Shown: positions 1-26,263 of the stretch, piece by piece
How the letters are laid out: each line of letters opens with the position of its first letter
Position numbering within the stretch: the first letter of the stretch is position 1
From: Candidatus Thorarchaeota archaeon
Lineage (GTDB): Archaea > Asgardarchaeota > Thorarchaeia > Thorarchaeales > Thorarchaeaceae
Assembly: GCA_048882485.1 (NCBI GenBank)
Contig: JBHLRP010000047.1
Location: 1 to 26,263 of the forward strand
Direction: 5' to 3'
Length of the DNA: 26,263 nucleotides
Program-made: the position numbers and the translations under genes
Notes under the pieces: model-generated
The model's input: only the letters and a program-made list of their open reading frames with translations
Database searches by the model: none
What the model was told of the DNA's origin: nothing

Positions 1-584
1 GCACCAAATGTGCCACCAATCTGAGGTAATCCCGGAATGAAATAGGGCGGTGTTGCGTCTATTCCCAATTTCCTGCTTGATAGATAATGGCCCATCTCAT
101 GTGTGAAAATAATGCCCATCAGGGCTGCAATAAAGATGAAAGTATTCCAGAAGATATCAAGATGAGTCCATCCAGTAGGACCATAGAAGAGCGTTAGGAA
201 GACTGGACTTGTTGACTGCCAGAAACCGGCTAGTGCGATGGTCCCTAGTGTGGCAACAAATAGCCCATAGTTGACTCTCACATCCGATTTGGGTTGCTTC
301 TCCTTTGGAACAAAGCGAATGAAATACTCGCCATTGCTCTTATTCCTCCATCTGACAACTGGCCAGACCGAGAGTTTTTCGCAACTGTCTGCAATTCCTC
401 TGAAGACGAGATCCTGTTCATCTATGGATGGGACAATTCCCCCTTGCCATCTTACTGCGAAAGTTGGCATACCGTGATAGAACTGCTCATCAAGGACTTC
501 AAACTGACTCTGAAGAATTGTACTTAACTCAGCATGAGTCGGATAAGTAATCAACGTGGTTTGATATTCATCGCCTATGGCCAC
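1..584 (-). CDS. Site-2 protease (peptidase M50) family membrane metalloprotease, 3' end runs off the window
   Basis: Manual minus-strand translation (absent from the ORF track): GTG at 584 after GGAGATG, MAIGDEYQTTLITYP..., hydrophobic segments, then ...MGIIFTHEMGHYLSSRKLGIDATPPYFIPGLPQIGGTFGA (HExxH plus the PYFIP..GTFGA motif of M50). Confidence 0.9.
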   Translation of the reverse strand, partial: MAIGDEYQTTLITYPTHAELSTILQSQFEVLDEQFYHGMPTFAVRWQGGIVPSIDEQDLVFRGIADSCEKLSVWPVVRWRNKSNGEYFIRFVPKEKQPKSDVRVNYGLFVATLGTIALAGFWQSTSPVFLTLFYGPTGWTHLDIFWNTFIFIAALMGIIFTHEMGHYLSSRKLGIDATPPYFIPGLPQIGGTFG

Positions 585-672
585 TGTTTCATCTCCATTG
601 CTGGTTCGCGTTCTGAAATCCCAATTTTATGTTATTAAGACTATTCTCATAGGCATCTCTATGCGATATTCC

Positions 673-2586
673 TCAAAGTGAGAGCTTATTGGCATAATCA
701 TAAGCACCATGGATTATGTCTATGAGCCACTCATGGCCAGCTGCACTCCCTATAACATCGACTGGCAATCCCATCGCATTTGCTGCATCCACAAAGCGCG
801 TCTTTGGCCTTGGACTAGCAGCCACTACCACAGTATCGATGCCCACCAATGTAAGTTCATCTTTGGAAATGACTTGAACATAGTCCTTGGCAATCTGAGC
901 TATCTCCGCATTCAGGTGCATAGTGACACCCTTCTCGGCCATGGCTTTGATAATCACCCAACGTGTCGTTCGACCGAGATCACGACCGATTCTATCACCT
1001 TTCTCGAAGAGTTCAACATTGTCAGCACGCGATTTCAGGAATATAGATGCATAGCAGCCCAAGGCATTGCCACCAATCACAGCAACTCTACCCAAATTGT
1101 CTGGAGACCTCTCAATCATATCTCTCACAGTTGCTACGTGAGGTAATTCGACTCCCTCAATTGGCGGCGCAGCAGTATGAGTGCCACCTGCAAACACTAT
1201 TCTGTCAAATCCTGCATCCTTTATTGAATCCACACTAGCTCTGGAGCTAAGTCTAAGGTCCACACCCAAGCGCTTCATCTCTCTCTCTTGATGAACGATG
1301 TATACTGCAAACTCACCCCGACCAGGAATTCGTGAAGCGAGATTCAGAAGTCCACCAACCCTGTTGTTCTCATCGAACAATGTCACTTTGAAGCCACGCA
1401 AGGCAAGGACTCGTGCGGCTTCCAAGCCAGCTATTCCGGCTCCGATGATTCCGATATTGCCATTCCCTTTAGGCCCTAGCTTTCTTTTTAGCTCATATCC
1501 TGCTTGAGGGTTAATTGCACAAGTGACCGCCTGAAGTTGGAACACCATGTCTAAACAGCCCTGGTTACATCCGACGCACGTACGAATCTTATCCACCTCT
1601 CCTGAACGCATCTTCTCCATTATCATGGAGTCTGAGAGAAAGCCTCTACACATGCCGATCAGGTCTGCTTTACCCCTGGCAAGAATTCGTTCTGCTACCG
1701 TGGGGCTATTGATTCTATTGCAGGCTGCCACTGGGACATCGACAACCTCTGCAATGCCTTCTGCCAAGTATGCAAAGTGTCCTCGCGGGACATCCATTGT
1801 AAGCTGCGGCACTCGCGTTTCGTGCCAGCCCCCAGTGACATTGATGCAATCAACACCTGCTTCAACCAGCCATGGTGCTAGAATCTTGTTGTCATCCAGA
1901 GTGTTCCCTTCGTCAACGAAATCCTCTCCACTCATCCGATAGAGAATTGGTAACTCCGGTCCTACTGCATCCCTCACTGTCTTCACGACTTCAAGAGCGA
2001 ATCTAGCCCTCGAACCAAGATCGCCGCCGTATTCGTCATCCCTCTTGTTTGTGGCTCGTGCAAGAAACTGGTTAATGAGGTACCCTGCTGAACCTATAAT
2101 CTCCACAGCATCGAAACCCGCCTGCTTTGCCCTTCCAGCAGCATGGCCAAAGTTCGCCACGGTATTCATAATCTCTTCAATAGAAAGCGCACGAGGGATT
2201 TCTCTGGTGAGTCTGCAAGGCACAGCTGACGCTGAAACTGCTTGCTCACCGAGTATCAAGGAATGGACATATCGCCCTGCATGGTAAAGCTGGGCTGCAG
2301 CAGGCACATCAAACACGTGGATTGAATCGGTGAGCCGCATCAGACCTTCAATGTGTTCATCTCGACTGATACCAATCATTGTCGGTCCGCTGGACCCATG
2401 CCTTTCGATAAAGCAACCACCAACAATTATAAGGCCAGGTCTGTATTGAGCTCTTTCTTTATAGAACTCCACTAGCTTATCTGTTACTACACCATCTTCT
2501 TCACAATACCCAAGATGAGTCGCAAGATGAATGAGACGATTCTCGAGTTCGAGTGATCCAATAGTAGCTGACTCAAGTAGTCGCAT
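673..2586 (-). CDS. fadH: FadH-like 2,4-dienoyl-CoA reductase / NADH:flavin oxidoreductase (OYE barrel + Fe-S + FAD domain)
   Basis: QLYHAGR, GFDAVEIIGSAGYLINQFL, TNKRDDEYGG, GWHETRVP, CVGCNQGC [4Fe-4S] motif, IIGAGIAGLEAA. Start moved to the ATG at 2586, just after the upstream stop at 2594. Confidence 0.82.
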   Translation of the reverse strand: MRLLESATIGSLELENRLIHLATHLGYCEEDGVVTDKLVEFYKERAQYRPGLIIVGGCFIERHGSSGPTMIGISRDEHIEGLMRLTDSIHVFDVPAAAQLYHAGRYVHSLILGEQAVSASAVPCRLTREIPRALSIEEIMNTVANFGHAAGRAKQAGFDAVEIIGSAGYLINQFLARATNKRDDEYGGDLGSRARFALEVVKTVRDAVGPELPILYRMSGEDFVDEGNTLDDNKILAPWLVEAGVDCINVTGGWHETRVPQLTMDVPRGHFAYLAEGIAEVVDVPVAACNRINSPTVAERILARGKADLIGMCRGFLSDSMIMEKMRSGEVDKIRTCVGCNQGCLDMVFQLQAVTCAINPQAGYELKRKLGPKGNGNIGIIGAGIAGLEAARVLALRGFKVTLFDENNRVGGLLNLASRIPGRGEFAVYIVHQEREMKRLGVDLRLSSRASVDSIKDAGFDRIVFAGGTHTAAPPIEGVELPHVATVRDMIERSPDNLGRVAVIGGNALGCYASIFLKSRADNVELFEKGDRIGRDLGRTTRWVIIKAMAEKGVTMHLNAEIAQIAKDYVQVISKDELTLVGIDTVVVAASPRPKTRFVDAANAMGLPVDVIGSAAGHEWLIDIIHGAYDYANKLSL

Positions 2587-2593
2587 TGCTTCA

Positions 2594-3430
2594 TCATCCT
2601 TCATAATGTTCGAACCAATGCTCAACTGAAATCTTCACTCTGTGTTCAGCGCCCTTTAGGTAATAATCAGGTGCTCTTTTCTCATTGAGAAACTGCTCGG
2701 ATGTCAAGCCCTCTTCGATAGCACTCCTAATAGAGTCCCTGAATTCCCTAAGAAACTCCAATTCCTCGATGATCCCCTCAGATCCACACAAAGGTCCGTG
2801 TCCTGGAATCACAATTTCATACTCATCCGATAGTATTTCTTCAAGGCCAGATATCCAGCGGTCTGGATCACATGAATCATCTCCAGCATAGGGAAAGGAC
2901 TTGCTGAAGAGGAGGTCCCCTATGAAGAGAACATGTTCGGGCTCAAAAATGACAATAGATGAACCAGCTGTGTGGCCTCCTATGTGCCGGAACACAACAT
3001 CATTGCCAATTCGGAGTTCCTGGTCGAATGTCACATCAGGAATCAAGACTCTCAAAGCTTGAAATGACTCCCATAGATCGGGACGAGTTTCTTTAGCTTC
3101 TTCAGCCCAGCCTTTCAACTCGTCATCAGACCATCGTCCATCAAGAGCATCCTCACAGAGTTCCCTGGTCTTGCTGGAACTGATGAAACTCACTGGCTCG
3201 AATGCTTGAGCTCCTAGTACGTGATCAGAGTGATGATGAGTTAACAGAATCTTCTTGATGGGCAATGCAAACTTGTTCACCAAGAAATCCTTGGCTACAG
3301 CACTCTTTAGATGCATCATACCTGAATCGACCATAATGATCTCATCGTCAAGCACAATTGCTCCGTAATTCCCGCCGTTTTCTCCTGTCACATCAGCATA
3401 TACTCTATCAGTTACTTTTTCGAGAGCCAT
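2594..3430 (-). CDS. Metallo-beta-lactamase-fold hydrolase (cyclase/glyoxalase II-like)
   Basis: MVDSG, THHHSDH (HxHxDH), GGHT, FIGDLL, IPGHG motifs. Confidence 0.9.
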   Translation of the reverse strand: MALEKVTDRVYADVTGENGGNYGAIVLDDEIIMVDSGMMHLKSAVAKDFLVNKFALPIKKILLTHHHSDHVLGAQAFEPVSFISSSKTRELCEDALDGRWSDDELKGWAEEAKETRPDLWESFQALRVLIPDVTFDQELRIGNDVVFRHIGGHTAGSSIVIFEPEHVLFIGDLLFSKSFPYAGDDSCDPDRWISGLEEILSDEYEIVIPGHGPLCGSEGIIEELEFLREFRDSIRSAIEEGLTSEQFLNEKRAPDYYLKGAEHRVKISVEHWFEHYEG

Positions 3431-3511
3431 AAGAATAACGCAGCGGCCTCTCTGATATAGTTCTCCATCCGATGTCAGGTTGCTGGAAGATTATCGCATT
3501 AGTTGATTCTT

Positions 3512-3934
3512 CTACTTCGAGCGCCACTCTCTCAGAGTCCAGAGAACGAGGATTAGGTAGTAAGCTGCTACTGCAACAAGGTAAACCAAGACCATCCCTA
3601 TAGCTGTGTTTGCAGCCTCAGTGCTCAGCATATCTGCAAAGACAACCATCAAGAATAATGCAAGAAAGAGATTGACGATGAGAAATATGATGAAGGTGAA
3701 AAGACTCATTCCCGACTTGTATAGGTTTCTTGCTAGCTCCGCACCAGTAACCGCCATCATTGCGCCAACAAGCCAGAATAGCGTGAAGGCCCGATTTTGA
3801 ATGTCAAGCGTTAAGGTACCAAATGTAATTGACAGAAACATCAATACTGCAGCTAGAATAACCATTGAACCATAGATGCTTCCCAATACTTTGGAAATCT
3901 CAGCTCCATCTCCTTGACTAGACATAATTATCAT
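3512..3934 (-). CDS. Hypothetical 4-TM membrane protein
   Basis: 140-aa ORF with four hydrophobic helices. GGAGA lies upstream; the start may be 3925. Confidence 0.75.
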   Translation of the reverse strand: MIIMSSQGDGAEISKVLGSIYGSMVILAAVLMFLSITFGTLTLDIQNRAFTLFWLVGAMMAVTGAELARNLYKSGMSLFTFIIFLIVNLFLALFLMVVFADMLSTEAANTAIGMVLVYLVAVAAYYLILVLWTLREWRSK

Positions 3935-4057
3935 GTCTCCAAATACGCGAATTACTCACCTATTGTGAGGAATTACGCTATGACTCTTTCGGCTGAATTA
4001 AGGATACATCACTAGGTTTTAGTCTATAATTGTTAATACAATATTTAGTGAAGATTA

Positions 4058-4402
4058 ATGGCTGAAACACGAAAGGACCTCGCTACGCTGACTTGCGTAC
4101 CATGCCGAGGAGGTATCCCTCCCCTAAAGATCCCGAGAATCACTGAGATGATGAATATTGTTTCAGGATGGACGCTGAAGAGAGAAGGTGTTGACAAAAT
4201 CGAGAAGATATTCAAGTTCAAGAATTTTAAGAAAGCAATGACCTTTGTCAATAGGGTGGCTGACATAGCAAATGAGCAAGGTCATCATCCTGACATTTTC
4301 ATTCACTGGAATGAAGTGACCCTGACATTTTATACTCACGCAATCAAGGGTCTCCATGACAATGACTTCATCATGGCTGCGAAGATTGACGAACTAGGAT
4401 AG
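4058..4402 (+). CDS. Pterin-4-alpha-carbinolamine dehydratase (PCD/DCoH)
   Basis: FKFKNF..AM.FVN.VA..A..QGHHPDI, YTHAIKGLHDNDFIMAAKID, N-terminal CVPC. Confidence 0.93.
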   Translation: MAETRKDLATLTCVPCRGGIPPLKIPRITEMMNIVSGWTLKREGVDKIEKIFKFKNFKKAMTFVNRVADIANEQGHHPDIFIHWNEVTLTFYTHAIKGLHDNDFIMAAKIDELG

Positions 4403-4406
4403 TGTG

Positions 4407-6017
4407 TCAACCGAACGCCCACAAGATCGTCATGATTGCTGTGGCCAGTGTCATGAGTACAGCAACCACTGCTCCGTACTTAATGACTTCTCCTTCTATC
4501 CCAATCTCATCAATCACTGCCGCCGCGTTTTGAATCTTAGCAGGACTGAGCACACTTGCGAGGCCGCCACCAATTCCATTTGCAGCTCCCACCACCATTG
4601 AATTGGCACCAATCAAAACAGAGGTTTCGTGGTGATATCTTGTGAACATCGCTATGGAAGAGGTCTCAGATCCTGATATGAAACCAGCCAGAAGTCCCAG
4701 GAATGGTGCAAAGAGAGGATAGGCAATCCCCAATCCTGCTGTTGCTGAAGCCAGCAGATAGACCATATTGTTTGTAGGATCCAGTCCATTGACGGGGTTA
4801 GTTGGCGACAGCCAGACTCCGCCTGGTCCAACAATCCATCCGCTGAAATTCAACACCTCAGCCATCGCGAAGAAAATGGCGGCGGCTAGTACTGGTCTGG
4901 GGGCTCTCTTCATAAATTTCGAGAATGTATTTTTCATAACATGTGAATCTGATCTGAAGAATGCAATTGATACAATAGTGGATATGAGCATCAGAGTGTA
5001 CGCTTGCCAGAGAAACCGAGTGCTGATTGGTCGTGGATAGCTACCGAGGGTTATCGGGAAGCTAAACTGATTGAAAAGCAAGTCGAAGATGGGAGGTATC
5101 AGATTTGTGATGAGACTAAGAACAACTAGGATGACCCATGGAATGCTTGCTCGTTTGACACTCATACTCTGCTCTACTTGCAGGTCGGAATCATCCAGGA
5201 TCTGTCTGTTAAGCATCGGCTGTTTTCTTATTTTGGTATAGATAGCTAGAACCACGAGAACCAGTGCTCCTGCAAAGACATTGGTCAGTGTGGTCAATGG
5301 GAAGATGACATTGCATAGAATTGCCATCCCTCCTGCCGTCAGACCACAAATCGCAGCAAGAATCAATCCTTCTCTATTGAAAAGCAGCTTGCGACCGCCA
5401 GCAATCCATAGCATAGAGATAGCTATGCCCATGCTAACTACCGGCATAAAGCCTGCAAATGCAGCTCCCGACTCTTGAAGTGTAATCGGAGTGGCCCATT
5501 GAGAAAACTCCCCTCTAAAGACAACTGCAGGGACTCCAAGAAGAGCATATGTTGTAAGGGGGTCGTAGCCAATAGATGGAAGAGCAACGGCAACTAGTGG
5601 CGAGAAGCCCAAAGCAAGCATTACAGGAGGCAACATAGATACTGGAGTCGCTCCAATTCCTACTAAGAAGAGACCCAGACCAAATGAAATGGCAAGAATC
5701 TGCATTGGTCGACTCCCTCCCCCAAGTGTCTTGAAGAATACAATCAGTCTTTGAAGAGCTCCAGTTTCCTGCATCCAGGTAATCATGAGAATTGAAGTAG
5801 CCACCATCAGCGAAATGGGAAATGATTTGATAATACCCGCAAGACTTGACACAAGCGCTATGCCAAAATCCGTCTGGAAAGCGACAATCGCTATCACGAG
5901 TGTGAGAAACCAGACTACTACGCCAGTCACGTCTGCAGCCTGCTTTAGGAATAGCAGCATAATAAATGCCAGTACAATTGGGAAAAGTATCAGGATAAAG
6001 CCAATCAGCGGATCCAT
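4407..6017 (-). CDS. lctP: L-lactate/glycolate permease (LctP family)
   Basis: Highly hydrophobic 536-aa protein; LLAGFISGSETSSIAMF and GGGLASVLSPAKIQNAAA match the LctP C-terminal motifs. Confidence 0.82.
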   Translation of the reverse strand: MDPLIGFILILFPIVLAFIMLLFLKQAADVTGVVVWFLTLVIAIVAFQTDFGIALVSSLAGIIKSFPISLMVATSILMITWMQETGALQRLIVFFKTLGGGSRPMQILAISFGLGLFLVGIGATPVSMLPPVMLALGFSPLVAVALPSIGYDPLTTYALLGVPAVVFRGEFSQWATPITLQESGAAFAGFMPVVSMGIAISMLWIAGGRKLLFNREGLILAAICGLTAGGMAILCNVIFPLTTLTNVFAGALVLVVLAIYTKIRKQPMLNRQILDDSDLQVEQSMSVKRASIPWVILVVLSLITNLIPPIFDLLFNQFSFPITLGSYPRPISTRFLWQAYTLMLISTIVSIAFFRSDSHVMKNTFSKFMKRAPRPVLAAAIFFAMAEVLNFSGWIVGPGGVWLSPTNPVNGLDPTNNMVYLLASATAGLGIAYPLFAPFLGLLAGFISGSETSSIAMFTRYHHETSVLIGANSMVVGAANGIGGGLASVLSPAKIQNAAAVIDEIGIEGEVIKYGAVVAVLMTLATAIMTILWAFG

Positions 6018-6022
6018 TTCAT

Positions 6023-7015
6023 CTACTCCTTTTTGAGATACCCTTCTTCAAAATACCAATCTACTGCCCTTTGGAATCCCTCTTCCATGGTCACCTGTGG
6101 GGACCACTCCAAAAGACGTTTGGCCTTTTCGTTGGAATATACGCGTTCTTGATGCAATATGTCAACAGATTTCATGTGCCAAAAGAATGTCATCTTCTTG
6201 CGATTCTTGAAAGGGCTGAGAATTCCCATGCCAAATTTCGCAAGTATTTTCGGAACACGGAAACGCGGTGGCTTGACACCAAGACGCGTGGTCACGACTT
6301 GAACAAACATTTCCCAGCTCATCGCCTCATCTGGAGCCAATATGATCGTGTTGTTGACGGCCTTCATGGGTTTAAGTGCAGCCATGAAACCTGATACGAC
6401 ATCATCAATATGTGCAAACATAAACTGGGCACTCAGGTCTCTAGGTAATGCAAACACCTTTCTGTTATGCAATTCGAAGGCCACCTCATACGTTATGTAG
6501 AGGTCACCTTCGCCCATGATGCCAGTTGGCCGAATAATGATATAATCAAGTCCTGCCTCTTTCGATATATCTCTAATTGCACATTCCGCCTCCACTTTGC
6601 TCTTGGCATAATCAAACTGAGGCCTAAGCTCAGTATCCTCATTTCCAGGCGGAAATCTGACTGGTCCAATCACTTCAGTCGTTGAACAGTAGATGAATCG
6701 AGATACTGTGGTGCCCATACAGGCCTTGATGAGATTGATGGGACCTTCGATATTCACTCGGTACAGAAGATCGACATCACTTGGATAGAAATCAAAGTAT
6801 GCAGCTAGATGGACAACAACATCCTGCCCCTCGACTGCAGTTCTCAGCGATGCTTCATCTAGCATATCGCCTTCGCAGAACCTGATACCTTCAGGAAGGC
6901 CAGCCTTATTGCTTGTTGGCCTCACTAATGCAGTTACATCATGATTCTCTTTGACTAGAGCTGCAGCAAGTTTCCTGCCAATAAACCCGGTAGCCCCTGT
7001 CACAAGAACCTTCAT
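6023..7015 (-). CDS. NAD-dependent epimerase/dehydratase (extended SDR, 3-beta-HSD/HpnA-like)
   Basis: VTGATGFIG, HLAA, STT, YAKSK (YxxxK), IIRPT. Confidence 0.92.
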   Translation of the reverse strand: MKVLVTGATGFIGRKLAAALVKENHDVTALVRPTSNKAGLPEGIRFCEGDMLDEASLRTAVEGQDVVVHLAAYFDFYPSDVDLLYRVNIEGPINLIKACMGTTVSRFIYCSTTEVIGPVRFPPGNEDTELRPQFDYAKSKVEAECAIRDISKEAGLDYIIIRPTGIMGEGDLYITYEVAFELHNRKVFALPRDLSAQFMFAHIDDVVSGFMAALKPMKAVNNTIILAPDEAMSWEMFVQVVTTRLGVKPPRFRVPKILAKFGMGILSPFKNRKKMTFFWHMKSVDILHQERVYSNEKAKRLLEWSPQVTMEEGFQRAVDWYFEEGYLKKE

Positions 7016-7077
7016 GCGGACATCCCGTCAAAAGCTCAGCCCTCCATCCAACATTTATCTGTTCCCAATAGCGGGAT

Positions 7078-7806
7078 CTAAAGAAACTGATCAATTAATG
7101 GCAAGACTTCTCCGGCTTTTCCTGAAACATGAACATCGGAGGCAGGAGTAAGCGGAGTATGCTCGATATTGGCCTCCAATATCTTTCCGCCAGTATGCTT
7201 CACAACTAGGGGAAATGAAGCCGCAGGCTGGACTAGGGCTGAGGTCCCGACCACAAGTATAACATCTGCTGACGCGAGCTCTTCATGGACACGAGTCATG
7301 ATGCGTCTGTCCAAACTCTCACCAAACCAGACGACATCAGGTCTAAGTATGCTATTGCATTCAGGGCAAAGTGGAATGCCCACTGCTGGAGAATCCAACC
7401 TACCGAGATAGCTACAGGAGGTACATCTGGTGGCCCATAAATCTCCATGCACTTCCAATACTTTCTCCGATCCTGAGCGCCTGTGAAGACCGTCCACATT
7501 TTGAGTTATCAAATATTCCAGAACGCCATTCGCCTCCCAATCGGAAAGGGTTGTATGTGCCGGGTTTGGCTCACACTCAGCAATTAGACCTTGGCGCCAT
7601 GAATACCACTCCCACACAAGCTTGGGGTTTCGATCGAAGGCATGGGGAGTCGCGAGCTCCATTGGGTCATAATTCCTCCAAAGACCATCTGCACCTCGAA
7701 ATGTTGGCACATTTGATTCTCTCGACACACCAGCACCTGTTAGAGCAATCAGGTATTCCGCATCGATGATGATCTTTGCTGCTTCCCTCATTGTTTCAGA
7801 AACCAA
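7078..7806 (-). CDS. cobB: NAD-dependent protein deacylase (Sir2, class III)
   Basis: TGAGVSRES..PTFRG, ITQNVDGLH, HGD, two CxxC, LRPDVVWFGE, GTSALVQPAA; YSWR (YxxR) acyl-specificity motif. Confidence 0.95.
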   Translation of the reverse strand: MVSETMREAAKIIIDAEYLIALTGAGVSRESNVPTFRGADGLWRNYDPMELATPHAFDRNPKLVWEWYSWRQGLIAECEPNPAHTTLSDWEANGVLEYLITQNVDGLHRRSGSEKVLEVHGDLWATRCTSCSYLGRLDSPAVGIPLCPECNSILRPDVVWFGESLDRRIMTRVHEELASADVILVVGTSALVQPAASFPLVVKHTGGKILEANIEHTPLTPASDVHVSGKAGEVLPLIDQFL

Positions 7807-7897
7807 GCACTTCCACCATCCATCTTCGTGTTATGAAAACCTCTTAACTCGTTTCATGTCAATTTGTAATCGTATAGCCCTGCCATCGCCATCATGC

Positions 7898-7942
7898 TTA
7901 TATGGGACTTTTCTTCACTATTGTGAATGAAACAATAGTGAA
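7898..7942 (+). promoter_or_regulatory. TATA-like box plus inverted-repeat operator upstream of the HTH regulator-iscS pair
   Basis: TTATAT at 7898-7903, then a perfect 11-bp inverted repeat TTCACTATTGT (7914-7924) / ACAATAGTGAA (7932-7942). Confidence 0.6.
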
Positions 7943-7956
7943 TGAGGGTGAGATGG

Positions 7957-8418
7957 ATGTCACAGTCGAAACCCAAGCAGCGGAAGGTAAGGAAATGGTT
8001 AATGCCTCAAGAAGTGGAAGTCTGGTATATTCTCCCTGCAATAAGAAGAGAGCTTGCCAAGGTGATGAAGTTTGAGAGAGGACAAGCTCAGAAGACCATT
8101 GCTCGCATGCTTGGAGTGACAGAGCCTGCTGTAACCCAATATATGCTCAGCAAGAAGGACAAGCCTAAACGATCACGAGGCGATCAGGTGGACATTCCTG
8201 AGAGTCTAAAGCCGGAGCTTCTAAAGACAGCAGATAAAATGATTGAAGCTTGGAGCAAAACGAGCCCAAGCGACCCAAGTGATCACGCCTATGAAACTAC
8301 AACTAGAGAGATAAATCACCTCATTGAGGTCCTGCGAGATGATGGAGCCCTATGCGACATCCACAGAGAGCACTGTGAAGGTGTCCATATGGACTGCAAT
8401 GCTTGCAATACGGAGTAA
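7957..8418 (+). CDS. Archaeal HTH transcriptional regulator (COG2522-like) with C-terminal Cys/His metal site
   Basis: PQEVEVWYILPAIRRELA, QKTIARMLGVTEPAVTQY HTH, C-terminal CDIH...C...H..CxxC. ATG 7957 follows GAGGGTGA. Confidence 0.85.
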   Translation: MSQSKPKQRKVRKWLMPQEVEVWYILPAIRRELAKVMKFERGQAQKTIARMLGVTEPAVTQYMLSKKDKPKRSRGDQVDIPESLKPELLKTADKMIEAWSKTSPSDPSDHAYETTTREINHLIEVLRDDGALCDIHREHCEGVHMDCNACNTE

Positions 8419-8425
8419 GATAGGT

Positions 8426-9637
8426 GTGGCCTATTTTGACAACGCTAATTCTACTCAGGTAGATGAACGCGTGATTGAAGCAATGCTCCCCTATTTCAGG
8501 GAGTATTATGGAACAGCCGGCCTTGAACTCAGTCATTCGAGGGATGTCGCAGCACTTACTGGACTCGAGAACGCAAGGAAGATAGTAGCAGACTCGCTCA
8601 ATGCAGATCCAAGAGCGATAGTGTTTACTTCAGGCTCTACGGAGTCAAACAATCTCGCAATTCGAGGGACTGCAATTGCCAATAAGAAGAGGGGCAAACA
8701 CATCATAACAACGCCTATCGAGCACCAGTCAGTGATGGAATCCTGCCAGAGGCTTTCCAATGCAGGGTATGACATCTCTTATCTCAGTGTTGATAAATAT
8801 GGACTCATAGATATTAATGAGCTTCTAAGCACGATTAGAAATGACACTCAGCTAATATCTGTTCAACATGCAAACGGAGAGATTGGAACTCTGCAGCCTA
8901 TCGACGAGATAGCAAAGATAGCTGCAGAGAAAGACATTATGTTTCACACTGATGCAACTCATACCTTTCTCAAAGTGCCCATTGATACAGAAACCAATCC
9001 TGTCAATCTTATCACACTCGACGGACATCACATTCATGCGCCAATGGGAATTGGCGCGTTGTTCATCAGGAGAAAGACTCGAATCACCAGAGTGATGGAA
9101 GGTGGTGATGAGGAACGCCGCCTTAGACCTGGGGTGGAGAATATTCCAGCAGCGGTAGGACTAGGAAAAGCCATTGAGGTTTGGGGTGAAAATGACAACG
9201 AGTACCTTCTATCGCTCCGTCAGCATATGGAAGAGAGAATTTCAGAGAGCCTGACTGGTTTCAAGATAACAGGGCATCCGGCAAGTCGAGTTCCACACAT
9301 ATTCAGCATGGTCATTGAGATGATAGAAGGCGAAGCCATGCTTGTTCATCTTGATATGGAGGGATTCGCTGTTTCCACAGGATCTGCCTGCTCATCAAAG
9401 ACATTGACTGGCAGCCACGTGCTTAAGGCAATAGGACTTCCTCCTGAGATATCGCATGGTTCATTGAGAGCATCCTTCTCAAGGTTCAACACTAAGGAGG
9501 AGATTTACGACTTCGTTGAAGCCCTTGTACCAGTTGTTGAACGGCTAAGGGAGTTCAGCCCACTCAGAACTGGAGGGTATTTTGCAGACGCTGAGGAGAA
9601 TGACCATCACCATGATGTACCAGAGGATGACTGGTGA
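8426..9637 (+). CDS. iscS: IscS/NifS cysteine desulfurase homolog with the PLP lysine replaced by His
   Basis: YFDNANST, FTSGSTESNN, EHQSV, NGEIGTLQP, HTDA, STGSACSS (catalytic Cys), HGSLRASF. GTG at 8426 follows the regulator stop at 8418. Confidence 0.9.
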   Translation: MAYFDNANSTQVDERVIEAMLPYFREYYGTAGLELSHSRDVAALTGLENARKIVADSLNADPRAIVFTSGSTESNNLAIRGTAIANKKRGKHIITTPIEHQSVMESCQRLSNAGYDISYLSVDKYGLIDINELLSTIRNDTQLISVQHANGEIGTLQPIDEIAKIAAEKDIMFHTDATHTFLKVPIDTETNPVNLITLDGHHIHAPMGIGALFIRRKTRITRVMEGGDEERRLRPGVENIPAAVGLGKAIEVWGENDNEYLLSLRQHMEERISESLTGFKITGHPASRVPHIFSMVIEMIEGEAMLVHLDMEGFAVSTGSACSSKTLTGSHVLKAIGLPPEISHGSLRASFSRFNTKEEIYDFVEALVPVVERLREFSPLRTGGYFADAEENDHHHDVPEDDW

Positions 9638-9779
9638 AATATCTGCCTACATGGAGCACCTAGTTTCTCCAAGCTGTCCTCCAACAGAACTAAAAGGTGC
9701 AAAAAGCTGAGTCACAGGGTATAGTCAAACTGAGATAACCAGGATTTGCCAAACCAAGAAATCCGGTGAGGTCAGGCAA

Positions 9780-10043
9780 TTGTCAGAAAAGAAACGAAGA
9801 ATAGCACAAATAGTGAGAGATGTCATCTACGGTATGGCATTTCATGGCATGGCAAGATATGCTCTAAAGACACGGATGTACCTTGAAAACCTGTTTATGA
9901 TTTTAACACACGGTGATATGCTAGGTATACCGATTCTTCCTCCCTATTATTCATTAAAGCTCCTGCCTTATGCGGTTCCTAATATCAGAAATTGGCAGCG
10001 ATCACTGTTCAAGGAACGTGACTTCACAGACGCGCTATATTGA
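9780..10043 (+). CDS. Small CstA/ArsA-associated protein, paralog of 15058..15345
   Basis: TTG start after GGTGAGG; 60/71 residues identical to 15058..15345 over the core. Confidence 0.88.
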   Translation: MSEKKRRIAQIVRDVIYGMAFHGMARYALKTRMYLENLFMILTHGDMLGIPILPPYYSLKLLPYAVPNIRNWQRSLFKERDFTDALY

Positions 10044-10181
10044 AGTCAGCATGTAGATGCTCAAAACAGGAGCACTTCTTACGAGGACTTGAGTTCCACG
10101 CACATTGCTTGACATATAATAAATGCCAAATAGGGGTGTTTCGCTATCCCTTAATCTAGAAGAAGAGCACGAGGGAATAAT

Positions 10182-10592
10182 ATGGATCGTGATCAGCTTG
10201 TGAAATTGCTTGACAGACAGATAGATGTCGAAGACAGAGCCATCAAGGCATATGAGGATGCAATGGCGATGATAGGGAATTTCGCGTTCAGACTCATTTT
10301 TGAAGGGCTCTTAATGGACTCCAAGAAACATAAGAGGATATTTGAAGTCCTCAAGGAGAACATTCTTCTTCCTCCATCTGATTGGGATTTAGCTGTGAGT
10401 AAGAAAATTGGGGAATATGTTTCCCCCATTGAGCTTGAAAGGCATATCAAACTAGAAGAGGGAATGATTGAACTAATCAAGAAGAATGTCAAATCAGTGG
10501 ATGACGAAACAGTCCGAAGCCTTCTTGAGCATGTTCTTGAGGATGAAAAACGTCACCATTCAGTCATAAAGAAGCTCATCGCCCAGCTATGA
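10182..10592 (+). CDS. Ferritin-like / rubrerythrin-family four-helix-bundle protein
   Basis: Duplicated pattern E..AI..Y...DSKKH and LEEGM...EDEKRH. Confidence 0.8.
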   Translation: MDRDQLVKLLDRQIDVEDRAIKAYEDAMAMIGNFAFRLIFEGLLMDSKKHKRIFEVLKENILLPPSDWDLAVSKKIGEYVSPIELERHIKLEEGMIELIKKNVKSVDDETVRSLLEHVLEDEKRHHSVIKKLIAQL

Positions 10593-10790
10593 ATTGCCAT
10601 ATCTATTCAAAAGAAAAGATGGTCCGGAGGCGTTCTCATTCTATAGGGTAGGACATTTCTGATTTCAGGATCTGAAGGGTGGGAAATAGAAGCCGCAATC
10701 GCACTTACACTTGCTAGGAATCGAGCAAACATAAACCGATGAACTGAACCGCTTTTGATTCAAGAGATGGAGCCGCTAGCAGCTACAATA

Positions 10791-11339
10791 CTATCGGTCG
10801 AAGAAGACACTCTTTCCAGTTGCAGACAGCGGAATGCAAAGAATAATTGGACAGTCAGGCATCAATTTCATCTTGTGAGCTGCAGCACCAGCTCGATAGA
10901 AAATTCGGTTATCCACATTGTGAATCTGTGCCGTCTTGACTGCGCTCCCCAATGCAATACCGAGGTCAAGCGCCTTAATTGTGCAGATGGGTCCCACATA
11001 TGCTGCTCCTTTCTTCTGCTCAGCTTTTGAGAAATCAGAACAGGTTTCATGACCGCAAGCGCCACAGTTGACTCCCACGGACTTGAAGCCCTTCAGTCCC
11101 AGAAGAACAAGTGCCGATGATTGCTCCACGTTTATTGCATCTCGAATATAATGCTCTCCGTATTTTTCCGCCATTCCCCTCATCTCTTTAGCAATCTCGT
11201 CTTTCTCCTTTCCAGTAAGAATAGCGGTTTCAATGTCATCTTTGCCTGCGGCCTTGGGAGCAGTCCTGGCCGCGAGAAGCATAAGACGTGCTACATCAAT
11301 TACTGCCTTGCTCTCTTCATCCAAGCCTGAGATACGCAT
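10791..11339 (-). CDS. DUF2148 / COG4739 ferredoxin-domain protein
   Basis: AARTAPK..G.D, NCGACG.ETC, C...ALDLGIALGSA, NVDNRIFY, IPLSATGKSVFFDR. Confidence 0.88.
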   Translation of the reverse strand: MRISGLDEESKAVIDVARLMLLAARTAPKAAGKDDIETAILTGKEKDEIAKEMRGMAEKYGEHYIRDAINVEQSSALVLLGLKGFKSVGVNCGACGHETCSDFSKAEQKKGAAYVGPICTIKALDLGIALGSAVKTAQIHNVDNRIFYRAGAAAHKMKLMPDCPIILCIPLSATGKSVFFDR

Positions 11340-11400
11340 GATATCACCGGATGTCTGGTTTATATCGGCAACCTATAGCCTTTGCCGTGGACCAACCAAA

Positions 11401-12327
11401 CTAGGTTCTTATTCCCAGATTCACTTTGTTTATGGCATCGAGGCATGTAAAGATGAAGTCATTAGTCGGAGTGGAAATGTGAAATTCACGACCTAGACGC
11501 ACCACTGCTCCGTTTAGGATATCAATTTCAATTCTCCTCTTATTCATCAGGTCGCGATACATGGAGGGTCTTATGTCAGGATTAAGACCGAGTGAGAAAT
11601 TCATTAGTTTATCCAGAACATCATCAGACAATGAAACACCCTTTTCTCTGGCAATCTGAATTATCTCATTCATTGTGCTCTCATACAGATGCCTTGTTCC
11701 TTCAAAATCTAATATTGGCCCCACAGGTAATCCTGTCAAGCTACAGAGACCTCCAACTGCACAAATGAATGCGAATTTCTCCCACTCCTCAGAAACGATA
11801 TTCTCTGATAGGCTTGCATTTATTCCGGCTTTTTGGAATACTTCAAGAAGAAGCTTCCCTCGACCAGATTTCCTCCCATCTATCTCACCAAAGGCAAGCC
11901 TTTCTAGTCCTTCATGATGGATTATCCCAGGAGCTTCAATGTAAGCGCTCAAAGCGCATAGACCGCCCATGATATTTGCAACACCAAAAATGCGGCCAAG
12001 TGTTTCCTCCTTCTCTACACCATTCTGCAATGATATGACGATAGTGTCTTTTGTCACTAATGGTTTAATCCGATTAGCAGCTTCTATTGTGTCGTAGCCC
12101 TTGACACAGAAGAGGAGCAGATCAACTGGATCAATCTCTGAGGGATTATCAGTCGCTACAGGTTGAACTGTGAAATCACCCTTTGGACTCCGAATCTGTA
12201 ACCCGTTCTTCTTGATTGCCTGAAGATGCTCTCCTCTAGCAATGAAAACAACATCTTCACCAGATTTAGCCAGCAATCCTCCGAAATAGCCACCAACGCC
12301 GCCTGCACCCATAATAGCAATTCGCAA
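11401..12327 (-). CDS. panE: 2-dehydropantoate 2-reductase (ketopantoate reductase)
   Basis: IMGAGGVGGYFG, CVKGYD, SLQNG, WEKF, PSMYRD, IEIDILNG. Likely TTG start at 12327. Confidence 0.92.
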   Translation of the reverse strand: MRIAIMGAGGVGGYFGGLLAKSGEDVVFIARGEHLQAIKKNGLQIRSPKGDFTVQPVATDNPSEIDPVDLLLFCVKGYDTIEAANRIKPLVTKDTIVISLQNGVEKEETLGRIFGVANIMGGLCALSAYIEAPGIIHHEGLERLAFGEIDGRKSGRGKLLLEVFQKAGINASLSENIVSEEWEKFAFICAVGGLCSLTGLPVGPILDFEGTRHLYESTMNEIIQIAREKGVSLSDDVLDKLMNFSLGLNPDIRPSMYRDLMNKRRIEIDILNGAVVRLGREFHISTPTNDFIFTCLDAINKVNLGIRT

Positions 12328-12465
12328 TTGACAGATCAACCCCAGCAGTGAGTTGATGGATTAGAGGACCTCACTCTCTTAAGTATGCTTAACAGAAACA
12401 CATCGGTTTCTCGTCTAGTTGAATTGCAATGGAAAATCCTTGTTTCTCAACAAGGAGTATCTTTC

Positions 12466-12825
12466 CTACGGCATCACATGTCGCTCAGATGAAATGAATG
12501 CATCAATCATTCGGCAAGAAGGACAACCGTAGCTTTGGTACTCAGTACCTGCGAGAGCACCTACCATCATCTTCTCTAAAGCTAATACAAAGCCTGATTT
12601 CTCATTTAGAGTCAGATCGTAGCCAGAGCTCTTGGAAATCTTGCTTAATTCTGATACCTGCTTGAAGAAGGCGTCATTACTCATCGAGAACATGAAATGA
12701 AAAACATTAGCGTTCTTCACATGATCCCGAAGGTGAACGACTGCATAGCCATCAGTAGTATCATGCTTCTCGCGATACCGTATATCAATACTCAGGATAT
12801 CCTCAGGTCCAACCATAATTCCCAT
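12466..12825 (-). CDS. Hypothetical protein with C-terminal CxxC
   Basis: ATG at 12825 after AAGGTG; GCPSC near the C-terminus; fills the intergenic gap. Confidence 0.6.
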   Translation of the reverse strand: MGIMVGPEDILSIDIRYREKHDTTDGYAVVHLRDHVKNANVFHFMFSMSNDAFFKQVSELSKISKSSGYDLTLNEKSGFVLALEKMMVGALAGTEYQSYGCPSCRMIDAFISSERHVMP

Positions 12826-12987
12826 TTTAAGACACACCTTTTTTCCAAAGTTGGCATAGTGAATATTGCTTTAAAAGTTAACTATAGTGATATATTCTAG
12901 GCGAAACCGCATATCATGAGATTCACTATATCCCAAATTGCGTGTCTTTTCCTATTCAATGCGGAGCCAGAACGATCCACTGATTGG

Positions 12988-13998
12988 TTATTCAGGATTG
13001 AAAGTTAGCATGTCCTGACAGAACCTCTCAATGCCCTCCACACCTGCCACTTCAGAGGGGTATAGAGGCACATATGCGTTGACCATATCTCCGAGCTGCT
13101 CGCTAATCATATCCATATATCTAGTCTGCTGAAGATAGCTGTTCTTCATGTAATCAGTCGCATCTTCATCAGCGGCCTTTTTCGGAATGATTCTATTTAC
13201 AAACACTCCTCCTACCGGTATATCGAAAGCTTGCACCATCTTGATGAACCGTTGCACAACAGCAATTGGAAGCGCTAGCGGAATCGTCACAAATACGAAT
13301 GCAGTCCTCTCAACATCACTAAGTATCTCTTTTGCCCGCTGATTCTTCTGGTGTTGACGCAAGAGGTCGCCCAGCATGGGATCACTCTTCACCTCTTCCG
13401 CAATCTTATCCTTTCTGAAAGAGAGCTGCACTCGAAGGGATAGAGCCTCCTTTCTGCTTTCAATCATACGACTGAGCCAAAGGTCGTAGATTTTACTGAG
13501 ACCAAGTAGCCGAATAGCATTAGCCACTGCGGCGCAGTCAAAGACAACCACATCATATTGATCGCCTTGTTCAAGCATAATGTCGGTCATGGTGTCAAAT
13601 TGAGCAGATTCCTCAAAAGCTGGATTTGTGACGGCAATCTCAATAAATGCCTCAGGATTCACCGGAATATCAGCCCACTTGAGAAATGAAGTGATACGTT
13701 CTGTGAGCTGGTTTCGATATGTCGCCATCTTCTGTGTGATATCAACCTCAACACCCCACAAGTTCTCCGCTCCTTCAATCTTTCGGATGCCGCGTCCCCA
13801 GATGTCTTGACCATATAGAGTAGATAGTGAATGCACTGGATTCAAAGACGCAAGGAGCGTCTTTTTCCCCTTAGAAACAAAGTACTGGGCAATCGCCGCT
13901 GCACTAACAGTCTTTCCTACGCCACCTTTGCCACCGGTAAAGAAGAACTTGATATTCGGATGTTGCTTCACAAATTCCTCCCACTTTGATTCAGCCAT
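12988..13998 (-). CDS. ArsA/Get3 (TRC40) family ATPase, degenerate copy
   Basis: GGKGGVGKT deviant Walker A; SLNPVHSLS (Switch I, D->N); DCAAVANAIR (Switch II variant); VFVNR. Confidence 0.9.
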   Translation of the reverse strand: MAESKWEEFVKQHPNIKFFFTGGKGGVGKTVSAAAIAQYFVSKGKKTLLASLNPVHSLSTLYGQDIWGRGIRKIEGAENLWGVEVDITQKMATYRNQLTERITSFLKWADIPVNPEAFIEIAVTNPAFEESAQFDTMTDIMLEQGDQYDVVVFDCAAVANAIRLLGLSKIYDLWLSRMIESRKEALSLRVQLSFRKDKIAEEVKSDPMLGDLLRQHQKNQRAKEILSDVERTAFVFVTIPLALPIAVVQRFIKMVQAFDIPVGGVFVNRIIPKKAADEDATDYMKNSYLQQTRYMDMISEQLGDMVNAYVPLYPSEVAGVEGIERFCQDMLTFNPE

Positions 13999-14002
13999 TC
14001 TT

Positions 14003-15010
14003 CTAATCCTCCGTTATCTTTCCGTCCCAATTCATCATCACATCAGCGACTTTGCCAATCATCTCGAGTCCCTTTGGCTCTCTATCAAACATCGGGATTA
14101 CTGCGCACACACGCTTGCCTAGTTTCTCTTTGATCTCAACCATATACTTCTGCTGCATTTCGATGCGCTCACGAAGAAACTGACTCAGATCATCCCGCTT
14201 AAGCAGCTCTTTTGGATACACTTGATTGATAATGACGCCAGTTAGTGTGATGTCCATTTGCTCAAACATTTTCAACGCACGTTCGGTATCTAGAATTGAC
14301 ATCTTTTCAGGAGTGACAACCATATAGAACGCGGTTTTTTTGGCATCAGTAAGAATATCCTGGAAGAAGCTTAGCTTCTTCCGAATCTCTATTAATTCAG
14401 CAAGCATCTCGTCTTGCCCGGCGGCAGAAGTTCTTTGTTGCATCTGCCAAGCTGACTCGCCATATTCTTGCGCTTTCTTTCGCGTTTCTTCCATCTTCTC
14501 TACCCAGATATCTAGTATTCGAGCCATTGATACAATTCGAATGCCATGACCAAAAGGGGGCATATCAAAGACATGAAAACTATATTCATCAGAGGCGAGC
14601 AATCCAGCCATCGCATCATAAGTGGCGGATTCGTGCATAGCTGGCTCAGCCCCTGCCGCATTTATGTATTCATCAATCTCCTTGGGAATCTCATCAATGC
14701 CATACATGTCCTTGATTTGCTGTCGAATCTCTTCCTGAAAGGCGGCTATACGCTTGTCTGCGTCAATTTCCATTACGTGCAAATTCTCGGCTAGAGTAAC
14801 AGAACCCTTTCCAAAAACATCTTTCTCAAAAATGTCAGATAATGATGCTTGGGGGTCTGTACTAAAGCAAAGGATTCGTTGTCTCTTCTTTGCAAGCCAA
14901 GACGCCAATGCGGCACTGCATGTGGTTTTGCCCAAACCTCCCTTTCCAGCAAAGACCGCGATCTTTAGGTCCGGATTAGATTCGAAGAAGCTACTCATCT
15001 TTGTGGCCAA
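14003..15010 (-). CDS. ArsA/Get3 (TRC40) family ATPase, near-canonical copy
   Basis: AGKGGLGKTT, STDPQASLSD, MEIDA, DMPPFGHGIR, VVTPEKMSILDTER, IINQ; TTG start. Confidence 0.92.
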   Translation of the reverse strand: MATKMSSFFESNPDLKIAVFAGKGGLGKTTCSAALASWLAKKRQRILCFSTDPQASLSDIFEKDVFGKGSVTLAENLHVMEIDADKRIAAFQEEIRQQIKDMYGIDEIPKEIDEYINAAGAEPAMHESATYDAMAGLLASDEYSFHVFDMPPFGHGIRIVSMARILDIWVEKMEETRKKAQEYGESAWQMQQRTSAAGQDEMLAELIEIRKKLSFFQDILTDAKKTAFYMVVTPEKMSILDTERALKMFEQMDITLTGVIINQVYPKELLKRDDLSQFLRERIEMQQKYMVEIKEKLGKRVCAVIPMFDREPKGLEMIGKVADVMMNWDGKITED

Positions 15011-15057
15011 TACGATTCACCAAATTGGATATATAGCAGAGATAATGAATCACCCGA

Positions 15058-15345
15058 TCAAAAGAGAGCGTCCGTGAAGTCACGTTCTTTGAACAGGGTT
15101 CGCTTCCAGGTCTTAATATTCGGCACAGCATATGGCAGAAGCTTAAGTGAGTAGTATGGAGGAAGGATGGGAATGCCTAGCATGTCGCCTAGTGTAATGA
15201 GCATGAAAAGCTGCTCTAGGTACATTCGTGTCTTCAAGGCATACCTAGCCATACCTTGCATCGCCATACCATAGAAGAAGTCCTTCACGGCGCCTTTTGC
15301 GCCGCGACCCTGTTCAGATTCCTCGACATCCTTATCGGCGTTCAT
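15058..15345 (-). CDS. Small CstA/ArsA-associated protein (type B)
   Basis: GDMLGIPILPPYYSLKLLPY...W.R.LFKERD motif shared with the other three paralogs. Confidence 0.88.
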   Translation of the reverse strand: MNADKDVEESEQGRGAKGAVKDFFYGMAMQGMARYALKTRMYLEQLFMLITLGDMLGIPILPPYYSLKLLPYAVPNIKTWKRTLFKERDFTDALF

Positions 15346-15410
15346 ATCTCAATCCCCTTCGTTGGCAATAGGAAACCTGCTATAACTCTTTTCATCAGGT
15401 GGGGGCTTAT

Positions 15411-15671
15411 TCAATCATCCATGCAAAGGATGACGTCCTGTTCTCTTAAAAGTCGTCTCTTCCAGGGAGCCATCTGTTCAAGCATGTGCACAAAGAGCAG
15501 CCTAGAATAGAAAGTCGATTGAAATGGATAGCCCAGGAGCTCGCCGAAGATTACAACCATCGTGGCATCATCGATGTGAACCTTGGCTTTAATTAGTGGA
15601 TTAGCAAGACTGGCCTTTTGCGATTGCCAGACTCCTTCCAAGAAGTCTCTAATAGCCCTGATGACTTGCAT
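15411..15671 (-). CDS. Small CstA/ArsA-associated protein (type A)
   Basis: FGELLGYPFQSTFYSR.LF...PWKRRLLREQD; ATG after AGGAGA. Confidence 0.85.
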   Translation of the reverse strand: MQVIRAIRDFLEGVWQSQKASLANPLIKAKVHIDDATMVVIFGELLGYPFQSTFYSRLLFVHMLEQMAPWKRRLLREQDVILCMDD

Positions 15672-15794
15672 ATGACAGTCTCCTATGGTATTCGAGCTTG
15701 TTATTGCATTAGCGCAAATTAGTGTTATGGACTATCCCTATTTCAATTGAAGCGAGAAATCCTCAGGCGCCTCAGGACTGCGCCCATGTGAAAT

Positions 15795-16055
15795 CTACAT
15801 ATCAGTGAAGTCTTTTTCCTTTAGTATTCGCTTCCGCCATGGATCAATCTTGTTCAACCAGTAGATGAATAATTTTCTAGAATAGAAAGTTGACTGAAAT
15901 GGGTATCCCAAGAAATCGCCAAAGATTGTCACAATCATTGCATCATTGTGATATGTAGTAGCTTTGATGAGTGGGCGCGCAAGGTTCTCCTTTTGAGCTG
16001 CCCAGACTCCGTCCCAGAACTCTTTGAGCTTCCTGAAAGCACGCAAGTGATCCAC
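15795..16055 (-). CDS. Small CstA/ArsA-associated protein (type A)
   Basis: FGDFLGYPFQSTFYSRKLF...PWRKRILKEKD. The true start may be TTG at 16046, after GGTGG. Confidence 0.85.
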   Translation of the reverse strand: MDHLRAFRKLKEFWDGVWAAQKENLARPLIKATTYHNDAMIVTIFGDFLGYPFQSTFYSRKLFIYWLNKIDPWRKRILKEKDFTDM

Positions 16056-16110
16056 CTGGTAGCTCTGTTATCATATATTGCAGATTAGTATTATGACTTG
16101 TACTTTTTGC

Positions 16111-16144
16111 AAAAATAAAAAGAAGAAGTAGCCTTTCGGCTACT
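16111..16144 (-). terminator. Hairpin plus U-tract, terminator-like, immediately after cstA
   Basis: Minus strand: AGTAGCC-GAAA-GGCTACT followed by TCTTCTTTTTATTTTT, starting 5 nt after the cstA stop. Confidence 0.7.
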
Positions 16145-16149
16145 CTATT

Positions 16150-17931
16150 CTACTGTACTGGAGTCGATACTTCCACTGATACATCAGCTTGCTCAGGACC
16201 GCGTCTAAGTGCAGCCCAGGCGTCGGCAAAGACGAGCCATCCAAGGAAGAACAATACTATTGCGATGCCGAGGAAAGTCCAAGTCAATGCGATTGCTGGC
16301 AACGCATTGCCTCCTTGTGCTAAAACGTCTATTAGACTACCAGCTTGGGCATAATAGCCTGTGGCGCTCAGGAGGGCTTGGATGAACACCCAAGCTTCCC
16401 ATACGAGTGCCGCCTCACATGTGAAGATCATGAAGATGGCGGGAATCAGCGTATAGTATGTAGGTCTGTTAGCACGGACCAGATACACCGACGCAAGCAT
16501 GAGAGCAAGTCCTGCAAGCAGTTGGTTGCTGCCACCGAACAATAGCCATATGTGATACCAGGCGCCAGTAGCCGCGAAGATGAACGCAATTAGAACTCCG
16601 ATGAATGCTCCAATCCACTTATTTCGGAACAGAGGAGCAATCGCAGATTGCCCAGCGAGATCAGCTGCAGCCAAACGGAAGAACCGAGGCATGAGCTGCA
16701 ACACTGTAATTGCGTAGAGCTCTAGAACCATAGCAAAGAACGCAACTAAAACGATGCCGGATACAGCAGCACCACCAAACATACCTTGTGTGAGAATCGC
16801 TGCACCAGTCGGGAAGTTGGCGAACCATGCTCCTACCCTTTGTGCCTCTGGAATGACAACATATGCTGACATGGCACACATTGCAAGGACTCCTTCTAGG
16901 AACATAGAGCCACCAGCAACAGGAAGAGCATCGACCTCAGATGCGATTTGCTTTCCAGTTGCACTGCTTCCTACTAGGCTATGCCAGCCAGAAACAGCAC
17001 CACAGGCAATTGCCACGAAAAGAATTGGCCAAATAGGTCCATTTGCCTCTGTAAACAGAGTGATCACTGGATCTATCTGAACCGCGACTGGTTCTGACAC
17101 TGTCTGTGTAAGTGGACTAAGCAGAGCTCCGGCAATGATGAGTAGCACCGCTACAAAACATGGCCAGAAAGCAACGTAGTTTACTGGTTGCGCCCAGTCT
17201 GTTATTGCTAATGTAGCACCAAAGTACACAAGTACCAGGGACAGTATAATCCACCATTCTACCGGAGTATCGGCAACCCAAGCCAAAAGACCCTCTACAT
17301 AGAGCCAAATGCCCAAAACGATGCCGACAACCATGAACAGCATGCCTACAATAGTGGAGATTACAATGTTCATCTTTCTTCTATACATCATGATTCCAGC
17401 AAATGCTCCTCCAGCAATCACGAAAATTGTCGGAAGGATACTCTGTGGGAATGCTCTAAAGAACGCTCCACAGATATATGCGAAGACAGCCATCACTAGA
17501 ATCAGATAGAAGATGATGAAGCCCATCAAACCTTTGCGGGCTCGGGATCCTACCATCCGATAGGCAATCGGACCAAAGGATTCTCCCTCACTGCGCACTG
17601 TTATCATGACCGATGTGTAATCATGAATCCAACCAATGAAGAATGTGCCAAATACTATCCAAAGGAATGCTGGCAACCAACCAAATACTAATGCTATAAA
17701 CGGACCGCTAATGGGACCGAGAGCTGCAATCGATTTGAATTGGAAACCGAACAATACACTCTTTGAGGTGGGGAAGAACTCAACACCATCCATGTACATG
17801 TGCGCAGGTGTTTTTACTTTTGCATCAGGGCTCCAAACATTGCGATCTACGTATCTGGCGTATAGCCAATAGCCAAATATATAGATTACAAGTCCGACCC
17901 CGATAAATATTGCAGGTGAAAGTGTTTGCAT
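16150..17931 (-). CDS. cstA: Carbon starvation protein A (CstA) family transporter
   Basis: TPAH..DG..F.P, SIA..GPISGP, GWLPA.LWI..G..F.G..HDY, WPILFVAIACGAVSGWHSL, W.LFGGSNQLLAGLAL; strong GGAGGTGG RBS. Confidence 0.95.
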   Translation of the reverse strand: MQTLSPAIFIGVGLVIYIFGYWLYARYVDRNVWSPDAKVKTPAHMYMDGVEFFPTSKSVLFGFQFKSIAALGPISGPFIALVFGWLPAFLWIVFGTFFIGWIHDYTSVMITVRSEGESFGPIAYRMVGSRARKGLMGFIIFYLILVMAVFAYICGAFFRAFPQSILPTIFVIAGGAFAGIMMYRRKMNIVISTIVGMLFMVVGIVLGIWLYVEGLLAWVADTPVEWWIILSLVLVYFGATLAITDWAQPVNYVAFWPCFVAVLLIIAGALLSPLTQTVSEPVAVQIDPVITLFTEANGPIWPILFVAIACGAVSGWHSLVGSSATGKQIASEVDALPVAGGSMFLEGVLAMCAMSAYVVIPEAQRVGAWFANFPTGAAILTQGMFGGAAVSGIVLVAFFAMVLELYAITVLQLMPRFFRLAAADLAGQSAIAPLFRNKWIGAFIGVLIAFIFAATGAWYHIWLLFGGSNQLLAGLALMLASVYLVRANRPTYYTLIPAIFMIFTCEAALVWEAWVFIQALLSATGYYAQAGSLIDVLAQGGNALPAIALTWTFLGIAIVLFFLGWLVFADAWAALRRGPEQADVSVEVSTPVQ

Positions 17932-18064
17932 ACCTAACCACCTCCAAGGCCGAAACCCTCTCTCTCCTCGGGGATTCTCGGTCTCGGTTGCAAACGATTA
18001 GCATTGGTCCCCATTAAATACTTCGTTTTCAATTGTTTTCCTGTCTCTTCAGGATACTATATGT

Positions 18065-18685
18065 CTATAGAAGGTCATCTTCGTACGATTCTATGTCGTG
18101 TCCATGACACAAAAGAGAGTTCAATGAAGAAATCAGCACATTGGACTCTTCAATAATCAGCTCAGGAATAGGAGAATTCCAAATGACCTTTATGAGTCGA
18201 GAAGTTTCGTCACATGGGACATAGCCTATCAGTTGCGCACTAAGACGTGGGGACCCAAAGAATCCGAAGCGAGGACGCATGGCAGTCCAGAGAATATAGC
18301 TGCCAACATGATCTCCACTATGCAATTCACCATGTTCCACTACTTCTCGACCTTTGTTGAAGTGTTGTTCAAGAAGTGTTTCCGGGCTCGGTGCAATTGG
18401 CGTGTCCTTCTTCAATTCCACGACAATCTTGGCTCTGAAATCAAGGTCAGGACGCTTCTCTGTGCCATGTCTTCGTGAAATAAGGCATTCAATTTCTCCG
18501 GAACCAACCCATACACGGTCCTTGTAAAGGAATCTATTGGTGACCAGTGGGTCATTCATTTGATATCCGGTCACCCAAGAAGCAGGTAGAAAGAGAAAGG
18601 CAAAAATGGCACGACCAAAAAGCATGTTCCAGGCTTCGACACAAACCTCGCGCATGTCATCTACCTGCTCGTCTGTTTTCATCAC
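18065..18685 (-). CDS. Hypothetical soluble protein with H...C..T.R...CH pattern, upstream of cstA
   Basis: 206-aa ORF co-oriented with cstA; GDHVG, VPCDETSR, LLCHGH. Start uncertain. Confidence 0.7.
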   Translation of the reverse strand: MMKTDEQVDDMREVCVEAWNMLFGRAIFAFLFLPASWVTGYQMNDPLVTNRFLYKDRVWVGSGEIECLISRRHGTEKRPDLDFRAKIVVELKKDTPIAPSPETLLEQHFNKGREVVEHGELHSGDHVGSYILWTAMRPRFGFFGSPRLSAQLIGYVPCDETSRLIKVIWNSPIPELIIEESNVLISSLNSLLCHGHDIESYEDDLL

Positions 18686-18791
18686 AATTCAACTGCCAAT
18701 TTCTCAGAGGGGGGCTAATATATCGATTTTGATTCACAAAGTCTTAAAGGGAGGAACAGAAACAGACATTATTTATTCCCCCAAACGCTGA

Positions 18792-19487
18792 TTGGAGTAC
18801 GAACTCTTGCAGAACTTGGCTGAACAAGGCTATTTGGCCCTCTTTGGTGTGGCAATCTTCTTGATTGGGACGTGGATGATAGGACGTTGGAAAACATCAC
18901 AACTACGCAGTAGGATTTCACAGAATGTGGCAAATCGATTTGAAGCAACGACTTCCAAGGTGAGTGTCAGACTTCTTGGAAATACAGGAGCCAAATTCTC
19001 ATATCATCAGAAATCAAATAGTCCTCTGCCAAAACTCGAATCAACTATCCTATTGCTTGACAGGTCCAATATCTTCCATCTTGCATACTGCAAAATCCGT
19101 GGCCGAACCGACCAACTCCAAATACGGGCGAACCTAGGAAGACCTGCATCATTCAATCTCGAACTCGCAACTCAGAGAGAAAAGAAGAATCTGGAGGAGG
19201 TTTTGAAGCCCAAGATGGAAGGTGCTAGCGAGCTATTGATTGACAATCTGAGTGATCAGTTCTATGTTGTAGTATCCGATCTAGAAGCCGGTGAGCGTCT
19301 CTTTGAGAAGCAGGAGTTCCATGCGGATTTCAAAGCCATCGCGCCTTTCTTAACTCGCCTGTCCATTTCCAGAAAGGAACCGCATGTGTTCGCTTCTGTG
19401 GTTCTTGTTCCAGAATCCATGGCGCCCATTGAGAATTTCATCCTTTCCTTGGCCAAATCTATCAAGCGTAGAAAGAAGTCACAATAG
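18792..19487 (+). CDS. N-terminally anchored membrane protein, possible CCDC47/DUF1682-like
   Basis: One TM (GYLALFGVAIFLIGTWMI), then IGRWKTSQL...LLLDRSNIF...RGRTDQLQIRANL; basic C-terminus. Confidence is for the CDS; the family call is tentative. Confidence 0.75.
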   Translation: MEYELLQNLAEQGYLALFGVAIFLIGTWMIGRWKTSQLRSRISQNVANRFEATTSKVSVRLLGNTGAKFSYHQKSNSPLPKLESTILLLDRSNIFHLAYCKIRGRTDQLQIRANLGRPASFNLELATQREKKNLEEVLKPKMEGASELLIDNLSDQFYVVVSDLEAGERLFEKQEFHADFKAIAPFLTRLSISRKEPHVFASVVLVPESMAPIENFILSLAKSIKRRKKSQ

Positions 19488-19700
19488 GTCCCTATTTGAA
19501 AACAGCCAGCTGAATTGCAATATCTCCTTGAGCTCTGCTTGTAATTCATAAATGATCCAAAACCACTGCTGAATTCCTGAGTCAGAGAACGTTCTTCGAT
19601 TCCGAGAAATAAAGGAACTGGGCATAACTCATGTCAACTGATTGTTGCCTGATAGTAAACAATATACGCAAATCATAGCCTCCTATTAGAGGTGCTTAAA

Positions 19701-20069
19701 GTGTACAGCGACAAGGTGATGGAGGAGTTCAAGAATCCGCAGAACATGGGCAAGATGGAGAATCCTGATGGAGTGGGAACTGTCGGGAACCCAGTCTGCG
19801 GGGACATGCTCCGTATGTATATTAAAGTCGAGGATGGAAGAATCGCTGATGCCAAAATCGAAACCTTCGGCTGCGTCGCAGCTATTGCCACATCATCAGT
19901 CACTACACAGATGGCAATAGGGATGACGCTTGAAGAAGCCAAGGAATTAACGAGGAAGGAAGTCGCTGATGCGTTGGATGGATTGCCTCCTCAGAAGATG
20001 CATTGCAGCAACCTTGCCGCTGACGCACTCCACAAAGCAATTGAAGACTATGAAAGCAAAAAATCCTAG
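19701..20069 (+). CDS. iscU: Fe-S cluster assembly scaffold IscU/NifU-N
   Basis: YSDKVM..F.NP.N.G, GNPVCGD, FGC, LPPQKMHCSNLA. GTG at 19701 follows GAGGTG. Confidence 0.96.
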   Translation: MYSDKVMEEFKNPQNMGKMENPDGVGTVGNPVCGDMLRMYIKVEDGRIADAKIETFGCVAAIATSSVTTQMAIGMTLEEAKELTRKEVADALDGLPPQKMHCSNLAADALHKAIEDYESKKS

Positions 20070-20088
20070 CACAGGTTCTTGATGAAGA

Positions 20089-20307
20089 CTATCCTTCTTC
20101 TCCTATCACGCGTTTAGCAGATTCAATATACTGGTCATTCATTTCATCTAGAGCATAACCAACTCTATCAAAGAATATCAGGAGGAGTTGCCTTTGCCGC
20201 TCTGCCTGCTTCGGATTGTCTGCATCTAAGTTGCTGATAATGGCTGACGCCCTTCTGAAGGCTGCCTGAATTTCATCAATAGCTGCGATATACCTGCTCT
20301 CGTTCAT
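20089..20307 (-). CDS. Small helical hypothetical protein
   Basis: 72-aa ATG ORF with amphipathic two-helix pattern, convergent with iscU. Confidence 0.6.
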   Translation of the reverse strand: MNESRYIAAIDEIQAAFRRASAIISNLDADNPKQAERQRQLLLIFFDRVGYALDEMNDQYIESAKRVIGEEG

Positions 20308-20538
20308 CGGTATGTCGATTCAGGTTCTGAACAAGATAAATGAAATTGTCATCTAGTAGCCATTTCATTTGGAAGAATGATGGTATTCTTTTCGAAGCTT
20401 AGTTAATCTTATTATCGAACAATGCATTGATACTACTGGTACCACATATGCAAAGACTACCTTTCATAGATCGTTCCGGATTACGTTATCAGCTATGCAT
20501 AAGTGCACTCTGCTCAATAGGCACTTTGAGGGAGCTGA

Positions 20539-20820
20539 TTGATACCGCTCGTGACACAGCTGCAAATTGTGATGGTCCTACCATTTGTGTTAGGACTGTT
20601 TTACATAAAACAGAAGGGCGACCGCACACTGGAAAGAGTAGATTTGCTGGGCAAGGTTTCCATCATAGTGGGAGGTATCCTCGTTATCTGGTCATTCCTC
20701 CTTGTGCTCTATATCATTCAGACCTCTGTATTCGTTGATTTAGGGCAGGCATTGTTTGGTTTCTTTGCTAGCCTGATTGTATGGAGTGGTATTATTCGTG
20801 ACCATATTTGGATGAAGTGA
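20539..20820 (+). CDS. Small 3-TM hypothetical membrane protein
   Basis: TTG after GAGGGAG; three hydrophobic segments. Confidence 0.65.
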   Translation: MIPLVTQLQIVMVLPFVLGLFYIKQKGDRTLERVDLLGKVSIIVGGILVIWSFLLVLYIIQTSVFVDLGQALFGFFASLIVWSGIIRDHIWMK

Positions 20821-20901
20821 TTCAGAAGTTGGCGTTCGGATGAACCGAGATAGGAACGGACTATAGATTTAAAGTCGAACCAAGCAATAGAACTTGGGAG
20901 A

Positions 20902-22914
20902 TTGCAAATGCAGGATAGGTTCTATGTCTATTCGCTTGCTATTGTAGTTTCGTTATTGCTACCCTTGTATCAAATTCCTACAAGCTCAGATCACAATTGG
21001 ATTCCGCATGAAACTATGGAATTGAAGAACCAGACTGTAATCATGACCTCGCGCACACCGCATTCTCCAATAACCATAACTAGTGACCAGAATTTTACCG
21101 ACACAGCACAGGCGGAAGGATGGCCGGGAAACGGTTCGGCACAAAGTCCATTCATTATTGATAACCTTGAAATTGATCATGGCGGTCCAACGGGTCATTG
21201 CATCTATATTCGAGACACACGTGTCAACTTCACAATTAGTGGCTGTCACCTTACTGGTGCTGATCTTGGATCAAGCATCCTCCTCTATAATGTGTCATAT
21301 GCTGAGATCTCCAAAAATAACTGCAGCACCAACATGAATGGGATTTGGTTAGATTCAGGGTCGAGTCATAATTCAATAATCAATAATACCTGCAAATTCA
21401 ATGAAGAAGGAATTAGGGATTTCTCAGGCCATCACAATACTATCGAAGACAACATCTGTGAAAGCAACACTCAGGGAATCTGGCTGTTAGGAGTTTATTG
21501 GTCCAAGGTAAGTCAGAATTGGATAAATAATAGTGATTGGTGGGGAATTCATGCTGATGGCGCGGATTTCTGTTCTATTTCGAATAACACTTGCCTCTTC
21601 AATGAAGGCGCAGGCATTCGATTCGTTTTCTCAAGTGGGGGAGTAATCGCCAACAACACATGCAGGAATAATACATGGTTTGGAATAGAGCTAGATGGTA
21701 CATCCAACTCTTTAATTACGAATAACACATTCGTGAATAACGGTTATGGGATATACATTGGAAACGGGCCTTCGGATTGCGAGTTCTCATGGAACATAGT
21801 CGCAGACAACAGATTTTCTAATGGTGAGAATACAGGCATTAGCTCAGATGTGTTTTGGTACAATTACTGGTCGGATTATGGAGGCATGGATTCGAATGGC
21901 GACGGGATTGGAGATACGCCTCACAATCTTCCAACCATTATTGACTCGTATCCTTTGATGTACAATCCTACTCCTCCAATATGGATCATAGCTCCGGAGG
22001 ATGTCACAATAGAGCAGAAGGATGAGATATTCAGTGCATTGTATCAAGCATACGCTCCATCCCCTATCACATGGTGGGTCAGTGACGGGGTCCACTTCAC
22101 AATTGATGGTACTGGCCAGTTGATATCCAAGTACTTCTTGGAAGCGATCTCCTATGACCTCAAAATTGTTGTAAGCAATATCTATGGAATTTCCATTTCT
22201 GCTGACTTCGCAATCAGCGTGAGAGAGGAGGTTTCACCAAATTGGATGATTGCCCCTCACACACAGAATCTAGAATTCAATGAAGCATTCGATTACTATA
22301 TAGCGGCTAGTGATCCATCAGGAATCGCGAGCTGGAACCTCAACAACACAATTCAGTTTGCAATTACAGAGTATTACTATGAAGGGGGCAGTACTGCACG
22401 TTTGACTAACGCCTCCGTTCTTGACCCCGGTTCCTGCGCGCTCAATATCAGTGTCTTTGACGTCCACAATAACAAGCTATCATCAGTGTTTGAAGTAATC
22501 ATTAGACAACCAGCTGCTGATACAACATCACCGTCTTGGGTCATTGCATCACTAACTGAAACGCTTGAGTTTGGAGAACCATTCTCAAAGCAGATGAGCG
22601 CATGGGATGAATCAAATATCGACCATTACTGGATTAGCGATACCGTCAACTTTGCCATTGATGAATCGGGGCTAATCACAAATGCCACAATTCTTGAGGT
22701 AGGAGTATACAGCCTTGAGGTGAGAGCATATGATCCTTTTGCCAACTATTGCTCAGCGACACTAATCATCACGGTGGTCCCAGCTAGAATCGCACCCCCT
22801 GCATTAGAGCCATTGGTTGCAGTTGCACTTGCATCTGGAGTGGGTATCGGCGTCGTTGCTATGGCTGCAGTTGTCTTCTTCATGAAATGGCGGAGCAGCA
22901 GAGAGAAGACATGA
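20902..22914 (+). CDS. Cell-surface protein: signal peptide, NosD/CASH parallel beta-helix, three Ig-like repeats, C-terminal TM anchor
   Basis: Repeated GI.L..S..N.I.NN.C..N units; NYWSDY.G.D.NGDGIGDTP motif; repeats beginning PPIWIIAP, SPNWMIAP, SPSWVIAS; C-terminal TM plus basic tail. Confidence 0.88.
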   Translation: MQMQDRFYVYSLAIVVSLLLPLYQIPTSSDHNWIPHETMELKNQTVIMTSRTPHSPITITSDQNFTDTAQAEGWPGNGSAQSPFIIDNLEIDHGGPTGHCIYIRDTRVNFTISGCHLTGADLGSSILLYNVSYAEISKNNCSTNMNGIWLDSGSSHNSIINNTCKFNEEGIRDFSGHHNTIEDNICESNTQGIWLLGVYWSKVSQNWINNSDWWGIHADGADFCSISNNTCLFNEGAGIRFVFSSGGVIANNTCRNNTWFGIELDGTSNSLITNNTFVNNGYGIYIGNGPSDCEFSWNIVADNRFSNGENTGISSDVFWYNYWSDYGGMDSNGDGIGDTPHNLPTIIDSYPLMYNPTPPIWIIAPEDVTIEQKDEIFSALYQAYAPSPITWWVSDGVHFTIDGTGQLISKYFLEAISYDLKIVVSNIYGISISADFAISVREEVSPNWMIAPHTQNLEFNEAFDYYIAASDPSGIASWNLNNTIQFAITEYYYEGGSTARLTNASVLDPGSCALNISVFDVHNNKLSSVFEVIIRQPAADTTSPSWVIASLTETLEFGEPFSKQMSAWDESNIDHYWISDTVNFAIDESGLITNATILEVGVYSLEVRAYDPFANYCSATLIITVVPARIAPPALEPLVAVALASGVGIGVVAMAAVVFFMKWRSSREKT

Positions 22915-23002
22915 TTTTCTAAAGAAGACACTTTATCCCGAAAGCCTTTATTCATAGTTAATCTGATGATGAAGCCACACAGAGCAAAGGCTGTGAGCGA
23001 TT

Positions 23003-23734
23003 ATGGATGGAGAGATTATCGTTACACGAGAAGACCCGATTGCCATAGTGACAATATCCCGTCCCAACAAACTCAACTCGGTAACACACGATATGTTCGT
23101 TTCTTTTGAGGAGAAAGCCTCCCAATTGACTAACGACCCTAATGTTGCTGCGATTATCTTCACTGGCGTGGGTGAGAAGGCGTTCTCGGCGGGTTTTGAT
23201 ATGGAGATGATGATGGGCCTCGCCCCCGATGATTACATGGACTTCTTTCTCCTGCTGGAGAAGACGACAAAGACAATACGAGAAGCCAAGACCTGCATTA
23301 CTCTAGCAGCAATAAATGGATATGCAGTTGGATTTGGTGCAATGGTAGCTTCCGCCTGTGACTTTCGATTCTTTTCTAAGACAGGCGCGCTCCGTTTTCC
23401 AGAAATTGATCTCAGTATCTTTCCCGGAATGGGTGCGGCTTCAAATCTAATGCATCTAGTGGGCCCATCCAGAGCAAAGGATCTCTTGCTTTCAGGAAGA
23501 ACAATTGAAGCCGAGGAAGCTTTGCAGATTGGCCTTGCTGATAGAGTCTTCGAACATGCAGAGCTTCTGGAGAAGACAATGGAATTTGCCAAAGAATTGA
23601 CTCAGAAGGACAGAAAGATTCTGTTTCGAACAAAGACGCTAGTCGATGGAATGACTGGAAAGACTGTCTTCGGTGCTGCTGAAACAGAATCAGCTTACAC
23701 TGAGGAGTGGCTTAGAGAGAAACGGGACGACTAA
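23003..23734 (+). CDS. Enoyl-CoA hydratase/isomerase (crotonase) family protein
   Basis: ISRPNKLN, KAFSAGFD, AAINGYAVGFG, ACDFR, FPE, A.DLLLSGR.I.AEEA..IGL. Confidence 0.92.
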   Translation: MDGEIIVTREDPIAIVTISRPNKLNSVTHDMFVSFEEKASQLTNDPNVAAIIFTGVGEKAFSAGFDMEMMMGLAPDDYMDFFLLLEKTTKTIREAKTCITLAAINGYAVGFGAMVASACDFRFFSKTGALRFPEIDLSIFPGMGAASNLMHLVGPSRAKDLLLSGRTIEAEEALQIGLADRVFEHAELLEKTMEFAKELTQKDRKILFRTKTLVDGMTGKTVFGAAETESAYTEEWLREKRDD

Positions 23735-23741
23735 TTTGCTC

Positions 23742-25799
23742 CTAGAAACCGACTAGATCTATGAACTCATCTTCGCTGAGAATTTCAATGCCAAGCTTCT
23801 TTGCCTTCTCAAGCTTTGAGCCTGCGCCAGGACCTGCTACAACGTAGATCGTATTCTTGGACACGCTTGAGGAAGTCTTCGCACCAAGACTCTCGACTAA
23901 TTCCTTTGCTTTCCTTCTATCCATTTTCTCCAAAGCCCCAGTAAATACGAACGTACTACCAGCTAGAGTCTGAGCAGCTTCTTCAAGATCTGTCTTCTTT
24001 CCTAAGCCCGCCTCAATCAAGTCCTTAACCATACTTCTCGTATCTTCATATTCAAAGTACTCTACAATACTTCTGGCAATTTCAGGCCCAATTGTATCAA
24101 GTCTTAGCAGGTCGCTTTCAGTTGCAGAAATCAGATCCCTAACAGACTCGAAGCTGTAGGCAAGAATCTTCGCTGTCTGTTCTCCAACATTTGGTATCCC
24201 AAGTGCAAAGATGAATCGGTTTAGAGGAAGGCTCTTTGAGGCTTCAATCTGTTCAAGAATCTTGAGGGCAAGACGCTCTCCAAATCGCTCCAAGCCCAAC
24301 AGGTCATCAATATTCAGTGTATAGAGAGAATGAAGACTTGTCACAATCCCAGCATCAACGAGCTGGTCTACACGTTTCGACCCAAGTCCCTCTATATCCA
24401 TGCCACTGCGAGATGCAAAATGCTTGATGCTTCTTCGTAGCTGAGCAGGACAATTGAAGTTTGGACACTGAGCCAACTTCTTATCATTGCTCATATGGAT
24501 TGGAGAGTTGCAGACAGGGCATATCAATGGCATGTCAAACACTCTTTCAGAACCATCTCTTGAGTCAAGAACTGGACGCTCAACCTGTGGTATAACATCA
24601 CCAGCTCGAACAACAATGACAGTATCGCCAATTCGGATGTCTTTACGTTCAATCTCACTCTGATTATGGAGTGATGCTCTGCTGACTGTGACTCCACCTA
24701 TGTTAACGGGATCAAGTTCAGCTACTGGTGTGAGTCGGCCAGTTCTTCCTACCTGTACGGTAATATCGAGCAGCTTGGTTGTTGCCGCCCTCGGTTTGAA
24801 TTTGTAGGCAATAGCCCATCGAGGGTCTCTAGCTCTGAAACCCATTTTTTCTTGATTCGACTTGGAGTTGACTTTGAAGACTACTCCATCTATTTCAAAG
24901 GCCAGATCATCTCTTTTGTCTTCGAGTTCACGATGATACTCTAGAAGCTCATCAAAACCTCGGCAGAGTCGAGAGAGTTCGAGCTGAGTTGGGAGACCCC
25001 ATTTCGGGAGAGATTCCAACACCTGCCATTGCGTATCAAAAGCTCGTCCTTCAGATTCCATCACGTCGTAGATGTATATCCGGAGTGGTCTGCTGGCTGT
25101 GATCTTGGGATCCAGTTGCCTTATAGACCCAGCTGCCGCGTTGCGCGGATTGGCGAAGGTTGGCTCGTCAGAAGCCTCGCGTTGGACATTCAATTTCTCA
25201 AAATCCTCAAGCCCCATATACACCTCACCACGAACTATTAGGCGAGATGGAATACCATCATCATCGTCATCCAGCAGGACAAGGGGTAGTTCCCGAATTG
25301 TCTTCACGTTCGCAGTAACATTCTCGCCGGTCTGACTATCGCCCCTGGTAGATGCAACTATCAATGACCCATTCTCATAGATTAGTTCAACCGCAAGACC
25401 GTCAAATTTGGGCTCCGCAACATACTCAATGATCCTGGCGCCCAATTCACCTTGGCATCTAGCATCGAATTTTCGAACCACAGATTCTTCATAGACTGTC
25501 TGAAGGCTAAGCATAGGAATTGCGTGTTCGATTGTCCCCAATTCTGAAAGCGGCTCTCCGCCGACCTTTTGCGTTGGCGAGTCAAAACTACTGAGCTCCG
25601 GGAATCTCTCCTCAAGAGCTATCAAATTCAATAACAGTGAATCATACTCTGAGTCATCAATCACTGGTGAATCAAGAATATAGTATCTATAATTGTGATA
25701 CCTGATTGCTTTTGATAATCTACTGATAGCATGTTTGGCCTTTTTCTTGGAGGTGATTTTGTCCACATCAATGTCAGGTTTAAGATCATCTTCTGTCAT
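23742..25799 (-). CDS. ligA: NAD-dependent DNA ligase
   Basis: YHNYRYY..D.P.I.D.EYD, EPKFDG, STRGD..GENVT, RGEVYM, FANPRNAAAGS.RQLD, IDGVVFK, PRWAIAYKF, Cys4 zinc finger, HhH, BRCT. Confidence 0.98.
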   Translation of the reverse strand: MTEDDLKPDIDVDKITSKKKAKHAISRLSKAIRYHNYRYYILDSPVIDDSEYDSLLLNLIALEERFPELSSFDSPTQKVGGEPLSELGTIEHAIPMLSLQTVYEESVVRKFDARCQGELGARIIEYVAEPKFDGLAVELIYENGSLIVASTRGDSQTGENVTANVKTIRELPLVLLDDDDDGIPSRLIVRGEVYMGLEDFEKLNVQREASDEPTFANPRNAAAGSIRQLDPKITASRPLRIYIYDVMESEGRAFDTQWQVLESLPKWGLPTQLELSRLCRGFDELLEYHRELEDKRDDLAFEIDGVVFKVNSKSNQEKMGFRARDPRWAIAYKFKPRAATTKLLDITVQVGRTGRLTPVAELDPVNIGGVTVSRASLHNQSEIERKDIRIGDTVIVVRAGDVIPQVERPVLDSRDGSERVFDMPLICPVCNSPIHMSNDKKLAQCPNFNCPAQLRRSIKHFASRSGMDIEGLGSKRVDQLVDAGIVTSLHSLYTLNIDDLLGLERFGERLALKILEQIEASKSLPLNRFIFALGIPNVGEQTAKILAYSFESVRDLISATESDLLRLDTIGPEIARSIVEYFEYEDTRSMVKDLIEAGLGKKTDLEEAAQTLAGSTFVFTGALEKMDRRKAKELVESLGAKTSSSVSKNTIYVVAGPGAGSKLEKAKKLGIEILSEDEFIDLVGF

Positions 25800-26003
25800 C
25801 GTTGCTTCATCTTCCTAACAGCACTCGAAAATAAACAATGACTTCTACCATGCCCCATTTCTCAGCAATAATGTCGAGAAGATTGCTTTATCAATCCCAC
25901 TCATGCATTAAAACCCAAAGAGTGAGTCGAGCATTTCGTCTAATTGGGATTGATGCCCCACAATCAATCTAACAAGCCTCATGTCACTCGTGGAGAGCGC
26001 CTA

Positions 26004-26192
26004 TCATATCGGTGTTGCAGCATATGCCAAAGCCGCTGTTATAACTCCTAAAATCAAGCTTAGAACTATTTGTAGCAATAGGTCCGAAGCAATTCCGAAC
26101 ATCGGCAGAATCATCAAACTCAGTATTACAAACCACAACATTGAGAATACGAATGTATATAGCAATAAAACCAGCATTCTGTCCCAATCCAC
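26004..26192 (-). CDS. Small 2-TM hypothetical membrane protein
   Basis: GTG after GGGTGAG; two hydrophobic helices. Confidence 0.55.
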   Translation of the reverse strand: MDWDRMLVLLLYTFVFSMLWFVILSLMILPMFGIASDLLLQIVLSLILGVITAALAYAATPI

Positions 26193-26263
26193 GATGACTC
26201 ACCCACGCACTCAGACAACTAGCTCTATGCTGATAAGCCATACCCTTCTCCCGATTCGTTCTC

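Follow-up and report, generated by a model that had tools for sequence, protein, structure and literature searches.

A CstA-family carrier encoded with CstX small proteins and a paired Get3-type ATPase: a candidate accessory machine for a single transporter

What do a CstA-family carrier, a set of small proteins and two ATPases of the ArsA/Get3 family do together? The question is raised by positions 12,988-19,487 of a 26,263-nt stretch of Candidatus Thorarchaeota archaeon DNA (GCA_048882485.1, contig JBHLRP010000047.1; hereafter, the window), for which an ATP-coupled transport or membrane-assembly system had originally been predicted. The predicted open reading frames were borne out at their coordinates, as was the co-orientation on the minus strand of a 206-aa gene (18065..18685), cstA (16150..17931; 593 aa, PF02554 E 9.5e-100), three small genes and the genes of ATPases A (14003..15010) and B (12988..13998), the last two spaced by exactly 4 nt. 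The divergent gene (18792..19487, plus strand, likely start 18807) indeed encodes a protein of 231 aa with one N-terminal transmembrane (TM) helix, hereafter the anchor, and no arsB, acr3, arsC or arsR was found among the scanned window ORFs. A pattern scan identified a hairpin with a T-run (16126..16145, minus strand) directly 3' of cstA, a possible terminator that would split the cluster into two transcripts. The small proteins X1 (15795..16055, minus strand, 86 aa, possible TTG start at 16046), X2 (15411..15671, minus strand, 86 aa) and X3 (15058..15345, minus strand, 95 aa) are paralogous, with 30-52% pairwise identity. Three such paralogues do lie in the cluster as predicted, but a fourth, 76% identical to X3, had been missed at 9780..10043 on the plus strand.

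A gene-neighbourhood survey supported grouping these genes with CstA in a single system, since their co-occurrence is kept across phyla and rearrangements. The module recurs in Asgard, Bathyarchaeia, Wolframiiraptor and Chloroflexota with differing gene orders, and the arrangement is therefore not a product of chance. The order X-A(Asp)-B(Asn), named after a switch I residue, held in 57 of the 58 loci with both ATPases, the exception being a frameshift artefact; the metagenome sample, the best 80 of 588 matches, is biased to paired-ATPase systems. Among 20 Chloroflexota loci picked solely by a CstX match, 18 kept this order while the position and orientation of cstA varied, indicating that X is more tightly tied to the ATPases than to CstA. 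The anchor gene, which adjoins cstA, cstX or ATPase genes in 56/83 module loci (and in 13/20 from Chloroflexota), belongs to the module. Since the anchor gene is absent from the other loci, as is the 206-aa gene outside 23/83, both proteins may lie outside the core, some of these absences being due to contig ends.

The core gene association was already published in 2010, and the module is widespread rather than special to this genome. Castillo & Saier (2010, Int J Microbiol 2010:187373; PMC2963123) proposed a cstA-cstX-arsA-homologue system from gene context, together with ATP energisation of CstA, and reported co-evolution of the CstA, CstX and ArsA trees. They described adjacent ArsA pairs of 25-31% identity (cluster 15), a pair of CstX paralogues and, in archaea, CstY, a protein of ~210 aa with one TM (cluster 14); an Asn in place of the switch I Asp was also reported, the active/dead pair going unrecognised (PMC2963123). 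Thermococcus kodakarensis is among the carriers of the module named there. The 86-95-aa DUF7990 proteins of the window occupy the CstX position and were matched to published CstX by size and context; the anchor, matched by size, single TM and context, is probably CstY. The expanded form had been thought undescribed. Since PMC2963123 lists ATPase pairs, duplicated CstX and CstY, this was partly right: what goes beyond that paper is the two ATPase classes, active and dead, the CCDC47-fold anchor, the PsbP/Mog1-fold protein with its His/Cys/Cys/His set, and the fourth CstX. We found no experimental paper on the CstA-CstX-ArsA link since 2010 in a literature search from which subscription papers were mostly out of reach. 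Within the same open literature, no report was found on cory-CC-star or on Get3/ArsA with carbon starvation proteins in archaea.

The ATPases (335 and 336 aa, both PF02374; 30% identical to each other) are of the Get3/TRC40 type. ATPases A and B scored 221.6 and 210.9 bits against TIGR00345 (cut-off 135), and their closest PDB matches were archaeal TRC40 proteins (3ug6, 3zq6; 1.5e-49), with ArsA at 9.6e-21. Both carry the TRC40 insert, covering 34 profile positions versus 15 in E. coli ArsA, ~19 residues longer than in that protein (1f48) and colinear with archaeal TRC40. Alignment of homologues revealed two fixed sequence classes. ATPase A retains the catalytic Asp and the switch II Gly-His, with D52 and G154 present in 64/64 A-class sequences. 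In ATPase B, the switch I Asp is replaced by Asn (N53) and the switch II Gly by Ala (A159), both found in 50/50 B-class sequences with an intact P-loop. The same Asp to Asn change in Get3, D57N, abolishes hydrolysis and traps the protein in the ATP-bound state (PMC12506534), and ATPase B is predicted from this residue pattern to bind ATP without hydrolysing it. No column of the 64 A or 50 B sequences held a Cys in more than 40%, none being conserved in the metalloid region, and neither ATPase has a CxxC motif. The canonical Get3 of this genome is encoded separately, on contig C74, and the A/B pair is therefore specialised. Complex prediction of ATPases A and B with two ATP and X3 gave a median score of 0.53, one control reaching 0.45, and was given no weight in either direction.

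X3 adjoins ATPase A on its upstream side here and in nearly all loci, and represents the conserved CstX type: 680 homologues were found, and PF25952 (DUF7990) was on all 120 among the matches listed. Close homologues of the window CstX proteins carry this Pfam domain, and the window copies match NCBIfam cory-CC-star weakly, below cut-off (X2, E 5e-5). X2 is 52% identical to X1, its recent duplicate, and 30% to X3. This second type is present in two copies in related loci L001, L002, L003 and L008 and in one copy in L005-L007 and L009, the duplication being found only among close relatives. The fourth CstX lies alone behind an IscS-like gene, ~5 kb from X3, and recurs in L001, L002 and L008 and in same-genus genomes. 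A search for CstX in plasmids found no match. The CstX core reaches a hydropathy (KD) maximum of about 1.0-1.5, below a typical Get3 client helix; that of X3 is weakly hydrophobic, at 1.54.

CstA is encoded once in the genome, shows 13 hydropathy peaks and shares 28% identity with E. coli CstA. It scored 142.6 bits against NF011590, the equivalog of E. coli-type pyruvate/H+ symporter CstA, versus a cut-off of 1188, and sequence search found no solved CstA structure. E. coli CstA requires the small protein YbdD for pyruvate uptake (PMC5847655), and no ATPase gene lies beside cstA-ybdD in E. coli. Comparison of CstX with YbdD by hhalign found no similarity (probability 0.7%). In the window, panE adjoins the module; a keto-acid substrate is not inferable from this, since panE lies near the module in only 7/83 loci.

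Linking the anchor to CCDC47 required structure comparison, since PDB sequence searches with the anchor or its alignment gave chance matches only. Its predicted structure (pLDDT 95.6) matched CCDC47 by Foldseek (7tm3_4, E 1.4e-9) and by VIA (7tut_4, Z 16.9, rmsd 3.2, 219 aligned), so that the model comprises an N-terminal TM helix and a CCDC47 globular fold. The next solved relative was TtfA (6t84; VIA Z 11.8, rmsd 3.5, 152 aligned), the TM-anchored accessory subunit of the mycobacterial MmpL3 transporter. The alignment runs as far as residue 366 in 9i78_4 and residue 401 in 7tut_4, and the anchor itself ends at its residue 231; the latch helices and tunnel-reaching tail of CCDC47, held past the globular domain in 9i78_4 segments 371-447, are beyond the match, and the anchor lacks latch helices, C-terminal helices and ribosome-tunnel tail. 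PF07946 was not matched by the window anchor at its gathering score; 23/56 anchor-family members matched it (best 3.3e-8), and stand-alone Asgard CCDC47-like relatives exceeded its cut-off. We considered the anchor as a direct orthologue of these stand-alone genes and rejected this, since it fell in a separate clade of module-linked sequences (five rows, 100/100) in a tree that holds no eukaryotic CCDC47 and says nothing on eukaryotic ancestry. A genome search for Asterix (PF03669) yielded a best E of 0.63 with stop codons, in a genome 90.5% complete where a remote homologue could escape. Prokaryotes have been stated to lack PAT components (PMC9630114), and no literature on CCDC47 or the PAT complex with Asgard archaea was found, subscription papers being mostly outside reach.

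The 206-aa protein, apparently soluble, was modelled with a pLDDT of 84.8 and resembles PsbP (2xb3; VIA Z 11.7, rmsd 3.4, 143 aligned). Its homologues share an invariant His, Cys, Cys and His (23/23), a candidate metal site. Eag/SciW TM-domain chaperones share its fold family (Z 7.6). Atlas feature matches of this protein (fungal clusters, HSDR_N) were rejected, fold search giving them no support.

How might these parts work together? We favour, with a probability of about 0.45, a clamp with a single hydrolytic ATP site that loads CstX onto CstA, or removes it, at a CCDC47-like dock. In this reading, an accessory apparatus driven by ATP is dedicated to a single CstA carrier and acts as a clamp of the Get3 type rather than as the motor of a pump. 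Fixed adjacency and the two fixed sequence classes suggest that A pairs obligately with B as a heterodimer. Both subunits would bind ATP and close; judging from the residue pattern, hydrolysis would be carried out by A alone, and one site would therefore time the cycle, with B keeping ATP bound in the manner of trapped Get3 D57N. The Get3-type groove of the closed dimer could then grip a hydrophobic hairpin of CstX proteins and deliver them to CstA, or strip them off it, at the membrane. Docking or scaffolding there would fall to the CCDC47-fold protein, and the PsbP/Mog1-fold protein may be an optional soluble cofactor. By analogy, CstA itself would still transport a small organic acid or peptide by ion coupling and would need a small subunit, as E. 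coli CstA needs YbdD, the ATPase assembling or perhaps switching the carrier according to ATP supply. This clamp draws support from the X-A-B order, the residue classes, the TRC40 insert and TRC40-like PDB matches, the lack of conserved Cys, the CCDC47 fold with TtfA as its next relative, the YbdD requirement and the separate canonical Get3. The weakly hydrophobic CstX core, the lack of CstX-YbdD similarity and the absence of the anchor and 206-aa genes from a share of loci argue against it; moreover, a shared fold alone gives no function, and the same anatomy fits a motor coupled through CstX.

Such direct energisation, proposed by Castillo & Saier, is the main rival. Here, A/B bound to CstA via CstX would make it an ATP-driven primary importer, much as ArsA turns ArsB into a pump; the dead site would have its parallel in asymmetric ABC transporters, of which one site is degenerate. 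We consider this unlikely, if a serious contender. It draws on strict cstA linkage (18/20), on the published tree co-evolution (PMC2963123) and on the ArsAB precedent within the same ATPase family, A plus B mimicking the two-domain ArsA. However, the ATPases are far closer to TRC40 and hold a Get3 client-binding insert absent from ArsA, E. coli CstA works without such an adjacent ATPase, and no role is left for the CCDC47-fold subunit.

Distinctly less probable is a chaperone reserved for inserting or folding CstA, in which the CCDC47-like protein would act at SecY and the ribosome like PAT, CstX would take the place of Asterix, and CstA helices would be escorted by the Get3-like pair. The CCDC47 fold, the Get3-type ATPases and the size and multipass nature of CstA would suit such a chaperone, and so would the kinship of the 206-aa fold with Eag/SciW, but the SciW score is within range for a common fold. 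Furthermore, the CCDC47 match stops short of the latch and tail segments, an Asterix match is missing from the genome search, and insertion of most CstA proteins needs no such helpers. The original prediction had left chaperoning or assembly and energisation side by side; both are still hypotheses, of which assembly has gained weight through the Get3 insert, the dead second site and the CCDC47 fold.

An arsenic role is unlikely, and a split ArsA exporting arsenite through an Acr3 encoded elsewhere, with cstA as a mere neighbour, is highly improbable: single-domain ArsA pairs working with Acr3 are known (PMC2963123) and this genome has an intact Acr3-type gene on contig C13 (another, on C15, is broken and neighbours an ArsR-like ORF), but the metalloid-binding Cys are not conserved, the window ATPases scored 93 and 98 bits against the ArsA equivalog TIGR04291 (cut-off 650), and cstA/cstX linkage survives rearrangement across domains with no ars genes in module loci with called genes.

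The anatomy described here makes the CstA-CstX-ArsA link directly testable, since it defines which subunit is active and which dead and offers candidates for the client or adaptor and for the dock. Energisation, if true, would make this an ATP-driven carrier of the CstA family; the clamp, if true, would mean that a transporter is assembled or switched by a Get3-type ATPase pair. Finding the CCDC47 fold in archaeal and bacterial proteins qualifies the statement that PAT components are absent from prokaryotes (PMC9630114) and points to a transporter-accessory origin of that fold. A wider reading, which we hold as tentative and rather doubtful, is a prokaryotic single-client machine for membrane-protein assembly and activation, in which a Get3 heterodimer with one dead subunit cooperates with the CCDC47-fold anchor on a carrier; the anchor family would also have given rise to the stand-alone Asgard copies, of which some (Heimdallarchaeia-type) bear a charged C-terminal tail, as candidate ancestors of eukaryotic CCDC47.

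Among known systems, the clusters of Castillo & Saier are similar in having CstA, ~90-aa CstX and single-domain ~330-aa ArsA homologues without ars genes, and variously a ~30% identical adjacent pair, duplicated CstX or a ~210-230-aa single-TM protein. The window differs in having four CstX and in combining the pair with a CstY-like gene; no CCDC47 fold or His/Cys PsbP-fold gene was recognised in PMC2963123. ArsAB and ArsA-Acr3 pumps likewise pair an ArsA-family ATPase with a secondary carrier, whereas the window ATPases lack metalloid Cys (C113, C172, C422 type) and ars context and have the Get3 insert. E. coli CstA-YbdD also combines a CstA carrier with a small protein encoded next to it, but it is distant in identity and equivalog score, YbdD is unlike CstX, and it has no adjacent ATPase gene. 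TtfA resembles the anchor in fold and TM anchoring, but shares 7% identity with it, serves an unrelated transporter and has no ATPase pair. CCDC47 superposes with the anchor through its N-terminal TM and globular domain over the 219 residues; in contrast, the 231-aa anchor is without latch helices and tunnel tail, Asterix is undetected, and the gene is encoded with a transporter. Finally, Get3/TRC40 shares with the pair a TIGR00345 score above cut-off, an intact deviant Walker A and the TRC40 insert. Get3 is a homodimer that keeps both sites intact (STDPAH, DTAPTGH) and has a CxxC zinc clasp, whereas the window pair consists of two unlike subunits, one with a natural Asp to Asn change and altered switch II (N53, A159), lacks the clasp, and is linked to one transporter.

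The cluster is real, and every gene named in the original prediction was found in its place. Its minus strand carries a 206-aa gene (18065-18685), cstA (16150-17931; PF02554, E 9.5e-100), three small genes (86, 86 and 95 aa) and a pair of ATPases of the PF02374 family, A (335 aa, 14003-15010) and B (336 aa, 12988-13998), which are 4 nt apart and 30% identical. The anchor gene (231 aa, 18792-19487, plus strand), whose product has a single TM helix at its N-terminus, is divergent to the cluster. Each of cstA, the anchor gene and the 206-aa gene is present once in the genome. Pfam now groups the small proteins (CstX) in PF25952 (DUF7990). A fourth paralogue (9780-10043, plus strand), 76% identical to the 95-aa protein, stands alone behind an IscS-like desulfurase gene, and lone CstX genes were also seen at two other loci (L203, L207), which contradicts the published statement that CstX never occurs without cstA (PMC2963123). 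The tandem three plus the outlying one reflect an expansion that is local, with two copies in relatives further away. Most of the loci closest to the window (76-95% identity) belong to MAGs carrying the labels Thorarchaeota, Hermodarchaeota or Promethearchaeota, which places the window among the Asgard archaea, probably in Thorarchaeia.

The module is flanked by an IscS/NifS-type desulfurase (8324-9637, plus), whose start is overlapped by an HTH-like ORF (7942-8418), and by an IscU/NifU scaffold about 10 kb away (19692-20069, plus). In close Asgard relatives, panE/apbA (11401-12339, minus) and a 123-aa CxxC protein (12466-12837, minus) come after the ATPases; panE also adjoins the module in five Chloroflexota loci. 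The window further contains an L-lactate permease family gene (4407-6017, minus), its second organic-acid carrier, and a bacterial-type NAD-dependent DNA ligase, LigA (23742-25799, minus), in an archaeal genome.

The ATPases fall into two fixed classes, with 42-65% identity within a class and 26-34% between. In class A, all 64 sequences have the catalytic Asp (D52) as well as Gly in switch II, and in class B all 50 have Asn (N53) and Ala at these positions; both classes retain the P-loop, signature Lys included, and the Asp of switch II. The same Asp to Asn change holds Get3 in an ATP-bound state (PMC12506534). Among solved structures, archaeal TRC40 comes closest (3ug6, E 1.5e-49), with E. 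coli ArsA far behind (9.6e-21), and the segment following switch II is ∼19 residues longer than that of ArsA and colinear with TRC40. From these residues and alignments we infer that the two form a Get3-type heterodimer in which a single site is functional. A canonical Get3/TRC40, whose switch motifs are intact and which carries a CxxC, is encoded separately from the pair, on another contig (L010:1486-2532), and is probably the genome's general tail-anchor chaperone. Two further contigs carry Acr3-type genes, one intact (L016:1312-2421) and one split into two frames with an ArsR-like ORF beside it (L017).

The 231-aa protein gave a confident model (pLDDT 95.6), whose predicted fold is that of CCDC47. 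Foldseek ranked three CCDC47 chains from multipass-translocon structures first (7tm3_4, E 1.4e-9), and an independent aligner superposed the model on 7tut_4 over 219 residues (Z 16.9, rmsd 3.2), followed by 9i78_4 (Z 15.2), TtfA (Z 11.8) and a drop to 6.6. Pfam CCDC47 matched 23 of 56 family members. This likeness spans only the TM and globular domain, stopping short of the latch helices and tail, the parts with which CCDC47 closes Sec61 and reaches into the ribosome tunnel, and a search of the genome for Asterix gave no match. On the model, the protein is therefore a CCDC47-core homologue, not a PAT complex, the components of which are said to be absent from prokaryotes (PMC9630114).

Among 301 Asgard genomes searched, 26 matched Pfam CCDC47, 13 of them above its cut-off; carriers include Jordarchaeia and genomes labelled Heimdallarchaeota. 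Most belong to families without CstX in the genomes searched, and cstA was absent from five tested carriers. Stand-alone tail-less genes occur in Jordarchaeia, Heimdallarchaeota-labelled and other Asgard families (L040-L052, L157, L169, L176-L178), and several pass the PF07946 cut-off. One Asgard family (f5; L160-L170, L174, L182) encodes ∼300-aa homologues with a Lys/Glu-rich C-terminal tail, adjoining a small-GTPase-like gene; their match to PF07946 runs from position 8 to roughly 320 of the model's 326, a charged low-complexity tail being able to match through composition alone. No CstX was found in the f5 genomes searched. In an unrooted tree of the family, built without eukaryotes, a weakly supported branch (92/52) set the stand-alone copies to one side, and the window's anchor protein fell in a separate module-linked clade (100/100).

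Surveying gene neighbourhoods showed that the components recur together across phyla, in differing orders and orientations. Distant relatives of the 231-aa protein adjoin cstA, cstX and the ATPase pair in Bathyarchaeia, Wolframiiraptor, Chloroflexota and further contigs, where gene order and orientation again vary; A then B, with CstX directly upstream, is conserved in nearly every locus. In metagenome and assembly loci, a sample biased to the best CstX matches, 58 had both ATPases and 49 of these also cstA; the latter included the anchor gene in 39 and the 206-aa gene in 20. A separate check on 20 Chloroflexota loci picked solely by CstX match found cstA in 18, the ATPase pair in 18, the anchor gene in 13 and the 206-aa gene in 2. 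Distribution is patchy, CstX being present in 18/301 Asgard and 26/301 Chloroflexota genomes searched. A ∼125-145-aa protein (L064:11334-11702 and homologues), often with a CxxC and belonging to no Pfam family, was seen at 43/83 module loci, 48 of its 49 matches lying within 600 nt of the module; a genome search found no homologue in the window's genome. Another locus (L216:9680-10947) may represent a simpler form with one ATPase: CstX there has a lone ATPase next to it, and the switch I motif of this enzyme belongs to neither class.

Going beyond the composition, linkage, residue classes and predicted folds that the analysis establishes, we favour, with a probability of about 45%, a model in which an A/B clamp acts on CstX at a CCDC47-fold dock. 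ATP would be bound at both sites and hydrolysed at one, the clamp would load CstX onto CstA or remove it, and CstA would remain an ion-coupled carrier. This model is preferred because the Get3 insert is present, because the linkage of CstX with the ATPases is tighter than that with cstA, and because E. coli CstA, by analogy, requires the small protein YbdD (PMC5847655). Comparison of CstX with YbdD revealed no similarity; the window's CstA is 28% identical to that of E. coli and scores far below the pyruvate-symporter cut-off. Direct energisation of CstA by the ATPases, which accords with an earlier proposal in which ATP hydrolysis is coupled to CstA through CstX (PMC2963123; our literature search found no experimental follow-up), is the main rival and somewhat less probable. 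A private insertion chaperone for CstA ranks as less likely. The 206-aa protein, whose homologues occur in the same modules with His, Cys, Cys and His invariant (23/23), has a predicted PsbP/Mog1 fold (Z 11.7), a fold family shared by Eag-type TM-domain chaperones with a score too low to lean on (Z 7.6). Arsenic efflux is very improbable, and the alignments of classes A and B contained no conserved cysteine.

The cluster belongs to an already described kind, since it matches those of Castillo & Saier 2010 (PMC2963123), who listed 26 instances in which a single-domain arsA homologue accompanies cstA; of these, 24 also have a ∼90-aa CstX, and five archaea a ∼210-aa single-TM CstY. Our 231-aa protein is probably CstY, judging by size, TM and context. 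The same authors noted adjacent ArsA pairs in two organisms (25% and 31% identical) and CstX duplication in two; the arsA homologues beside cstA had no metalloid cysteines, and their switch I Asp may be Asn. The expanded form had been predicted to be undescribed: its core association proved to be published and widespread, whereas the pairing of a Get3-type ATPase predicted to be active with one predicted to be dead, and the subunit with a CCDC47 fold, are absent from the papers searchable. These two additions to the known system make it testable.

Follow-up and report, generated by a model that had tools for sequence, protein, structure and literature searches.

An asymmetric pair of Get3/ArsA-family ATPases in the cstA-cstX locus of a Candidatus Thorarchaeota archaeon

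The cstA-cstX locus and its two ATPase genes

The window analysed here is the whole of a 26,263 nt stretch of contig JBHLRP010000047.1 from the genome of a Candidatus Thorarchaeota archaeon (GCA_048882485.1). It encodes, in the order of transcription, a cstY-like gene, cstA, three cstX genes and two genes for Get3/ArsA-family ATPases, hereafter named c1 and c2 (Table 1). Only 4 nt lie between the stop codon of c1 and the start codon of c2. No arsenic (ars) gene was found among the neighbours in the window, which are CstA, CstX and PanE. In addition to the three tandem CstX paralogs, the locus carries a detached fourth one.

The 95-residue CstX matches the NCBIfam family CC_star_Cory weakly (E 2e-7, under the cut-off of that family). 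In nearly all loci this subtype is encoded immediately before c1. Its sequence is strongly conserved in archaea as well as in bacteria: the PPYYSL core, W80 and E87 are invariant, and a hydrophobic helix is conserved too. The 206-residue product of the first gene has no match in Pfam or NCBIfam, and is conserved in the Thorarchaeota loci and in loci L016, L017, L020 and L035. It is probably CstY, as it fits the published description of that protein, with a single transmembrane segment and about 210 residues (PMC2963123).

Table 1. Genes of the locus and nucleotide-binding motifs of the two ATPases (positions in the window)
Feature	Position	Strand	Basis
Probable CstY, 206 aa, one N-terminal hydrophobic segment	18065..18685	-	Translation, synteny
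CstA-family permease, 593 aa	16150..17931	-	PF02554, E 9.5e-100
CstX-like paralog, 86 aa	15795..16055	-	ORF
CstX-like paralog, 86 aa	15411..15671	-	ORF
Small CstX-type protein, 95 aa, of the universally conserved subtype, immediately upstream of c1	15058..15345	-	Synteny, conservation
c1 (copy 1), Get3/ArsA-family ATPase, 335 aa, TTG start, presumed catalytic subunit	14003..15010	-	ORF, PF02374/TIGR00345
c1 P-loop GKGGLGKT (G22-T29), signature Lys23	14924..14947	-	ORF translation
c1 Switch I STDPQASLSD, catalytic Asp52 at 14857-14855	14834..14863	-	ORF translation
c1 Switch II DMPPFGHGIR, Gly-His retained	14537..14566	-	ORF translation
c2 (copy 2), Get3/ArsA-family paralog, 336 aa, ATG start	12988..13998	-	ORF, PF02374/TIGR00345
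c2 P-loop GGKGGVGKT (G22-T30), signature Lys24	13909..13935	-	ORF translation
c2 Switch I SLNPVHSLS, Asn53 (AAT, 13842-13840) replacing the catalytic Asp	13822..13848	-	ORF translation
c2 Switch II DCAAVANAIR, Gly to Ala and His to Asn	13510..13539	-	ORF translation

The scores of both ATPases exceed by far the cut-offs of PF02374 (234.7 bits for c1 and 193.3 bits for c2, cut-off 24.3) and TIGR00345 (221.6 and 210.9 bits, cut-off 135). They are 30% identical to each other over 332 residues, i.e., over their full length, and their best solved relatives are archaeal Get3 structures (3ZQ6 for c1, E 1e-53; 3UG6 for c2, E 1.5e-49). The deviant Walker A motif GKGGxGK[TS] with its N-terminal signature Lys is present in both, whereas the Switch I Asp and the Switch II Gly-His of the family are found in c1 only, c2 presenting an Asn and AVAN. 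When aligned to archaeal Get3, Asn53 of c2 falls opposite the Asp of STDPAH, and AVAN opposite PTGH. The motifs quoted in the original prediction, including the intact GKGGVGKT of c2, are all present in the open reading frames, and so is the Asn codon, the DNA being TCT TTG AAT at this place.

The same prediction held that neither copy possesses the CxxC zinc clasp of Get3 or the metalloid-binding Cys set of ArsA, and both absences were borne out. The position of CxxC in archaeal Get3 is occupied by SQFL in c1 and TDYM in c2, and there is no invariant Cys column in the ortholog set of either protein. The same genome encodes a third paralog, a separate canonical Get3 with STDPAHSLSD, DTAPTGHTLK and, at the clasp position, CVFC, which suggests that the c1/c2 pair is an extra, specialised system.

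Conservation, gene order and origin of the pair

In the ortholog alignment that the original prediction proposed for the Asn and AVAN of c2, the Switch I Asp is absent from every c2 sequence examined (more than 290 sequences from archaea and bacteria, down to about 40% identity) and is replaced by Asn in nearly all of them. All 120/120 close homologs, 58/58 metagenome orthologs and 117/117 bacterial orthologs have Asn, and the divergent representatives of the c2 clade in a 50%-identity set read N, N, S, N, N and N, never D. Similarly, the Switch II Gly is replaced in all c2 orthologs and the His in almost all; elsewhere the motif reads DTAPTANARR or DTAAVANAVR, and the His is kept only in loci L022-L024 (DTAPVAHT). 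On the other hand, the P-loop with its signature Lys24 is invariant in intact c2 sequences (120/120, 57/57 and 117/117 in the three sets), as are N53, D154 of Walker B and N268. These changes are fixed from Asgard archaea, Bathyarchaeia, Baldrarchaeia, Thermofilum and Njordarchaeia to Anaerolineae, Bacillota and Burkholderiales, and because they are fixed across the whole c2 clade, the pattern is far beyond chance. Overall, c2 and c1 are conserved to the same degree (61% vs 63% mean column identity). Two divergent relatives of c2 have decayed further: Switch I reads SLSTLH in P0125, and the P-loop of P0137 has become GGKSSVGNT, with the Walker Lys lost and the signature Lys retained. Some c2 proteins may therefore not bind ATP.

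The Asp of c1 is kept in all 64 c1 orthologs and in a further 120/120. Residues D52, P53, Q54, A55, S56, G154 and H155 are invariant, Switch II reads D[ML]xPxGH in all c1 orthologs, and Lys23 is only nearly invariant. Indeed, the signature Lys is replaced by Gly or Ala in 61/117 c1 proteins of one bacterial subclade, to which these losses are confined and where they represent at least three changes on the tree (about three events). In the same bacterial search, SVDPQASL was found in 120/120 c1 proteins, all 61 Lys-less ones included, and DLVPLGHALY in 119/120. The signature Lys is present in each of the 117 intact c2 proteins of this lineage.

The order c1 then c2 is observed in 40/40 loci in which both genes are complete, with gaps ranging from -11 to +119 nt, and no complete locus was found with only one of the two genes. 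In about 40 loci a CstA permease gene accompanies the ATPase pair; cstA comes first, followed by one or two small cstX genes and then by the pair. Distant synteny was obtained from one metagenome scan with an alignment; a genome scan with a single protein returned only close Thorarchaeota and Hermodarchaeota. Two unusual gene calls were discarded. P0278 (420 aa) had appeared as a CstX-c1 fusion, but only its first 56 residues match CstX, followed by unrelated sequence, so that a frameshift in the gene call is the most likely explanation, not a Rosetta-stone fusion; P0413 (587 aa) is a merged call of the C-terminus of c1 with c2.

In the tree, c1 and c2 are each monophyletic (99 for both) and form sister clades (99 for the joint node) whose internal branching matches, which indicates that they derive from one old duplication. 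The sister group of c1 and c2 together is formed by ArsA homologs that occur singly in CstA-CstX loci; this clade has retained STDPAH and DTAPTGHT. Among Asgard archaea the distribution is patchy (14/201 sampled genomes) and the module is also common to bacteria; it should therefore not be taken for a forerunner of the eukaryotic GET pathway.

A predicted single-site motor and its alternatives

Both nucleotide sites are competent in Get3/ArsA ATPases, whose dimers are symmetric in the case of Get3 and pseudo-symmetric in that of ArsA. Given one copy with a full site and one that always bears Asn, c1 and c2 are most likely the two subunits of a motor with a single working ATP site. We consider it likely that c1 and c2 form an asymmetric heterodimer of the Get3/ArsA type, and that this dimer serves a conserved membrane module, CstA-CstX-(CstY), as its ATPase component. 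This heterodimer would be obligate, with a single active site, as suggested by the sequences of both proteins.

According to this model, c1 would hold the only complete catalytic set, namely the P-loop, Asp52 of Switch I and the Gly-His of Switch II. With an intact P-loop and the adenine-contacting Asn268 kept, c2 probably still binds ATP, yet it would neither activate water, due to the change from Asp to Asn, nor sense the gamma-phosphate, due to the change from Gly-His to Ala-Asn. Lys24 of c2 would cross the dimer interface and complete the c1 site. This trans role of the c2 Lys, already put forward in the original prediction, gains independent comparative support from the alignments, since the residue is invariant in c2, even in P0137, whereas its c1 counterpart, which would reach into the dead site, is lost in about half of the c1 proteins of the bacterial subclade. 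The loss of the Lys in c1 proteins that keep their Asp, next to c2 proteins that keep their Lys, is consistent with a heterodimer whose one active site is composite, and speaks against c1 being active as a homodimer.

The ATPase cycle would then run at one site, the nucleotide held by c2 possibly serving as a permanent "glue" or latch, and would be coupled to the CstA permease, probably via the small CstX proteins. Coupling of the pair to CstA and CstX is suggested by synteny and by their published co-evolution (PMC2963123). Transport by CstA may thereby be energised or gated by the dimer, by analogy with the action of ArsA on ArsB. In a complex prediction including c1, c2, the 95-residue CstX and two ATP, the median CstX-partner score was 0.51, and it was 0.45 with an unrelated protein replacing c2, which speaks neither for nor against binding of CstX. 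More tentatively, and with rather less confidence than an even chance, one may picture an ATP-latched c2 in a single-site motor that docks via CstX, turning CstA into an ATP-driven or ATP-gated system for ArsAB-like uptake of organic acids or peptides in archaea and bacteria, in what would be the first natural half-dead heterodimer of the family.

An alternative, which departs from the main model solely in what the ATPase cycle achieves, is that the c1:c2 heterodimer is a dedicated Get3-like chaperone or targeting factor that keeps hold of the hydrophobic CstX proteins and delivers them, or an aid to CstA assembly, instead of energising transport. The archaeal Get3 structures that are the nearest solved relatives, the hydrophobic helix of CstX and the lack of arsenic genes nearby all speak for such a role. 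Nevertheless, conservation as extreme as that of PPYYSL, W80 and E87 is what one would sooner expect in a structural subunit than in a client, both proteins lack the CxxC clasp, a canonical Get3 is already present in the genome, and the single-ATPase relatives fill the same role with CstA and CstX. Moreover, the fraction of Met in the helical subdomain is 0.04-0.06 in c1/c2 vs 0.08-0.09 in canonical Get3, i.e., about half, although this is a weak signal and overall hydrophobicity is similar. We regard a chaperone function as unlikely, though not negligible.

It is still less probable that c1 and c2 form separate homodimers, c1 being active and c2 being an ATP-binding but non-hydrolysing sensor or scaffold. 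Homodimers are the usual state of Get3-family proteins and both copies in this genome have an intact P-loop. However, the 61 Lys-less c1 proteins do not possess the trans signature Lys that a homodimer needs, although all of them keep the Asp and the Gly-His and all their c2 partners keep the Lys. The strict co-occurrence of the two genes, their fixed order and their matching trees also argue against independent assemblies.

Activity at both sites, with c2 hydrolysing ATP thanks to another of its residues or to one provided by CstX or CstA, appears slightly more improbable again. The invariance of the P-loop, Asp154 and Asn268 in c2 does indicate that nucleotide binding matters. On the contrary, the Gly-His of Switch II is lost in c2, the trans Lys that a c2 site would use is dispensable in many lineages, as it is absent in the same 61/117 c1 proteins, and the equivalent change from Asp to Asn abolishes hydrolysis in Get3: D57 is the catalytic residue of the yeast protein, whose D57N mutant binds ATP without hydrolysing it (PMC12506534). 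Finally, nothing was found to suggest that the Asn and AVAN arose by drift in one lineage, by a sequencing error or in a pseudogene under decay, and this reading is refuted by their fixation in every c2 ortholog examined, across many phyla, in a protein conserved like c1.

Comparison with known systems

Gene clusters of this kind were described by Castillo & Saier (2010; PMC2963123), who reported single-domain ArsA homologs in cstA-cstX-(cstY) operons (their clusters 14-18), including adjacent pairs of ArsA homologs in Pyrobaculum arsenaticum and Symbiobacterium thermophilum ("cluster 15"), and the co-evolution of CstA, CstX and the ArsA homologs. According to the same paper, Thermococcus kodakarensis carries the form with one ATPase. 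The present locus resembles these clusters in its composition, with cstA, a cstX of about 90 aa, an archaeal single-TMS cstY of roughly 210 aa and ArsA homologs of about 330 aa. It also resembles the tandem pairs in the identity between paralogs (about 25-31%, compared to 30% here) and in the lack of ars genes. These authors noticed that the Asp of SxD "can be substituted only by N", but their work does not split the paralogs into catalytic and degenerate ones, propose a heterodimer or analyse Switch II and the signature Lys (PMC2963123). The gene cluster and the tandem pairs have been known since 2010, but not in this reading as catalytic and degenerate subunits. No published description of the asymmetry was found in the literature on Get3 with CstA, archaeal Get3/ArsA heterodimers and Asgard Get3.

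The asymmetry matters in several respects. The substitution of Asp by Asn, used in laboratories to freeze Get3 in its ATP state, has been fixed by evolution in one subunit only, across many phyla. The reciprocal pattern of the signature Lys yields precise and cheap mutant predictions, and one working site would narrow the possible modes of coupling between ATP and the permease in a widespread CstA module. If the ATP-latched single-site motor proved true, it would illustrate an evolutionary route from a symmetric SIMIBI dimer to an asymmetric machine.

Like c1/c2, the mycobacterial BagA/BagB (Rv3679/Rv3680) are encoded by two adjacent single-domain Get3/ArsA-like genes, and their products are reported to interact (PMC10597346, its refs 54, 55). 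They nevertheless belong to another family, since c1 and c2 score only 49.0 and 46.8 bits against BagA (cut-off 400) and 31.0 and 29.7 bits against BagB (cut-off 521). BagA/BagB are not known to lie in a CstA or CstX context. Heterodimeric ABC exporters combine one consensus site with one site that binds but does not hydrolyse nucleotides, with residues supplied in trans. The logic of duplication, degenerate site and trans residues is the same as that suggested for c1/c2, but the ABC fold differs from the SIMIBI/deviant Walker A fold of c1/c2, so that the comparison is one of analogy only.

c1 and c2 match Get3/TRC40 from end to end (E 1e-44 to 1e-53) and belong to the same fold family. The deviant Walker A with signature Lys, both switch regions and the Asn of the A-loop are common to all of them, and c2 may be seen as the natural counterpart of the hydrolysis-dead D57N mutant. 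However, the two identical subunits of Get3 form a symmetric dimer that has an active site in each half, a zinc clasp of the CxxC type and tail-anchored clients, whereas c1 and c2 are two different subunits, one of them predicted to be dead, without CxxC and in the context of a CstA permease.

ArsA, as exemplified by E. coli R773 (1F48), is a pseudo-heterodimer of non-identical Get3-like halves, both of which keep the Switch I Asp and DTAPTGH, and it has a metalloid-binding Cys triad. It is a single chain of about 580 aa that joins both halves, whereas c1 and c2 are encoded by separate single-domain genes, one of them degenerate, without conserved Cys or ars context. Both c1 and c2 remain far under the cut-offs of the ArsA equivalogs TIGR04291 (98 and 93 bits, cut-off 650) and NF041417 (127 and 115 bits, cut-off 800). 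Yet ArsA docks on the secondary carrier ArsB and makes it ATP-driven, and mechanistically ArsA is the closest analogue of a c1:c2 pair that would act on CstA.

The ATPase pair and its genomic setting

The two genes encode full-length members of the Get3/ArsA/TRC40 family, as indicated by profile searches with PF02374 (234.7 and 193.3 bits) and TIGR00345 (221.6 and 210.9 bits) for copy 1 (c1), the presumed catalytic ATPase, and copy 2 (c2), its paralog with an Asn for the Switch I Asp, respectively. They share 30% identity, their nearest solved structures are archaeal Get3 proteins (3ZQ6 and 3UG6, E 1e-44 to 1e-53, whole length) and their closest homologs occur in Thorarchaeota, Hermodarchaeia and Promethearchaeota, which identifies the host as an Asgard archaeon. 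All motifs of the original prediction were recovered in the translated ORFs, namely GKGGLGKT, STDPQASLSD and DMPPFGHGIR in c1, and GKGGVGKT, SLNPVHSLS and DCAAVANAIR in c2, where the DNA reads TCT TTG AAT and Asn53 is indeed the AAT at 13842-13840. The position of the CxxC in canonical archaeal Get3, which the pair was said to lack, reads SQFL in c1 and TDYM in c2, and neither ortholog alignment contains an invariant Cys column. Since the same genome encodes a separate third member with canonical motifs on another contig, the pair forms an additional, specialised system distinct from the cell's own Get3.

Features of the window and related gene on another contig
Feature	Coordinates	Strand	Basis or remarks
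Class-V aminotransferase/IscS-like	8324-9637	+	Fe-S related
Detached CstX-like small gene	9780-10043	+	no Pfam match
DUF2148 ferredoxin-domain protein	10791-11339	-	Fe-S related
c2	12988-13998	-	ORF, 336 aa, ATG start 4 nt past c1 stop
c1	14003-15010	-	ORF, 335 aa, TTG start
CstX paralog adjoining c1	15058-15345	-	ORF
CstX paralog	15411-15671	-	ORF
CstX paralog	15795-16055	-	ORF
CstA	16150-17931	-	Pfam match
Probable CstY	18065-18685	-	translation, 206 aa, single TMS
Conserved gene	18792-19487	+	231 aa
NifU-N/IscU-like	19692-20069	+	Fe-S related
NAD-dependent DNA ligase	23742-25799	-	complete, bacterial LigA-type
Third family member, same genome	L010 1486-2532	-	GGKGGVGKTS, STDPAHSLSD, DTAPTGHTLK, CVFC

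The cluster is the cstA-cstX-(cstY)-arsA-homolog operon of Castillo and Saier, who reported 26 CstA-ArsA associations, co-evolution among CstA, CstX and the ArsA homologs, and neighboring ArsA-homolog pairs in Pyrobaculum arsenaticum (31% identical) and Symbiobacterium thermophilum (25%; Castillo and Saier, 2010, PMC2963123). The fourth CstX-like gene is separated from the cluster by about 5 kb and has the opposite orientation, and an equivalent inverted ORF is found past panE in related loci L001, L002 and L008. Weak homologs of the two conserved genes flanking cstA, probable cstY and the 231-aa gene, recur by the module in non-Asgard metagenome loci (e.g., L016, L017, L023, and L028). Three Fe-S related genes surround the module. 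The ligase, with adenylation, OB, zinc-finger, HhH and BRCT domains, is of a type unusual in an archaeon and may have been acquired by horizontal transfer.

Conservation of the degenerate site

The loss of catalytic residues in c2 is fixed: alignment of orthologs revealed none that keeps the Switch I Asp at any depth sampled. The 120 closest homologs (55-94% identity), from Thorarchaeota, Bathyarchaeia, Baldrarchaeia, Njordarchaeia, Thermofilum, Geothermarchaeota, Anaerolineae and Bacillota, exhibit an invariant P-loop, SLNP[VI]HSL[ST] in Switch I and D[CT]AAVANA[VIA]R in Switch II. Down to 42% identity, S[LT]NP is present in 58/58 c2 orthologs from 80 metagenome loci, none of which keeps the Switch II Gly, and the His persists only in L022-L024 (DTAPVAHT). 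All 117 intact bacterial c2 orthologs (Burkholderiales, Casimicrobiaceae and relatives) harbor GGKGGVGKTV and STNPVHSL, and Switch II among the 120 listed reads DTAPTANARR (n = 116) or DTAPAANARR (n = 3), with one unmatched. Representatives at 50% identity agree, as the Asp is absent from all c2-like proteins, including the most divergent; P0125 presents SLSTLH in Switch I and P0137 a P-loop GGKSSVGNT that lost the Walker Lys and kept the signature Lys, i.e., the N-terminal Lys of the P-loop. Such further decay suggests that ATP binding by c2 may be dispensable in some lineages.

On the contrary, all c1 orthologs retain the Asp (S[TV]DPQASL) and the Gly-His (D[ML]xPxGH). Still, c2 is not decaying, since its mean column identity (61%) is close to that of c1 (63%) and its P-loop, N53, D154 and N268 are invariant in the ortholog alignment.

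The signature lysine and the heterodimer model

In deviant-Walker-A ATPases such as MinD, NifH, ArsA and Get3, the nucleotide bound to one subunit is acted on in trans by the signature Lys of the other. In P-loop NTPases the Switch II Gly touches the gamma-phosphate, which would presumably apply in this family. The catalytic residue of yeast Get3 is D57, and the D57N mutant binds ATP without hydrolysis (PMC12506534). A c1:c2 heterodimer with one live site predicts that the c2 Lys, reaching into the c1 site, is indispensable and that the c1 Lys, reaching into the dead c2 site, is dispensable.

Among bacterial c1 orthologs (P0271-P0390), 61/117 present GGGGGVGKTT or GGAGGVGKTT and have lost the signature Lys, through at least three changes on the tree; such c1 also occur in metagenome loci L046 (7984-8952) and L050 (1913-2884). 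The bacterial search recovered SVDPQASL in 120/120 c1, including those without the Lys, and DLVPLGHALY in 119/120. The c2 partners of this lineage encode the signature Lys in 117/117 cases, and also in L046 and L050, and the divergent P0137 retains it despite losing its Walker Lys. Judged from these sequences, both predictions of the heterodimer model hold. Separate homodimers are argued against, because a c1 homodimer devoid of signature Lys would be crippled.

Other members of the family seem to have undergone one-sided degeneration independently. Fused two-domain ArsA-like proteins of 525-660 aa (P0136, P0145, P0150, P0162, P0173, P0168, P0156) carry one degenerate half, e.g., SVNPAHS with DMAAGAHA, DTAAGAH[AT], or a second half with SINPSHS or SASPVHS.

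The gene cluster and the tandem ArsA-homolog pair were already published, with the remark that the SxD Asp "can be substituted only by N," from which no asymmetry was deduced (PMC2963123). We found no account of the catalytic asymmetry, its universality or the reciprocal signature-Lys pattern in the literature searched. The lopsided pair lends itself to clear and cheap experimental tests.

Origin of the pair and comparison with known systems

A maximum-likelihood tree of 67 proteins separated cleanly into four groups, namely canonical Get3, single ArsA homologs of CstA-CstX loci, c1 and c2. The latter two are each monophyletic and sister to one another (support of 99 throughout), their internal branching is congruent locus by locus, and their outgroup consists of single-ATPase relatives that retain STDPAH and DTAPTGHT. 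In the simplest reading, a homodimeric CstA-associated ATPase would have undergone one old duplication, after which one copy suffered asymmetric loss and both have been inherited together. In every one of the 40 loci with complete copies of both genes, c1 precedes c2 (gaps of -11 to +119 nt). The pair is always preceded by cstA plus one or two small genes of CstX type; apparent single-copy loci are truncated by contig ends or frameshifted. An apparent CstX-c1 fusion protein was rejected as a probable frameshifted gene call. The metagenome copy in L052 (4509-8969), where cstA is split into three pieces and c1 into two, is either a decaying module or an assembly error.

Within Asgard archaea, the module is patchy (14/201 sampled genomes, 6/85 of high quality) and it also occurs in bacteria; it is an accessory module and not an Asgard or eukaryote-related trait. 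Castillo and Saier suggested that CstA is energised by the ATPase and that CstX serves as a linker (PMC2963123). The CstX subtype adjoining c1 is strongly conserved, with PPYYSL, W80, E87 and D89 invariant, which we take to suit a structural subunit more than a client of a chaperone. We therefore prefer, by inference, an ArsAB-like "ATPase on a carrier" to a Get3-like targeting role.

Follow-up and report, generated by a model that had tools for sequence, protein, structure and literature searches.

A probable distant homologue of CCDC47 encoded in a CstA-ArsA gene module of Thorarchaeia

A gene of Candidatus Thorarchaeota, located at positions 18792 to 19487 (+ strand) of the window (the whole 26,263-nucleotide stretch of contig JBHLRP010000047.1 that was analysed), specifies a small membrane-anchored protein, called mini-CCDC47 here, that is in all probability both a distant homologue of CCDC47/DUF1682 and a member of a CstA-ArsA module. 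Archaea and bacteria possess the core of CCDC47, a membrane helix with a cytoplasmic domain, in two settings: in a mobile CstA/ArsA module, and free-standing in Heimdall and other Asgard archaea, with a CCDC47-like charged tail. The origin of a subunit of the PAT complex gains a concrete, testable starting point, and the CstA-ArsA module described in 2010 would gain an extra subunit that is defined by its predicted structure; both are thereby connected with TtfA, a partner essential to a target of tuberculosis drugs. In the literature searched, CCDC47 is treated as a eukaryotic ER factor and is never mentioned together with Asgard archaea or TtfA, and none of the mentions of 'DUF1682' is about prokaryotes. 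Some relatives of mini-CCDC47 are visible in databases (certain Heimdall homologues carry the NCBI label 'DUF1682 domain-containing protein') and are undiscussed in that literature.

The gene and the architecture of its product

The open reading frame is free of stops and occurs in a single copy in the source genome, which is 90.5% complete. Translation from the TTG at 18792 yields 231 amino acids; the product is probably the 226-residue protein that starts from the TTG at 18807, because the homologues start at the MQ that corresponds to this codon. The existence of 25 close homologues (46-92% identity) with 51 invariant columns establishes that the gene is real; all of these homologues come from Asgard MAGs, and their annotation is 'hypothetical' throughout.

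A hydrophobic stretch of 19 residues, roughly from 13 to 31, lies within a predicted transmembrane helix (18825 to 18887, + strand; about residues 12-32), which has a conserved juxtamembrane G31-R32 motif at its end and which, in the structural model, runs on as a single long helix (residues 2-47) to about residue 47. The basic cluster RWKTSQLRSR follows the hydrophobic stretch, and this order argues for an N-out, C-in, single-pass protein with its bulk in the cytoplasm. The cytoplasmic alpha/beta domain (18933 to 19460, + strand; about residues 48-223), which has a CCDC47/TtfA-type fold, contains the motifs LLDR(S/E)N, R-x-D-x-x-x-(K/R)-A-N and R-x-S-I-x-x-x-E-P-H. R91 is invariant across the family, as is G31 among 34 diverse relatives, and D107 is nearly so. 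The chain stops ~8 residues after the globular domain's final helix. As modeled, the protein has just three parts: an external N-terminus, which is short, a single helix in the membrane and an alpha/beta domain in the cytoplasm. The single N-terminal transmembrane segment noticed in the first-pass annotation is found in this reading frame, as are all the strings quoted there (WMIGRWKTSQL, TILLLDRSNIFHLAYCKIRGRTDQLQIRANL, NLSDQFYVV and LTRLSIS).

Kinship with CCDC47

The AlphaFold2 model of mini-CCDC47, built from 21 homologues, has a pLDDT of 86.7 and a pTM of 0.80. Its top three matches in the PDB by Foldseek are CCDC47 chains (7tm3_4, E 3.4e-9; 9i78_4, E 1e-7; 6w6l_7, E 4.3e-6), and mycobacterial TtfA comes after them at E 7e-5. 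A wide structural search that is independent of Foldseek aligns 219 of the 231 residues, taking in the membrane helix, with residues 135-401 of 7tut_4 (CCDC47; Z 16.2, rmsd 3.3 Å); fungal CCDC47 (9i78_4) follows at Z 14.4 and TtfA (6t84_A) at Z 13.3 (156 residues aligned, rmsd 3.6 Å, 6% identity), and the next match is at only 6.8. The PDB molecule names confirm the matched chains (chain 4 of 7TM3, 7TUT and 9I78; chain 7 of 6W6L) as CCDC47. The single membrane helix and the cytoplasmic CCDC47 alpha/beta domain are both present in the model, and the CCDC47-like fold that had been suspected from sequence is borne out by the two structural searches.

Neither Pfam nor NCBIfam has a model that the mini-CCDC47 protein matches (for PF07946, which represents CCDC47/DUF1682, there is none at E <= 1), and a search of the whole genome with the PF07946 model leaves the mini-CCDC47 gene unmatched. 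The match to a DUF1682/CCDC47 profile envisaged in the first-pass annotation is accordingly not made by the protein itself; it is made by its relatives. An exhaustive phmmer search adds 23 more distant relatives of 206-237 amino acids, from Bathyarchaeia, Wolframiiraptor, Jordarchaeaceae and Chloroflexota. PF07946 (326 positions; gathering score, 27.7 bits) is matched by 13 of 27 relatives, and one of these, P0033, passes the cut-off (33.5 bits, E 3e-8) with two others just under it; the stretch of the model that such relatives match is confined to positions 5-227. Asgard homologues above the cut-off score 29-36.8 bits, and hhalign connects the Thorarchaeial family with the Heimdall DUF1682 proteins at a probability of 93.6% (E 2e-7). 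DUF3137 (PF11335), which is matched by one Bathyarchaeial relative, finds nothing in this genome.

A 34-member family profile with mini-CCDC47 as its first row ranks mammalian CCDC47 at the top of 177,635 PDB sequences (7tm3_4 and 7tut_4 at E 0.0082, 6w6l_7 at E 0.021), the HMMER alignment pairing CCDC47 residues 139-334 with profile positions 13-193 (181 positions). CCDC47 segments, IESVHFS among them, are aligned to the profile columns that hold the consensus of the four motifs singled out in the first-pass annotation, whose by-eye pairing of motifs is in this way reproduced. The invariant or nearly invariant G31, R91 and D107 of the family are all matched in CCDC47, G31 by the G of IIGKNKN. 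The direct E-value of 0.008 between profile and CCDC47 is marginal as a sequence comparison, and it is solely this broad profile that reaches CCDC47 in the PDB sequences: the narrower profiles A1, A3, A4 and A5 and the single sequences P0074 and P0033 give no significant CCDC47 match. TtfA is absent from the matches of these PDB sequence searches. Since mini-CCDC47 itself misses PF07946, homology rests on transitive and profile evidence together with predicted structure.

The alternative to homology is that a common alpha/beta fold with a membrane anchor has come to resemble CCDC47 by convergence or by modeling bias. An identity to CCDC47 of just ~13%, the failure to match PF07946, the predicted nature of the structure, and the fact that other small sandwiches of the alpha/beta kind, those of type III secretion chaperones, are found at Z 5-7 would all be compatible with such a resemblance. 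What makes it very improbable is the gap that separates Z scores of 16.2, 14.4 and 13.3 from 6.8, in an alignment that covers nearly the entire chain and its membrane helix, the presence of relatives above Pfam's curated cut-off, and the collinearity of motifs in an alignment that matches the family's invariant G, R and D in CCDC47.

The CstA-ArsA module and the place of mini-CCDC47 in it

A divergent intergenic region of 106 bp (18686 to 18791) separates the mini-CCDC47 gene from the unk206-cstA operon. It contains an A/T-rich TTATTTATT box ~28 nt before the TTG at 18807, and we infer that it is a shared promoter region. The divergent arrangement is kept in Thorarchaeia at 46-92% identity. 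Proceeding away from mini-CCDC47, all on the - strand, are the genes for a soluble protein of 206 aa that belongs to no known family and has a PsbP/Mog1-like fold (unk206, 18065 to 18685); a CstA-family multipass permease of 593 aa (16150 to 17931; Pfam PF02554, E 9.5e-100); three CstX/DUF7990 small proteins (copy a, 86 aa, 15795 to 16055; copy b, 86 aa, 15411 to 15671; copy c, 95 aa, 15058 to 15345); and two ArsA/Get3-like ATPases, the first of 335 aa (14003 to 15010; PF02374, E 1.8e-69) and the second, which follows it after 4 nt, of 336 aa (12988 to 13998; PF02374, E 7.7e-57). The neighbours named in the first-pass annotation, that is cstA, three small helical reading frames and two ArsA-type ATPases, are therefore confirmed. 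An extended cluster (10791 to 12837, - strand) that encodes a 123-aa protein of unknown family, an ApbA/PanE-type reductase and a DUF2148 protein is conserved in Thorarchaeia; another Asgard family and a Chloroflexota bacterium have some of its genes next to the module.

The association with cstA and arsA extends well beyond this locus. Mini-CCDC47 lies in or beside a set consisting of cstA, DUF7990, arsA1 and arsA2 in Thorarchaeia, Bathyarchaeia, Wolframiiraptor/Nitrososphaeria, other Thermoproteota and a Chloroflexota bacterium, and the linkage is also seen on a 1.6-Mb contig of one further genome. Thorarchaeia retain the upstream synteny at identities as low as 46%, with variable genes downstream of mini-CCDC47, and linkage to the module persists at 20-30% identity despite shuffled gene order and orientation. 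In Bathyarchaeia the homologue directly follows cstA, and in locus L050 the mini-CCDC47 gene overlaps the end of arsA2; a search for related loci with a narrower alignment yields six, all from Thermoproteota. In a survey of 301 Asgard genomes, the mini-CCDC47/DUF1682 family is present in 101 and cstA in 14, and in 12 of these 14 a homologue lies within 2 kb of cstA on the same contig; the remaining two genomes are 88% and 73% complete. The consistent linkage to cstA and arsA, for which the first-pass annotation had proposed to look, is found within the Asgard archaea and across phyla.

A quick maximum-likelihood tree (55 sequences without eukaryotes, unrooted and with several long branches) conveys the same association: the CstA-linked label needs 3 changes on it, compared with a mean of 16 on shuffling (none of 500 shuffles reached so low a number). 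The clade of mini-CCDC47 falls together with proteins from Thermoproteota and Chloroflexota, moderately supported (SH-aLRT 88-89), and the CstA-linked clade is cross-domain and is probably moving horizontally. In three genomes with two copies, one is linked to the module and the other is free-standing.

The 206-aa neighbour has a confident model (pLDDT 84.4) in which the hydrophobic start of the chain forms beta strands; in this model it is a soluble protein and not a membrane protein. Its fold is of the PsbP/Mog1 type (2xb3_A, Z 11.1, 143 residues aligned), and its invariant residues H126, C158, C193 and H194 are a possible metal site. Its gene adjoins that of mini-CCDC47 in the archaeal loci in which it is detected, and was not detected in locus L048; these loci include one in the Asgard genome G058, where the mini-CCDC47/PsbP-like pair is kept and cstA was not detected. 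The notion that the neighbour is a paralogue of mini-CCDC47 was discarded: the BLAST similarity (E 0.045) is confined to the hydrophobic start, and the all-soluble PsbP-like fold is a different one. Complex prediction for the two proteins, run without controls, gave a score of 0.00, which speaks neither for nor against a contact.

Clusters of the order cstA-cstX-(cstY)-arsA were defined from genome context in silico by Castillo & Saier (2010, Int J Microbiol 2010:187373; PMC2963123), who described CstY as a protein of about 210 aa with a single TMS, found in five archaea, gave it no fold or family, noted that the clusters co-evolve, and proposed that the ArsA homologues energise CstA. Thermococcus kodakarensis is listed there as a carrier of cstA-cstX-cstY-arsA. 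Mini-CCDC47 fits CstY in size and topology, as far as a comparison by description goes, and is probably the same protein.

The reading that we favour, with moderate confidence, is that mini-CCDC47 serves the CstA-ArsA module as a stable, accessory subunit in the membrane; homology, fold and gene linkage are what the data show, and the contacts and the role are what we infer. The module, which is conserved and horizontally mobile, comprises the CstA permease, one to three CstX/DUF7990 proteins, the ArsA/Get3-like ATPase pair and, in archaea, the PsbP-like protein. The membrane helix of mini-CCDC47 would pack against CstA, and its cytoplasmic domain would provide a membrane-proximal docking platform for the small proteins and the ArsA heterodimer. 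Among proteins that have been tested, the nearest analogue is TtfA, a structural relative that binds and enables its transporter, MmpL3, through its N-terminal 205 residues.

The main rival is a dedicated CstA chaperone, the kind of biogenesis module that the first-pass annotation had suggested. Mini-CCDC47 would then be a transient, PAT-like factor that shields CstA helices and is not part of the mature transporter, and the Get3-like ATPase pair and small helical proteins would deliver or release segments. We regard this as possible and rather unlikely. The kinship with a subunit of an intramembrane chaperone (PMC9630114) and the membership of the partner ATPases in the ArsA/Get3 family fit a biogenesis role equally well; tight linkage to one large multipass permease is in its favour, and the PsbP-like neighbour shares a broad fold class with the Eag/SciW chaperones, although the match is weak (E about 6e-3 to 3e-2). 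Eag/SciW chaperones hold transmembrane segments. The client-binding subunit of the PAT complex is Asterix and not CCDC47, and Asterix, the obligate partner of CCDC47, was not detected here: the best match of its model (PF03669) in the genome has E 0.63, in a genome that is 90.5% complete and for a small, divergent three-helix protein that could escape the model. The C-terminal helices with which CCDC47 contacts the ribosome and Sec61 are likewise absent from mini-CCDC47. Of 14 well-known control genomes, 7 have CstA (E. coli and B. subtilis are among them) and none has PF07946 (E <= 0.001), in a comparison that uses a model insensitive to the mini-CCDC47 clade; CstA therefore does not seem to need such a factor as a rule. 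TtfA, the only prokaryotic structural relative that has been tested, works with its transporter as a partner. An accessory subunit of an ArsA-coupled CstA transporter, in line with the in-silico proposal of 2010 (PMC2963123), agrees with the gene context equally well as a biogenesis factor, or better.

Free-standing relatives, eukaryotic origins and comparison with known systems

In several Asgard families the homologues of mini-CCDC47 are free-standing and nearly universal: they are found in 24 of 28 Heimdall-type genomes, and in 21/21, 10/11, 7/7 and 6/6 genomes of families f22, f27, f20 and f19, respectively. None of the 28 Heimdall-type genomes was found to have cstA, and five genomes with free-standing homologues, two single-contig ones among them, have none. 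The sister clade (Jordarchaeaceae-like) is free-standing, which together with the cstA-less pair of G058 means that CstA is no prerequisite for the protein to work. The free-standing homologues are often located next to a gene for a small Ras-family GTPase. The Heimdall proteins (about 300 aa) have the same topology as mini-CCDC47 and belong to the same family (E 1e-17 to 1e-60 with profile A3); they differ from it in matching PF07946 directly and over its full length (positions 8-320 of 326), in having a C-terminal tail rich in Lys, Glu and Arg, and in residing in genomes without cstA.

These proteins bring up another possibility: that mini-CCDC47 is a general archaeal translocon factor, an archaeal PAT component that happens to lie next to a cstA cluster in this lineage. 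The near-universal occurrence of free-standing forms in families without cstA (Heimdall and f22 among them), the Lys/Glu-rich tail of the Heimdall forms and their nearly complete PF07946 match are what such a factor would lead one to expect. A general role is nevertheless quite improbable for the window clade, because its presence tracks cstA so tightly, 12 of the 14 cstA-bearing Asgard genomes having the gene adjacent. Just 5 of the 76 genomes of the window's own family have any homologue, the linkage holds at 20-30% identity, in rearranged loci and in archaea and bacteria alike, and the C-terminal tail is absent in mini-CCDC47.

The first-pass annotation had also raised the possibility that two ER factors of eukaryotes stem from the locus. 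Mini-CCDC47 groups with Thermoproteota and Chloroflexota proteins rather than with Heimdall proteins; because the gene is patchy and belongs to a cross-domain clade, the idea is not supported for this locus, nor is that of mini-CCDC47 of the CstA module as a direct forerunner of the eukaryotic machine. The genome also holds a third ArsA-family gene, on contig 74, that scores 286 bits on the ArsA/Get3 model and outscores both module ATPases (235 and 193 bits). The ancestor of eukaryotic CCDC47 is better sought among the Heimdall-type proteins than in mini-CCDC47; a protein search with a Heimdall homologue returned Asgard proteins only and no eukaryotic CCDC47. On this evidence mini-CCDC47 itself is an accessory-module protein of patchy distribution and not the eukaryotic ancestor.

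A wider conjecture can be entertained, and we hold it to be a long shot: that CCDC47, TtfA and the CstA-linked proteins constitute one ancient superfamily of single-pass partners attending multipass membrane proteins, that CCDC47 derives from the free-standing Heimdall-type branch, where the charged C-terminal tail is already in place, and that the CstA-linked branch forms, with the Get3-like ATPases, an ATP-driven device for permease assembly or quality control. If this were true, the CstA-linked branch would be a working prokaryotic analogue of the ER membrane-protein biogenesis machinery.

Of the systems already described, the closest in gene content is that of the 2010 clusters, which resemble the window in having a CstA permease, a CstX protein of ~90 aa and single-domain ArsA homologues of ~330 aa that are often paired; the relationship to CCDC47 and the bacterial (Chloroflexota) members are additions to what was set out there (PMC2963123). 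The closest in structure is CCDC47, which joins with Asterix to form the multipass translocon's PAT complex (PMC9630114). CCDC47 and mini-CCDC47 have in common a single membrane helix, a cytoplasmic C-terminal domain, an alpha/beta domain that is the same in both (Z 16.2 and 14.4) and a collinear series of motifs: G-x-x-x-N after the helix, L-x-R-x-(D/N), D-x-x-x-(K/R) and an S that closes the last motif. Mini-CCDC47 is about half the size (231 compared with 483 aa): it lacks the signal peptide and the acidic lumenal N-terminal domain, the alignment beginning at CCDC47 residue 135, and it also lacks the C-terminal coiled-coil and latch helices. In contrast to CCDC47, it is encoded in a transporter/ATPase module and falls below the Pfam threshold.

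TtfA (Rv0383c/MSMEG_0736; PDB 6T84) is limited to Actinobacteria and serves MmpL3, an RND transporter, rather than CstA, with neither ArsA nor CstX partners; a Pfam scan finds no MmpL/RND gene in the mini-CCDC47 cluster. Its N-terminal membrane helix is part of the first 205 aa that are needed for MmpL3 binding and mycolate transport (PMC6593404). Despite these differences, TtfA is built like mini-CCDC47, with an N-terminal membrane helix followed by a ~180-aa globular domain of the same fold, and its setting is similar: it goes with a multipass transporter, as the accessory partner of that transporter.

Module ATPases and surrounding genes

The two ArsA/Get3-like ATPases of the cstA permease module (12988-15010, minus strand) are unlike each other in their nucleotide-switch motifs, which read FSTDPQASLSD in ATPase 1 and SLNPVHSLST in ATPase 2; the GKGG(L/V)GKT P-loop is retained in both. 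On contig 74 there is a third ArsA-family gene, whose Pfam model score is above those of both module ATPases. The three small CstX/DUF7990 ORFs (15058-16055, minus strand) match the NCBIfam 'cory-CC-star protein' model NF041419 weakly and below its cut-off (E 2e-7 to 8e-3), a resemblance that links the small Asgard proteins with a family whose name comes from Corynebacterium. The conserved cluster is prolonged in Thorarchaeia by DUF2148, a 123-aa protein of unknown function and an ApbA/PanE-type reductase (10791-12837, minus strand). Next to the module, DUF2148 and the 123-aa protein are found again in a second Asgard family, and ApbA in Chloroflexota (loci L054, L056 and L008). Further along this Asgard archaeal sequence, 23742-25799 (minus strand) encodes LigA, an NAD-dependent, bacterial-type DNA ligase, complete with all its domains.

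The PsbP-like protein and its pairing with mini-CCDC47

The 206-aa protein encoded at 18065-18685 (minus strand) belongs to no known family and has a PsbP/Mog1-like fold (Z 11.1). Its residues H126, C158, C193 and H194 are invariant among Asgard and Thermoproteota homologues, and therefore suggest a possible metal site. The pair formed by this gene and mini-CCDC47, the distant CCDC47/DUF1682 homologue at 18792-19487 (plus strand), is kept at L042 (8279-9603 of G058:C42) in one Asgard genome (G058; 100% complete, 11% contamination), with no cstA, arsA or DUF7990 within ~8 kb of the pair and no cstA detected anywhere in that genome.

Free-standing and possible bacterial relatives of CCDC47

A small Ras/Arf/Roc-family GTPase (187-190 aa; Pfam match to PF00071, E 8e-32) directly adjoins free-standing Asgard CCDC47 homologues in three clades, for example L029:8286-8858 (plus strand) beside L029:8956-9855; this neighbourhood is also represented by L028, L031-L034, L038, L055 and L057. 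In Heimdall the GTPase gene lies ~100 nt upstream on the same strand; in family f22 it is present as two tandem copies convergent to the CCDC47 homologue. Because small GTPases are numerous in Asgards, the adjacency could be due to chance. A convergent YjeF-type NAD(P)HX repair gene accompanies free-standing homologues in four clades.

The Bathyarchaeial member P0029 (L007:5129-5794), named a DUF3137 protein by NCBI, matches two families, scoring 26.8 bits with the CCDC47/DUF1682 model PF07946 and 31.7 bits, above the cut-off, with bacterial DUF3137 (PF11335). This double sequence match points to DUF3137 as a bacterial arm of the CCDC47/DUF1682 superfamily.
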